From a virus (lineage: Duplodnaviria; Caudoviricetes): a stretch of DNA of 55,989 nucleotides. The position numbers were made by a program, and so were the translations under genes. The notes under the pieces were generated by a model. It was not told the origin of the DNA. It made no database searches and saw only the letters and a list, made by a program, of their open reading frames with translations. Location of the stretch: the IMG/VR virus record IMGVR_UViG_3300045253_000047, positions 1-55,989 of that record; one strand, written 5' to 3'. Each line of letters opens with the position of its first letter. The stretch's first letter is position 1. This document shows positions 1-55,989 of this stretch, in pieces.

Positions 1-182
1 CTGTTTTCCCAAAGGGTGGCTTGGCTGTTTCCCCAAAGGGTGGCTTGGCTGTTTCCCCAAAGGGTGGCTTGGCTGTTTCCCCGAAGGGTGGCTTGGCTGT
101 TTTCCCAAAGGGTGGCTTGGCTGTTTCCCCAAAGGGTGGCTTGGCTGTTTCCCCGAAGGGTGGCTTGGCTGTTTCCCCGAAG
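1..182. repeat. 24-bp tandem repeat (~7.6 units, CTGTTTYCCCRAAGGGTGGCTTGG); continues at 55963-55989
   Basis: Head-to-tail units without spacers; minus strand encodes SQATL(W/R)(G/E)N. Confidence 0.97.
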
Positions 183-302
183 TTCAGCGGCTTCGCCGCC
201 TGATAGTTCGAAGTACTCACTGCCTACGCAGATCGGAAACTTACCCGCCGCGAATGCCGCTCTTAATTCGGCCTGGTTTTTTACTTCAATTCGTTCCTTC
301 AA
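1..302 (-). CDS. N-terminal part of an octapeptide-repeat protein that continues across the contig junction into 55989-55476
   Basis: TTG at 302 after AGGAG RBS, overlapping upstream stop; MKERIEVKNQAELRAAF...ELRGNSQATLRGN... open to position 1. Confidence 0.85.
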   Translation of the reverse strand, partial: MKERIEVKNQAELRAAFAAGKFPICVGSEYFELSGGEAAELRGNSQATLRGNSQATLWGNSQATLWENSQATLRGNSQATLWGNSQATLWGNSQATLWEN

Positions 303-676
303 TTCGCTCTCCTTTTCGTCGCCAATAGTTCGTCTACGTACTTGTGATACTTCGACTTCCGCGTCGGCACGATAACCCCGTCCACTTCAAGGTAGCCGTT
401 GCCGTATCCGTCAAGGTAGAAATCACGCACCGTAAAACTGCCAAGCTCGTGGAACCGGAAGGCCATTTCGTTACGATAACGCCAGCACTCCACCAGATAC
501 CGCTTGTCTTTGATATGTACGGATGCCTTCTCGCTGCACTTGCCGTAGTACATGCACATATCCATCGCGTCTATGATCGGGTCGCGCTTGTCGAGGTCAT
601 CCTGCCGATACGCGGAAGTCACACTGCTTGACATATTCGGTTGCGTCTGATATAATTGCATTGCGTGATCCTCCAA
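299..676 (-). CDS. hypothetical phage protein
   Basis: 125-aa ORF in the leftward early operon. Confidence 0.6.
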   Translation of the reverse strand: MEDHAMQLYQTQPNMSSSVTSAYRQDDLDKRDPIIDAMDMCMYYGKCSEKASVHIKDKRYLVECWRYRNEMAFRFHELGSFTVRDFYLDGYGNGYLEVDGVIVPTRKSKYHKYVDELLATKRRAN

Positions 677-857
677 ATCTCCTTTCCGCGAGCGGCCTCT
701 GCCAACAACAGAGGCCGCTTTTGGTTGTTAGGCGAACGGGTCTTCTAAGCCCTCTTCAAGCTGACCGTTGCCACTGCATGAGCCGTTGTCATCGAATGGA
801 AGTTGCTCAACTTCCTGCCACTCGTTTGCGTGATGTGCGCTAATCATGATGTCCCCC

Positions 858-1061
858 TTAATCCTTCGACGACTTGAAATACCCGCCGATAAACGTCAGT
901 AGCACCATAACGGCCACCGCGCCCCAGAATGAAATGTGCGGGCCGTGGAATATTCCGCCAACCACGTAGTTCCACACGAACCGGAACAGCAGCACACTCA
1001 AATACCATAGCCCGCCGATAACCGGTATTGCGATGATGCACCCGATAACTTTTGCTGTCAT
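858..1061 (-). CDS. small membrane protein
   Basis: Two hydrophobic segments; likely start MTAKVIG after GAAGGGG. Confidence 0.6.
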   Translation of the reverse strand: MTAKVIGCIIAIPVIGGLWYLSVLLFRFVWNYVVGGIFHGPHISFWGAVAVMVLLTFIGGYFKSSKD

Positions 1062-1098
1062 TGTAATAATCCCCTTCACCCTTCGTTTCGATATACCT

Positions 1099-1127
1099 AT
1101 TATATCACACGTAGTTATATAATGCAA
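1099..1127 (-). promoter_or_regulatory. leftward early sigma70-type promoter with overlapping operator
   Basis: TTGCAT-17-TATAAT; operator-like TATCAC-N5-GTTATA at 1103-1119. Confidence 0.7.
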
Positions 1128-1155
1128 TAGGTTAGGCGAATTATTTTTGGCTATT

Positions 1156-1362
1156 TTATTTGGGGAATATATCACTCATGGAACAACCCAAGCGCTTGCA
1201 CATGAGTTTGAGCGTGACCATGCTTGGATTGCGCTTGCCGCTCGCGACGTAGAGTACGGTTTGTGGGCTACGGTCTATATCCTTCGCCAATCGGTATAGC
1301 GTGATCGGCGGGTCTTGTCGCTCGCAAAGCTCTTTTAATCGGTTTGGTGTTATTGTTTCCAT
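1156..1362 (-). CDS. XRE/Cro-like HTH repressor (probably leaderless)
   Basis: LYRLAKDIDRSPQTVLYVASGKRNPS HTH; ATG 6 nt after TACAAT. Confidence 0.85.
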   Translation of the reverse strand: METITPNRLKELCERQDPPITLYRLAKDIDRSPQTVLYVASGKRNPSMVTLKLMCKRLGCSMSDIFPK

Positions 1363-1368
1363 GCGGGT

Positions 1369-1451
1369 ATTGTATAACATTCGGTGGTATATGTCAAGAG
1401 GCGGATTATTTTCAGAAAAGGCTTGACATGTATAACTAGGGGTTGTATAAT
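1369..1451. promoter_or_regulatory. divergent promoter pair with two operator-like sites
   Basis: Minus TTGACA(1397-1392)-17-TACAAT; plus TTGACA(1423-1428)-17-TATAAT; TATAAC-N5-GTKGTA at 1373 and 1431. Confidence 0.8.
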
Positions 1452-1471
1452 AGGGGCGAGGAGATTAAACG

Positions 1472-2122
1472 ATGCCAACAGGATACACTGCTTTTATTAC
1501 AGAACGCGAAGGCGTTACATTCAAGGATTTTGCAGAACGATGCACGCGGGCCTTCGGTTCTGCGGTTATGCAACGAGACGAACCGCTGGACGCGCCGACG
1601 CGGCACCGGGAGTTTTCATTCTACTGTGTCGAGCGGTTAATCAAGGCGAAGTCTGAATTTGACCGGTTACGGGTTATGTCATTCGAAGAGGCTGATAAAA
1701 TCGCGCTTGACGAATACAATCAGGCTGTCGATAGCGATGCTAAATCTAATGCGGCGAAGGATGCCGACCGCGAGAAGTATAACGCCATTCTGATCGAATT
1801 GCTCGACTGGGAAGCGCCCACGCCTGACCACGCGGATTTCCGGGCATTCATGTACCAACAGCTTACGGAAACAATAAAATACGATTGCAGCCATTACGAC
1901 TTCGCGCCGAAGGAAGTTGCAACTGGCGAGGTCTGGCTAACTGCGAAAATCAAGCGCGTTCGCGAAGATATTGAGCAAGCCGAGAAAGATATTATCGAAG
2001 AAGCCGAGCGCGTATTCAAGGCGAATAAATGGCTCGACGATCTACGCGCCAGCCTTGAGAAGCCATATAAGCGAGACCCGGCACAAGACGCAAAATTGGC
2101 ACGGATCGCAGGTGAAGAGTAG
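1472..2122 (+). CDS. conserved phage hypothetical protein (MPTGYT... type, coiled coil)
   Basis: 216-aa ORF with GAGGAG RBS after a consensus promoter. Confidence 0.8.
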   Translation: MPTGYTAFITEREGVTFKDFAERCTRAFGSAVMQRDEPLDAPTRHREFSFYCVERLIKAKSEFDRLRVMSFEEADKIALDEYNQAVDSDAKSNAAKDADREKYNAILIELLDWEAPTPDHADFRAFMYQQLTETIKYDCSHYDFAPKEVATGEVWLTAKIKRVREDIEQAEKDIIEEAERVFKANKWLDDLRASLEKPYKRDPAQDAKLARIAGEE

Positions 2123-2179
2123 TCGCCAGCTGCGGCCTACGCGGATTTCGACCGCGCGTGGATGGAGGAGGTGTGAATT

Positions 2180-2542
2180 ATGGTATTTGAGAAGTTTATT
2201 CCTGGTCGTCAACATGGGAGGCTGGCCCCTAAGATCAGTGTCAGGACTCGAAACGCGCGGGTGAACGCGGCTGCCGTAAGGGGATACGGGTTAGGCAGTT
2301 ACCAATACGCCGTGCTTTATTATGACGCTGACGCCACACTAATTGCGTTTAATCCCGTGAAAGAAAAGGAGGATCACGCGGTGAGGTCCAGTAGTAAGCC
2401 GGTGGACGCAAAGGAGTTCAATATAAAGAGCCTTCTCATGGCAAAAGACATACGGATAGGCAAATCTATACTGCGTGACCTTTTACCGGTTCCCGATATG
2501 CCAGGGTTTTACTACTTCAAGGTCAATGAGGAGACACCATGA
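2180..2542 (+). CDS. hypothetical protein
   Basis: Strong GGAGG RBS, operon position. Confidence 0.7.
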   Translation: MVFEKFIPGRQHGRLAPKISVRTRNARVNAAAVRGYGLGSYQYAVLYYDADATLIAFNPVKEKEDHAVRSSSKPVDAKEFNIKSLLMAKDIRIGKSILRDLLPVPDMPGFYYFKVNEETP

Positions 2543-2757
2543 AAACAGGCGACACTTTGACCGTCAAAAATACAGGCGTTGCGATAAAGGCGACCGATTA
2601 CGAGAAGCGGTTCAGGTACAACGATTGCGAAACGCGATGGCTGGGGATGGGCGACAAGGTGAAGTATGTCGGGGATGTGCCTGATCGGGAGGATGTGGTG
2701 ATCGTGTCCATCGGCGGCAAGGAGTTCGTGATGAATAGGGAGGCTTTTGGGAAATGA
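2539..2757 (+). CDS. hypothetical protein
   Basis: ATGA coupling at both ends. Confidence 0.7.
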   Translation: MKTGDTLTVKNTGVAIKATDYEKRFRYNDCETRWLGMGDKVKYVGDVPDREDVVIVSIGGKEFVMNREAFGK

Positions 2758-3242
2758 AAATTAAGATTGACGTACCGGATAGGCTTATCGAAGTGGCCGC
2801 TCGAAGATTGGCCGCGAAATATAACACGGATTATATCGCAACTATGGATATGAGCGGTGTTATCAACAATGACCAAATGCAGGAGTGCATCGAAGCGGTT
2901 CTCCCCGGCTATATCGAATTCGAGGCTGACAGCTTGATAGAATGTCTCGTTAATGACACAAGCAAAGAAGGCATCCAAACCATGGACGGGTTCGTGCGAT
3001 CGAAAGCTAAGTTGTGCTGGAATGTATACGGCTATGACGCGGCTACGACGCCTTGCGGGTTTGTTTTTTTCGTTGTGATAGAACCCTCGAATATACCTGC
3101 GTCTATAGACAACACGGAGTACAGCACGAAGGAACTTGCCCTCGCGCGTGCTGCCGAGTTGAACATCGCCTTCGACAAGGAGTACGGCCCGTTCGCGACA
3201 TATGCGGACGCTGTGAAAAAGGCTGAGGAGGTCAACCAATGA
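2754..3242 (+). CDS. hypothetical protein
   Basis: ATGA coupling. Confidence 0.7.
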   Translation: MKIKIDVPDRLIEVAARRLAAKYNTDYIATMDMSGVINNDQMQECIEAVLPGYIEFEADSLIECLVNDTSKEGIQTMDGFVRSKAKLCWNVYGYDAATTPCGFVFFVVIEPSNIPASIDNTEYSTKELALARAAELNIAFDKEYGPFATYADAVKKAEEVNQ

Positions 3243-3385
3243 AAACAGCTTGGCGTGAGACTAATTTTGCGGATATCGAATACGGCGAAATGCTAGTCAC
3301 CGGTAAACGACTTACTTACGGCAATAAATCACTTGACAAACTATAAGATAGCGCGGTAAAATGGGAGCGGTATACCGGAAAGGAA

Positions 3386-3416
3386 GAAAAGCCGATCCAA
3401 TAAGGATCGGCTTTTC
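3386..3416. terminator. bidirectional intrinsic terminator
   Basis: AAAAGCCGATCC-aataa-GGATCGGCTTTT. Confidence 0.75.
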
Positions 3417-3420
3417 GCTC

Positions 3421-4362
3421 TTACTCTTCTTCCTCATCATCGTTATCTTCATTTATAACAACCTGAGCGTCGTTATGGGAACCTTCGGTATGACTGTATA
3501 CATGTGTCACAATCCAATTTTTAGGTATATGAGTTTTGTAAATATCACTCCAATATTTAACCGTCTGGAGGTCAACATCTAATACGTCGCCTTTACCAAA
3601 CCGTTCTTTACCGCTTTCAACTTTAGCCAAGAAGTCGTCGTCTGTAATTTCAACACCAATATGACTCGCTAGAGGATGCAACATTCTCCATTTAGTCCCT
3701 CTAACAAATGATGGCTTAGTGATTACTAGCCGTGTACGATCAGAAGTGACTATTCGTTTAGGCAATTCCAATGATTGTGAAGAGCCAATCATAATTTCCT
3801 GCAATTCGCCTTTATCAGCATGAAAAATCTCATTATCCTGGCGATCACGCAAACTCAAATAATCTACAGTATCATCATTGGCTACAGTGTCCAGTAAATT
3901 GTTAATTGAGTTTGCAACATCCGGTTTTTCGTTGTATATACGCCAGACTTCGGGGGCGACTTCAATATTGTTGTTTTGTACGTTGATAATGACAATGTTG
4001 TTCGTGATAGTTGAAGATTGCGGTTTTTCTTTTTTAAGTGCCTTCGCAAGGTCCATTGAACCTCTCAATACGGCAATTACTGCGGCCACATCCTTGGCGG
4101 CTTCGAAGGTTAATAGATTCTTTAACTGATGAACCACGTCCATCATCAAATGCAAGTCTACAACAAAACTACCCGCTTTAGTTGCTTTGATTCGTATTCG
4201 TAATTCTGCGCCAGTATCCATACCTGCGTTGATCTCATTTAACGCAGTTGATAGAGATAGGAGAGACGATACGAAAGTTTGGGCACTGATATCGTTGGTA
4301 CCCGTACCAAATACAACCTTGAAGTCACCTTCACTATTGGTAACGAGAGGTAAACCAGCCAT
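3421..4362 (-). CDS. cargo protein, N-terminal alpha/beta domain + probable C-terminal OB-fold (defence candidate)
   Basis: 313 aa; KAGSF motif; C-terminal FGKGDVLDVDL; acidic tail. Confidence 0.75.
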   Translation of the reverse strand: MAGLPLVTNSEGDFKVVFGTGTNDISAQTFVSSLLSLSTALNEINAGMDTGAELRIRIKATKAGSFVVDLHLMMDVVHQLKNLLTFEAAKDVAAVIAVLRGSMDLAKALKKEKPQSSTITNNIVIINVQNNNIEVAPEVWRIYNEKPDVANSINNLLDTVANDDTVDYLSLRDRQDNEIFHADKGELQEIMIGSSQSLELPKRIVTSDRTRLVITKPSFVRGTKWRMLHPLASHIGVEITDDDFLAKVESGKERFGKGDVLDVDLQTVKYWSDIYKTHIPKNWIVTHVYSHTEGSHNDAQVVINEDNDDEEEE

Positions 4363-4409
4363 GATCTATTGTACCACTTTAGTTAACGAAATCGGCGACC
4401 AGAAAAGGA

Positions 4410-4441
4410 GAATGCCGCTCGAATATCGAGCGGCATTTTTG
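4410..4441. terminator. intrinsic terminator hairpin
   Basis: AATGCCGCTCGA-ata-TCGAGCGGCATT followed by T run. Confidence 0.7.
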
Positions 4442-4442
4442 T

Positions 4443-4646
4443 TCATCTAGGCTTGCGTCCAGGCTTTTGTTTCGGGGTACCATCGACTCTTAGTTTCGCG
4501 CCTTCTTGGGATAGCCGCGCGTCGAGATCGGCTTTAGGAACTGCAAAGAGTTTCCTGCCTAACTCAGCGAAACGGTCAAAGTCAGGGCTAATACCTGGCG
4601 GCGGAATAGTAACCGGATTCGGTTGCGGAGCTTGATGATTATTCAT
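4443..4646 (-). CDS. IS1595-associated 'VPK' microprotein
   Basis: FAELGRKLFAVPKADLDAR...KPGRKPR; similar to 10461..10667; start MNNHQ 7 nt after TACAAT. Confidence 0.75.
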   Translation of the reverse strand: MNNHQAPQPNPVTIPPPGISPDFDRFAELGRKLFAVPKADLDARLSQEGAKLRVDGTPKQKPGRKPR

Positions 4647-4743
4647 TACGGGTATTGTACCATAATACGGGCCTAACGGAAACGGTTGAATTTCCGATAA
4701 TGAAAGTTGGAACAATTCAAAAAAAATAGTTGGTAGACATGTA

Positions 4744-4772
4744 TTGACAAAAAGGAATGTATGTTCTATAAT
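4744..4772 (+). promoter_or_regulatory. consensus sigma70 promoter upstream of the cargo triad
   Basis: TTGACA-17-TATAAT. Confidence 0.7.
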
Positions 4773-5072
4773 AAAGTCGTGTGATTATGGTCAATAAAAA
4801 TTGTGAAAGAAAAATAAATATTGAAAAAACGCAAAAAAAATTGAATTTTGTCAATAAGCAGTCTATACTATAGACATAGTAAGTTGTCAAGTGTTACCCG
4901 GCGCAATCGCTGCGCTCGGGTCGATTTTATTGACTCGGTCTGATGGGAAGAGTTTGAAAAGCCATAATACGGGTATTGATGGAAATAAACATTGGCAAAC
5001 TTCTCGTATTTTACGTGTATTAGGCGGCCCCGTTTCTGCTCATTCGTACTCATGTTACGGGGGTTTGCTTAG

Positions 5073-5435
5073 TTGGCCGATCAATTGCGATGGAGTAGTC
5101 AACGCGAGCTTTACATTCATTATGAGCGCCATGGTGGGGCTTTCGGCGCAACGTCCGCGAATGATTACGAAGCACTTGCGATTAAGTTTTTGACATCAAC
5201 TCCAAGTTGTTTGCCTGTCAAATGTAACGCTTGCCCCGGATGTAGTTGTCAAGCGTATAATACATTACACGAGTGTATCAGGAAAGGTGGGGCGGTTTTA
5301 CGATATGACACAGTTTCGACTTACCTTGGCATATTTCAACCTGGTATATGTATAGTTACATATTACAAAGCCGATGAATCGTTCTTCAGGGGTCATACCC
5401 CAATATCGTATTTTCACAATGAATGCCTAAAATAA
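5073..5435 (+). CDS. putative colicin D/CdiA-CT-like (BECR-fold) RNase toxin
   Basis: HYERHGGAFG..Y...A..F / R.GG...RYD....GI..IVTYYK pattern. Confidence 0.6.
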   Translation: MADQLRWSSQRELYIHYERHGGAFGATSANDYEALAIKFLTSTPSCLPVKCNACPGCSCQAYNTLHECIRKGGAVLRYDTVSTYLGIFQPGICIVTYYKADESFFRGHTPISYFHNECLK

Positions 5436-5812
5436 TGAACACTTACAATTGCCCTGTTTGCGGATATAATGACCTGTGGCGTCCAGCAACCGAAAACATG
5501 ATATGTCCTTGCTGTGCAACGCATTTTGGATTAGATGATGCCTACTATACGGTTGACGAATTAAGAACTAGATGGATAAGCAATGGTGCCATATGGTTCA
5601 GTAAATACACGGTTGCGCCTCCGTATTGGTCGGCAATTAGCCAATTGAGAGCTAATGGGTACGATTGTACAGACAGTGATTTGATCGCGATAATGAAGGA
5701 TAATTACAAAAACAACTCGGCGGTGCTGTTTATGCCCATACGTAACGAGAGGCCAGTTGCAACTAACTCGAAATTTGAGTCGAAAACTATTTCGTATGCC
5801 TTAGCAGTCTAA
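5435..5812 (+). CDS. CPCC cysteine-rich protein, putative antitoxin
   Basis: CPVCG...ICPCC; TAATG coupling to upstream ORF; tail ends YALAV. Confidence 0.65.
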   Translation: MNTYNCPVCGYNDLWRPATENMICPCCATHFGLDDAYYTVDELRTRWISNGAIWFSKYTVAPPYWSAISQLRANGYDCTDSDLIAIMKDNYKNNSAVLFMPIRNERPVATNSKFESKTISYALAV

Positions 5813-5814
5813 CT

Positions 5815-6291
5815 ATGCCAAAACTTGTGCTATTTGCAGCTTGCCGTAACGCCGTAATCGATCAAGAAGATAATACGGTAACGCTTGTATGTATTCTTAA
5901 TGGATTAACCGTTCCGGGCGGCATACCGGATGGTCGTTCCACCGCTATCGATTGGGGGGCGGTTTCAGTATGGGCACCTGATCCCTCAGATTTAAACGAT
6001 GAAATTTTTGAACTTCGAGTGCAGGTAAGACTACCAGACGATTCGCTGCATGGTGAAGCCATAGCGCCTTTTACTATGACGCAAGATCGATTTCAATCGG
6101 TCATAAAAGGCGCACGATTACCACTTTGGCAATCTGGTGACATTAATTTTGTACTTTGCATGAGATCAATTACCAGGGAAACGGACTGGAAGCAATACGG
6201 AGAATTTCCCACAATCGTTACTCACGGGCCTCCAAGGCAAACTCATGAGGATACAAACGAGGAGACTGAAAACAGCGACCCTTCAATATAA
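5815..6291 (+). CDS. beta-rich DUF6941-like protein, putative chaperone/third component
   Basis: FAACRNAVID..NTVTLV.I N-terminus recalled from DUF6941-type proteins; starts 2 nt after upstream stop. Confidence 0.55.
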   Translation: MPKLVLFAACRNAVIDQEDNTVTLVCILNGLTVPGGIPDGRSTAIDWGAVSVWAPDPSDLNDEIFELRVQVRLPDDSLHGEAIAPFTMTQDRFQSVIKGARLPLWQSGDINFVLCMRSITRETDWKQYGEFPTIVTHGPPRQTHEDTNEETENSDPSI

Positions 6292-6328
6292 CAAAGAGCT
6301 TTCCCGGATAAGTGGGAAAGCTCTTTGT
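6292..6328. terminator. bidirectional terminator between convergent genes
   Basis: CAAAGAGCTTTCCC...GGGAAAGCTCTTTG. Confidence 0.8.
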
Positions 6329-6346
6329 GTCTCACGGACTATCTGT

Positions 6347-7321
6347 CTAGCGATACTGGAACATCCAACCGTAAAAATCTTGTGAGCTTTCGGTGAGGCG
6401 AATCCAAGTTAACCGCTTTCCAGACACTTGGCTTAGAACTTTCAGGAAACGCCCTGCATCGTTTGTTCCGCGCTCGTTAAACCGATAAGCTTGTTCGTCT
6501 ACGTACCGATCAAGGTGAAACGGCATCACTGCAACGTAAGTACCTTTAATCCCGCGTTTTAACAAGCTCCAGAAGTTTTCCATACCATTCGTATGAACTA
6601 CGCCGTTCGCGTACGTTACGGTATGGTCAATAAAATCGTGAACGAACTCTTGGCCTAAGCCGTTGTATCCCTTGTGAGCGTCTGTGTAGACGTAGGAACC
6701 GGTTACAACGTAGTTCTTGACGTTATCCTGCAAAGTCTCCGCGTCCGTGCCTTTTACGACCTTGGCCGCAACGCGGGATTTGCGACCAGTTTGGCCGCGC
6801 TCGATAACACCTTGAACGATGGCTTTACCAACTGCCCCGCGCCCTTGTCGTAACTTCTTGTTCTCGTGCTTGTTCTTCTCTAATCCGCCGACGAATGTTT
6901 CGTCTGCTTCAATCGTGCCTTCCATTTTCTGGAATGAGCCATCTTTCATAGCTTCTCGGATACGGTGAAGCATGAACCAAGCCGTACGCTGGGTAACGCC
7001 AAGATCACGGCCTAGCTCGTAAGAGGATATACCGTTCTTGCAATTGGCGATGAACCATATCGCGGCAAGCCATTGATCGAGACCGAGCGGGGAGTCCTCG
7101 AATATGGTTCCGTTCTTTACCGTGAAGTCCTTGCGGCAGTCACGGCAACGATACCGGAAATACGCTGGCATGAAGTGAGCGTTTTTCGACCCGCAGCGAT
7201 GGCAAACCGGTTCACCGTCAGGCCATACGAACATAGCGGCAATGGTATGCGCGTATGCCTTATCCGAGAACATCACTATCGCTTCTTTAAGCGTCTGGGG
7301 TATAGTCAATTCGTTTTCCAT
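6347..7321 (-). CDS. IS1595-family DDE transposase
   Basis: Zn ribbon (CHRC..CRDC), HTH, EADET, YTDAHKGY, HTNGMENFWS, YRFN. Confidence 0.96.
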   Translation of the reverse strand: MENELTIPQTLKEAIVMFSDKAYAHTIAAMFVWPDGEPVCHRCGSKNAHFMPAYFRYRCRDCRKDFTVKNGTIFEDSPLGLDQWLAAIWFIANCKNGISSYELGRDLGVTQRTAWFMLHRIREAMKDGSFQKMEGTIEADETFVGGLEKNKHENKKLRQGRGAVGKAIVQGVIERGQTGRKSRVAAKVVKGTDAETLQDNVKNYVVTGSYVYTDAHKGYNGLGQEFVHDFIDHTVTYANGVVHTNGMENFWSLLKRGIKGTYVAVMPFHLDRYVDEQAYRFNERGTNDAGRFLKVLSQVSGKRLTWIRLTESSQDFYGWMFQYR

Positions 7322-7433
7322 GTCTTATTATAGCAGGAAACTCTTAGTTTGTCAAGTGATTTAGTGCCTTACTTACCGCCAACTGACTGCCGAGTACGTA
7401 ACATTCCACGAACAGACAAACCTCTAAAATACC

Positions 7434-7469
7434 GAGGGCAAACAGTAAACTTTGACTGTTTGCCCTCGC
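7434..7469. terminator. long hairpin/terminator
   Basis: CGAGGGCAAACAGT...ACTGTTTGCCCTCG. Confidence 0.65.
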
Positions 7470-7879
7470 ATACATTGACCACTAACCAGACCATTTAGAA
7501 TTAAAATGCGACATTGACCGCAAATTTGATCATTGACGGTCAATGGGGGTTGACTCCCCCCCCCCCCCCCCCTCGATTATCGGATATAATGACTCAAATG
7601 TGCTTATAAAGCAGAATACCTCACCCTCCTAGGCGGCAAACCAAGGGGTGAGGTATCCATAAAGACCAGCTAGAGAACGGTTAATATGAGGCGATTTCCA
7701 ATTGGAAGTCGCGCCCTAATTGGCGTGTTCACTAGAATGCTGATGTTCTTTATTATACCCGTAAGATCACTACCAAGTCAAGTCTTTTAGGAGAATGATC
7801 GTTTGACCGAAGAGACTGATCTGCTTGCTAACTACACGCAAGCATACGCCCCTACAGGCTGCAACGTCAAAATAGGCGG

Positions 7880-8164
7880 CTAGGAAGCCTTCGGCCCTTC
7901 ACTTGCTACTGGCGATGGCAATTGTCCTGATTCAATCAGCTTATTGTGAAACGCCAGTAGCCGACTTGTTATCAAGGAATCAACATCGGACATGTTGATT
8001 CCTTGATTGTCTAACTCAGGTTGAATCGGTTCGTCTGGCTCCCCTTCGGCTGCCCCTGGAATTCCAGCTTGGTTGCATAGTGGCAATTCAACAGCTTTAT
8101 CGCCGTCAAAAACGAAGTCGCCAGTATCGCGGTTCCATCCTAATAGATCGGATTGATTTTTCAT
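7880..8164 (-). CDS. hypothetical protein starting 3 nt outside element 2 left end
   Basis: 94-aa ORF. Confidence 0.5.
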   Translation of the reverse strand: MKNQSDLLGWNRDTGDFVFDGDKAVELPLCNQAGIPGAAEGEPDEPIQPELDNQGINMSDVDSLITSRLLAFHNKLIESGQLPSPVASEGPKAS

Positions 8165-8215
8165 TTTGGCAATTATATACTTGACTTAACGAGATAAACC
8201 TGCTATAATAGGAGT

Positions 8216-9181
8216 ATGGAAAGAGAAGTTAAAATACCACAGACCTTGCAGGAAGCGATTACGCTTTATTCAAACCTTGACAACTGCCTTGATATCCTGG
8301 TTGCTATGCGCTGGGGTGCCGATGACGTGAGTTGCCCGTATTGCGGCGCGACGCCGTGTACCTTCATGGAGAAGGCACAGCGATGGGCCTGTAAGGGTTG
8401 TCGGAAGCAGTTTTCAATCAAAGTCGGAACATACATGGAGGATTCTCCCATGGGTTTGGATAAATGGTTGACAGCTATGTGGTTAATCGGGAACGCGAAG
8501 AACGGAATCTCTTCTTGCGAGATTTCCCGAGCAATCGGGATTACCCAAAAGAGCGCGTGGTTTATGCTTCATCGTATTCGCCTCTCGTTCGGCGAAGGAA
8601 TGCCGTCTGATATGGACGGAACCGTAGAAGCCGACGAAACATACATGGGCGGACTTGAGAAGAATAAGCACAAGAGCAAGCGAACCGAAGGCTCTCAGGG
8701 GCGAAGCGCGAAGAGTAAGGCCGTTGTTATGGGACTACTACAGCGGGGCAATGAAAAGACCGCGAGCCAAGTCAACGCCTCTGTTATTGCAGACGCGGGC
8801 GCGAAGGAACTCAAGGGCCGTATTAACAAGCATGTGAAGCCAGGGGCCGAAGTCTTTACCGATAATTGGGCAGGATACAAGGGTTTGGATAAAACCCATA
8901 TCCACGCGTTTGTAGATCATGCGGTAGAATACGTTAATGGCCGGGTGCATACGAACGGGATGGAAAATTTCTGGTCTTTGCTAAAGCGGATGGTGAAGGG
9001 AACTTACGTGCAGGTTTCGCCGTGGCATCTACAGCGGTATGTCGAAGAAGAGGGGTTCCGCTTTAACGAGCGGAAAGAAGACGATGCGTCCCGGTTCATA
9101 AAGACCATTGGGAGTATTCAGGGTAAGCGGCTTACCTACAAGCAGCTTACCTTCCCCTCGTGGGCGTTCAAAGAGGCTTAA
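8216..9181 (+). CDS. IS1595-family DDE transposase
   Basis: CPYC..CKGC, EADET, FTDNWAGY, HTNGMENFWS, FRFN, GKRLTYKQL. Confidence 0.96.
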   Translation: MEREVKIPQTLQEAITLYSNLDNCLDILVAMRWGADDVSCPYCGATPCTFMEKAQRWACKGCRKQFSIKVGTYMEDSPMGLDKWLTAMWLIGNAKNGISSCEISRAIGITQKSAWFMLHRIRLSFGEGMPSDMDGTVEADETYMGGLEKNKHKSKRTEGSQGRSAKSKAVVMGLLQRGNEKTASQVNASVIADAGAKELKGRINKHVKPGAEVFTDNWAGYKGLDKTHIHAFVDHAVEYVNGRVHTNGMENFWSLLKRMVKGTYVQVSPWHLQRYVEEEGFRFNERKEDDASRFIKTIGSIQGKRLTYKQLTFPSWAFKEA

Positions 9182-9192
9182 AGCCAAAGATC

Positions 9193-9993
9193 ATGAGCGA
9201 CAGACTGACAATTCGAGTGGCGGGGAAGAATGAGCATATTGCTGTTTCATCCTTCCTCGACATTATGCAAAATACATTGGTTGTCTTGGAAGGGATAACT
9301 AAGAGTTTGCGCACGTCTGATACAAACGCGGTTGAATGGCGCATTGTGTCAGCCAGCATGAATAGTCCGTTAGCGGTCACAATAGAAGGGCATGTTGACG
9401 GCAATCCTTCCCCCGTTCCTGAAAACGTTGTACATGCTTGCATGAGAGGCTTTAAGCAGATAGAGGAGTCCGATGAAAGTACACCTCAGTATTTTAATGT
9501 TTCAATGCTTGATGCCGTAAAAAAAATAGGCTACGTGTTATTAAATGATGGGGTAAGAGCTGTCACGTTTGTTCCCGATGATATGAATCCCGTGACCCCT
9601 ACGCCCCAGTTCTATGCTCATGTAATGCAATTGATACCCCAGGGTTACTCCGAAATTGGATCACTTGAAGGCCGTCTTGAAGTCCTATCCATTCACAGGA
9701 AGAATTATTTTGCCGTTTATGATCGGTTTACGGGCAAGCGCGTAGAATGCACATTTGAGAATGCAGACCTGCAAAAAGCCAAAGAAGCTTTTGGGCGTCG
9801 TGTGAATATCTATGGCCGAATTAGATATAACCGAGAATCCCAGCCCGAGTCAGTATCCGTAGAACCGAATGGAATCGAAGTTATTCCAGAACAGCACGAG
9901 TTACCGCAATTTGCAGATTTAGAAGGGCTAGATATCACCGGTGGCGTAGACCCCGCCGAATACGTAAGGAGTTTACGGGATGACGCTAGGTGA
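9193..9993 (+). CDS. cargo protein with probable C-terminal OB-fold; partner of the PIN gene
   Basis: Likely start MSDRL; GSLEGRL...VECTF...AFGRRVNIYGRI. Confidence 0.75.
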   Translation: MSDRLTIRVAGKNEHIAVSSFLDIMQNTLVVLEGITKSLRTSDTNAVEWRIVSASMNSPLAVTIEGHVDGNPSPVPENVVHACMRGFKQIEESDESTPQYFNVSMLDAVKKIGYVLLNDGVRAVTFVPDDMNPVTPTPQFYAHVMQLIPQGYSEIGSLEGRLEVLSIHRKNYFAVYDRFTGKRVECTFENADLQKAKEAFGRRVNIYGRIRYNRESQPESVSVEPNGIEVIPEQHELPQFADLEGLDITGGVDPAEYVRSLRDDAR

Positions 9994-10459
9994 CAAAGTG
10001 TATTGGGACAGTTGTGTATTTATCCATAGGATACAGAAAACAACCGATCATTACGCCATTCTTAAGAGTATTACCGATGATGCAGAAGCTGGACGCATCA
10101 CGATTGTTACCTCTACGCTTACATTGGCCGAAGTGGTCAAATGTGATACAACCTTACAACCAACTGAACAAGAACGCCTTGTATCTGAGTTCTTTAAAAA
10201 CCCATATTTGGATATAAGGCAAGTTGACCGCAAGGTAGCAGAACTCGCAAGGACTATAGTCCGAAATAATCGGCTAAAGCCGCCAGACGCTATTCATATT
10301 GCAACGGCGGCACTTATGAATACCGCTGAGTTCAATACCTATGAGGATAAGATGTTGGGTTGCAATGGGAATATTTCGGTGTTATCGGCCCCCATCATTA
10401 AACCTTGTTGGCGAGATGGTCAAGGGGATATGTTCGCGGCGGCTTCGGTAGGAGTATGA
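9980..10459 (+). CDS. PIN-domain (VapC-like) ribonuclease
   Basis: VYWDSCVFI, TSTLTLAEV, LKPPDAIHIATA, TYED. Confidence 0.9.
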   Translation: MTLGDKVYWDSCVFIHRIQKTTDHYAILKSITDDAEAGRITIVTSTLTLAEVVKCDTTLQPTEQERLVSEFFKNPYLDIRQVDRKVAELARTIVRNNRLKPPDAIHIATAALMNTAEFNTYEDKMLGCNGNISVLSAPIIKPCWRDGQGDMFAAASVGV

Positions 10460-10460
10460 T

Positions 10461-10667
10461 ATGTCAAACGAATCGACACAAAATAATATCGGTCAGCCAG
10501 CCCATCACTCAATGCTAGACATAATCAAGCAAGCATTCACCGTGCCTAAGTCTGAGATCGACAGGCGCGAAGCAGAATGGCGAAAAGCGCAGCATAAGCG
10601 AGGGCGACCGAAGAAGGCGAAGAAAATATCTTTACATAATGGCGGCGCGTTGACGAATAATGAATGA
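10461..10667 (+). CDS. IS1595-associated 'VPK' microprotein
   Basis: IIKQAFTVPKSEIDRR...KRGRPKK. Confidence 0.75.
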   Translation: MSNESTQNNIGQPAHHSMLDIIKQAFTVPKSEIDRREAEWRKAQHKRGRPKKAKKISLHNGGALTNNE

Positions 10668-10962
10668 GCCGATTAAATGGCACCGCTGCCCTCAATGTAA
10701 TGCCGCCTGCCCTGATAATTCGAAGTTTTGCGGAGAATGCGGAATCGCACAAGACGGCTCGGCAGATTATCAGTTACGCCAACTCAAGGCTCACGAAGAT
10801 CGACTAGCGAAAAAGATTGCGGATGAAAATTGGCGAAAACTCACCGACCCGATCCCGTGGAACCCAGCAAGTTTGATAATGCTTTGGACAGGTATAGGCC
10901 TGCTTATTATAATGGTGGTAGGTCTAATCTACATATCGACACATTCAAGCGCGGCCCCGTAA
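10660..10962 (+). CDS. zinc-ribbon + transmembrane protein (paralog of 27302..27589)
   Basis: CPQC..FCGECG, C-terminal TM. Confidence 0.8.
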   Translation: MNEPIKWHRCPQCNAACPDNSKFCGECGIAQDGSADYQLRQLKAHEDRLAKKIADENWRKLTDPIPWNPASLIMLWTGIGLLIIMVVGLIYISTHSSAAP

Positions 10963-11127
10963 TCTTCATTTCTAATTCAAGTTGTTAAGTCAAGTATATA
11001 ATTGCCAGCATGATTAACCGTTCACCGGATTCACCCGCCATGAAGTTGACCCGCTCGAACGCGCAGAAGTCACCTTACCCGCGAAGGTGCTGTTGGCGCT
11101 GCTGGATTTAGCGGAAGGGGGCAAGGC

Positions 11128-11448
11128 GTGAAGTTTAATGTTAATATGAGGCGCGATGACGATTACCGCGTCGAGTTCAACAGTACCGGGAACGGCCTAC
11201 CGTTCGACGAAGCCGCGATGTCCGAGTTCCGCGAGAGTTATTACCCGTTTCACACGCTGGAGCAACACGCGGAACATCTGGCGCAATTTACGGCGAGGTT
11301 CGGCCATGGGTTCATTGAAGGCTATTGCCACGTCATGTACAATGGGGAGAGGTTCCCGCCAGGCGACCCCGAATTGGATTACGACATCAACATTGTCACG
11401 ATCTCAGAGGGCGATTGCGAAACTGAGGCGACGGAGGTTAAGGAGTGA
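11128..11448 (+). CDS. hypothetical protein
   Basis: GTGA-coupled ORF. Confidence 0.65.
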   Translation: MKFNVNMRRDDDYRVEFNSTGNGLPFDEAAMSEFRESYYPFHTLEQHAEHLAQFTARFGHGFIEGYCHVMYNGERFPPGDPELDYDINIVTISEGDCETEATEVKE

Positions 11449-11672
11449 AAATACGCAGTGTAACGCTTAGTGACGAAGATACACCGGAGTCCGTGACTGT
11501 GGAATTAACACTCAAGGAAGCGGCTGTTATTACTAATCTTCTCGGCACGATGAGTCCGGTCGAAGCAGATAAGATAATGAGCGGCAGTGGCCCGATATTG
11601 TCAGAGATTTATGCCTGTTTTACGGGAAGCTTCTTTAACCGGTTCTTTGAGAACGGAGTAGATGACGCCTGA
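11445..11672 (+). CDS. hypothetical protein
   Basis: GTGA-coupled ORF. Confidence 0.6.
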   Translation: MKIRSVTLSDEDTPESVTVELTLKEAAVITNLLGTMSPVEADKIMSGSGPILSEIYACFTGSFFNRFFENGVDDA

Positions 11673-11772
11673 TTAACAGCTCGCCGGGTTGTGCGCCAAA
11701 AACAGTTCCCGCACAAGTTGGAGACTTTCGTAGTGCCACGAAAGTCTCTTCTCACTTGTCAAGTCACGCAAG

Positions 11773-12297
11773 TCAATCCGTCGAGTAACCAAGCGGATAC
11801 AAGTCGGTGCATATGCGTTCGAGGACAGGTGTAATCGCAAGCCGAGAATTAGGCCCGACGCCTCCATGTGACTCAACCGACCACCACGTCCCACGAATAT
11901 TCACGATAAACCAAACATGCCCTATTGTTTCACCCCGCGTCCCTGCCCTGCAAAAACAGGCGTAGACGATTGTGGGGTCGAGGTTCGTGGTGTAGTCACC
12001 GGGGGCGGGTATGGCGTGATGCTTGAATCCTTGTGATTTCAAGTAGTCGTTCTGGTTGCTGCTACCATCAGGAACGGTGAGGTTGCAAACGTGATAAAAA
12101 GCATAGCGCGCAAAACCAGAGCAATCGACATGTCCAGGCGGCGCGAACGTAGGGGGCGATGCACTGAGAGGTACGGCTTTCGCGCCTAGCCCATAGCGGA
12201 CGCCCATCGCTTGCATTAGATGCACGATGGACAGTAGCTTGCCCTTGCTGATTGAGAGGCTGCTATAGCCGGTGATCGGCTTGCCTTGCTGGATCAT
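11773..12297 (-). CDS. endolysin, NlpC/P60 cysteine peptidase
   Basis: DCSGF catalytic Cys, GHVWF His, ESHGG; end of late operon. Confidence 0.85.
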   Translation of the reverse strand: MIQQGKPITGYSSLSISKGKLLSIVHLMQAMGVRYGLGAKAVPLSASPPTFAPPGHVDCSGFARYAFYHVCNLTVPDGSSNQNDYLKSQGFKHHAIPAPGDYTTNLDPTIVYACFCRAGTRGETIGHVWFIVNIRGTWWSVESHGGVGPNSRLAITPVLERICTDLYPLGYSTD

Positions 12298-12524
12298 TCT
12301 TCATACCGCCTTCCGTGTAGCTCAACTTCAACGCGCCGTCGCTGTAAATACACCTTGTCGATCATTCCCCAATAATGCCACCGGGGAAGGTATTTCGGGT
12401 CACGTCGCCGAAACCGGTACTTCGCCGTGAAATGCCTTCGGATACCACGGCTCCTCGCCTTGTCATTCGGTTAGGTTTACTTCTTTCTTTGCTTGCGTGA
12501 GATCGTGGCCCATAGCGTTACTCC

Positions 12525-12779
12525 TTATCCTGCCTTCGGCTCGTCGGCATTGTCGAAGACGACTCCGCTCGCTAATACAGCCGCTTTCACGTCGTCAACG
12601 TGCAGTACTTCGCGAAGGTTCGGGTACGGGTCGGTTCCCGTGACGAGGGCAATTCGACCATTGCAGTAATTGTTCCCTGCTACGGCGTCATACAGGATGC
12701 CCACGACGGGCGTTCCGTTGGTGGGGAACAACATAACCTTGTCACCGACTTTTGCCTCACGGCCATTCTTGTAATGCAA
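12525..12779 (-). CDS. conserved phage protein (MHYKNGREAKVGD type)
   Basis: GGAG RBS, 84 aa. Confidence 0.75.
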   Translation of the reverse strand: MHYKNGREAKVGDKVMLFPTNGTPVVGILYDAVAGNNYCNGRIALVTGTDPYPNLREVLHVDDVKAAVLASGVVFDNADEPKAG

Positions 12780-12791
12780 TTTAGTTTCTCC

Positions 12792-13118
12792 TTATCGTAA
12801 CATCTTTACGCCCCATGGCGTCATACATGATACCCTGTAATCATCGGCAAAGACATTGCCGCGAACGTGTTTTGCAGGGCGGCTGAACGTTGCAACGGCG
12901 TAAATATCGCCGTTGGCCGGGTCTATAAATGCGCCTGCCGCGGCATTGTCGCTTACGATCTTTACCCACTTCGGGCCTACCCTGACGGAAAGTACCGGGA
13001 GCGGGTTTCTTTCGGGCGTGTACCCTTTTCGTTTGAACTCAGCTTGGGTAAGAGCCGAATAACCTTGGCACAAACCGGCCACCCTTCGAAGCAACTCTTC
13101 AAGCGCGTTGTTTTCCAT
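12792..13118 (-). CDS. conserved phage protein, leaderless moron
   Basis: AFID..NGDIY....PAKHVRGN; TATAAT 6 nt before ATG. Confidence 0.75.
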   Translation of the reverse strand: MENNALEELLRRVAGLCQGYSALTQAEFKRKGYTPERNPLPVLSVRVGPKWVKIVSDNAAAGAFIDPANGDIYAVATFSRPAKHVRGNVFADDYRVSCMTPWGVKMLR

Positions 13119-13153
13119 GCCTCAATTATACCCGATTATGGTATACTCGTTCA

Positions 13154-13420
13154 ATGGAACAGATTAAAATAAAGTGTAAACGTTGTCAAGGTTCGGGCGT
13201 TGTCGATTTATCGAACCTCCTCGGTGCAACATTAGGCGACCTTAACGAAAACGCGCAGACGACGGACGACCTTATGGATAAGGCGGCTCGTGACGGGCGC
13301 GATATCAATATGCCAGCTTTGTGCATGAGGCTCAAATTCCTCGAACGGCTAGGATTGGCCCGCAAGGAAAAGACAACTCACCCTACGGGCGGAGCGTGGT
13401 ATCTGTGGTTCCGAGTGTAG
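13154..13420 (+). CDS. Zn-knuckle + winged-helix regulator, divergent from 13118
   Basis: CKRCQGSG; wHTH-like C-terminus; TATACT 6 nt before ATG. Confidence 0.65.
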   Translation: MEQIKIKCKRCQGSGVVDLSNLLGATLGDLNENAQTTDDLMDKAARDGRDINMPALCMRLKFLERLGLARKEKTTHPTGGAWYLWFRV

Positions 13421-13673
13421 GCCCGTCCGTTCCCGTCTGCGCTGCCACCGACTTCGTGTCCGCCGATGACAGCCCGCTCGTTCCAGGGTTGAGTGAGCGG
13501 CAGTAGGAAACGATGGCAAGCCCGACAGTACTCACCTCTGCGGCAGTCGTGGGGGTAATGTGCAGTCCGGGAATGGCGACCAGCTTCGGCCAAACGGCGA
13601 GGAACAGCGTGCCGACACCGATTACGATAGTGCTGATTGCGGTGATCTGTGAGGGTGTGAATGGTTGTTTCAT
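13383..13673 (-). CDS. putative holin
   Basis: Two TM segments upstream of endolysin. Confidence 0.6.
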   Translation of the reverse strand: MKQPFTPSQITAISTIVIGVGTLFLAVWPKLVAIPGLHITPTTAAEVSTVGLAIVSYCRSLNPGTSGLSSADTKSVAAQTGTDGPTLGTTDTTLRP

Positions 13674-13684
13674 GATGGTTTCTC

Positions 13685-14158
13685 CTAGTACGTCTTGACC
13701 TTTACCAGTCCTTGGCAGTCCTCAAGCTCATGCTCAAGCGAACGGATGCGGGCGTCCAGTTTGCGAACGCGGTCATCGGCAGTCATTTCCTTGTGGGTCG
13801 CGAGAGCTTGCTCCGCCGCCTTCAATTCGATTTTCAAATCCTCTATCCGCACATGAGCGCCTTCAATCGTGACCCTGTTCATTTCTATGCGTTCGTCTTT
13901 TTCAGCGAGGCGGATTTCCATCCGGTGCATACTCTCCTCAAGTGTCGCGATGCGCGATTGCAGGTTCTGGATTAAATCGCCGGTCGCCTTGTCGAGGAGT
14001 GTCTCCTTTGCCGTGATTGCGACGATCTCGGCTTCGGTATGCTTTATGCGCCCCTCGGCGGCATCCTTGCGCCTCGATAAGTAGGTAGTCAGCAGTATCG
14101 TAGAGGACGACACGACTACCGCTATACCGCCCGATTCAATGGCTTGGATAGGTAACAT
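13685..14158 (-). CDS. membrane-anchored coiled-coil protein (lysis module)
   Basis: N-terminal TM then heptad repeats. Confidence 0.6.
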   Translation of the reverse strand: MLPIQAIESGGIAVVVSSSTILLTTYLSRRKDAAEGRIKHTEAEIVAITAKETLLDKATGDLIQNLQSRIATLEESMHRMEIRLAEKDERIEMNRVTIEGAHVRIEDLKIELKAAEQALATHKEMTADDRVRKLDARIRSLEHELEDCQGLVKVKTY

Positions 14159-14230
14159 TAGTGGTCTTTCGACTTACAGTAGTGAGCCGCCGTCTTACTT
14201 CCAGCGGCTCGGTTAATTGTACCCTATCGC

Positions 14231-14659
14231 CTAGGCGGGCAATATCTTGAGATAGTATGCGTTCGTGTCTATGACGGTTCCATTCGAACGGGTCACGCGG
14301 AGACGCACGTGGTAATTACCTGCGGGCGGCGTGGTGACACCTGATGTCGCCCAGGTGAATTGGAGAAGCGCGGGGGCCGTGACTTGCACGACCGTAACCG
14401 CGCCATCCGCAACACCGGTGACGGATACGCCGGTATCATAATCCTCGATCATGGCGACGGCGGATAGATACCCGGTAATGTCGATACCGGTCATTACCCA
14501 TTGCAACCCTTCGGCGTTCTCCCCTGCGTACATTATGAGCGGAGCGCCTGGGTTAGACGCGGCGCTCGTGCGCGTGAGCGCGACAAAGGGAGCGGAGCTT
14601 GTACCCGCGCCCCCTAAGTCGTCGCCTAGATTGTCACCCATTCCATCATCAAGAGGCAT
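14231..14659 (-). CDS. BppU-like virion protein
   Basis: IDITGY...AGNYHVRLRVT pattern, tail module. Confidence 0.5.
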   Translation of the reverse strand: MPLDDGMGDNLGDDLGGAGTSSAPFVALTRTSAASNPGAPLIMYAGENAEGLQWVMTGIDITGYLSAVAMIEDYDTGVSVTGVADGAVTVVQVTAPALLQFTWATSGVTTPPAGNYHVRLRVTRSNGTVIDTNAYYLKILPA

Positions 14660-14669
14660 GGCGGACTCC

Positions 14670-16568
14670 TTAAGGGATCGTTGAAGATCGCGACGTTACC
14701 GGAGGCGTTGCCGCCGTGCCAGCGTAGACTGTGTTATTGGTAAAGAGTTGAGTTGCCTCTTGGTTCTTGTAGGCTGTCGAAAGCGTGTGCGTTCCTGTAT
14801 TAAACGAGTTCGCCGCCGTTCCAAGCAGGAACGAGAGCGAATAATCGAAATATTGTGCAACTGTGATTGAGCCGTCCACGACCGTGCCGAGCAACGCAGA
14901 GGCGTTCGCGGCGGCTGTTGGCGGAACAGTATAACCCGAAGCCGCAAGCCGTGAGGAGATAGCCGCGTCAAGATCGGTGCCGACTTTAATACCCGCAGTT
15001 CCCGCGCCATATGCGCCAGGAAGTGAAACGCCCCATGGATCGACATAAGCGCCAGCCGAATTAATCTTGTTGCCGATAGTTGAAGCAGTATTCCACGATG
15101 CCGCTGTCGCACCTAATACGAGCGTGGCAGGGTCTTGACCGCCAGCATACGATCCCACCGTAACATTGCCACTAGCGAGGCGCGAAGAGGTCGCAACGTC
15201 GGCATTGTCGATCTTTGCCGCGCGAGCGGTCGTGTACCCTTGCGCCGTGAGGCCGGTCTGGGTATCGGTAGCTATTGCTGTATGTTCAGATCCAGACAGT
15301 GAATAGCCCGTCTTATCAGATACCGTCGAAGCCGTGTAACCGGTTTTATCATTATTGGTCGTAACGGTCACGCCAGCGGTGACACTTCCTACCGCGCCAG
15401 AGACAGAGGCAACTGATCCAGTCACATTACCTTGCACAGAAGAGGAAACGACCTGATTAGAGGCATTTGTCGCGACCTTCTGAGATGGAGTAACCAAAAT
15501 GCCGGTCGCGGCATCCGTTTGAATAGACGTGTGCTCCCCCGATGTTAGGGAGTAGCCTGTCTTATCCTGAACCGTTGAAACGGTGTAGCCGGTCTTGTCG
15601 GAGACTGTAGACGCGGTGTACCCTGTCTTATCAGACACGGTTCCCGCCGTCACCGCGAGATTGGTGTCCATGGCAGGATGCGGGTTTTCCATTACAGAAT
15701 AGACACTGGTGTTATCTGGGTTGGTTGTCCATGCCCTACTTACTGTTGCTACCAGTGTTCCTCCTACGTATCCCGTTATGACCCGAGATTGGCCTGCCCC
15801 TGTTCCGCTCGTGATCGCAACGTAATTCCCTTTATAGATGTCTGTGGTGGCCGACGCGCCCGCTGCCAGTGTGATTGTTGAAGCGGCCCCTGCTTGGGCA
15901 GTGCCGGAGTTGGCCGTGAGTAGCGAGGAGGGCGCGTTCGTCAAAGTGGTGACGGTGGGGATTACGACTGACGGTTGACTCGGCTGGAGCAGCACTCGGC
16001 CCGAACTGTCTATATTCGTAGTCGCCCAATTCGTTGGAGGTGCGAGGCTGTTAATCGTCGCAACGTTTTGGCCGGTCGTAAGCGGCATCGCCCCACTTGT
16101 AGGATTAAGCTGCCCCGTGCTCGATCCGTACGTAAGCAAGCCGCCCGATGCCGCCGCTGTAGCCGTAGGGAGTGCCGACAGCCCGAGATTGGTAGCCGCC
16201 TGCGGGTCATATGCCACTACTGTGTAAAATACCGGTATGGCCTGATCTGCTGTTCCGGCAGTCGCGTAAACAAGCAGCGGCCCCAGCGTATTGGTATCGG
16301 TCGCGTTCGCGGCGATCTTGTACCAGCCGTTTCCGATCTCCGAAACCGCGCCAGCAGGAGATGCGAACGCGCCCGCGTTTTTACTGATTGTCACCGTTGG
16401 GGAAAGTCCCGTCGCGGGAGATGTGTGGTCAGAGGTCAACACCATCGCGAAGACGAGAGGCACTTCCGTTGACGATTTTAGGATCGCGTCCGCCTGCGCT
16501 CTGGTAATAAGCAAAAACTGCATGATAAGCGACCATGCTATAGCTATTCTAAATGGTGTGCGTTTCAT
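14670..16568 (-). CDS. Thr/Ala-rich tail fibre/virion protein with DKTGY repeats
   Basis: 632 aa; five DKTGY repeats; G(T/S)GAGQ.R.I..Y module. Confidence 0.75.
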   Translation of the reverse strand: MKRTPFRIAIAWSLIMQFLLITRAQADAILKSSTEVPLVFAMVLTSDHTSPATGLSPTVTISKNAGAFASPAGAVSEIGNGWYKIAANATDTNTLGPLLVYATAGTADQAIPVFYTVVAYDPQAATNLGLSALPTATAAASGGLLTYGSSTGQLNPTSGAMPLTTGQNVATINSLAPPTNWATTNIDSSGRVLLQPSQPSVVIPTVTTLTNAPSSLLTANSGTAQAGAASTITLAAGASATTDIYKGNYVAITSGTGAGQSRVITGYVGGTLVATVSRAWTTNPDNTSVYSVMENPHPAMDTNLAVTAGTVSDKTGYTASTVSDKTGYTVSTVQDKTGYSLTSGEHTSIQTDAATGILVTPSQKVATNASNQVVSSSVQGNVTGSVASVSGAVGSVTAGVTVTTNNDKTGYTASTVSDKTGYSLSGSEHTAIATDTQTGLTAQGYTTARAAKIDNADVATSSRLASGNVTVGSYAGGQDPATLVLGATAASWNTASTIGNKINSAGAYVDPWGVSLPGAYGAGTAGIKVGTDLDAAISSRLAASGYTVPPTAAANASALLGTVVDGSITVAQYFDYSLSFLLGTAANSFNTGTHTLSTAYKNQEATQLFTNNTVYAGTAATPPVTSRSSTIP

Positions 16569-17275
16569 TTAATCATCCTTTTCCGGCGAGAAGTCACCGT
16601 TGCTAACGGCTTGATACTGATTGATACAACGTCCGAATTTCCGACGGTATTTAATGTCCACCCTGCGGTAACACTTCCCGGCGTAACTGTGGCCGAATTG
16701 GCGTACTCGCTCGCGATTGCCGTAGCTGTTCCAGCATTCTGCGAGCCTATAGTATAGCCCGTTCCTGCCGTGTACACTGGCGCAATCCCTAATGCGATAT
16801 TATAACTCATTACCAGCGCGTTCGCCGTGATTGTCGTGACGGCACCGGAAGGCGTCGTGGTTGCCGTGTTTACCGTCTGCGCGAGCGCTTCGAAAGGTGT
16901 TGTGGTCGTGCCTGAAAAACTGTCGATACAGGTTCCGCAAGCATTAGTAGAAGCTATCGTAACGGTAATGGTTTGGCTTGTTTGAATGCCTGCGGAGTAT
17001 GCCCACCAGACATCCTCTGTCGTGCCGTTCGTGTATGCGGAGGCCCATGTCAGGCCGCCCCCGGACACAGAAGAGACGGCGACACTTGACGCTCTCACAA
17101 TAAATATGGCGACTGCTTCATTTACCGCATGAGTGGTCAACGTCGTGGTGAAAGTGGTGCCAGAAGTCGTGCGAGCGGTCGCCACGGAAGTATCATGAGC
17201 AATCGCCGCATGAGCTTTCCATGGGATAGCCAACATGAATAGCCATATCAGAATAGGCCAAAGTCGAAGTTTCAT
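16565..17275 (-). CDS. Thr/Ser-rich beta protein with signal-peptide-like N-terminus
   Basis: Likely start MKLRLWP after GAGAGG. Confidence 0.7.
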   Translation of the reverse strand: MKLRLWPILIWLFMLAIPWKAHAAIAHDTSVATARTTSGTTFTTTLTTHAVNEAVAIFIVRASSVAVSSVSGGGLTWASAYTNGTTEDVWWAYSAGIQTSQTITVTIASTNACGTCIDSFSGTTTTPFEALAQTVNTATTTPSGAVTTITANALVMSYNIALGIAPVYTAGTGYTIGSQNAGTATAIASEYANSATVTPGSVTAGWTLNTVGNSDVVSISIKPLATVTSRRKRMIK

Positions 17276-17285
17276 AAGTTTCCTC

Positions 17286-17621
17286 TCAAAATACAGAACT
17301 GGACGACCCGCGCCGCGCAGGCCCAACGTCAAATACACAATGCCCGGTTGTGGCGGTTCCTGTACTAACCCAGCTGATCACGTTACCGGCTTGGACGGTC
17401 GCACTTGCAGGGCAAGTAACCTTAAAAAATAGCACAACATGGGGGAGCGATCCATCATGTCCCGCGTCAACGACATTCCACCCGTTTGTTGTATTAGCGT
17501 CCGCAATAAATCCGCCACCGGAGTCCTTTATTGACCATATCGTACTCGGGTCAAATGTACCATTGCCGCCATCCGATGGAATAGTGGCGGTTGAATGCCT
17601 TGGTATCTTCGGGTTAGACAT
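17286..17621 (-). CDS. minor tail protein
   Basis: TAATG coupling (MSNPKIP). Confidence 0.65.
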   Translation of the reverse strand: MSNPKIPRHSTATIPSDGGNGTFDPSTIWSIKDSGGGFIADANTTNGWNVVDAGHDGSLPHVVLFFKVTCPASATVQAGNVISWVSTGTATTGHCVFDVGPARRGSSSSVF

Positions 17622-18661
17622 TACATTGTACACCAGGCCGTTAGGAAGACGCTCCATTCATCGGAGCTATTCACGTTCCCGTAGACTACTTGCATTAAGT
17701 CGCCAGACACACCGGAAGTCGTTGTAAAGCTGTTTGTACTCATACCGTGCGATCCTGCCGCGAGCGACAGATTAGAGGCAAAGATATTCGATCCGTTCTT
17801 TGCTATGTTCATAGTGGCCGGCGAAGTTACTGGTGCTGTCTTCGCGCGGAAGTCGACTCGTGTAAAATGCCACGTCAATGAACTGGTTCCGTCCAACATA
17901 TTATACGGCAATTCGAACTCAAAGTCATCAGTGGTTGAAGCTGTGGGAGTGACAATCTGAATGAGCGTGAAATATCCGCCGCGATAGATTACGGGGTCGA
18001 GTGGGATGTCTGCGGCCACAATGTCGCCCCAGTGAGGCGCGACGGCTCCGCCTGAAACCGGCCCGCGATAGAACGCATTCGCACTCTGCGCGTCCGCTGT
18101 GACCGCCAGCGTGCCGTTTGCAGTAAGGGGCGAACCTGTGACCGTGAAGCCGCTCGGCATCGTGAGGCCAACCGAACCGATAGGCCCAGTCGCGCCAGTT
18201 GAGCCTGTCGCGCCCGTAGGCCCGGTCAAGTTCATAATGACTGACCATGTGCCGGACGTTTTCAGATAGACAGCGCCGTTGGACGTTCTCAGGTAGTAGT
18301 CACCGTTATTCCCAGTTCCGCCCGATGGGACGCCCGAACCGGAATACCATATCGTTCCCTCAAGTATGTTCCAGGTTGCCCCAACGCTTTCGAAATACTT
18401 GAGAACCGATGGACTGCCGCTCGTGTCTAACCAAAGGTACGCCGTGTTAGCCGGGGGTGAACTTCCCGGTATGATAGGCCCACTGTAGACAATCGCGTCA
18501 AGTAGGCGCGAGTCAGCACTCGCGATCAGGTACAGCGCGTCACCGGGAGCGCCACCGTCAGGCGTTCCGCCGCCCCCACCACCGCCGCCCGGAACGGGTA
18601 TGCCATCGCCACCAGTGAAGTCATTGCCGCCGATTATACCGAAGTCGCTAGGTGAAGCCAT
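17621..18661 (-). CDS. tail fibre with short collagen-like repeat
   Basis: GNNGDYYL...GTWS + GPTGATGSTGATGP. Confidence 0.8.
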   Translation of the reverse strand: MASPSDFGIIGGNDFTGGDGIPVPGGGGGGGGTPDGGAPGDALYLIASADSRLLDAIVYSGPIIPGSSPPANTAYLWLDTSGSPSVLKYFESVGATWNILEGTIWYSGSGVPSGGTGNNGDYYLRTSNGAVYLKTSGTWSVIMNLTGPTGATGSTGATGPIGSVGLTMPSGFTVTGSPLTANGTLAVTADAQSANAFYRGPVSGGAVAPHWGDIVAADIPLDPVIYRGGYFTLIQIVTPTASTTDDFEFELPYNMLDGTSSLTWHFTRVDFRAKTAPVTSPATMNIAKNGSNIFASNLSLAAGSHGMSTNSFTTTSGVSGDLMQVVYGNVNSSDEWSVFLTAWCTM

Positions 18662-20062
18662 TTAATCAGGTATCCAGGTGACGCCCCCGTCAAGTGTGTG
18701 ACAGGCTTTCGAGAACCATACGCCATCGTTCGTTGAGACGTAGACCTGCAAAAGCTGAGTATTCGCGCCGTCGCAAGCGACCACGACAAGCCGACTACCA
18801 CACGAAAAGCCGGTGCAGATATTAGCGTCGATATTGATAAACGCGAGGTTTGAGCCGTCCTTCGTCGATGACCACTCCATATACCGGGCGTGATCTATGA
18901 AAAGGTGATCGTCTTTCGAACTGTAGAGGATGCTTTTATTGATGCCGCTTCCCTCGTGCTTAATCCAATAGATGTTATCGGCATCCCCGGCCCATAGCAT
19001 TTGTTCCCCGAACCCGAAGAAGTTGGAATTGATCGTGAAGCCGTTGACGGTATATGAAAACCCGGTTTGATACCCATATGTTCCTGAAAGCGTGGAAACA
19101 AGACCGAGGTAGCCGAGTCCTCCACTGCCCATGATATTAGGGTTGCGATCTGTGACCAGTGAGCCGAACGCCCAATTGTCGGATCGGTAATCATCGCGAG
19201 ATATAGACGCGCCATCCGTGGAAAGTGCGCGAAGGTGATTTATCGGGGGCCGTCGCGGTTCATGGTAATGAAAATCATACGACCCCGTCCAGTTCGCGCT
19301 AAATGACCATACGCCGGAGGATTTATGGTACACATCCCAGTTTGACACATTAAGGTAGTTTTGATTATCAAGTCCTAATCCGCTTGACGGCACGCCTGCG
19401 CCTTGCTGCGAAATAATAGGGCCGAAACTGCCGGGGATTGCCGACGCAAGTTGCGTCGTATCGCTCGACCATGTGTTACCGCCATCCGAAGAAACAACTC
19501 CGTACGCGTCTACACTTGCGCGTGAGCTATGCGCGTTCGTTTGAAGTTTGTACCCTCCAGCGGTTTTGCCTCCCGATCCCAGAGAACCTTGATTGCCGCC
19601 GCGTGTTACCCAAACGCTCCCGGAATAGAACTTCTTTGCCGCGCCTCCGATTGCCGTGTTGTCTATCGTGTCACCGCTCAACGTCGAAGCGTTCCGCCAT
19701 ATGAGGCCGCGCCAGTCGTCACATAATCGGCCTGCTTTCCAGTCTAAAGAAGTGGAAGGCGTCGAATACTTGCCGTTGACATAAAGCTGGCCGCCCGGCA
19801 GTGCTATAAATGTGTCAACGAGCGGGACATCCGTACCGGTGCCGATTGTTGAGCCTGAGCTATTCTGAGGCCCGACATCCTTACCACTGCTGAACGTTTG
19901 GCCGAAGTCGAGGCTGATAGAATAACGCAGCGGGTAGCCGTGGATCGAGCCGAGCGCGTCTTCATAGGTGTAATTGATAACGAGTGCCAAACGGGGCGAG
20001 CCGCCGCCCGAAGGCAGTATCATCGCGCCATAAGGCTGTACCGCATAATGAGCTACCGGCAT
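18662..20062 (-). CDS. tail protein with BNR/Asp-box motifs
   Basis: SLDFGQTF, SSDGGNTW, STNDGVW. Confidence 0.7.
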   Translation of the reverse strand: MPVAHYAVQPYGAMILPSGGGSPRLALVINYTYEDALGSIHGYPLRYSISLDFGQTFSSGKDVGPQNSSGSTIGTGTDVPLVDTFIALPGGQLYVNGKYSTPSTSLDWKAGRLCDDWRGLIWRNASTLSGDTIDNTAIGGAAKKFYSGSVWVTRGGNQGSLGSGGKTAGGYKLQTNAHSSRASVDAYGVVSSDGGNTWSSDTTQLASAIPGSFGPIISQQGAGVPSSGLGLDNQNYLNVSNWDVYHKSSGVWSFSANWTGSYDFHYHEPRRPPINHLRALSTDGASISRDDYRSDNWAFGSLVTDRNPNIMGSGGLGYLGLVSTLSGTYGYQTGFSYTVNGFTINSNFFGFGEQMLWAGDADNIYWIKHEGSGINKSILYSSKDDHLFIDHARYMEWSSTKDGSNLAFINIDANICTGFSCGSRLVVVACDGANTQLLQVYVSTNDGVWFSKACHTLDGGVTWIPD

Positions 20063-21337
20063 TTAATACGCCCTCTCCGCCGTCGTGATGACCGTGAACG
20101 CGCCCGCTGTGGCCGTTCCTGCTACCGCTATGGCTGTTGGTGTCGAATTCATTCTATCACCTCCGGTCGAAGGCGTCAAGGCTAGCTGTGTCCCTGCTAC
20201 AGCGTTATCTGCGGTAGCCGTCCATGTATGAGAGATGCCCGCTTGGTTAAGTGCCGTCACCGTTACCGCGCAGGTTCCATTAATGGTTGTGCCGACAAGG
20301 ATCGCAGGGCCGAGAACAGGCGCGATCGCCTGCGCCATGGGAAAGCCGCCGAGGAACGTATTATTGGAATTGCCTTGAATGGTATGCTCAACAAACGTAC
20401 GCGGAGAGGTGCCACCGGTGAGGCTGTCAGTCGTGGTGAACTTGCTATGCGGGACGCCCGCAAAACCTGCCGCGCTCGTGATCGTGATCGGTGTACCCGG
20501 CATCGCGCCGCCCGCGCATGTGACGTTCCCGCTACCGACACTGGAAAGCCCCTGTAAAGCCGTCTGTAAAGAGCCTGCCGAGATATTATAAGCGAGCGCC
20601 GAAGTAGTCACTCCCGCGAATGTCATCGTGAACGTTCCGCCGGTCGGAGCGCCGGACATCATCAGTGTCTGAACGTCGTTAATCGTCGTGGTCGGAACGG
20701 GAACCGCGTACCCATTCACCAGAGGGAAATTCGTTGCCGTGTTTGCCGATAGCGTTCCTGCATTCGCGCCCGTGATCGTGAATAGCCCGAGCAAGATACC
20801 CGAAGGGGCAAACACACACGACGCGGGCAGATATTTGCTCCCGCCGTAGGCGTAGAAGTAGGCCGCCGCAAAGTACGGGCTGAACAGTACAGAGAACGGC
20901 GTAATGGCGTTATAGTAAGCCGCGTAGCTAGGAAGATCGACCACGCCCGCGATGCCGTCCACTGCCGCGTATACCGCGATTTGCTTTCGATACCCTTCAA
21001 GGCAGGATTGAAGCGCCGAAACGAGAATGCTTGACCGGTTAAGGATGCCCGTTCCCTGTCCAAACGAGCCGCCGCCTACGCCGTTACCGCCGAAGGCCGA
21101 ATTGGCCGGGAGTCCCGCCGCGTTCGTTGAGATGCCGCTGCCGGATTGATAGATGCCTCGTACGTACGGATACCACGCAAGCTGTTGATCTATGTCGGCG
21201 CTGAATATCGCCGCCAAGTCCGTGACCAGGCTCGTAGCCTTTTGCTTGGTAAGGTCGATACCCGGCGTGAATAGATTGTAAAGTTGCCCGGTGTGATCGG
21301 TAAGGAGTTTCAAGCTGCTTGTTGAGATTAGGGACAT
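20063..21337 (-). CDS. minor tail protein
   Basis: Contains NDVQT...PTGGTFTMTF module. Confidence 0.75.
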   Translation of the reverse strand: MSLISTSSLKLLTDHTGQLYNLFTPGIDLTKQKATSLVTDLAAIFSADIDQQLAWYPYVRGIYQSGSGISTNAAGLPANSAFGGNGVGGGSFGQGTGILNRSSILVSALQSCLEGYRKQIAVYAAVDGIAGVVDLPSYAAYYNAITPFSVLFSPYFAAAYFYAYGGSKYLPASCVFAPSGILLGLFTITGANAGTLSANTATNFPLVNGYAVPVPTTTINDVQTLMMSGAPTGGTFTMTFAGVTTSALAYNISAGSLQTALQGLSSVGSGNVTCAGGAMPGTPITITSAAGFAGVPHSKFTTTDSLTGGTSPRTFVEHTIQGNSNNTFLGGFPMAQAIAPVLGPAILVGTTINGTCAVTVTALNQAGISHTWTATADNAVAGTQLALTPSTGGDRMNSTPTAIAVAGTATAGAFTVITTAERAY

Positions 21338-21347
21338 AATTTCACCT

Positions 21348-23624
21348 TTAGAGGTTCTGTGACCATCGGCTAGTTATCACAGACCGCATAACGGACGGGT
21401 CAGTATTGCTGTAACTCGACTGAATACTCTCCACGGAGAGCGGGATATTCATTTGCAAGTCCGGGGCATCCACGTTGACGGCTATCTGGTCGAGGGCAAA
21501 GAGGTTCGGCAGAAAACACGCCTCATTCGTCATCGTGATAGCCGGGACTGTGATTTTCTCAAGTGCCGCCAGCGCAAAACCTGCCGTAAACACCGGATCA
21601 ACGAACAGCCGTGAGACCTGTACCCATGGTTGGTTGAAGCCGTGCATATTGGCGGTAAAACCGGGGACAAAATCGTCTATATTGAGATAGGTTCCCTGCG
21701 GGCTGTTGGTCGATAAGTCCTTGCCAAAGAACGCCACGCCGGTACGCCTGTCGCTGGTGTCCACGTTAAAAGCTAGCTTGCCCCATATCGCAGATAGAAA
21801 GTCACTGTTTGCCGGATCGCCGCTATCCTGGAATTGGAACGTCCCTTTGAACGGCGTTTGATAGATGCCGGGATAGTAGGGGAACGATTGCAAAACGGCT
21901 TCTGAGTTGAAGAACGCGACCCCGTGAACGAATGACAATATTTCAGATACGCAGTCGATAAAGTGGGTATTCGGCCCGAAGGTCATTGCAGGGGACGTTC
22001 CCACCCCGAGCGTTAACTTAAAATGCGGGCATCCGGCGGGGTTAGGGCCGAAATCGCACGTTTTGAACATGTCGCCGATATAGGCATCAGACAACCCGGC
22101 CATATTGCAGAGGAACCGGATCGCCGAAAGGAAACACCAACCATCCAGCGGCGGCAATACCCCGCAGTCACGTTCCAACGGGAACCACATATCCTCGACG
22201 ATGCAATCAAACTCCCGGCGCGGATCGGCTTTCCACACACTCGACTTCATGCCCGCCCATCCGATGAGATAATCAATCGGCGCGGTTAACGGCTGCATCG
22301 TGCCGTCATTCGCTTGAGCCATGAGCCAGCGGCTATATTTAATGGCTCTGTGCGCCCCTGTGAGCGATGAAAAGTCTCCATACGTGTTATCGAACTTGAG
22401 TCCTACCTGCGTACGCACAAGGCCGCTCTGACGGTCAAAATATTGGTTCTCTTCGATCTCGGCAATTCGCGAGGATATGTCCACGATGTCAGATACCACG
22501 GCGGTATTGTCAAAAACCGGCGGAATGCGTACCTGGATTGTCTTTATAATGGGCGACGACGCGACCGAAGTCGCCATCGGATCGGATGTACCATAGATTT
22601 GAAGCATGTATTTTAGCCGCGTATACGTGAAGTCGAGATTGCCGAGCGTGCCGACGAATGCGGTATCATCGCCGAAGAGCGAGTCGGGTAAATACACGCC
22701 CGCGCCACCGTCATCTTGCAGCACAAACGGTATATCGAACTCGGGGGAAACGATGTAGCCAAACGGTTTGAATAAGATCGGGTAGTACCCAAACCCTGCG
22801 GAGCCGTTCATGCCGTAGTACCGGAGCTTACCCTGCACCACGGAGATATTATTCGTCTGATCGTACGTCAACCCATCGCCGGCCGCCGCCGCAAAATTGG
22901 GCGCACGGAGAACGAGCTTTTCCTTACCGTTGGCGATATTCACCACGAGCGCATTTTGACCGGGAAACGGCAACCATTCGACGATAAACGAGCGGTTCTG
23001 CTCTTCGAACAATACCGAGCAGTCTGCGACTTCCGTGCCCACGACACCATTGACGCCCCAATCACCCCAGTACCACGCGCCCGCGTCGTCTACCGTCGCC
23101 ATTTGCAGAAACGGCGGCTTCCCATCCTCCAAAACGAGCCGGACGGGTACATCGTTATTGTCATCGGACGGCGGATCGTCGCCACCCATAAGCAGTACGG
23201 TGTAATAGTTGGCCGCGCCGGCCGTTGCGCCTACGGGCAGTTGGCCGCGCTGTAATCGCACGTAGAAAGCTGAGTTTGCCGCGAGTTGGCTGTTTGTGCG
23301 GATGTCAAAAGGATTGTCCGGCGCCGCGTTCGTCATAAGCAATTGCAGCTTCTGAGTTGCGCTGTCCGTGCCTTCCGTCCAGTCCGTGCTGCCGGTAGTC
23401 GGAAACTCGTAATTCGATAGCCGCGTGTCGGTGAGGTTCGCAAACGGTTCAAGGATAATAACGCCCGCTTCGGGAATGATGCGGAGGCCGGACAAAGAAA
23501 TGCCCGGATTACCTGCTAAAGCTTCCGGGGCATCGCTTCGCATATATGGAGGTGTCTTTTGAAAACCAAACGCCGCCGCTGGGTTGTCAACAAGAACCTG
23601 ATAGCCTAGTCGTAAACCTGCCAT
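21348..23624 (-). CDS. tail tip/hub protein
   Basis: 758 aa directly after tape measure. Confidence 0.7.
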   Translation of the reverse strand: MAGLRLGYQVLVDNPAAAFGFQKTPPYMRSDAPEALAGNPGISLSGLRIIPEAGVIILEPFANLTDTRLSNYEFPTTGSTDWTEGTDSATQKLQLLMTNAAPDNPFDIRTNSQLAANSAFYVRLQRGQLPVGATAGAANYYTVLLMGGDDPPSDDNNDVPVRLVLEDGKPPFLQMATVDDAGAWYWGDWGVNGVVGTEVADCSVLFEEQNRSFIVEWLPFPGQNALVVNIANGKEKLVLRAPNFAAAAGDGLTYDQTNNISVVQGKLRYYGMNGSAGFGYYPILFKPFGYIVSPEFDIPFVLQDDGGAGVYLPDSLFGDDTAFVGTLGNLDFTYTRLKYMLQIYGTSDPMATSVASSPIIKTIQVRIPPVFDNTAVVSDIVDISSRIAEIEENQYFDRQSGLVRTQVGLKFDNTYGDFSSLTGAHRAIKYSRWLMAQANDGTMQPLTAPIDYLIGWAGMKSSVWKADPRREFDCIVEDMWFPLERDCGVLPPLDGWCFLSAIRFLCNMAGLSDAYIGDMFKTCDFGPNPAGCPHFKLTLGVGTSPAMTFGPNTHFIDCVSEILSFVHGVAFFNSEAVLQSFPYYPGIYQTPFKGTFQFQDSGDPANSDFLSAIWGKLAFNVDTSDRRTGVAFFGKDLSTNSPQGTYLNIDDFVPGFTANMHGFNQPWVQVSRLFVDPVFTAGFALAALEKITVPAITMTNEACFLPNLFALDQIAVNVDAPDLQMNIPLSVESIQSSYSNTDPSVMRSVITSRWSQNL

Positions 23625-26600
23625 TATCCACCCGCACCCGGAAGAACGCCAGCCAGCCCCTGCGTACGCGCTGCCGTGGTCTGAATATGCCCCGTCTGCC
23701 GCTGAGGATTGCCGGAGCCGGTATCCACCTTGATACTGAGCGTCACGCCGCCTAACGCCTTTTGAAGCGCGTCAGCGAATCCGTGAAGCAACGCCTGTAT
23801 GCTCTGGTTGCCGGGAAGGATGTCACCCATCGACTTACCCGCCGTCGCTAGCTGCCCCTCCTCCATGATCGCCGTGTGGCCGCTCGAATTGCGGAAGTAC
23901 CCGAAATTACGCGCCGCAACCGATCCGTACCCGTCCTTTTCCGTCTGCATCGCCGATTGCGCCCTGGACGGTAGGAGCCGTTCGCTGAACGATCCGCCGC
24001 CGATTGCGATTGACGGCAGGTTGTCAAAGAAGCTCTTATCCATCTCGTAACCGATTTCGGCACGTTTGCCGAGTAGCTGATTGCGCGTCTGGGATATGTA
24101 CGGCTGTAGGAAATCAGGAATAGTGCCGCCGAAGTCCTTCTTGATACCCGCTATCTGCTTGTCGAAGTCGGAAACGGCCTGGTTTGCAAGCGAGAAGCCT
24201 TCCCCGCGTAGCTGGTTGAGATTGCCCTGTTCTAAGAACGATTTGCCCGCCCGGTCAAGTTGGCCCTCGATGTCGATCTGTCGCGCTTGTGTGAGAGGCG
24301 CGAATGAGAATTGCGTCTTCTCAATTTGCAGTCCCATCGCCTGTTGAGTGAGACGGCCCGTTTCTGCGAGTGCGTTCGCGCGATCCGCAGGAGATAGTCG
24401 TGGATCATTCGCCGCCGCGCTATAAAGAGAGAACTTATTTGAATTGGCATCGAACGCCGCGTTAAGCCCCGCAATCGCCGCGCCGGAGCCGCCCGTCATT
24501 CGCGCTATCGAAGAACTGGACGTACCGACCGCTGTGTAGCTCGCGTCAATCGAACTGGACGTGCTGTAGAACGCCTTCGCTTCTTCGTTCGGCAGTTGGT
24601 TCAATGAGGCGCGTACGGAAGTCAGTTCCTGCGTCTTCTTAATCGTATCATCGAGGGTTAACCCTCCGCGTGCTAGCTCGTCCGATAACTCCTTCATCTT
24701 GGCTGTGTAGGCGTCAGACAGGCCGGCGAATGCGCCCGCATAGCTGGATGGATCGCCGTAGGTTTGTGAGCGTGACACGCCAAGCGCGGCTTGCCCGATG
24801 CCTGTCTCCGTCTCACCAATGCGTTGTTGATAGTCCGACGCCCGATAGCTGTACTGATCCATCGCCGCTTGATTGCGTAAGTCCTGCGCCTGCGTGCTGA
24901 GTGTCGCCCGCTCCTGCGGGGAGAATAGTGGGTTGGTCGCCTCACGGTCGCGCTCACTCGCAAACCCGAGCCGATTATTGATTATGTCCTGCTCTTGGCT
25001 CGCGCCGCCTTGGTAGCTGCCACCGCGTAGGATGTATCCTTGGAGGTTGCCGCGCGTCTGTGATAGCCCAAGTCCTGCGGTCGCCTCCTGCTCGCCTGCG
25101 TAGGTTGTGGCCGCGAGGCGGTTAATTTGGAACTCACGTGTGTTATCCGCTTCGTATTGCGCTTCAAACGAAGACAGTTTCGATAATAATGCTGGATCGC
25201 CGGGTTTCCGTAGCAATCCCTGCCGCAGTATATCTTCGGTGCTGGATATTGCTCCACGGTCGATATCAAGTTGACGCCCGAAACCAATAGCCGCGCTGGA
25301 TATAGCCGAAGAGCCGCCCGTGATCGCAGTTCGCTGTAACACCTCCGACATACCGGCCATCTCATAGCCAGCCGTCTCCGATGTGGCCGCGTTCGCTCGT
25401 GCTTGTTGATACTCGCCACGGATAGCCGCGTTCAGATCGGCAGGAGCGCCATTTGTCCATTGAGCTTCCGTGCCGAGACGCGCCCGCGCCTGGTTGACGG
25501 CTTCCGGGTCGAAACTGCCACCCATACCGATAGCGCGTTGCCACCACGGCACGGAGTCAACGGACGTTACAAGAGATTTATCTTTCGTGTATTGCGGGTT
25601 TTGCGCTTCGAGAGTAGAAGCATTCGCCGCATAACTCAGGGCCGCGTCCATGCCCGCGTAGTCGCCGGAGACAGCGGCAAGCGTGCCGATGCTACGGTAA
25701 TCACCTGAAGACAAGGAAGTCGGGTCTGTGCCGAACCGCACACGCTGTGCAGCCAATTGGGGGGTACTGTCGAGGTATCCGAGTAGTGCGTCCGATTTTT
25801 CGCCAAACGCCGTACCTAGTCCTATTTGGAACTGACCGAAGCCAGCAGCCGCGCCAGCCGATACCGCACCGGTTTGTCCCACCTTCGTTAGAAACTCGGC
25901 AAGCTCTTTCGCCGCTGGCGTGGCCGCATTCTTGAGAGCTTCCGTAAACTCGTTAATGGCATCGACGCCACCACGCCCCGCACCTAGTGAGTTACCTGCC
26001 CGCTCCTGCGCGAAGGTGTGACCGCTCGCGTACGTGTCGATAGCATCTTCAATGCCACTTCCGACAGATTGACCTATGAACGCGCCGCCGGCTACTCCGG
26101 CAGGCCCGAACTTGCCACCTAGCGCACCGCCCGCAAGAGTGCCAATAATCGGCCCAAGCCCGGTAATCGCCTGTTCCGCTTGCTGACTTGGCAGGTAGGA
26201 CTCGCCGCTTAACATTGGCCGGAAGGCCCGCGTCTCGGCACTGATCGTCGCCATTGAGCCGAAACCAGCCGCGAAACCGAACGCACCATTCTTCCAGAAC
26301 GGCTTTGACGGGTCGCCTTCAAGCCCCGCGCTCATTTCGGCGATTGTCGCCTTTTCCTGTTCCGCCGGCGTCAATAGGCCCAACTCGGCGCGATCCGCTT
26401 GTATGGCGTCAGCAAGCCCGGAACGAGGCCCGGAATACTCCATCGACTGCAACGCTTCTAAACGGCGCTCCGCTAGCGTAGGCATCTTTACTGCCATCGG
26501 CTTCGGCGCGTTCATCCGGTTCATTTCCGCTTCCCAAGCGAGCCGCTTGGCGTCATTCGACGCGGCGAACTCGGCATCGGAAGTCGAGAACGTTGGAGGT

Positions 26601-27088
26601 GTGTATTCGTTTTGCGAGGCGAATGGGATATCGAAAACCGACGTGCTCATGTAGGGCTGTGAAGCCGCCCGAGCGTTGGCCTGTTCTATTGCCGATGGAA
26701 CGTACGGAGGAGGTTCGGGGGGGGCCATCGGCGCAGCGGCGGGGCGGAATATGTCCGTCATGTACCGCTGCTTCTGCGCGTTCGTCATTAAATCTGCATT
26801 ATACAGATGTTCACGCAAACCGGCGTCAAAATCTTCGCGTGTGCCTTGATAGCTGTTTATGTAGTCTTCTGTCGCTGCTACGCGCCGTTGTCCGATTGTA
26901 GGAGGCCGTCCAGCCGCCGCCGCTTCATTCGCCGCCTGGTTTGCCACTGCCGCGTCAACGTCTGCTACGGGGTTGCCGAGAGCCGCCGTGCCAGCGTTAA
27001 GGTTCGCTTCCATTGCGTCAAGCGCACTCGTGGTATCAACCTTGACAGTCGAGCCGAGTATATTAGGATCGGGTGGAGTGATTGCCAT
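23624..27088 (-). CDS. tape measure protein
   Basis: 1154 aa, Ala/Gly/Gln-rich helical, after chaperone genes. Confidence 0.8.
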   Translation of the reverse strand: MAITPPDPNILGSTVKVDTTSALDAMEANLNAGTAALGNPVADVDAAVANQAANEAAAAGRPPTIGQRRVAATEDYINSYQGTREDFDAGLREHLYNADLMTNAQKQRYMTDIFRPAAAPMAPPEPPPYVPSAIEQANARAASQPYMSTSVFDIPFASQNEYTPPTFSTSDAEFAASNDAKRLAWEAEMNRMNAPKPMAVKMPTLAERRLEALQSMEYSGPRSGLADAIQADRAELGLLTPAEQEKATIAEMSAGLEGDPSKPFWKNGAFGFAAGFGSMATISAETRAFRPMLSGESYLPSQQAEQAITGLGPIIGTLAGGALGGKFGPAGVAGGAFIGQSVGSGIEDAIDTYASGHTFAQERAGNSLGAGRGGVDAINEFTEALKNAATPAAKELAEFLTKVGQTGAVSAGAAAGFGQFQIGLGTAFGEKSDALLGYLDSTPQLAAQRVRFGTDPTSLSSGDYRSIGTLAAVSGDYAGMDAALSYAANASTLEAQNPQYTKDKSLVTSVDSVPWWQRAIGMGGSFDPEAVNQARARLGTEAQWTNGAPADLNAAIRGEYQQARANAATSETAGYEMAGMSEVLQRTAITGGSSAISSAAIGFGRQLDIDRGAISSTEDILRQGLLRKPGDPALLSKLSSFEAQYEADNTREFQINRLAATTYAGEQEATAGLGLSQTRGNLQGYILRGGSYQGGASQEQDIINNRLGFASERDREATNPLFSPQERATLSTQAQDLRNQAAMDQYSYRASDYQQRIGETETGIGQAALGVSRSQTYGDPSSYAGAFAGLSDAYTAKMKELSDELARGGLTLDDTIKKTQELTSVRASLNQLPNEEAKAFYSTSSSIDASYTAVGTSSSSIARMTGGSGAAIAGLNAAFDANSNKFSLYSAAANDPRLSPADRANALAETGRLTQQAMGLQIEKTQFSFAPLTQARQIDIEGQLDRAGKSFLEQGNLNQLRGEGFSLANQAVSDFDKQIAGIKKDFGGTIPDFLQPYISQTRNQLLGKRAEIGYEMDKSFFDNLPSIAIGGGSFSERLLPSRAQSAMQTEKDGYGSVAARNFGYFRNSSGHTAIMEEGQLATAGKSMGDILPGNQSIQALLHGFADALQKALGGVTLSIKVDTGSGNPQRQTGHIQTTAARTQGLAGVLPGAGG

Positions 27089-27140
27089 TTTGCAACTTTC
27101 GGCGTATAATGGTGTCTATAGGGATAAGGAGATCAAACGA

Positions 27141-27300
27141 GATGCCAGTCAAAACACGATTAGAAATATGGAACGAAAGAGTTGAAGCAATATCTGAGGC
27201 GGTTATGGGGTTCCTTATGCTGGAACTATTCATCGTTTTAGGAGCTATGCTTGCGGGTCTTATTTATATCGTGGTGATGGCGCTCATTAAGGGGCATTAA
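27141..27300 (+). CDS. small membrane protein (moron)
   Basis: MPVKTRLE start after AAGGAG, TM segment; TATAAT upstream; start approximate. Confidence 0.55.
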
Positions 27301-27301
27301 A

Positions 27302-27589
27302 ATGACAAACGTAATCAATTGGCATCGGTGCAAGCAGTGCAATAAGCCGTGCCACGATAATTCAAGGTTTTGCGGGGAATGCGGGATAGCTCAAGAGGGA
27401 CTTGCCCTTGACTTGAACATGCCGCAACTGATGCGCCACGAGGATCGGCAAGCTCGGAAGAACGCGGATGCGGCGTGGAGTTCGCTATTCATTCCGATAC
27501 CATGGAACGGCCCACGGATCGCCGCACTTGCCACCGCGCTCGTTTTGCTCGCCATCATGGTAATCGGCTTAATGCTACTGCCGAAGTGA
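27302..27589 (+). CDS. zinc-ribbon + transmembrane protein (moron)
   Basis: CKQC..FCGECG, C-terminal TM; paralog of 10660..10962. Confidence 0.8.
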   Translation: MTNVINWHRCKQCNKPCHDNSRFCGECGIAQEGLALDLNMPQLMRHEDRQARKNADAAWSSLFIPIPWNGPRIAALATALVLLAIMVIGLMLLPK

Positions 27590-28209
27590 GTAGATCGCGT
27601 TAAGCGTCTCGGTCTGAATATACGCTTCGTAAGTTTCGCGCGTCGATAGCATGAACGCCGCGAGGTAGCTATCGACCGTCAGGGGCAAGTCTAGGACGTG
27701 CTCCCATCCGTTACGGGCTGCGTCGTGCCAGAGTCGGAAGGCGCGGCTGCATCCGTAGGGGCATCGCCCGCACCCGTCTCGGTATTGCTCCCATTCGTCC
27801 TCAAAGGCTTTTTTAGCGACTCCCATTCCCCCTCAGTTGGAACGCCTCGCAAATTCCGGTTGCCGAACTCAATCAGCACATCGGCGGGGAGGTTCGCAAC
27901 GTTCGCCGCATTCAATGGCAATACCTGCCCGTTCGCGTCTTTCAAGTCCCATCCCTTGATAAGCTGCTGGGCGAGTGACATTCCCTTGGACAACGCAACG
28001 GCGCGAGGATCGGCGGAGCCGTTCACTATGAGGCCAGACTGAGCCACAACGCGCCCCGCTTCGATCTCGTTGCCAGCGGTGCAATCGTCGTGGTCAAACT
28101 CGTAGGTGAAGACCTTCGCCGGGTCGATATCGTTGGCTGCTATGTAGTCATCGGAAATAAGCCGGACTTTGCCGCCGAGGGTGACGGTGTTGATTTTCAT
28201 TGTCTGCAA
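27575..28209 (-). CDS. tail assembly chaperone G (27691-28209) and -1 frameshift product GT
   Basis: In-frame slippery A-AAA-AAG at 27814-27808; -1 frame open to 27575. Confidence 0.85.
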
Positions 28210-28222
28210 TTAATTTTTCTCC

Positions 28223-29164
28223 TTACGCATACGTAGCAACAACCGGATAAGACGCCGAAGCGGTCGCGCCAGCCGATGTGCTGAACAGGGTATAGTTCGC
28301 GCCGATGCTGTTGAAGTCATTCGGCATAAGGTTACGCCCGCGCCCGTCATAGGAGACTGAGGCGTCCAGTGTCAGCGTTGCCGTTGCGTCAGCAGTCGGC
28401 ATAATCATTTGAATGGGGTAGGTTCCAACCGCCTGGGGAATAGGCGTCGTCGCACCTGACAACTGGCTGAGCGACAAAGACCCTGCAATCGGGCCGGGAA
28501 CGCAACCGGAGGCGATACGGTTGGTCGCGCTCTTAATCGACGGCTGAATTTGCAATCGGTTGTCCAGGGAGAATCCGAATGATCGAATACTGTCATACGT
28601 TGTCGGGCTGCCCTGCCCGTCAGTAAAGCTCATCTGATCGAAAGACGAAATACCCTTCCCGTTCAGACCGACTGTTCCCGGAGGTGTCAGTGTCGGCACT
28701 GTTAAAGTCGCTTTTGGGTCGAGTACCAGTCCGCGAATGCTGAACCGGATGAGGCAATCGCTGCCGCGTGTGCCGAAGCGTCCGGTAATCTGCAAACTTG
28801 ACCACCAGATACCGGATGCCTTAATCGCTGTACCGCTCGCGTAGGGAACGAGGTTCATAAGCCACGGCGCAAGCTGACCGGCAGTGCGGGGGCCGAAGGC
28901 TGCTGTCACGAATGCGGCGAAGCCACGATCGCCCATTACGAAGCCGTCAATCTGCAACGTGCCGAGCGCCAGACCCAGAGAGCGAACGTGCTGCAAAGCC
29001 GCCGCGTCCACTACATCCGGGTACGCGGTATTGTCGATGTCACCGAAGCGGATTGTCTCCGCTGCGAAATTGTAGACGGTGCCGACCGATGCAGCGTCAA
29101 CGGCAAAAAGGCCGTCTCCGTCGAATGCCATACGGGCTGAACCCGGCGTGAAAACTACTGCCAT
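28223..29164 (-). CDS. major tail tube protein
   Basis: 313 aa, position before chaperone, IRSFGFSLDNRL. Confidence 0.75.
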   Translation of the reverse strand: MAVVFTPGSARMAFDGDGLFAVDAASVGTVYNFAAETIRFGDIDNTAYPDVVDAAALQHVRSLGLALGTLQIDGFVMGDRGFAAFVTAAFGPRTAGQLAPWLMNLVPYASGTAIKASGIWWSSLQITGRFGTRGSDCLIRFSIRGLVLDPKATLTVPTLTPPGTVGLNGKGISSFDQMSFTDGQGSPTTYDSIRSFGFSLDNRLQIQPSIKSATNRIASGCVPGPIAGSLSLSQLSGATTPIPQAVGTYPIQMIMPTADATATLTLDASVSYDGRGRNLMPNDFNSIGANYTLFSTSAGATASASYPVVATYA

Positions 29165-29177
29165 GATTTATAACTCC

Positions 29178-29762
29178 TTAGCCGCCGAGAGCGCCCGTGC
29201 GGGCTTGATCGCTTGGTATTTGTGCGTAGTGCGTAAGCAGAATGCCTTGGCATCTGGTAACGCCTTCCGAGCTTGTCACCGGGAACCTCATAGGCATCGC
29301 CGATGATAGGTAGCACTCATTGAATTGTTGGCTGTCTTTGAGAACGCTGTTCCCGGTATTCGGGTTGACTGCGTGAATTACAGAGTTCTTCCGACTGGTG
29401 AGAAGGTCGCCGAAGTTGTCAGCAATGGAATCGAATAATAGCGCGTAGTCTTCGGGGAAACTGTCTCCCACCCATGGCGTTTTGACCATGATCTTGGTTG
29501 AAAAGTAGATGATGTAAATGCCGCCCGTCGCGATCTTCTCCCAGTGCTGAGAGCCGCCCGCGATGCAGATCGTCGGCTCGCTTATATCCATCTTGTCATA
29601 GCCGATAACGTTTGCATCATTGAAGGAAACATGACGTGCCGAATTGTCGGTAATAAGGCGTCCCATATCGACATTGACAGCGGGGACGCCTTCCGTAAGA
29701 ATGAGGTTACGCAAACATAAACGAAGTGCCTGGCGATAAGGCCAGAGCGTAGATATAGACAT
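29178..29762 (-). CDS. tail terminator-like protein
   Basis: Synteny only. Confidence 0.55.
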   Translation of the reverse strand: MSISTLWPYRQALRLCLRNLILTEGVPAVNVDMGRLITDNSARHVSFNDANVIGYDKMDISEPTICIAGGSQHWEKIATGGIYIIYFSTKIMVKTPWVGDSFPEDYALLFDSIADNFGDLLTSRKNSVIHAVNPNTGNSVLKDSQQFNECYLSSAMPMRFPVTSSEGVTRCQGILLTHYAQIPSDQARTGALGG

Positions 29763-30277
29763 TAACCTGCATCCTCGCGTATCTCAATACCGTCTAAATC
29801 CTGCCCGGTGACTTGCGCGATATACTGCCGCAATAGCTCGTGTATCTGTTCAATCTCTTCGTCTGTGATCGCCACAAGGACGCGAGCGGGCATACGTCCC
29901 GGAATGCCTTCGTCCTGATACTGCGGGTAGGGCGTCGGGAATGATGACAGGTCGATACCCGTCGTCACGCTGTCAGAGGTCAGCAGCATCGTTTCGCCGA
30001 CTTCGGCCTGTAGATGACCATGGCGTACCAAAGACTGCTCAGGAAAGCCGCCACGCGCCTTCTCCCGTAATGTGGAGGCCGCTAGAGGTGCCCACGGTTC
30101 GCCCCACGGATCGGTACTCGCTTCGAATGATTCCTGCTGCTTCTGTGAGAGAAGCATACCGATTTCGTCCAACTCGGGCGCGAAGTCGGCTAAAAGCTCC
30201 ATCAGCGGGCCGTAATCGCCATCGGGTATTAATTCCGGGTGAACGACTATCGTAAAGATCGCGGTACTACTCGGCAT
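29762..30277 (-). CDS. virion morphogenesis/tail completion protein (Mu gpG-like)
   Basis: DPWGEPWAPLAAST...LVRHGHL...MPAR. Confidence 0.85.
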   Translation of the reverse strand: MPSSTAIFTIVVHPELIPDGDYGPLMELLADFAPELDEIGMLLSQKQQESFEASTDPWGEPWAPLAASTLREKARGGFPEQSLVRHGHLQAEVGETMLLTSDSVTTGIDLSSFPTPYPQYQDEGIPGRMPARVLVAITDEEIEQIHELLRQYIAQVTGQDLDGIEIREDAG

Positions 30278-30500
30278 GATGCTCTGTACCGGTCAGTCCG
30301 ACGTTTACAGCCGACATCCCCGCCCATGAGGGCGCAGGAGATTCTACGGCAGCCACGGGAGCAACTTCCTGAACTGTCTGAGTCTCGTTTGGTGGAGGCG
30401 CGGAAATACCTTCCTGCTTCGCATTACACGACGGGCAGCGACCATCCTCTGTAAGTTCGCCGTTCTGGTGGTATCCGCAGTTTGGGCATATATTGTTCAT
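30267..30500 (-). CDS. small zinc-finger protein
   Basis: CPNCG..CPSCN; start MNNIC after AAGGA. Confidence 0.6.
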   Translation of the reverse strand: MNNICPNCGYHQNGELTEDGRCPSCNAKQEGISAPPPNETQTVQEVAPVAAVESPAPSWAGMSAVNVGLTGTEHHAE

Positions 30501-30510
30501 ATGATTTTCC

Positions 30511-30936
30511 TTATGTCTGATCGACCGGCCAGTATTCTTTGCGTACGCCGGGAGTAGGTTCATCCGCCGTCTCGGTTGTCGCACTGTCTGGTAACGCCTC
30601 ACGGTATACCGTCATAGTCAGCGTGTGGATAACGCCGCCGATGTCGCTAGGCGGCATCTTGGCGACCGTGTAATCAAGGCTGCGGGTATCCGTTGAAAGC
30701 GTGATCGTGTCACCCTCTACGGGTAGGCCAGAGGCAAAATCGGACGGCGATACAGTCACGCGCCGTATATCGGCGTTTGCAGCGTTAATGCCGATCTCAA
30801 TAGCAACGTCCCCAACCTCGCGCCGTTCGAGCGCATTGATAACGGCGGGGTACGAGTTACCATTCCAGACGATGCGTGCGCCGTAGTTCGTGCGGAACTG
30901 CCGCATCGTGGTCGCGAATGTATCAGCGAGTGGCAT
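30511..30936 (-). CDS. head closure protein
   Basis: PVEGDTIT..YTV; synteny. Confidence 0.6.
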   Translation of the reverse strand: MPLADTFATTMRQFRTNYGARIVWNGNSYPAVINALERREVGDVAIEIGINAANADIRRVTVSPSDFASGLPVEGDTITLSTDTRSLDYTVAKMPPSDIGGVIHTLTMTVYREALPDSATTETADEPTPGVRKEYWPVDQT

Positions 30937-30939
30937 GGG

Positions 30940-31254
30940 TTATTCCGTAGGCGCGGCAGGCAGATCAGTTGTGGGCGGATCGGCGATGGGCGTTGCCGAA
31001 GCCCGTACGGTTGCAATCGCCTGAGTGATCGCCTGATCGACATACGATCCGACAAACGGCCAGATGATGTCAATTGCCCATCCGATCTTACCGCGTATCG
31101 CGTGTTTGATAGTGCCGTCTTCCTGGGAGAGCAGTTGTGCATCAGTCGCGCCGGGATTTATGGCAAGCTGAACGGTCACGAGAGCCACAATGGTATTGGC
31201 GACTTCGTTAATGCCGAACGCCTTCAAAATTGCGAGTATAGTCTGATTATTCAT
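30940..31254 (-). CDS. hypothetical protein
   Basis: ORF in late operon. Confidence 0.65.
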   Translation of the reverse strand: MNNQTILAILKAFGINEVANTIVALVTVQLAINPGATDAQLLSQEDGTIKHAIRGKIGWAIDIIWPFVGSYVDQAITQAIATVRASATPIADPPTTDLPAAPTE

Positions 31255-31263
31255 ATGGTTTTC

Positions 31264-31710
31264 CTATATTTGAAAATAGGGTCTTCGCCGTATTGGCGAG
31301 CCACTGTAAGCCGTGTCGTTTGGGTCTGGTGAGAAGTTCGGTACGACTGTCGGGTTTGCCGTGATCATCGCACCCACCAATACGCCAATGGCTCCGTTTG
31401 CTATACCCTCGATCTTGGATATTTCTTCGTCACAGACCTTCCGCATCGCCCGGAAGTTCAATCCTTGTTGACTGAGTTTTACTTCCTGTTGGTCATCTGT
31501 CACGTCCACACTGAGAGCGCTGCGGCCTATGAGCACATTAAGCAGTTGGCGTAAAGAGTATAGGTATTGCAGACGAGGTGCGACAAGTGCTTTATCGGCG
31601 AAGGAGTCCCAAACGTCGGGAACAATCTGGAAAAGATCGTCGGAAGGCTGAGTAAGGTTCAATTCGATCCTTAGCAGCCTCACCGATGTAGTTTTGTCAA
31701 ACTGTTCCAT
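31264..31710 (-). CDS. head-tail adaptor candidate
   Basis: Helical 148 aa; synteny. Confidence 0.55.
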   Translation of the reverse strand: MEQFDKTTSVRLLRIELNLTQPSDDLFQIVPDVWDSFADKALVAPRLQYLYSLRQLLNVLIGRSALSVDVTDDQQEVKLSQQGLNFRAMRKVCDEEISKIEGIANGAIGVLVGAMITANPTVVPNFSPDPNDTAYSGSPIRRRPYFQI

Positions 31711-31713
31711 AGA

Positions 31714-32115
31714 TTAGACCTTTGGCGCATCTGTGCCGAGAGGGGTTCCAGGGGTTGATACGGGCGCGGAAGTGACTGCCTCATTAACCGTCTCCGCAAG
31801 CTCCGAAGGCGATGCGTCAACGTGTGGTGTGATGCCGATATGCTTCAACGCGCCCAAAAGGAACGTCTCGACCTTCGACAACTCACCGACAAAGAATTCA
31901 CGCTCGGGGTCGCTTACGGGCACTGCGGCGGCGGCGGCTTCCGCGTTCGGAGTGATGCCGCTCACGATCTCGATTGCGCCCTGCGCGAGAAGGCGAGACA
32001 CTTCATACCCAGTCTCCTCGGCAATGAAAGTCTCACCTTTTGCGAATGCGCCTACCTGGTCAACGAGTACGCGGCATACCGTTTGCGACGTGTCTGTTTT
32101 CTTGGCTCCTGCCAT
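31714..32115 (-). CDS. hypothetical protein after capsid gene
   Basis: AAGGAG RBS; RLLAQGAIE motif. Confidence 0.7.
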   Translation of the reverse strand: MAGAKKTDTSQTVCRVLVDQVGAFAKGETFIAEETGYEVSRLLAQGAIEIVSGITPNAEAAAAAVPVSDPEREFFVGELSKVETFLLGALKHIGITPHVDASPSELAETVNEAVTSAPVSTPGTPLGTDAPKV

Positions 32116-32125
32116 TGATTACTCC

Positions 32126-33154
32126 TTAAACCGTCATAATGACGATAGCAGACGGGAAGTACAGTACCGGGCCACCGTTGTGGCCGTCGTGAACTTCGAA
32201 CTTCGGCGGGACAACCTTGTCTTCGATGATAACCTTGGTATACGGGCCGGTGCCGAAGCCGGGGTTGTTGATATTGGGTACCGTGCGGTATCCGCCGATG
32301 CGGACACCACCAGGACGCTTACCGATTACGATTACCTTATTGTTCGGTATGAACAACTGGAATGACCCTGCAGTATTCCCGTCCGTACCATCCGAGAGAT
32401 ATCCCTCGTCGTAGACGGCAATCTGCGGGAGATCGTCCATCGCAAGCAGTCGGTTAATGTCGGGCAAACTGTTCGCCGTCGCCAATCCCGCCACGCGCCG
32501 ACCGTAGAAGTCAGCAGCGTTGGTATTGGACAAGATCGCGTTAACAGTGGCACGGTTCATAAACGCGACTGCGCCCGCACCGAAGTTCACGCTATGCCCA
32601 CGCGACTTGAGTTGAACGGCGCGGAAGTCGGCGAGCGGTGTCGCTGTTGCCGCCGTTGCCCACGTGACGCCCGCTGAGAACGTCTGTGGCGAGTAGGTGT
32701 CCGTAGCCATGACAGCGCCGTTCGGCCCTGCAACGGAGTACGTACCCTGGAGGATCGACCACAGGATTTGCTCGATCCGGTCAACGCGCCGCCCCAGAAG
32801 ATGCCGCTGCGCGCCCATGACAAGATCGGTCAGCGGTATCTGATTACCGAAGGTGCCATACTGACGCCGAGTGAGGATTGTCTGCTCGTCGAGCAGTTTG
32901 AACTCACCGTATACCCCAGGCTGTGCCATATATCGTTTCGCACCGACCATGTTCACACGCGTCGGAGCGCCGTCAAGTCCGCGAATCTGCTGGAGTCCTT
33001 GGAAGTTATCTTCCTGCTCCCACATGAGCAGATATTCCTCGCTCGTCTCCATCGGCATGTACTGAAAGATGGGGCGATCCGCTTCGAGACGCGGAATTAA
33101 ATCCTGCTCGATCTGCTTAAGCTCTGCGCTTGTTGGTATTCCAAATGTAGCCAA
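32126..33154 (-). CDS. major capsid protein (lambda gpE-like)
   Basis: 342 aa; RRVDRIE, WATAATATPLAD, IAVYDEGY, GPYTK; TTG start. Confidence 0.9.
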   Translation of the reverse strand: MATFGIPTSAELKQIEQDLIPRLEADRPIFQYMPMETSEEYLLMWEQEDNFQGLQQIRGLDGAPTRVNMVGAKRYMAQPGVYGEFKLLDEQTILTRRQYGTFGNQIPLTDLVMGAQRHLLGRRVDRIEQILWSILQGTYSVAGPNGAVMATDTYSPQTFSAGVTWATAATATPLADFRAVQLKSRGHSVNFGAGAVAFMNRATVNAILSNTNAADFYGRRVAGLATANSLPDINRLLAMDDLPQIAVYDEGYLSDGTDGNTAGSFQLFIPNNKVIVIGKRPGGVRIGGYRTVPNINNPGFGTGPYTKVIIEDKVVPPKFEVHDGHNGGPVLYFPSAIVIMTV

Positions 33155-33216
33155 AGTAATATTCTCCTATAAACAAACAAGCTGACGGGTTTAGGCCAGC
33201 TTGGAAAGCGCAAAGA

Positions 33217-33981
33217 TTAAGGCAGGCAAAGAATGCCGTTTGATACGTTGCCGGATACGAACCGCGCCTTAAGTACCGTCACGGCGTTGCTGTCCAGTCC
33301 GACAAGATCGGTCGTCTGGAAATAGCCGCTTATCCAGACCGGCGCGGTCAGATAGGTCTGCCCGAACTCGCCACCCGCCTGTGAAGACGTGGAGGAGAAG
33401 GTGACATTGCTGCTCGCGTCCGTCTGCATGTCATACATGGCAATCGCCTTCGGTGTCTGCGTGCCGTCTGTGTTGGTGGAGAGGTACGGGCCGAATACGC
33501 CGGCGCTCACAGTGCCAGTAGTGGTCGAAGCGATGGTCGTACCCGTGCCGCCCGTCGTGCTGTCCTGTAGCGTCCAGGCAACCGGCTTCGCGCCGTAGGC
33601 GTTCCCGGCAGTGAGCAGGATTGTACCGATGCCTGCGGTCAACGCCACTGCAGTAGGTACAAAGTTGTGGCCACCACCCGGAGCGCCGAAGGCGGTATCA
33701 ATCGCGGTCTGAATATTGGCAAGCAGTGTCGCGTTCGTTGCGCTCCATGTGATTGCACCGGTGACAATGCTATTGGTCGTGAGCGTAAACGTACCGCCCG
33801 AAGTCGAAGCTGTGATCGTGATCGTCGAAGTGGCATTCACGCCACCGACTTCCGCGAGGATTGTACCGCGCGGGATGTTCTTCGATGCCTGGAAGGTCAC
33901 GGCAGTAAACCGCGCCAAGTCGGGGTAAATCGCCGGTTCCAGTTTGAGGTTAGAGAAAGTTGTCTGTGCTGATGTCGGCAT
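33217..33981 (-). CDS. head decoration protein (gpD-like) with inserted domain
   Basis: IPRGTILA...DGTQTPKAI...SGYF...LVG. Confidence 0.85.
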   Translation of the reverse strand: MPTSAQTTFSNLKLEPAIYPDLARFTAVTFQASKNIPRGTILAEVGGVNATSTITITASTSGGTFTLTTNSIVTGAITWSATNATLLANIQTAIDTAFGAPGGGHNFVPTAVALTAGIGTILLTAGNAYGAKPVAWTLQDSTTGGTGTTIASTTTGTVSAGVFGPYLSTNTDGTQTPKAIAMYDMQTDASSNVTFSSTSSQAGGEFGQTYLTAPVWISGYFQTTDLVGLDSNAVTVLKARFVSGNVSNGILCLP

Positions 33982-35427
33982 TTACTTGCCCTCCTTGAGA
34001 ATTATCTTGCCTTCGGGTGTCATGGCAAGCAGTTCGGCCCGTCGTTCGGCGCTCATCGGTTTATCCGACGCCGCCTGCGGGTTTTCGCGCGTTCCACCGG
34101 TCGCGCCAGCGTCGGGGATTACGACGGTAGCGCCAGCCGCACCGTTTGGCATCTCGCCTAATAGTGCGTGCGACGGCCGCTTGGCCTGTCGTGCCACGAG
34201 AGCCTCAACGCGAGATGCCCCGCCGTGATTGCTGTCATCGGCGTACGCCTGCATGTAGGATGCAATCAAGCCTTCACGCTCAACGGCATGAGCGCGAGCG
34301 CCCGCAATCTCGCCATTGGCGAAGGCTTCCGCGTCCTTGCGAACGACGGTTGCCTGTAGTGACGCGACCTTGGCCTGTTCAGCCGCGAGAGCCGCCTGCA
34401 AAGCGATGGCTTCCGGTGTTGGAGCAGTGGCCGCTGCGGCTTGCGCCGGGGCTGTCACGGTTGTAGCTACGGCATCATCGGGTACACCCGCGAGCCATTC
34501 CTTAAATGCGGCAATGGGACTTGCCATAGTTTCTTTCTCCTTGTTTGCTATGTCAGCCTTTGCCGACTTGGAAAGTATCGCCCCCGATTGAATGAGTGCG
34601 ATAACGTCGTCTTCATGCGCGATCCGGTCAATTAAGCCGTTCGCAAGTGCCTCTTCGGCGGTGAACATGCGGCCATCCGCGAGAGCGGCCACCGCGTCAT
34701 TATCCATTCCGCGACCTGTCGCAACGGCACTAACGAACATGCCCGCGAGCTTGTCAACGATGTCCTGCTGTTTTGATTTGAGATTATCAGACACCTTCGC
34801 GCCCGGTGTGATGCCGCCCTTGAATTTCCCGCTCGTGATCTCGTCGATATCCACGCCCGCATTCACCGCCGCACGGGAGCTATCTCTAACCGATGTAACA
34901 ACGCCGATGCTGCCCACCCATGCGGTAGGAGTGCAGACGATCTCGGAACACTGCGAGGCCACCCAGTAAGCAGCGGACGCGCCCACGCTGGACACGAACG
35001 CGATAAGCGGCTTGGATTGCGCGAAGTCAGCAAACGCCTTCCCTAGATCATCGGTGCCGTTCACATCGCCGCCGCCGCTCGTGATGTAGACAATGCCCGC
35101 TTCGATATCGGCGTCCTTGTCAGCCGCCCTCACCTGGGCGCGTACCTCCATGGTCGAAGTGCCGCCGATGATCGACTGCATACTGTTTGCCTGCCGCGTC
35201 ATCGGGCCGTCAATCGTGAACACGGCCATATTGCCGACGCGCTCGAAATTACCTTCGCGTGAGGGCTTGCCCGATCCTGACGCGCGAGCCGCCTGATATT
35301 CCCGCATGTGAGCGCCTATGTCCACATGCTCCATGATAGAGAGGTATCGTTGCGCCTCGCCGCTCTCGATTGCCCATACTGAGCCGTACGCGCCGAGCAG
35401 GGCCGCCTGAGCGTTATTTAGTGGCAT
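33982..35427 (-). CDS. S49 head maturation protease fused to scaffold
   Basis: SGGGDV, GASAAYWVAS, GSIGV, GLID. Confidence 0.92.
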   Translation of the reverse strand: MPLNNAQAALLGAYGSVWAIESGEAQRYLSIMEHVDIGAHMREYQAARASGSGKPSREGNFERVGNMAVFTIDGPMTRQANSMQSIIGGTSTMEVRAQVRAADKDADIEAGIVYITSGGGDVNGTDDLGKAFADFAQSKPLIAFVSSVGASAAYWVASQCSEIVCTPTAWVGSIGVVTSVRDSSRAAVNAGVDIDEITSGKFKGGITPGAKVSDNLKSKQQDIVDKLAGMFVSAVATGRGMDNDAVAALADGRMFTAEEALANGLIDRIAHEDDVIALIQSGAILSKSAKADIANKEKETMASPIAAFKEWLAGVPDDAVATTVTAPAQAAAATAPTPEAIALQAALAAEQAKVASLQATVVRKDAEAFANGEIAGARAHAVEREGLIASYMQAYADDSNHGGASRVEALVARQAKRPSHALLGEMPNGAAGATVVIPDAGATGGTRENPQAASDKPMSAERRAELLAMTPEGKIILKEGK

Positions 35428-36970
35428 TATTTGCGCCTCCTGTCTTTGCTGGTACTGCGGGAGCAGGTTTCGCCGCGAGTGCCGTTGCTGCCGCTTGCTT
35501 CTTTTCGATCCATCCCGCCGCGCGGGCCGGTAGCCCTAAGTCCTGGTCGATATGGTCATACTGGCTATCATCGAGGTATCCGGCAGTCGCCAGCGCCGCA
35601 ATCGCCGTTGCCGCTTCGGCAAAGTCCTGGCTCTCTGTATCGCCAAGCGTGACAATCGGCATCAGGTCAAGCGCGTCCTCACCGAAGTTGTATTTGACCA
35701 ATGGCCGGAGTATGTCCGTCACGATCATGTCAACCGTGGTTTGCTTGCCGTACGCCACGATAAGCGCCATGATGTCCTGGTGGACTTCGCCGGCGCTCTT
35801 TGACTGGTGTTTGGCCTCATTGCTTGCCAGCGTCTGCAAAAGTATGCGCTTGGATATTTGACTGTCGAGATACGCCACGAATGAGGAGAACGCCACGCCG
35901 TCACGCTTCGCCTCGAATATCTCAATCTCGCTCCCATACGGCAGCGCCAACGATGACGCGTTCTTCCAACTCTCAAGCGCCGTGAGCATCGCCTGTTCAG
36001 GCTGAATGACTACGCCGGTAGGATTACCGTTCGCGTCCACCACGGGAACCGGCTGGGCCTTCTCGCTGACGGTGCCAGCCACGGACGGCGTAGCGAACAA
36101 GGTCGCATATTTCAGCCATTCGCCATAAAGCTGCTGTTTCAGCCACCACGGGGTATACGCGCCTCTCAGGTGAGATGTACCGCGCGGGTCGCCATTCTTC
36201 GAACGCCACGTAAACACCGCGAACTTCTCGCGCGGTAGCAGGTTCTGCACCTTGCCGGGATCGCCGTAGTATCCGCCTATCGCGACAGGGTATCCTTGCC
36301 CTGGTATCAATCCCATGAGGCCGATCACGTTGGAATATGCGTCGATTACAAACGCAGTTGACTCCCGCGACTTGACCTTGATCGCTTTCAACGCCAGCAT
36401 GTTAGCGAGTGGGCCGGTATCGGGAACCTCATAAATCAACTCTGCTACTTTGTTACCGTAAGCAATACCGTTAAGCATCTCGTCAAGCGTCTGCATGATG
36501 GGGCGCTGTAGCCGATCGAGGCATCGTGAGCAAAAATCGGCAATCGTCTTCGACTGATCGGATGATTGGCGCGGCTTGTTTCCAAACAGGGACGGGGTAG
36601 ATTTATCGTCTTTTTCGTCTTCTTTGGGCAGGATTTTCAATTCGTCGCGAAGGATGCCCATTTTCAGCGTGTCGAAATCGGCTGCTACCTGGGCATCCAG
36701 CAGCATCCGCTCGTAAAGGTCGGGGCCGAAATCACGGGTTACATCGTCGATATACCACGGCAGGGATTGCAGGAACCGCGTCAGCCAAAGATCGCCTCCA
36801 GCTGCAACGTATTCAAGGCGCGGGTCAGCTTGCACACTACCAGAGATGATCGTCTCACCCTTCACGAGTTGAGACGTGCCGGCGATTGGAATCTGAGTTT
36901 TGACCTGCTCGACTATCGCGACCGAGTTTGTCCCCTTCTTTTCAAGCGTGGTATCTGTTTTAGCCATTAT
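35414..36970 (-). CDS. portal protein (DUF935/Mu gp29-like)
   Basis: YGNKVAELIY, GTSHLR, DSQISKRIL, GEVHQD. Confidence 0.9.
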   Translation of the reverse strand: MMAKTDTTLEKKGTNSVAIVEQVKTQIPIAGTSQLVKGETIISGSVQADPRLEYVAAGGDLWLTRFLQSLPWYIDDVTRDFGPDLYERMLLDAQVAADFDTLKMGILRDELKILPKEDEKDDKSTPSLFGNKPRQSSDQSKTIADFCSRCLDRLQRPIMQTLDEMLNGIAYGNKVAELIYEVPDTGPLANMLALKAIKVKSRESTAFVIDAYSNVIGLMGLIPGQGYPVAIGGYYGDPGKVQNLLPREKFAVFTWRSKNGDPRGTSHLRGAYTPWWLKQQLYGEWLKYATLFATPSVAGTVSEKAQPVPVVDANGNPTGVVIQPEQAMLTALESWKNASSLALPYGSEIEIFEAKRDGVAFSSFVAYLDSQISKRILLQTLASNEAKHQSKSAGEVHQDIMALIVAYGKQTTVDMIVTDILRPLVKYNFGEDALDLMPIVTLGDTESQDFAEAATAIAALATAGYLDDSQYDHIDQDLGLPARAAGWIEKKQAAATALAAKPAPAVPAKTGGANNATK

Positions 36971-38487
36971 GTGTACTGCTTGTACTGTTGCCACGACGGG
37001 CGAGCGGACGGGGCGGTATTACGATTAAGAGCGGCTATGCCAGCGTTAGGCGACAATGTGAGAATACCGCGCGGTGGCCCTGCAACGGCTGCACCACGCC
37101 TTCCCCACGCCTCCATGATGCCATACCGGGCGCAATCGTAAAAGTCATCGCCTCCGAGCCCCTCCTCGTCCGTATCGACTTTGAGAACGTCTTCGGGCCG
37201 GTGGGGGTCGTGCTGCAAGCTTGGGATCGTTTCAATCAGTCCCGCGCACCGCGAGGTAATGAACAGTCTCGGCTCAATCCGGTTGGCCTCGCTGTCCACA
37301 TCGCCGAAGCGGTTAAGCATCTCACCAGCGCCGTTGAGCCTGTCCATGTTGGCACTCGTTAGGATAATGCCGCATTCCGCGTATGCGTCCGCAATGGTCG
37401 CCCCGGTTACTCCTCGTTTTGCAAACACGTCATCACCAGCTACAAAGCCGGTGAGCTGGTGTATGACGATACCGTTTCGGTCAAGCATCGCGAATATTGA
37501 GTCTGCGTGCCGAGCCGGCAGCCATCCGCGTTCCGCGTGCTCATCTAAAATGAATATCGTGCCGTCGTTATCCTGCGCTATGAGGTGGCAAACCGTGTAA
37601 TGCGTGAAACCGTAGTCGAGAGCGCACCACACGCGCCAAGAACGCGGGATCGTGCCGATATGGTCAATTATGTGCGTCTCGCGCCGGAAGTTGGTGAAAT
37701 ACTGCCCCGCCGCTATATCCCAGTCACCATGCCGCCAAGCCTTGAGTTGCCATCCGATGAGGCTGTCCAGTGTCGCGCGGTACTCGGGGTTAATAAACGC
37801 GTTGTCGTCGATTGTGGATTGAATAAAGCGGGTCGTCGTCTCCGTGCCGTTTCGATACGGTTCGATGAATTTCGCCTTATAGTAGGCGTGTCCGATATTG
37901 CCGGGGTTCGTGGTCGAATACATCCGGGGCCGGAAATTGCGCTTGGAGGTACGGTTACAAGTGCGGATAGATTTATACTTGGAGCTTGAGAGCGTGGTAC
38001 ACTCCTCCACCCCGATGGCGTCATACTCAAGGCCGAGGTACGCGTCGATGTCGCTCTCCGCCTGGTAATGGCCGAGAATGATACGGGAGCGGTTGGGGAA
38101 ATCGAGAACGCCGTCACCGCGCCGGTACGTGCATTTTACGTGCTGCAATACCCGCATCCGCAAGTCTTCGAAGTTCTCCCGGTTGGCCTTCCCCACCTTA
38201 CGGAGCATCAGGCATTTAAGCTCTGGCACCCTTACGCAGTCATCAGCGCCCATCTGGGCAAGCATCCAGTGAGATTTAGCCCCGCCTCTCGCGCCGCCGA
38301 AGCCGATCTCCGTGGGGCCGTCCGCATCATCGCACATGCGAGCCGCCGCGCTTGCGAGGAGTTGCTTAGTCTGTAGCACGATGCCAGCGCGTAGAAAGTT
38401 TTCTGCCTGATCTTGAGGGCATCCTGCCGCCTTCGCGTCTCTCAGATACCTCTCAAGTTTCGGGTTGGGGGTCGTCGGCATAGACAT
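36967..38487 (-). CDS. terL: terminase large subunit
   Basis: Walker A GGARGGAKS, IGVEE, TTNPG, ALDYG, DFYDCARY. Confidence 0.95.
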   Translation of the reverse strand: MSMPTTPNPKLERYLRDAKAAGCPQDQAENFLRAGIVLQTKQLLASAAARMCDDADGPTEIGFGGARGGAKSHWMLAQMGADDCVRVPELKCLMLRKVGKANRENFEDLRMRVLQHVKCTYRRGDGVLDFPNRSRIILGHYQAESDIDAYLGLEYDAIGVEECTTLSSSKYKSIRTCNRTSKRNFRPRMYSTTNPGNIGHAYYKAKFIEPYRNGTETTTRFIQSTIDDNAFINPEYRATLDSLIGWQLKAWRHGDWDIAAGQYFTNFRRETHIIDHIGTIPRSWRVWCALDYGFTHYTVCHLIAQDNDGTIFILDEHAERGWLPARHADSIFAMLDRNGIVIHQLTGFVAGDDVFAKRGVTGATIADAYAECGIILTSANMDRLNGAGEMLNRFGDVDSEANRIEPRLFITSRCAGLIETIPSLQHDPHRPEDVLKVDTDEEGLGGDDFYDCARYGIMEAWGRRGAAVAGPPRGILTLSPNAGIAALNRNTAPSARPSWQQYKQYT

Positions 38488-38881
38488 GATCTAACGCTTT
38501 TTCGATGGCTATAGGCAGCTGGTTGACCTGCATGATATCGCTCGGCAATCCCCTGAGCGTGTTCATTTTATCGGTCGCAATAGCGGCCCCAGTCATAAGC
38601 TGCAAATACGTTGCATCCCCAATTGCTACCCCCGCATACTCAAGAGCTTCGTACGCCATCTTCTCAAATATGTCGGCAAGGTCGCCTTTTTTCTTCTCAG
38701 TTTTGGCGGGCACGTCTTTGCTTATGCCTTCTCCGTCAATCCACCGCTGTAGTGTGCTACGGGGTACTTGACAGTCCTTGGCGGTTTTCCGCTTGTTGCC
38801 GTTATTGGCCGCGAGATACGCGAGTGCTACAGCGCGATCATCCTCAGTATATTCTCGCTTAGGTTTTCCTACTACTCCCAT
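38453..38881 (-). CDS. terS: terminase small subunit (HTH)
   Basis: N-terminal HTH, overlaps terL. Confidence 0.75.
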   Translation of the reverse strand: MGVVGKPKREYTEDDRAVALAYLAANNGNKRKTAKDCQVPRSTLQRWIDGEGISKDVPAKTEKKKGDLADIFEKMAYEALEYAGVAIGDATYLQLMTGAAIATDKMNTLRGLPSDIMQVNQLPIAIEKALDHVYADDPQPET

Positions 38882-38942
38882 AATTCACTACACTTGTTCG
38901 GTCAAACCCGCTAAACCCAATGTCAGCGCGTTTTTCGTGGCA

Positions 38943-39248
38943 TTACTGCGTCGCTGTGTCTACGTAAACGCCATCTTTCGCCGTGAGTTTCATGCGTGTT
39001 GCAAACGTCGGCACGTCCATGCGCTCACTGTACGGCTGTGCTACCCTGTGCTTCTCCGTGAGATACCCTCGCCATGGTTCGCCCTTATCGGCTGCGTTGG
39101 CTAGCACCATGCCGCACTGTCGGGCTGATAGCTCAAGTATGGTTCGGTCACGCCGTGAGAGTTGCAGGGTGACAGCTTCGGGCGATTGCCGCCGTGCATC
39201 GCGTAGAGCGCGTTTCGCTAAGGTTCGCTTGGAGGGGGAATTGCTCAT
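38943..39248 (-). CDS. hypothetical protein
   Basis: GAGG RBS, 101 aa. Confidence 0.55.
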   Translation of the reverse strand: MSNSPSKRTLAKRALRDARRQSPEAVTLQLSRRDRTILELSARQCGMVLANAADKGEPWRGYLTEKHRVAQPYSERMDVPTFATRMKLTAKDGVYVDTATQ

Positions 39249-39367
39249 GGTGCCTCACATGAAAAAAGCCGCTCTTTCGAGAGGCTTTAGGCGGAATCGT
39301 CATTTAGATGGAGGGTTAGACCTCCGGCAGAGGTGAAGCGCATTGTCCGCTTCTGGACTGTGCAAAT

Positions 39368-39443
39368 TGGTCAGGGGTGACGGGTTTGAACCACCACCAA
39401 GAGGCGTACACCTCTCTGCTCTCCCAGTTTGAGCTAACCCCCG
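39368..39443 (-). tRNA. tRNA-like gene with non-canonical anticodon arm
   Basis: CGGGGGT/ACCCCTG-A-CCA acceptor, GCTC/GAGC D-arm, GGTTCAAACC T-loop; anticodon arm GAGAGG-TGTACG-CCTCTT. Confidence 0.8.
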
Positions 39444-39635
39444 TTATAACGGGAACGGCTTTTCAGCATCCACATTCCCGCTCAAAACGTCCTGCGGCTG
39501 CTTTAAGGCGATTACTCCGCAGGATATGGGGTGGTTTTTGGTTCCGGGCGAACCCGTACTGCGTTTCCACCCCAATTCGGTAAAATATTGCCGCTGATCG
39601 GGCGAAGGTGAACCCTACAGCGGCCTTACGTGGAT

Positions 39636-39664
39636 ATTATACAGCGGTTTGCCAAATAATACAA
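39636..39664 (-). promoter_or_regulatory. candidate late-operon promoter
   Basis: TTGTAT-17-TATAAT. Confidence 0.55.
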
Positions 39665-39725
39665 TAGGCTGTCAATACTCATTTGGGAACAGCTTGAAAC
39701 CGATTAACTATTGTCAATACTTTTT

Positions 39726-39868
39726 GGCAATTATATACTTGACTTAACAACTTGAATTAGACCAGCCATGCTTCATTAAGCGCCGTAATCAAACGTGAGG
39801 TCGAAGAACTTTCGACGATATACACGGACGCATGGCGAGGATACAACGGCCTATCCAAGGAGGTTCGA
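39726..39868 (+). mobile_element. orphan IS1595 end (36 bp identical to element 2 right end) plus transposase fragment
   Basis: 39726-39761 = reverse complement of 10971-11006; then TSHASLSAVIKREVEELSTIYTDAWRGYNGLSKE. Confidence 0.9.
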
Positions 39869-40357
39869 ATGAAGCGACTATTATTACTGTTTCTAGCCGC
39901 CGCTTGCCTTGTTGCCCCTAGCAATATCGCGTGCGCCGCGCATCACAAACCCAAGCCACCCGCCAAAGTTCCACAAGGGCAAAACGTGACGGTATGGGTC
40001 AACACCAAGACGGGCATTTATCATTACGAGGGAGAGCGATACTACGGCAAGACGAAGAACGGCAAGTACATGACTGAGAAAGACGCAATCGCCGCGGGGT
40101 ACCGCCTGGGCGTCCTCACCGGGCAGTATCGGCACCTGATCGCGTATGACCCCGTGCTGGTTCGCAATGACCACGCAGGCGCGACGGCGGCGGGTTATGA
40201 TGCGGAAGGTCAGTTCGTCAATTTCAACGCTCAATCTTCCGCCCTCACAAAACCCGCCGGCATGTCCATCGGAAGTGGTCGCCACCATAGAACAAGCTCC
40301 CTGTATTCGCTATTTTCGTGGAATGTGTACAGTGAAGGTTCGTCGGAGTGCGCGTGA
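39869..40357 (+). CDS. exported small protein (VWVNTKTGIYH...AAGYR); chimeric C-terminus antisense to phage genes
   Basis: Signal peptide; domain appears to end at AAGYR (~40105). Confidence 0.7.
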   Translation: MKRLLLLFLAAACLVAPSNIACAAHHKPKPPAKVPQGQNVTVWVNTKTGIYHYEGERYYGKTKNGKYMTEKDAIAAGYRLGVLTGQYRHLIAYDPVLVRNDHAGATAAGYDAEGQFVNFNAQSSALTKPAGMSIGSGRHHRTSSLYSLFSWNVYSEGSSECA

Positions 40358-40581
40358 AGTATCTGCAATTCTTCGCTTATAGGCACCGGCTCAACTTTAA
40401 CATCACGCCATCGGAGCACGTCCAGCTTCACCCTCAATTCATCGCACTCCGACCGGCGCTCCTTGAGTGCCGCCGTCAGTTCCGCTTTCGTGACCACGGC
40501 GCATAGCTGCTTAATGGCGATCCGAGCCTTCCGTATCTGTTCATCTTTCGTTTCGCGGTATTCCGCAGGTATCTCGGTCAA
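40231..40581 (-). CDS. hypothetical protein
   Basis: AAGGAG RBS after dnaB. Confidence 0.6.
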   Translation of the reverse strand: MTEIPAEYRETKDEQIRKARIAIKQLCAVVTKAELTAALKERRSECDELRVKLDVLRWRDVKVEPVPISEELQILHAHSDEPSLYTFHENSEYRELVLWWRPLPMDMPAGFVRAED

Positions 40582-40591
40582 TGTTTTCTCC

Positions 40592-42007
40592 TTAAATTGG
40601 TGTCGGCCCGTCTAAATCAGCCAGTGGTACGAATGCCGCGAGGGGGGCAATAAATCCCACCTTCACAAAGCCAGTCGGCCCGTTTCGATATTTGCCCACG
40701 ATCAAAAACGCCTCCTCTGGAACCATTGTTGACGCGGGCTGAATGGCATAACTCTCCTTTTTTTGATAATACGATTCCCGGTACACGAACCAAACGGCAT
40801 CCGCCGCCGCTTCGCTCCCACCGGAGTCCCGGAGGTCTGATATTTGCGGAACCTTGTCTTGACGCTTCTCAATACCGCGTGAAAGTTGGGACAGCCCCAC
40901 CACGGGAATATTGAACTCTTTCGCCATTCCCTTGAGTCCATTCACGATCTCGTCGATCTGCAAAGAACGAGATGCGGCTTTCGGGTTCCCTGGCATAAGC
41001 CCGATATAATCGACGAATACCACATCCAATCCCCGCGTACGCCTCACCTTACGGCACATCAAACGCATTGCCCCAACGGATAAATCCGACCTGTCACAGA
41101 TTAAGATCGTCGACTCGTAGAGTTCACCGAACGCCTTATTGAGCCTGTCCACCTCGTCTTCGGTCGCGTACCCGGAATTTACTTTGTGCATGTTCACCTT
41201 CGCGCGAGAACAGGCCAACCTTAAAAGTAGTTGCTCTTTGCTCATTTCGAGCGAGAATATCAGCACAACCTTTTTTAGCTTCAAGGCAATGTGCTCGGCT
41301 ATTGAGAGAACGAGACTTGTTTTCCCCATCCCCGGCGCGGCGGCTATTATTATAAAATCTGTCTTTTGCAGCCCGTTCGTGAGCTTGTCAAAGTCTTTTA
41401 GCCCGGTGCTCAGCCCCGAAATACCATGCCCCTGCGCTTCGGCAATACGGTCGGACAAACTAATCGCAAAGTCTTCGATCGCGAACACATCGCCCGATGT
41501 TTCCTTGCCAGCCATCACCGCGCCCATGATTGCTTGGCACTGGTTAACAACCTCTTCGATGTCGTCAGTGTCCACATCACCTTTAGCCAAGCAATTTATC
41601 TCGTAAGCGGCCACTATAATATTCCGCAGGATGGACTTACCACGAACGATCTTTGCATACCAGTTCGCGTTATTCGCAATCGGAACAGTTTCTAAAAGTG
41701 CTGTGAGATACGGGGTGCCCCCGATGATCTCTAATTTACCACGGCGGGTTAACTCCTCAAGGAGCGTCATGTAATCGACCGGCGTTCCCTTTTCACTGAG
41801 GTAAACCATGCTATCAAAAATCGTCTGGTGGCTGTCCCGGTAGAAGTCCTGCGTGGAAACGATCTCAGTTACCACGTCAATCGCTTCTCGGCTAATCGCC
41901 ATCGCCCCGAGTACCGACTGTTCATTTTCAATCGACTGCGGCGGGATATACATCGGGAATTCCATCGCCTGTTCGACCCTGACTTTTGGCTTTGTCCACC
42001 CAGCCAT
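40592..42007 (-). CDS. dnaB: replicative DNA helicase
   Basis: AAAPGMGKT, FSLEMS, VDYIGL, LSQLSR, DLRDSG. Confidence 0.97.
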   Translation of the reverse strand: MAGWTKPKVRVEQAMEFPMYIPPQSIENEQSVLGAMAISREAIDVVTEIVSTQDFYRDSHQTIFDSMVYLSEKGTPVDYMTLLEELTRRGKLEIIGGTPYLTALLETVPIANNANWYAKIVRGKSILRNIIVAAYEINCLAKGDVDTDDIEEVVNQCQAIMGAVMAGKETSGDVFAIEDFAISLSDRIAEAQGHGISGLSTGLKDFDKLTNGLQKTDFIIIAAAPGMGKTSLVLSIAEHIALKLKKVVLIFSLEMSKEQLLLRLACSRAKVNMHKVNSGYATEDEVDRLNKAFGELYESTILICDRSDLSVGAMRLMCRKVRRTRGLDVVFVDYIGLMPGNPKAASRSLQIDEIVNGLKGMAKEFNIPVVGLSQLSRGIEKRQDKVPQISDLRDSGGSEAAADAVWFVYRESYYQKKESYAIQPASTMVPEEAFLIVGKYRNGPTGFVKVGFIAPLAAFVPLADLDGPTPI

Positions 42008-42008
42008 G

Positions 42009-43196
42009 TTATTGCACCATTCCCGCTTGCGTGGTCGGCATACGACCTAAAAAGTACGTCCAGTCTTCGCTCCATACCGTGCCGTCGTCTTTGACGTGAG
42101 AGCCTACGGGGATCGCTTTACCATTCGCCATAGTGCCTGGACTGGTCGTAAACCGCATACGCGCCTTCTCCGTGTCGATCTGGTTGAAATAGACATCGAC
42201 CCCGGCGAACGGCGTATCACCCTCCCACCGCCTCATTCGCATCCACGGGGCAAAACCTTTGAAGCTACGCAGTGCGTCCTTCGGCACCTTGCCTTCCGGG
42301 AACCTGCCGCGCACCTCCGTGATCGCCGCCGTAATCGCCTCGCAGTCGGCATCGGTCGGCTTCACGCTGTCCCACGCCCTTACCTCGTCGGGGGCGGAAT
42401 CCTTGCGGGGGAATATCTCGCGAATGGCTAAGTACGCCTCCGGCTTCCACTTTGGTAATGCCCCGGATTGCTTTGGAGCACGTGTAGCCTTCTTCGTCTC
42501 CGGTGCTGCTACGGGTACGGCGTCCGCGTTGTTCAATAGTGCCGTGACTTCATCCGGTATCGGCTCATTGCTCTCAACGTCAACCAGTGCAAAGTCCCCT
42601 AGGGGGGGCGTAGGGGGGGGATTCACAAGTAAGCCCAAGGAAGGAGAAGGAGAAGGAGAAGGAGAAGGAGAAGGAGAAGGAGAAGGAGAGACGGCCTTTT
42701 CCGCTATTTCGCGCTGACTTTCAATGTTATTCAATGAAACACTGTTTTTAGCGTCAATACCTGTCAATTGTGACATAGTTTCAACACTTCCGCTGATTGA
42801 CGGCGTTTCTTGCTGGTTGTTAATGAAATCCGTTGTTCGTCGCTTTTCGAGCTTGATATACGTTTGGTACTTGTAAAATGCCTTGATCGGGAAGTAAACA
42901 AGTGAATTCACGCGATCCCAGGAAATCAGTTTTACGCGGTCAATACACTCCAGTGCCGTGGATATATCCTTCGGCTCTAGGTCGCGCCGGTGGGGGAATA
43001 CGACGGCTAATAGCGTCTCTGGGTCGCCTGTAATAATGGCGTCGTCTCCGGCGTGTAGGATCATGCGCTGGTACAGATTTGACGCCATATCGCCGCATTC
43101 CCGTTCGAGTTTTGCGACTGCTGTATCTATCGAAATATCGGAGCTAAGGTAACGTCTTCGGCTCATTGTTACTACCTTTCTGTTATTGGCTTCCAC
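42009..43196 (-). CDS. replication initiator/replisome organiser
   Basis: Upstream of dnaB; SP-repeat and PPTPP linker; FAPWMRMRRWE. Confidence 0.75.
   Translation of the reverse strand: MEANNRKVVTMSRRRYLSSDISIDTAVAKLERECGDMASNLYQRMILHAGDDAIITGDPETLLAVVFPHRRDLEPKDISTALECIDRVKLISWDRVNSLVYFPIKAFYKYQTYIKLEKRRTTDFINNQQETPSISGSVETMSQLTGIDAKNSVSLNNIESQREIAEKAVSPSPSPSPSPSPSPSPSLGLLVNPPPTPPLGDFALVDVESNEPIPDEVTALLNNADAVPVAAPETKKATRAPKQSGALPKWKPEAYLAIREIFPRKDSAPDEVRAWDSVKPTDADCEAITAAITEVRGRFPEGKVPKDALRSFKGFAPWMRMRRWEGDTPFAGVDVYFNQIDTEKARMRFTTSPGTMANGKAIPVGSHVKDDGTVWSEDWTYFLGRMPTTQAGMVQ
42640..42687. repeat. (GAAGGA)8 microsatellite encoding (SP)n
   Basis: Direct reading. Confidence 0.9.
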
Positions 43197-43675
43197 TCTT
43201 CGACCGTCTTTGTGTGTTTCTGACTATTACAAGCGCGGCAGGCTGGCACGAGATTATCTAGGTCATTAGTACCGCCCCTGCATAACGGCATCACATGATC
43301 TATCGTTAGCTTAATGGTCGATCCGCAATAATTACAAAATCGCCCGTGTAATTTATAAACTACGGGAGCCATAAGTTTCCTGATATTGTTCCACTGTCGC
43401 CGCAATGTATCGCAGCGCTCATTTTCTTTCCAGTTGACGAAGAACAGTTTCCCGTCTTCACCTCTGGTTAGGATATTCTCGGATTCGAGGTAGTCCACAA
43501 AGGAATAAAAATCCTCTTCCGATAGACTGAGGAACGCGGCTATATCTTCGTCGTCACCATCAAGTATGCCGCGCCGTTTAGATTCACCGGCATGGCACAT
43601 GAGCATTATTAAGTCCCACTTCTGACTTTTGGACAACTCAGGTAATCCGCTCGGTCTTAGGAAGTCAGTGGGCAT
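43172..43675 (-). CDS. HNH endonuclease
   Basis: CNYCG..TIDHV.P..GG..NLVPACRACNSQK. Confidence 0.92.
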   Translation of the reverse strand: MPTDFLRPSGLPELSKSQKWDLIMLMCHAGESKRRGILDGDDEDIAAFLSLSEEDFYSFVDYLESENILTRGEDGKLFFVNWKENERCDTLRRQWNNIRKLMAPVVYKLHGRFCNYCGSTIKLTIDHVMPLCRGGTNDLDNLVPACRACNSQKHTKTVEEWKPITER

Positions 43676-43731
43676 TAGGAAACTTGTATCATTTTGTATA
43701 CCTCTATTATACTATAAACTAAGCTGTTTTA

Positions 43732-43947
43732 CTATTTAATTTGTTCCCATTTATCCACGCGACGGAACCCGATAACAGCCGCCATATTCTCGGATATTTT
43801 GCGGTTGCGCTTGAGGATGTCGCCAACGTACTGAGGGCTTACGCCGTTCGCTTCGGCCCACGCCCGCATGGAACCCGCCTCTTCGGTCAGCCTGCGTAAA
43901 CGGTCGAGGACGTAATTTGTGTCTACTTCATATTCAATGGTTGCCAT
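43732..43947 (-). CDS. small HTH protein
   Basis: RAWAEANGVSPQYVGDIL. Confidence 0.7.
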   Translation of the reverse strand: MATIEYEVDTNYVLDRLRRLTEEAGSMRAWAEANGVSPQYVGDILKRNRKISENMAAVIGFRRVDKWEQIK

Positions 43948-44351
43948 TGTCGTTTTTCTCCAATTCGGCAATTGCCGCGTCAATATCATCGCTCGCTTCG
44001 TCGAATGATTCGCTTGTGCCAGAAGCTAAAAAGTTCCTGATAGGTTTACTCAGGTCTTCGGCTGGAAAGACGGCCCAATTAAAGTTTTTGCTGAATAAGG
44101 CATTCTCAACGATGCCTTTGTATTTCGCGCTCATGTCACAATATGCGCCCTTCCGGGTAGCACTCGGACGGAAGTTCGAATACATCGCCCTGGCTGTATT
44201 TGGTCGCGTACTCGTGGACGCCTGTCACGTCCTGCTCACGCTCGCGCTGTGCTTCATGGCGAGCCATAACCGCCTTCGGTATTTTAGGGATACCTAACAG
44301 TGAAGGCTCAAGCGTAGACCGATATGCGTTCTCCTCGGGGGTAGTATCCAA

Positions 44352-44606
44352 TTACTTCACACTTTCTGCGCTCGGGGGCGCGGGTCTAATACTTACATTA
44401 TACAGAATAATGGGGTGATACCCAAGGTGAAGAGCGAGCCGCTTGGATATCTGTTCACGTCCCCGGCGCATACCGTTCAGGAAGTGGGGGTGAAAATTAT
44501 GCTTCATCGCCCATGCGCGTTCGGTCAAGCCCTCCTCCACTATCCTGCGCTCCAGTTCGGCCAGGATGTCGTCGGCGGTTGCGTATTGGGTGGTGTTAGT
44601 TGGCAT
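44352..44606 (-). CDS. small HTH protein
   Basis: RAWAMKHNFHPHFLNGM. Confidence 0.7.
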   Translation of the reverse strand: MPTNTTQYATADDILAELERRIVEEGLTERAWAMKHNFHPHFLNGMRRGREQISKRLALHLGYHPIILYNVSIRPAPPSAESVK

Positions 44607-45276
44607 TCAGTTCCTCCTCGGTCGGCATGGTTTCGTCGAGTGGCCGGTAGGCGATTACTTCGGCTGTTCGGTACTCGTTACCTTCGCTGTCGTGCCACAC
44701 ATCCCCGGACATGTGGCCGTTGTGAATAAACGGCTCATCGTCGTTAATCTCAAACTCAACGATGAACTGGTAATAGCTGTCTTCGGGCACCTCGCGTAAT
44801 TTACGCTTCACCCGACCCTTCGCCAGTAGCCGGGTTAGTTCGGCATCAGGCGGCAACCCATCCCGTCCCACGTTCTTCCAGGCGTGTTTTGCGCGTTCGG
44901 CGGCGAGTTCTTCCGTCATCGCCTCTAGCAGACACATGAGAGTTGTTTTTTCGCCCTCCAGTCGTCTACATTCCGTAGATAACTCAGGCGCACTGGGTAT
45001 CATAACCTCCGACTTGTAATCCTGCACCTCACCGGGATTGTCTATCAGGTCGTTATATAGTGCGGCTTGCTCGGCACTTTCAAACACGGGCACAAACCCG
45101 CGCACTGTAACGGCGCGCTGATCAACGCCCATGAGAGACGTGGTGAGAAGTTGTAATCCCTCTTCGACCACGCGGGCAGTCGTGCTCTTTTTGTCAAGCG
45201 AGAAAGTCACTGCGACATTCCCGAAATTCAACCCTTCCAGGTCAAACGTAGTGATCGGCATAATACGACCTTTCAA
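44596..45276 (-). CDS. hypothetical protein
   Basis: 226-aa ORF in operon. Confidence 0.6.
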   Translation of the reverse strand: MKGRIMPITTFDLEGLNFGNVAVTFSLDKKSTTARVVEEGLQLLTTSLMGVDQRAVTVRGFVPVFESAEQAALYNDLIDNPGEVQDYKSEVMIPSAPELSTECRRLEGEKTTLMCLLEAMTEELAAERAKHAWKNVGRDGLPPDAELTRLLAKGRVKRKLREVPEDSYYQFIVEFEINDDEPFIHNGHMSGDVWHDSEGNEYRTAEVIAYRPLDETMPTEEELNAN

Positions 45277-45301
45277 GCCCCGCGATTGCGGCGGCGATTA
45301 T

Positions 45302-46060
45302 TCAGTTGACAGCGCAGGCGTCACAGCCCATGTCGAAGTTGAATGCAGGTTCATCCCCTGCGAGCTTCCTGCGGCCCTTGCGCGAAGGCTGAGAGGCCAG
45401 TATGGGTAATTCTATCAGCCTCGGCATGTCTTTATCCTGCATCCATTTTAAGCCGGTTCGCTCTTCAAACTCCATGGCCTCCTTGAACTCTTCGGGGTAG
45501 TGGTATTGCAGGGCTACCCAGTCGGGTCTACGGAAATTCTTGCATGGAAGGCAATTAGCGTGGTTAAAGTGCTTGTAAATGCGTGGCGGGTCGATACCCT
45601 TCTCCCGGAAGTATCCAAAGCATTGTTCTTTTGACACTCCCCATTCAATGAGCGGGAACCATAATTCCAAGTGCGGGTATTTCCAGTGATAATGCATCCT
45701 GTCGGCTCTGTCGGCTTCGTCAATATCGTAACCGAAAGCAAAACGGGCAGGGTCGGAGAAGTTCTTTAAGAACTTCTCCCCCGGTTTGATCTTCATATAC
45801 TTTGAACATGAAGTTAGTTGCCGAGCAGGTATAAAGTCTTCTTGTTCGAAAACCTCCCATAAGTCTCGCCCGTCGCTGATCTCGACAACGTTTAGTTGAA
45901 ATATCTCAGCCACTTCAACGCCGAAGCGATACGTGTCCTTGTCCTCGCGCTTGGTATCGTTAAAGACACATATCGGGTCATGGCAAGTCTCCTTGAGCCG
46001 ACACGCGATATAAGCCGAGCAGATACCGTAACTGTATTTTACGATGTCGTACATGGTCAC
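45302..46060 (-). CDS. PAPS-reductase-like PP-loop (adenine nucleotide alpha-hydrolase) protein
   Basis: YSYGICS, FNDTKRE, CSKYMK, FPLI, HANCLPC. Confidence 0.75.
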   Translation of the reverse strand: MTMYDIVKYSYGICSAYIACRLKETCHDPICVFNDTKREDKDTYRFGVEVAEIFQLNVVEISDGRDLWEVFEQEDFIPARQLTSCSKYMKIKPGEKFLKNFSDPARFAFGYDIDEADRADRMHYHWKYPHLELWFPLIEWGVSKEQCFGYFREKGIDPPRIYKHFNHANCLPCKNFRRPDWVALQYHYPEEFKEAMEFEERTGLKWMQDKDMPRLIELPILASQPSRKGRRKLAGDEPAFNFDMGCDACAVN

Positions 46061-46233
46061 TCTATTCTATTGACTTTGATGGGAGGTTACGGTAAAATGT
46101 ACGCGTAACCTCAAGAGATATGGTTCGATGGGCGGCACACCCAGTTCGGACAAGCTTTTCGCCTCAGCCATCCCCGGTTGGGGCGTTTTCGCTTTCTCAT
46201 AGTATCACAACGGGCGGAATAAATCAAGCGGTG

Positions 46234-46776
46234 TTATTTTATGCTGGCTGGCAATCGCGCACCCCAATTAGACTGAACCTTATCTGTTAATGACGAAGGG
46301 TTGGCGTATTCGTGCCCTATCGCTGTCACTGCGTACCGGCGATCCCAATCTTTATTCTCGGTACAGGTAATAAATGCGCCATAGTCTAACTCTCTAAAAA
46401 CAGGCTTAGCAACTTTAATATGTCCGCCTAGTCCCCTAATCAATATAAAATCGCTAGCACTTCTTTGCAGATAAGCGTTCGGGTTAGTGCTAAGTAAATG
46501 GAGTAGTTTCTTAGCTGTGTCCGTAAGGGTGAATGTATTTTTGTCATACTCGGTTATCGCTTCAATGCCTGCGGCAGTTATAAATACTTCCTCACGAACA
46601 GAGTATGGCCCGATCATGCCACCCTTCATAAGTGCGAAGAAGTCAAAATCGGAAAGTTTATGACAATCCGAATGAATAGTTATTTTACCGGGGGAAACAC
46701 GCACCATTCCCACTTTCGGGTTCCTGCGAAGGTAACGCAAAGTCCCCCATTGAGAGGCACTAAGCTCTATGCTCAT
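46234..46776 (-). CDS. tandem winged-helix-like protein
   Basis: Two repeats ending ITAAG/VTAIG. Confidence 0.6.
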   Translation of the reverse strand: MSIELSASQWGTLRYLRRNPKVGMVRVSPGKITIHSDCHKLSDFDFFALMKGGMIGPYSVREEVFITAAGIEAITEYDKNTFTLTDTAKKLLHLLSTNPNAYLQRSASDFILIRGLGGHIKVAKPVFRELDYGAFITCTENKDWDRRYAVTAIGHEYANPSSLTDKVQSNWGARLPASIK

Positions 46777-47108
46777 TCCGCGCCCCCCCCTTTGTCATGC
46801 GCCTTAACTGCCGCGATGCCTGCGACCGTGATATAGTCCCTCTGCTCGCCCCACGACTTACCGATAAACGCGGCTTCCCGAAGTGCCCAATAATCGCTCT
46901 CAGTGGCCGTAGGGCACGCCTCCGAGTGGATGACGTGCGGTTGTCCAGTGCTAGGCGTGATAAGCTCAAGCCATGCGTGGCGGTGCTGTTCCAAGTGCCG
47001 CAGGATTGACCACTGCTTCTTTGTTAAGTTGTTGCCTCCATTGTCTACTGCACAAGTTTCTACTACGTGGTTTGCGGTGGTGTCTGGTTGTGTTGTGTCT
47101 ACCGTCAT
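46773..47108 (-). CDS. winged-helix-like protein
   Basis: LTKKQWSIL...ITVAG. Confidence 0.6.
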   Translation of the reverse strand: MTVDTTQPDTTANHVVETCAVDNGGNNLTKKQWSILRHLEQHRHAWLELITPSTGQPHVIHSEACPTATESDYWALREAAFIGKSWGEQRDYITVAGIAAVKAHDKGGGAE

Positions 47109-47276
47109 GATTTCTCCTTCAGGGTGTGCACTCGTATCCATTCGCGCCCCGAACGCCACTCGTTATCCGCTGACATCGTGTACCCCACGGGTATCTTCTG
47201 GTACACGGCTCGCTTGCCCCGCACGACCCACACGCGGATGTTGTGGCGACCGCGCCCGAACCTCACGCGATACAGC

Positions 47277-47534
47277 TTAACCATCCGTCCAGCCTAGTGG
47301 GTGCTCTTTGACAGATCGCAACGGGACTCTCCCACAAGAGCCGACGCCCTGTGATGTGGTGAGATAGCCGTTCTGATCCGTCCCGCAGTCTTGGCAAACG
47401 CTCCCGCGAAGGTTCGTCGAAAAGCACTTGTAGCAGTCGGCTTTCGGCGGGGCGTATACGGTTTGCTTATGGCCGCAGCGGAAGCATATTCCACCGCTCA
47501 CGGCACTCGCTCTGCACCTCTGGCAATCGTTCAC
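47277..47534 (-). CDS. zinc-finger protein
   Basis: Four CxxC pairs. Confidence 0.6.
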   Translation of the reverse strand: MNDCQRCRASAVSGGICFRCGHKQTVYAPPKADCYKCFSTNLRGSVCQDCGTDQNGYLTTSQGVGSCGRVPLRSVKEHPLGWTDG

Positions 47535-47631
47535 GGTGTCAATCCTTTGACGGCCTCTCTCTATAGCTTGTCGATGCCCTGTGTGTGCTTATCGTCGATG
47601 TAGCGGCGGTTGACGGGTACGATGTGTTCCA

Positions 47632-48153
47632 TTAGCGGGCCTCTGGCAGTTCGTCCCACGTACGACCGTCTAGGATGCGCCCAGCAGCCTTTTTGCCGAC
47701 CTCGATCATTGGGATAGAGTTAGTCCCCGCTGATTCGTACGTGCACCCAACATGACCGTCATGGTTCACGAGGAATGCGGGTGGCTTCGCTATCCTGCCG
47801 AGTAGTGCCTTGTACTTGTAGGCGCAAAATGCGTAAGCCTCGGGGCAGCAATCAAATATTGGTTGTCCGTCATATCGGCTTATAGTCTCATCACACTGGA
47901 AGCCAAAATCAAAGAATAACTCACCCATGCGCTTCTTTTGCCATTCGTTACCCTCGTCGGTGTACTCAAATATGCCGAGATCGGCGGGTATTTTCAGGTT
48001 CTCACGGTAATGGCCTTCACCCCTACCGAGTACGGTATCGAATAACTCAGCCTTCACCAGTGCCTTGTACGCGCCCAACCGTGTCGCGAATCCCTTGTTT
48101 TTGCCAGCTACTTCGGCGAAGTATCTTTTGACTAGGCGGGTTTGCACTCTCAT
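47632..48153 (-). CDS. hypothetical protein with Gp37/Gp68-like C-terminal tail
   Basis: VGKKAAGRILDGRTWDELP. Confidence 0.65.
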   Translation of the reverse strand: MRVQTRLVKRYFAEVAGKNKGFATRLGAYKALVKAELFDTVLGRGEGHYRENLKIPADLGIFEYTDEGNEWQKKRMGELFFDFGFQCDETISRYDGQPIFDCCPEAYAFCAYKYKALLGRIAKPPAFLVNHDGHVGCTYESAGTNSIPMIEVGKKAAGRILDGRTWDELPEAR

Positions 48154-48695
48154 GGCGTAAACCTCTCGAATTCGATCCGGTACACCTCGGGGTCATCCTC
48201 CCAGCGGTCGCCGGGAGGTTTGTGTAATTCGTCCCAAAGTATAGCGTAGTTCCCAACAGGGGATGTAAAGTAAGCGTTATATTCGCCGTATTCCTCAGCG
48301 TCCCACGTCATGCCTTCTAGCCTAGCGTCATCGTCGGTAATATCCTGCAACTGCTCTTTACGCACATTCACTACACGGACAAGCGTGCGGGACACCCATC
48401 GCGGCATAAACCGGGCGTGTCGATACTTGCCTGCCCAATCGGGCTTCGGGCCTGTGCCGTCGAGGTAATGTATACGGGCATCATAGCCATCCAGGACTTC
48501 ATGGGGTAATAATTGAGATGGTTTGAGATTGTCGTACTTATCACTTACGCACCACGCTTCCCGCACCCACAGCACATCGCCCACTTCGAGCCGGCAGGGT
48601 TTGCCGTGGGACAATCGCCGGGTAATGTCTTTGCGGCCTTCGCGTTCGGCGCGTACCATTTCGGGGCTGAAACTGACTGGTTTTTCTTTGCTCAT
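48150..48695 (-). CDS. ASCH/PUA-like phage protein
   Basis: GRKDITRR, GDVLWVRE, FMPRWVSR, LQDIT. Confidence 0.85.
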   Translation of the reverse strand: MSKEKPVSFSPEMVRAEREGRKDITRRLSHGKPCRLEVGDVLWVREAWCVSDKYDNLKPSQLLPHEVLDGYDARIHYLDGTGPKPDWAGKYRHARFMPRWVSRTLVRVVNVRKEQLQDITDDDARLEGMTWDAEEYGEYNAYFTSPVGNYAILWDELHKPPGDRWEDDPEVYRIEFERFTP

Positions 48696-49417
48696 AATGT
48701 CGCCTCTCTCTTTCCTATCGCCGCCGCCCGTGCCTTCTTCGCCGCCTTCACAGCTTTCGCCTCACCACGTACCTGTTCCGGTTCTTTGGCAACTTCGATC
48801 AACACTTCCTGCCGCCGCCTGATAACCGGGTCGGTGCCGCTCAACCAGTGGTAGCCAATATCACCAAGCCAAGCCGCGTCTGCTTCGTTGTCCGTGCGTA
48901 TGACCTTCCCCCACCGTTCGCGGGCAAGCTCCTTCACGCGCTTCTTGTCGGCTACACCTTCGCCTCTGGCCCACTTTTTGAGACGAGCACCTGCGACCTG
49001 TCGAAACGGTATCCCGGCTTCTTTGACTGCGACTTCGATAATCCCTGCGATCTTGTGCAGGATGATGGACGCGCCGGCCGCTGCCGGGTTACGTGGGACA
49101 ATCGGCAGTTCGATCAGTACGGCGTCCATGCCTTCAATAGCCTGTCGAATAAACGCTTCCCAGCGGGTGAGTTTTTCGTCTACACTCACATTTTGTAGGT
49201 CGTAACGCATGATGTTATAGAATCCGTTTGGCATCATATGCGAATGGACAATGCAGACCCCCGTGATAGAAGAACTCTGGTCAAGCGCAAGGAGCTTAAA
49301 TGGCCCCGTGCAGACCGCAGGGGGTAATATCAAGGGCTTTGGGCCTTTACGCGCTGTCCGTGGCGCTGGTGGCTCTGTGGTGGGTTTTATGCGGGCGGAG
49401 CCGCGTGGGAGGTTCAT
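48692..49417 (-). CDS. RuvC-like Holliday junction resolvase
   Basis: LALDQS..TG, VLIE, DNEADA. Confidence 0.88.
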   Translation of the reverse strand: MNLPRGSARIKPTTEPPAPRTARKGPKPLILPPAVCTGPFKLLALDQSSSITGVCIVHSHMMPNGFYNIMRYDLQNVSVDEKLTRWEAFIRQAIEGMDAVLIELPIVPRNPAAAGASIILHKIAGIIEVAVKEAGIPFRQVAGARLKKWARGEGVADKKRVKELARERWGKVIRTDNEADAAWLGDIGYHWLSGTDPVIRRRQEVLIEVAKEPEQVRGEAKAVKAAKKARAAAIGKREATL

Positions 49418-50082
49418 TCGTCGCTGCCTTCTGGACGGCCAACACTAATCCCTGTTGTCCCCATGCCGCATATAGCGTAATCGACACGGAAGGCCAACCC
49501 AATATCAATCATGTTGTCATACGTGCTGCCTTCTGCTAATGCGAGTAGGTAAAGGTGCGAAGTTAGATCGGTAGGCCGCTGGTGTATATGAGGTTCAGTA
49601 AGCGCGTGAATTGAACCCGTCCACAGGCCGCCAACCTTCGGCAGTAACTCAGGGTCAATACAGGCGTATTTACCGAATAAAACAAACCGCGAAGTATTTG
49701 TTTCCCACTCCATCGTTCCGAGTTGTGGGCTTTTACTGTACTTATCCAGCATATCAGGTATGCTTGGGAATTTATCAGGGCCTTGGCTTAATATCGTGCG
49801 ACCGTCCGCGAGTTTTACTGCAACGCGATAGGTTGCGGCCTCGCTCGGAATCTCCATGCGGAGAAGGTCAACCCCGCTTATATGCACCCGGATGGCGGAC
49901 TTGGTATCCGTCGCGCAAATATACCACTTAAGAGAGCTGTTCGGCGCGCCCTCAGTACCAGGGATAGCACTGACTTCAAATGCGTTACGTAGCCGCCCAC
50001 TTGTCGACTCGTTCCCCATCGCGCCCTTAAGTAGGGCGATTAAACCCTTTGGCATCTTTACTGTTTCGTAAATCTCTTTCAA
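49414..50082 (-). CDS. hypothetical protein (possible clamp-like fragment, CATD motif)
   Basis: Coupled 222-aa ORF. Confidence 0.55.
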   Translation of the reverse strand: MKEIYETVKMPKGLIALLKGAMGNESTSGRLRNAFEVSAIPGTEGAPNSSLKWYICATDTKSAIRVHISGVDLLRMEIPSEAATYRVAVKLADGRTILSQGPDKFPSIPDMLDKYSKSPQLGTMEWETNTSRFVLFGKYACIDPELLPKVGGLWTGSIHALTEPHIHQRPTDLTSHLYLLALAEGSTYDNMIDIGLAFRVDYAICGMGTTGISVGRPEGSDE

Positions 50083-50978
50083 CTGTTCTCCCCTTCGCTT
50101 TCTGTAAATAGGTTCTGTTGACCCGGCGTGTCACTCGGGTTGTAGTTCGTGATAATCAGGATCGGCGCTGCTACCCGGCCTTCGGAAGCTCGCGCCAAGG
50201 CCCGAGCTACCCCGTACACAAAAAAATTATAAACAAACAAAAACTCTCGCGTCTCGGGCGTGTCATTGATCGTGAGTAGGAACCGACCTTCGATTGCTTT
50301 CAGCTTGTCGCGTAAGGCTATGTGCTGTTCCATACCGAACGCCTCAGCATACCCGCAGGTCCCGAGATACGGCGGGTCACAAAAGAAGATCGTTCGCGGC
50401 TGGTCGTATCGCTTAATCACTTTCGAGAAGTCGGAGTTCTCAATGAAGACGCCGCGCAATCGTTTAGATGCTTCATCGAACTGATATAAGGATTTTATCA
50501 GGAACAAATCGCCTCGCGATTTGTTCCTGAAGCCGAATCCCGGCTTCTGGGTGTCTGATAAATCCGCACCGAACGCCATTTGAATAAGCAGGTAGTACCA
50601 TACGGCCCGCTCCATCTCGCACTTGCCTTCCGGTTCCCACTGCCGAAGCTCCATGAACATTTCCCGGCTGTAAAGATACTGGTGAACGCCTTCAAGCAAT
50701 TCAGCCTTCCGCCACTTCATCACGCGCCAAAGGTTCACAAGGTGGCCGTCCGCATCGTTCAAAACTTCGACCGCGTGAGACTCTTTGCCGAAGAGTACCC
50801 AGGCGGCCCCGGCAAAAACCTCAACGAAGCACTCGGCGTCGGCGGGTAACAGGTCGATGATAACCTTACGCATCTTTGACTTGCCGCCTACACGCTTGAC
50901 AGGGCTATCGACCATTGGTTCAGCGGTTTTCATACCTCCCGCAACCCCAGTAACACATCCGCGCTCACGTTCAGCCAA
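50079..50978 (-). CDS. Dam-like (D12 class) N6-adenine DNA methyltransferase
   Basis: VGGKS, EVFAGAA, LND, CDPPY. Confidence 0.93.
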   Translation of the reverse strand: MAERERGCVTGVAGGMKTAEPMVDSPVKRVGGKSKMRKVIIDLLPADAECFVEVFAGAAWVLFGKESHAVEVLNDADGHLVNLWRVMKWRKAELLEGVHQYLYSREMFMELRQWEPEGKCEMERAVWYYLLIQMAFGADLSDTQKPGFGFRNKSRGDLFLIKSLYQFDEASKRLRGVFIENSDFSKVIKRYDQPRTIFFCDPPYLGTCGYAEAFGMEQHIALRDKLKAIEGRFLLTINDTPETREFLFVYNFFVYGVARALARASEGRVAAPILIITNYNPSDTPGQQNLFTESEGENS

Positions 50979-50997
50979 GCGCAGAGCTTGATAAATG

Positions 50998-51219
50998 TCA
51001 TTCGTCCTCCGATAAACTTAGTAACCAGTCCGATGACTGACCCGTCCATTGGCAGTATTTTCGGAATGTGGCGAGTGTCGGCTTGCGGCCATTCTCAATA
51101 TTGGAGAGCGTGCAAATATTAATGCAGCTTTCGAATGCCGCTTCTCTCAGTGTCAATCCCCGGCTAGTCCGGTATTGCCTGCATTCGTCTCGTATATTTG
51201 GTATAGTTTGGTTATCCAT
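50998..51219 (-). CDS. XRE HTH regulator
   Basis: GLTLREAA....TLSNIENGRKP; likely leaderless after TATAAT. Confidence 0.8.
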   Translation of the reverse strand: MDNQTIPNIRDECRQYRTSRGLTLREAAFESCINICTLSNIENGRKPTLATFRKYCQWTGQSSDWLLSLSEDE

Positions 51220-51519
51220 ATGATGCATTATACGCGTAACAGGATGGCCTGTCAATACCTATTTTGAAAAGTGCGTGACCGCGAGGCACACGAGCACGAG
51301 CAGCACGGCCCCAACGGCTTCAAGGGCGAGGGCGAAGATTATGCCACGGATCATTATAGAAACCCTTTCGCGATTGCACACATCAGCGGCGGCGGGACAG
51401 TGCCACCATAGCCGCCTTGATCGCACGGCACTCGGGCGCGGCTGGGTTGTTGCCGTTCTCCTCCATGGCTTGGCACCACTGGATAGCAAGTTCGCCGTGT
51501 TTTATGGAGGCGGCTAGGT

Positions 51520-51792
51520 TCATTTTTCAACCCTCGGGCAATCATTGCCACACCATTTGCCGGTTCGCACATCCGACGAAGGCACACGGTCAACAGTGAG
51601 GCCAGATCGTAGCCATTTCCCAATTTCCCGCGCCGTCTCTTTGCCCCACTCTTTCGCCGAAGCGTGTTCGACCTTGCAACTCATCGCCGCCACGATATGG
51701 CCGCATTCGGCAATGGCGATATAGGACATCGAGACTTCTTCGCCGCCTTCTAAATCAAGCGTGTCAGTATCGGGCATTGTTGCTGGTTTCAT
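51520..51792 (-). CDS. hypothetical protein
   Basis: AAGGA RBS. Confidence 0.55.
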   Translation of the reverse strand: MKPATMPDTDTLDLEGGEEVSMSYIAIAECGHIVAAMSCKVEHASAKEWGKETAREIGKWLRSGLTVDRVPSSDVRTGKWCGNDCPRVEK

Positions 51793-51932
51793 AGCTCTAT
51801 CCTTTCGATACGCCTATGCCCACGAGTACGCAGGAGACGCCGAATATGAGAAAGTCGCGCAGGTGGAACATCATGTGCGCCCCGGTGAGCACGTAGATCA
51901 CGCCGAGACCGCCGATGAGTAGGCAAGCGGGT

Positions 51933-52118
51933 TTAAACATGCGCCTCACCTTTCGCTTTCCCGATGGCGACCGTCAATTCGTTTAAGTATTTCTTGAGAC
52001 GCCGTGTGTTGAATGCGGTCATATTCAATACAGTGCTCTGGTCTATCACGATGTCGATGTACTGTTCGAAGTTCTCAGCAGCTTCGATCAGCGCGGCAAG
52101 TTTATCCATGGGTCTCAC
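51933..52118 (-). CDS. hypothetical protein
   Basis: Coupled ORF. Confidence 0.5.
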   Translation of the reverse strand: MRPMDKLAALIEAAENFEQYIDIVIDQSTVLNMTAFNTRRLKKYLNELTVAIGKAKGEAHV

Positions 52119-52518
52119 CTTTCGCAGCGGCGATTGCGGCCTTGAGTCGTTCGATTGCGCCGTTGAATGAACAGCCCGGTATCTCGCCGTACAGGTAATC
52201 CGCTGCCGCCAGTAGTTCCGCGTTCACGTCCACCGGGTCGGACACCGGCTTCAACGCGCTAGCCAGTTCGCCGATAATCGCAAGCTCTCGCCGGTTGTTG
52301 GCAAGGTGTCCTTCGTATGTCATGTTCTTGAGGTACTCGATACGGTCAAGCGCAAGCATGACCACCAATTCGGATTCGTCAATTTCTTTTGCCGCCGCTT
52401 CATACTCCTCCCTGCCGGGTGAGTAACGGTCATTGGCAACGCGCCATTTCGCGCGTGCCTCTGCGTTGTCCTTGCGTGCCTGTGCGAGTTCGGCATAGGC
52501 TGTTTCTAGCTCGTTCAT
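52102..52518 (-). CDS. coiled-coil hypothetical protein
   Basis: Start MNELE after AAGGAG. Confidence 0.6.
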   Translation of the reverse strand: MNELETAYAELAQARKDNAEARAKWRVANDRYSPGREEYEAAAKEIDESELVVMLALDRIEYLKNMTYEGHLANNRRELAIIGELASALKPVSDPVDVNAELLAAADYLYGEIPGCSFNGAIERLKAAIAAAKGETHG

Positions 52519-52847
52519 GATTTGTCTCCTTTCCCGTTGTCCATCAACAAGCAGATTATCACCCCGGCGCAAGCTACCACCAGTAACGCCGATAGCCGCC
52601 CCATGTGAAATTCCAGGTTGACCATTGATAGTACCGCCGCCGTTCCCGCGCATACCCAAGTTGCGAACCACTCGCTGGACGTGTTACCGAAGCCGAACTG
52701 CCGAGTGTCGCCCTCGTTGTACTGTTCGCCCGTCTCGTCGTGCAGGGCGCTCTCCTCGTGAGACAGGGGCGTTATGCCGGGAACGCGCTCCGGTGGTGGG
52801 ATGGCGCGGACGATGGCCGGGTCGAATGATTCGTTTGGGGTGGGCAT
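52515..52847 (-). CDS. membrane protein
   Basis: Two TM segments. Confidence 0.6.
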   Translation of the reverse strand: MPTPNESFDPAIVRAIPPPERVPGITPLSHEESALHDETGEQYNEGDTRQFGFGNTSSEWFATWVCAGTAAVLSMVNLEFHMGRLSALLVVACAGVIICLLMDNGKGDKS

Positions 52848-54901
52848 TATTTGCCGCCTTTCGACTGCGACTTACGGTAGACTGCGAGACACGTGGGGCA
52901 ATACTGCGGGTCGCCATCGGCCAGATTGCGTATCTCGGCTTCCGTGAGCGGACGGCGCTCGCCGGGGCAACGGTGGTTCGCGCACCATGACGGCGGCAGG
53001 TTGTCCCCGGTCGTATCGTCGGCGAACGGGTCGTCGTGTACCGGCTCCTCTTCGGGCGTCAATGCGAATTCACCTTCGATATGCGGCGGCTCTTCGGCGG
53101 GAACCTCGCTGTCACGGATGCCTTCAGCGATCTTGATAAGTTGCTCCAATTGCGCTAAGGTTAGGTCAGCGGCTTTAATGTCGCCCACCAATTGCCCCCG
53201 AGACTGGAAATAGAGCGTGGTCTGCTGCTCGTTGAAATTCTCACGTAGGGCACCTAACCACTTTGCGGCCTTCTTACGGCTTTCTATGTCGGGGGCAACT
53301 TGTGGACGGACGGCGGCTTGCGGTTGAATAATCTCCCCGGTTGCAACGTCCACCGCGCCGACTCGGGCATCTGGAATGCTGCCGGTTTCCGTTTCGTCAA
53401 GCCACCCGAGGCCGCATATAGACAAGGTGACACGGCGCTTTGCCTTGGTATTGCCCGTAATCATAACACGTCCACCCTGCCGCATTACCCATGTGCCGTA
53501 CTGAGTTGTAGGGCACCATGCGGGGGCAGGTTTTATTGGGTCGATATTCAGAAACGCGCCTGCTATATGTCGGGTAGTCATAACTTTTTGCACATTGCAA
53601 TTACCTTTGATTGTCATAAGGTTTCCGAGAGCTTCCCCCTGCAATGTGCAAAGTATCTGGAATGCTTCGAGCACGTCCTTGTCTGTTTGGGCAAAATTCC
53701 TGCGACTGTCCGACTCCGCCATTTCCATAGCTTCAAGCATTGCTGCTCGCGCTGGCTCGTTCAAATGGCACGCGATACGAGCGAGATCAGCCCGACTTTT
53801 AAACCCTGCTTTATTCAAAAGATCGCGAGATGATTGAGCCGGGAGATAGTACCAATGCTGTGGCAATGTGTCGTACGTTCGGCCAGACATCGGGAAAGTG
53901 CGTGACGATGCCTTACTAACGCATTCGTACGAGGCGTTATCATATCGTTTAACTAATGCCGCAATTAACGGTAAGTAGAGTTCTTTAGATTGACATATTC
54001 CAATTCTCTTAAAGGTGCCTCGGGTTTGAATTGTACCGTCCGTGACGGCCCATCCTAGTATAGCGGCTTCGTCAGGCGTTAATAGTGAGGCGTCATTAGT
54101 AATAACCGGAGCCGAAAGTATAATCCTATGGCTAGTTTTTATTTCGGACGCTTTTACTAAACCACGGCTTTCTTGCCTGTTCTTATAAGGCCCTCGTACT
54201 GCACGATCGCCTGTACTGCGAGTTTTATATTCGGGCCGCTTCACAGCCCAAGAATGGTCAGGAGTGCAGATTACTCCAAACAAGCCCTTATCCGTATAAA
54301 GACGTACCATCGGTAATTCTTGATGAGTGGTAACGTTCAATAGCGGAGTCCATCGGCATGTGTCGGTCGCGCAATCATATGCTAGCACTTCTTCGCCGAT
54401 GATTGTGTTATCGTATGTAACAAACCCGCGCCGAGTTAGTATTTCACTATCCAGTGGAACACACTCGGCCTTCATAAAAGCGTTTGCCCGATTCTCGCCT
54501 TGGAGCTTGCCAACGTCCACCGCGCCGGTCGCAACGTCGGTTCTGCCGTCCGGCGTTTCCGCGTACGCCTTAATCAAAAGCGTCCCGTCGTACCAGACTT
54601 CTTCGAGCTTGGTAATACTGATCCGGTGTCGAGTGCGAAGCTGGTCGGTCGCGTCCTTCTTGGCGTAGAGCTTCATTTTACCGTTGAGAACGATGTACTC
54701 AAAAGGCTGCGTGAGTGGATTAAGCCCGATGGACTTGCATACCGCCCGGTAGTAATCCACGCGCTCCTCGGCGCTTACTTTCGATAAGTCACCCTGCACG
54801 AGTAGATGTTCAATCGCGGAAATATCCATCGCGGCTACTTCCCGTTCCGCCATTCCTAAGTCGGTCGCTTTTGCAACGGCCATTTGTGTTCCTGCGCCCA
54901 T
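52847..54901 (-). CDS. phage single-strand annealing recombinase (RecT/Redbeta-like) containing an intein
   Basis: GLNPLTQPF, NAFMKAE|TKAKRRVTLSICGLG. Confidence 0.85.
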   Translation of the reverse strand: MGAGTQMAVAKATDLGMAEREVAAMDISAIEHLLVQGDLSKVSAEERVDYYRAVCKSIGLNPLTQPFEYIVLNGKMKLYAKKDATDQLRTRHRISITKLEEVWYDGTLLIKAYAETPDGRTDVATGAVDVGKLQGENRANAFMKAECVPLDSEILTRRGFVTYDNTIIGEEVLAYDCATDTCRWTPLLNVTTHQELPMVRLYTDKGLFGVICTPDHSWAVKRPEYKTRSTGDRAVRGPYKNRQESRGLVKASEIKTSHRIILSAPVITNDASLLTPDEAAILGWAVTDGTIQTRGTFKRIGICQSKELYLPLIAALVKRYDNASYECVSKASSRTFPMSGRTYDTLPQHWYYLPAQSSRDLLNKAGFKSRADLARIACHLNEPARAAMLEAMEMAESDSRRNFAQTDKDVLEAFQILCTLQGEALGNLMTIKGNCNVQKVMTTRHIAGAFLNIDPIKPAPAWCPTTQYGTWVMRQGGRVMITGNTKAKRRVTLSICGLGWLDETETGSIPDARVGAVDVATGEIIQPQAAVRPQVAPDIESRKKAAKWLGALRENFNEQQTTLYFQSRGQLVGDIKAADLTLAQLEQLIKIAEGIRDSEVPAEEPPHIEGEFALTPEEEPVHDDPFADDTTGDNLPPSWCANHRCPGERRPLTEAEIRNLADGDPQYCPTCLAVYRKSQSKGGK
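53450..54463 (-). mobile_element. intein (338 aa) with LAGLIDADG-like endonuclease domain
   Basis: CVPLDSEILTRRG start, CTPDHSW block B, LGWAVTDG, WCPTT, ITGN end, +1 Thr. Confidence 0.93.
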
Positions 54902-54903
54902 GA

Positions 54904-55476
54904 TTATTTCCCTACTTTCTGTATACCGGTGTTAATTTCGAACTTCGTCCACGGCGGCGCGACTTCGAATAAATCGGCGGGTAGCTCGATCTTACTTTTC
55001 TTGAGAGTGTTAAGCGCGAGTTTCTCAACGGTCTTTTCACTCACTGCCTCCGGGATGGCCTTCTTTGCCCATACGAACGCGCCAGCCTCATTGAGTATGG
55101 TAATCGCCCCGCCGTCGTAATCCGTGAGCGACAACGCACCGAACGCCGTAAGGTACGTTTTGTCCTTCTGCTTGCCGATCTCAGCCGTCGCAAACTCCTG
55201 CAACTCAGCGCGGAACCGTTTATCAAGGAACGTGAGCGCGTTCTGTTCCCGTTTGGCTTCACGGTCAAGGTTCTCGTTAAGCGCCTTCCGCCGAAGCTCC
55301 ACGCTCGCTAGAATGGCCTCATGCCGCTGCATCCGCTCCAGCACCCATTCCGCCGATGGCCTGTCGGTCACGTGGAATTCCGGCTTCGGCTGGTGCACCA
55401 ACTCAAGGCACTCGCCCGTGTCCGCGTCAATCCAGTAGTCACCCGAAATGACCTTGTTAATTGTTGTCTCTTCCAT
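54904..55476 (-). CDS. Gam-like/Gp157-like host-nuclease inhibitor
   Basis: AEWVLERM coiled coil, KTYLTAFGALS; next to recombinase. Confidence 0.75.
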   Translation of the reverse strand: MEETTINKVISGDYWIDADTGECLELVHQPKPEFHVTDRPSAEWVLERMQRHEAILASVELRRKALNENLDREAKREQNALTFLDKRFRAELQEFATAEIGKQKDKTYLTAFGALSLTDYDGGAITILNEAGAFVWAKKAIPEAVSEKTVEKLALNTLKKSKIELPADLFEVAPPWTKFEINTGIQKVGK

Positions 55477-55989
55477 TACGCCTTGACCTCCAGCCGTACG
55501 CCATTCTTATCGACTTCGTAAGTCGGCTTGCAACAGCCCCGCGCTTTTACCTTATCAGGGTAATTGCCGTCAGGGTGAACCGCAATATCAGTCAAGCGGA
55601 CAGGGCAAGCGAGAAACTTCGTGGCATCGTTATTGAACGCCATCGCCATCATAGGATGTGGCGAGAAGTGCAAACCGCCACCACATTCTTCTTTGCCGCC
55701 GTCCCAATCGGTTGCTACCGGTATCAATCCGGGTGAGTAGTCACACCCTCGCGGGCTGATATACTTATCGTTCACCGCTTTGTACAGCAGAGCGACACCA
55801 CGGACTACTTCAACTCCGTAGAATTCACACCATGCTTTTGCCGTCTCACGCTTCGGCGGTCGTATCTGCACGCCTCCTTCGACTGTTACCTGATCGGAAA
55901 GAACAGTAACAGCACAGTATTTCGCCGCTTTGATCTTCGATTTTTGGGATGCAATTGCTTGGCTGTTTCCCCAAAGGGTGGCTTGGCTG
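55476..55989 (-). CDS. C-terminal part of the junction-spanning repeat protein
   Basis: Frame open from 55989: SQATLWGNSQAIASQ...LYKAV...CGGGLHF...KVKA. Confidence 0.85.
   Translation of the reverse strand, partial: SQATLWGNSQAIASQKSKIKAAKYCAVTVLSDQVTVEGGVQIRPPKRETAKAWCEFYGVEVVRGVALLYKAVNDKYISPRGCDYSPGLIPVATDWDGGKEECGGGLHFSPHPMMAMAFNNDATKFLACPVRLTDIAVHPDGNYPDKVKARGCCKPTYEVDKNGVRLEVKA

Follow-up and report, generated by a model that had tools for sequence, protein, structure and literature searches.

The window analysed here, a phage contig of 55,989 nucleotides (IMG/VR record IMGVR_UViG_3300045253_000047), carries on its plus strand a coupled three-gene unit whose existence was confirmed in this work. 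The first gene encodes an RNase domain of the polymorphic-toxin type, the second a zinc-ribbon protein that is probably its immunity partner, and the third an all-beta protein of the DUF6941 superfamily. The data support the view that the three genes form a conserved, widespread and so far undescribed unit, and that a long C-terminal tail of the gene 2 protein, with a non-polar end similar to that of the ssrA tag, is associated with gene 3 across metagenome loci. On this basis we tentatively propose, at slightly less than even chances, that the trio is a phage accessory cassette composed of an RNase, its zinc-ribbon immunity protein and a gene 3 product guarding the tail of the latter, which together would constitute a labile toxin-antitoxin switch.

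The arrangement of the three open reading frames (Table 1) is as tight as the initial annotation had described. The TAA stop codon of gene 1 (5433-5435) lies inside the gene 2 frame, resulting in an overlap of 13 nt with ATG 5423 as the start codon of gene 2, or of 1 nt (TAATG) with ATG 5435, and the stop codon of gene 2 is followed after only 2 nt by the ATG of gene 3. The gene calls of a large protein collection omit gene 1 (no self match was obtained) and start gene 2 only at an internal Met, giving a protein of 104 aa; homologues establish the longer version of each as the true one.

Table 1. Features of the three-gene unit and its flanking regions (positions refer to the window).
Feature	Position	Strand	Remarks
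Small protein with basic tail	4443..4646	-	Divergent from the trio; optional neighbour of the trio elsewhere
Sigma-70 consensus promoter, TTGACA-17-TATAAT	4744..4772	+	12/12 positions match the consensus
Gene 1	5073..5435	+	TTG start; 120 aa
Gene 2, zinc-ribbon (CPVC...CPCC) protein, probable immunity protein/antitoxin	5423..5812	+	129 aa; ATG 5435 possible alternative start; invariant Cys, position 3' of toxin, 8EY4 partner
Variable C-terminal extension of gene 2	5660..5809	+	About residues 80-129; end ..SYALAV
Gene 3	5815..6291	+	158 aa
Perfect 16-bp hairpin, 3' of gene 3	6291..6328		-28.7 kcal/mol; z -6.4

A promoter and a terminator belonging to the unit had also been claimed, the latter of which was confirmed only in part. 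The promoter, a putative driver of the trio, matches the sigma-70 consensus perfectly, but it is placed 5' of gene 1 at a distance of about 300 nt; the scan that listed it gave 6 promoter-like sites, to be compared with 4.4 ± 2.4 in shuffled sequences. As for the terminator, the perfect hairpin is present and 0 of 200 shuffles produced an equally good one, but the consensus terminator scan listed none 3' of gene 3, and the stem is followed directly by GUGUCUC and not by a U-run. The same hairpin is also located 3' of a convergent IS1595 transposase gene. On the other side of the unit, the family of the divergent small protein adjoins trios at loci L008, L036, L056, L057, L061, L084/L085, L089 and L090, and is also found next to L002 and L022. 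The Rfam search of the window resulted in no match, and the sequencing-run search listed no RNA run with the stretch, which was present only in its probable source sample.

Several lines of evidence support the identification of gene 1 as a stand-alone C-terminal RNase domain of polymorphic toxins, with a BECR fold of the colicin D / CdiA-CT(8EY4) type, in agreement with the stand-alone RNase resembling polymorphic toxins that had been recognised from the sequence. A total of 73 homologues were recovered at E ≤ 1e-3, comprising both stand-alone proteins and C-terminal domains. Delivery domains (RHS repeat, PAAR, Fil_haemagg_2, PT-VENN) were detected at Pfam cut-offs in 4 of the 30 homologues scanned, with DUF637 just under the cut-off in 2 more, and Rhs-type open frames are present at loci L015-L017. 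The gene 1 profile (A1) matched the CdiA-CT toxin chain 8ey4_A in the PDB with an E value of 2.1e-11 (47.5 bits), and the predicted structure, of high quality (pLDDT 93.8), aligned with the same chain over 86 of 88 residues (Z 11.3, rmsd 2.4), with colicin D ranked after it (Z 7.9 and 6.9). The top six Foldseek matches consisted of 8ey4 and colicin D entries, the latter occupying ranks 2-6 (TMt 0.53-0.56), and the Atlas feature search indicated Colicin_D (0.87). Gene 1 thus shares its fold class with the tRNase domain of colicin D, the toxin paired with ImmD; unlike it, however, gene 1 is not matched by the Pfam Colicin_D model, which gave no hit at E ≤ 10 anywhere in the window, and gene 2 is unrelated to ImmD. 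The Pfam scan of gene 1 returned no family at E ≤ 1, and PADLOC, NCBIfam and PHROGs contained no match for this gene.

Alignment of 27 gene 1 sequences revealed invariant residues H16, H20, A36, F39 and C118. The helix bearing His16 and His20 is a putative catalytic element, through which the protein would, by analogy, most likely act on tRNA or another RNA of the translation machinery. The extra Cys-rich loop noticed at the outset (CLPVKCNACPGCSC, residues 46-59) is indeed an insertion, and it is common only to the six closest relatives (P0003-P0007, P0011).

Gene 2 encodes a protein with two cysteine motifs, CPVC at positions 10-13 and CPCC at positions 28-31, as expected for the CPCC-type zinc protein that had been annotated. 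All four cysteines (C10, C13, C28, C31) are invariant in an alignment of 36 sequences, along with W51, G55 and W58. Similarity to described families is restricted to the ribbon region: Pfam Cys_rich_CPCC (PF14206) matched only the N-terminal 25 residues, with 14.6 bits (below the cut-off of 24.5; E 0.03), and the gene 2 profile (A5) gave weak matches to 8ey4_I (E 0.49) and 8ey3_A (E 0.31). Only weak, sub-threshold rows of zinc-ribbon type were obtained from PADLOC and NCBIfam, and no significant row from PHROGs. The partner chain in 8EY4 is itself a Cys_rich_CPCC protein. Regarding genomic position, 58 unique metagenome loci have at least 300 nt upstream, and in 53 of them the gene 2 relative lies directly 3' of the toxin; one family member follows a copy of this domain borne by an Rhs toxin (L015). 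Because of the solved homologous pair and the Rhs loci, we infer that gene 2 is the cognate immunity protein of gene 1 and blocks it by direct binding.

The closest described counterpart of the pair is therefore CdiA-CT/CdiI from E. coli O32:H37 (PDB 8EY4), in which a homologous toxin domain is likewise combined with a small zinc-ribbon partner of CPCC type. The phage-borne version differs from it in that the toxin stands alone, as a 120-aa protein lacking a delivery protein and carrying the Cys-rich insert; in that gene 2 is about twice as long as the weakly matching CdiI chain, with a helical W..G..W module and a tail; and in the presence of a third gene. One article mentions 8EY4 in passing (PMC13068155). 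Literature searches, with supplements outside their scope, found no paper describing the activity of 8EY4 or the O32 H37 CdiA, no relevant paper on Cys_rich_CPCC / PF14206 and no paper naming DUF6941.

Gene 3 is a divergent member of the DUF6941 superfamily, an Ig-like beta-sandwich whose acidic C-terminus is disordered. Its size and its beta character had been correctly anticipated: the model is all-beta, with nine strands and no helices (pLDDT 80.2), and falls below a pLDDT of 50 at residues 144-154. Comparison of the gene 3 family with canonical DUF6941 by hhalign established profile homology (98.4%, E 5.9e-15, 136 columns), and both share an invariant N-terminal cysteine (C10). Atlas structural rows with TM 0.71-0.76 included one DUF6941 cluster. 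The copy in the window is atypical, with CRN in place of the CEK of the family; it is not matched by the Pfam DUF6941 model (PF22091) or by any Pfam family at E ≤ 1, whereas relatives at L003, L021 and L022 pass that model (27.9-34.1 bits, cut-off 27). At L003 the DUF6941 gene is convergent and not co-transcribed. No match for gene 3 was found in PADLOC, NCBIfam or PHROGs, nor a meaningful one for its profile among PDB sequences. The fold matches in the PDB are generic Ig-like sandwiches, and gene 3 is similar to no known chaperone. SecB is missing from the fold-match lists, which by itself is not decisive; in view of the all-beta model devoid of helices and of membership of the DUF6941 superfamily, a SecB-like chaperone as third component was rejected.

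Canonical DUF6941 genes were detected in 84 of 401 Acidobacteriota genomes, mostly as single copies away from toxin pairs. Their neighbourhoods contain mixed housekeeping genes and offer no functional clue; the family therefore has another, ancestral role. The profile of the gene 3 family matched 5 of the same 401 genomes, and in 3 of these the gene adjoins the toxin pair.

The trio is by no means restricted to the window. Relatives of gene 2 number more than 566, from soil and peat metagenomes, and among 54 evaluable unique metagenome loci the complete trio is present in 33 and the pair without gene 3 in 21. In trios the distance between gene 2 and gene 3 ranges from -29 to +51 nt, with mostly overlaps or tiny gaps. 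Two Acidobacteriota genomes (L008 and L009) contain the trio with order and strand unchanged, in bacterial chromosomes with no phage genes nearby. A tblastn search of 50,697 phage records with the three proteins gave no match for any of them, scanning viral contigs with single proteins revealed no relatives, and word-indexed protein searches returned the window's own proteins or nothing.

We then come to the extended tail of gene 2, whose SYALAV end had been likened at the outset to the ssrA tag. ClpX C-terminal degrons such as the ssrA tag are of the 'LAA' type, and the tag is added by tmRNA. The gene 2 tail resembles it in being Ala-rich and non-polar at the C-terminus, and differs in being genetically encoded and, in the window, in ending in Val (..YALAV), which makes this copy atypical. 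The likeness extends over the metagenome loci, where the tail accompanies gene 3. Beyond the W..G..W module, tails have a median length of 55 residues (range 40-94) in the presence of gene 3 and of 27 (range 9-82) in its absence (Mann-Whitney p 2.4e-6, relatedness ignored). Tails accompanied by gene 3 end in Ala or Val in 26 of 33 cases, those without it in 5 of 21 (Fisher p 1.6e-4, relatedness also ignored), leaving exceptions in both groups: 7 of the 33 end otherwise and 5 of the 21 share the ending. In a set of 36 trios, the final residue is Ala in 25 (69%) and Val in 3, and the penultimate one is Ala in 15 (42%), to be compared with 8.4% Ala elsewhere in the tails. These tails are otherwise unalignable, and yet the terminal Ala is kept. 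A further exception is the clade formed by L069, L076, L081 and L087, with tails of 52-53 residues ending in KVS and no gene 3. The last 10 tail residues were also considered as an amphipathic beta-strand, and this candidate was rejected (mean z 0.19, p 0.30).

On the gene 2 tree, gene 3 was gained or lost 14 times, at least 4 of these changes being forced by supported branches. In the sister rows L030/L039 and window/L103 the tail is shorter where gene 3 is absent. The independent-pairs test relating tail to gene 3 comprises only 2 pairs on supported branches (sign test p 0.5) and is underpowered, and phylogenetically independent support for the link is thin. These numbers, and the 21 of 54 loci that do without gene 3, leave some room for an ordinary two-gene toxin-immunity remnant in which gene 3 hitch-hikes in one lineage and common descent accounts for the tail pattern, the more so as canonical DUF6941 genes sit elsewhere in genomes. 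We regard this explanation as very unlikely in view of the overlaps or tiny gaps that most trios show between genes 2 and 3, of the supported branches on which gene 3 and the tail change together, and of the persistence of the terminal Ala.

Gene order and coupling by themselves do not show which protein gene 3 touches. This fold class includes CdiA-CT RNases that require a cellular partner protein, and the NC101 CdiA/CdiI/EF-Tu complex is among the fold matches of gene 1 (Z 5.0). Gene 3 could accordingly be a co-factor or activator, a second inhibitor or a specificity subunit, acting on the toxin or on what the toxin attacks; the gene 2 tail would in that case connect gene 2 to a complex of three proteins and would be no degron. 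Toxin domains with and without gene 3, however, align over one common core with no added element, and it is the gene 2 tail that changes with gene 3; a partner of the toxin is for these reasons an unlikely role. The association with the tail would also fit a function of opposite sign, in which gene 3 is a proteolytic adaptor that binds the tail and presents gene 2, or else the toxin, to a protease, setting its turnover. Tethering adaptors such as SspB and SocA of Caulobacter likewise have a disordered tail, comparable with residues 144-154 of gene 3. On the other hand, the C-terminal tails of gene 3 show no conserved motif in the 36 trios, and a cassette whose sole effect was to destabilise the antitoxin it encodes would carry a cost if left unregulated, which makes an adaptor distinctly improbable.

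That the extreme C-terminal residues are conserved suggests that a free C-terminus is recognised, which might also be expected if the Ala-rich end were a non-proteolytic sorting or recognition signal, for export or particle loading, with gene 3 as its receptor; some uncharacterised phage proteins do have folds similar to gene 3 (best E 1.6e-6). Such a signal seems highly improbable to us, given that neither signal peptides nor membrane segments were seen in the sequences of the three proteins and that L008 and L009 place trios in bacterial chromosomes with no phage genes in the vicinity.

The reading that we prefer, a tail guarded by gene 3, takes the homologies, gene order and tail association described above as its starting point; binding, proteolysis, trigger and RNA target are proposed steps. 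According to it, the three genes would be translationally coupled in a phage-borne cassette and gene 1 would act in the cytoplasm as a small RNase toxin of colicin D / CdiA-CT(8EY4) type, neutralised by gene 2 through direct binding. In the three-gene form, gene 2 would have gained the long, poorly conserved extension with its ssrA-like Ala-rich end, and gene 3 would bind this extension and prevent the degradation (or aggregation) of gene 2, converting the pair into a labile toxin-antitoxin switch. Titration of gene 3, for instance by a protein from a superinfecting phage, or arrest of cassette expression might then act as trigger, upon which a host AAA+ protease would remove gene 2 and the RNase would arrest the cell, with abortive infection or prophage addiction as the outcome. 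Weighing against this reading are the dissimilarity of gene 3 to known chaperones, the location of canonical DUF6941 genes away from toxins, the exceptions among the tail endings, the thin phylogenetic support for the link between tail and gene 3, the convergent gene at L003 and the atypical features of the copy in the window.

This logic is the one known from toxin-antitoxin-chaperone (TAC) systems, to which the initial annotation had compared the locus; of that interpretation the toxin, its partner, the conserved unit and the tail pattern are upheld, while the third protein is not SecB-like. [quoted passage not shown] For the M. tuberculosis system, PMC8165232 describes the ChAD extension of antitoxin HigA1 as both chaperone site and ClpX degron, and the antitoxin as protected by chaperone binding. 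TAC chaperones are presented as phage sensors, and TACs as defences against phage, in a preprint (bioRxiv 10.1101/2024.02.24.581848). In contrast with these systems, all three parts of the present trio are unrelated to theirs, consisting of a polymorphic-toxin RNase, a zinc-ribbon immunity protein and an all-beta DUF6941-type sandwich, for which third-protein binding and protease control are proposals.

A more general reading, which we consider possible but doubtful, is that this branch of DUF6941 represents new tail-binding 'anti-degron' chaperones that turn an otherwise stable immunity protein of a polymorphic toxin into a conditionally labile antitoxin, resulting in a TAC-like switch with a beta-sandwich sensor. 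If true, toxin-antitoxin-chaperone logic would have arisen a second time from unrelated parts, with a DUF6941 anti-degron guarding an Ala-ended extension in an abortive-infection or addiction switch widespread in soil bacteria and their phages; its sensor could be titrated by a protein of an invading phage, and the parts of the switch would be entirely different from those of TAC. It would also offer an initial clue to the function of DUF6941, which about one in five of the sampled Acidobacteriota genomes contain, and would indicate how modules of inter-bacterial warfare (CdiA/Rhs toxin plus immunity) come to be domesticated and carried by phages as intracellular switches. The trio itself is small, with a length of about 1.2 kb.

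The three genes were located at the accessory end (1-12 kb) of a contig that IMG/VR gives as linear, 55,989 bases long and an estimated 52% complete. Between about 13 and 38 kb the minus strand carries portal, terminase, capsid, S49 protease and tail-morphogenesis genes, and the replication genes lie past this structural block. The three adjoining plus-strand genes described in the initial annotation were confirmed, the gene 1 stop overlapping gene 2 (as TAATG if the alternative start of gene 2 is used) and only 2 nt separating the gene 2 stop from the gene 3 start. The accompanying claim of a dedicated promoter and terminator stood in its first half, since a perfect consensus promoter is present, and only partly in its second, the 16-bp perfect hairpin found 3′ of gene 3 having no U-run and being absent from the terminator-scan list. 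The Cys-rich loop of gene 1 and the CPVC/CPCC motifs and SYALAV end of gene 2 were all present. In the public gene calls of a large protein collection, gene 1 was missed entirely and gene 2 was begun at an internal Met, resulting in a 104-aa product deprived of the first CxxC pair. The G+C content is 0.40-0.45 over 3.2-6.6 kb vs 0.48-0.54 in both flanks, which fits the expectation for an acquired cassette, and the neighbouring genes encode two IS1595-family transposases, a LAPAL/PDC-S42 defence candidate and a toxin-like PIN-domain protein. Its own strong promoter, the hairpin after the last gene and the reduced G+C give the cassette the appearance of a moron, and it would likely benefit the phage through abortive infection excluding competing phages or through prophage stabilisation.

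Features of the three-gene cassette and of other elements of the contig
Feature	Position	Strand	Remarks
LAPAL-motif 'putative phage structural protein'	3421-4362	-	NCBIfam E 2.1e-49; PADLOC defence candidate PDC-S42 E 1.6e-31; phrog_3243
Small protein	4443-4646	-	~67 aa from internal Met; motif F..F..L..KL..VPK..L, Lys/Arg-rich tail
Promoter, TTGACA-17-TATAAT	4744-4772		perfect match; ~300 nt upstream of gene 1
Gene 1 ORF	5073-5435	+	
Gene 2 ORF	5423-5812	+	alternative start 5435
Gene 3 ORF	5815-6291	+	
IS1595-family transposase genes (two)	6347-7321; 8216-9181	-; +	outward-facing, ~0.9 kb between
277-aa ORF and PIN-domain gene	9160-10459 (PIN gene 9980-10459)	+	PIN Pfam E 1.6e-10; ORF overlaps PIN gene start
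tRNA-like gene	39368-39443	-	ARAGORN; identity not assigned, two-base anticodon '(ta)'

Gene 1 had no match in Pfam, NCBIfam, PADLOC or PHROG, and an exhaustive HMMER search with a cut-off of E ≤ 1e-3 revealed 73 homologues (best E 6.3e-23, 41% identity). Part of them stand alone as proteins of about 100-130 residues and others form the C-terminal ends of longer proteins with RHS repeats, PAAR, filamentous-haemagglutinin repeats or PT-VENN, a distribution characteristic of a polymorphic-toxin tip; DUF637 scored just below its cut-off in proteins bearing this domain. The profile from a 27-sequence alignment, in which H16, H20, A36, F39 and C118 are invariant, matched chain A of PDB 8EY4 (E 2.1e-11), a contact-dependent growth inhibition toxin-immunity complex from E. 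coli O32:H37. The AlphaFold model (pLDDT 93.8) gave the same chain (Z 11.3, rmsd 2.4, 86 residues aligned), with the colicin D tRNase domain in second place (Z 7.9 and 6.9) and RelE/BrnT-type toxins behind it. These data uphold the polymorphic-toxin-like RNase of the initial annotation, and homology establishes gene 1 as a predicted RNase toxin. Its Cys-rich loop is an insertion common only to the six nearest relatives, and the invariance of C51, C54, C59, H66, C68, H115 and C118 in this set suggests an extra metal site. Matches to the toxin profile were present in 11 of 401 sampled Acidobacteriota genomes. A different architecture was observed in a 199-aa metagenome protein (P0068), which joins the toxin domain, at residues 8-82, to an ORF6N domain (E 7.5e-16).

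The conserved core of gene 2 comprises two CxxC pairs, TEFG, ELR..W...G..W and P..W...QL. Its relatives directly follow the toxin in three Acidobacteriota genomes (L003, L008 and L009), in 53 of 58 unique metagenome loci with enough upstream sequence, and in L015, where the preceding gene encodes an Rhs protein tipped by this toxin domain; the CPCC zinc protein first proposed as the partner of gene 1 was thus borne out. The partner chain in 8EY4, itself named Cys_rich_CPCC protein, matched the gene 2 profile weakly (E 0.49). By homology, gene 2 is established as the putative cognate, direct-binding immunity protein of the gene 1 toxin. In another Rhs locus (L017) a CPCC-motif zinc-ribbon immunity gene was identified by eye, and in L002 (protein P0026; genome G001, unpublished data) toxin and immunity share one reading frame.

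The description of gene 3 as a beta protein agreed with its predicted structure, a nine-strand beta-sandwich (pLDDT 80.2). Fold matches in the PDB were generic Ig-like sandwiches (GH2 sandwich domains, Z ~10.9; adhesin repeats; RhoGDI, Z 8.8), and the nearest viral matches were uncharacterised phage proteins. An Atlas search provided DUF6941 as a lead; the Pfam model of this family did not match gene 3 of the window, and a 36-sequence gene 3 profile aligned with canonical DUF6941 proteins over 136 columns (probability 98.4%, E 5.9e-15), both groups having an invariant Cys near the N-terminus. Canonical DUF6941 genes occur in 84 of the 401 Acidobacteriota genomes, mostly in single copy and in varied housekeeping neighbourhoods, and the gene 3 profile matched five, three of them with the gene adjoining the toxin-immunity pair. 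These results indicate that gene 3 is a specialised offshoot of the broader DUF6941 family. In two further loci (L021, 1408-2410; L022, 475-1375) DUF6941 proteins above the Pfam cut-off each have a convergent partner of ~120 aa; the two partners are alike (MxxDSDIRSxxxRFLxGE... type) and may represent a different conserved partner of the family.

The complete gene order on one strand recurs in Acidobacteriota loci L008 and L009, and in L003 a canonical DUF6941 gene is convergent to the pair. Scanning metagenomes with the gene 2 alignment returned more than 566 relatives, from which 80 loci were kept; 54 were evaluable (deduplicated, complete gene 2, at least 400 nt downstream). Gene 3 lies immediately downstream of gene 2 on the same strand in 33 of these 54; the distance between the two genes in metagenome trios ranges from -29 to +51 nt.

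The presence of gene 3 was associated with the C-terminal end of gene 2, which cannot be aligned beyond its well-conserved core. The median number of residues after the W..G..W motif was 55 (range 40-94) with gene 3 and 27 (9-82) without it (Mann-Whitney p 2.4e-6), and the last residue was Ala or Val in 26/33 and 5/21 proteins, respectively (Fisher p 1.6e-4). Of the tails in 36 trios, 25 end in Ala and 3 in Val, the residue at the end of the window's own tail, and 15 have Ala in the second-last position; in the remainder of these tails the proportion of Ala is 8.4%. A tail of this kind is absent from the Rhs-linked immunity protein of L015. Exceptions to the association are 7 of the 33 tails accompanied by gene 3, which end in residues other than Ala or Val, and one clade lacking gene 3 in which tails of 52-53 residues end in KVS. 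ClpX reads the final residues of the ssrA tag, and the Ala-rich end of the gene 2 tail resembles them. Our tentative reading, to which we give somewhat less than even chances, is that the added tail would be a C-terminal recognition element that gene 3 would bind and shield, protecting gene 2 from degradation. That gene 3 is an adaptor of opposite sign, or acts on the toxin, has smaller odds than this shielding. The same applies to a non-proteolytic C-terminal signal at the tail end. The final ten residues of the tails were also tested for beta-strand periodicity, with a negative result.

When the presence of gene 3 is mapped onto a poorly resolved tree of 73 gene 2 cores (69 columns), 14 changes are required, and supported branches make at least 4 of these unavoidable. 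In sister rows (L030 vs L039; the window vs L103) the tail is shortened where gene 3 is missing. Supported branches provide only two independent pairs, both in the same direction for the tail traits, a number at which the sign test cannot reach significance. Gene 3 as a mere hitch-hiker is likewise held less probable than shielding of the tail by gene 3.

For such shielding, the closest precedent is the mycobacterial toxin-antitoxin-chaperone (TAC) system, in which the antitoxin is protected by the chaperone and its C-terminal ChAD extension bears both the SecB-like chaperone site and a ClpX degron (PMC8165232). In E. coli TACs, the chaperone is described as also serving as a sensor for a phage structural protein (bioRxiv 10.1101/2024.02.24.581848). 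Since every part is different, the TAC triad initially proposed is a functional analogy and not a case of membership, and the trio would represent TAC-like logic from new parts. The toxin-immunity pair belongs to a known type, and for the three-gene form, in which the partner is of the DUF6941 type and the immunity tail ends in Ala, there appears to be no earlier description. In the literature searched, no paper was found under the names DUF6941 or Cys_rich_CPCC, and nothing relevant for PF14206 or the 8EY4 strain; the three proteins gave no match to the PADLOC defence models beyond a Cas10 row at chance level, which came from gene 2.

Regarding the remaining accessory genes, the 277-aa ORF and the PIN-domain gene could be a second toxin-antitoxin-like pair. 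In L003, from an Acidobacteria MAG, a VapC (PIN)-like and VapB-like pair was recognised by eye from translations at 2552-3129 (-), on the upstream side of the toxin pair at a distance of ~0.9 kb, which suggests a toxin-antitoxin island, and in L002 an IS1595 transposase fragment immediately precedes the toxin pair. Rfam gave no tRNA at gathering score in the window, the ARAGORN site included. Relatives of the small protein encoded upstream of the promoter directly adjoin trios in L008, L036, L056, L057, L061, L084/L085, L089 and L090, and also adjoin the pair in L002 and the DUF6941 gene in L022; this protein could be a regulator of the trio or a fourth component that is not always present.
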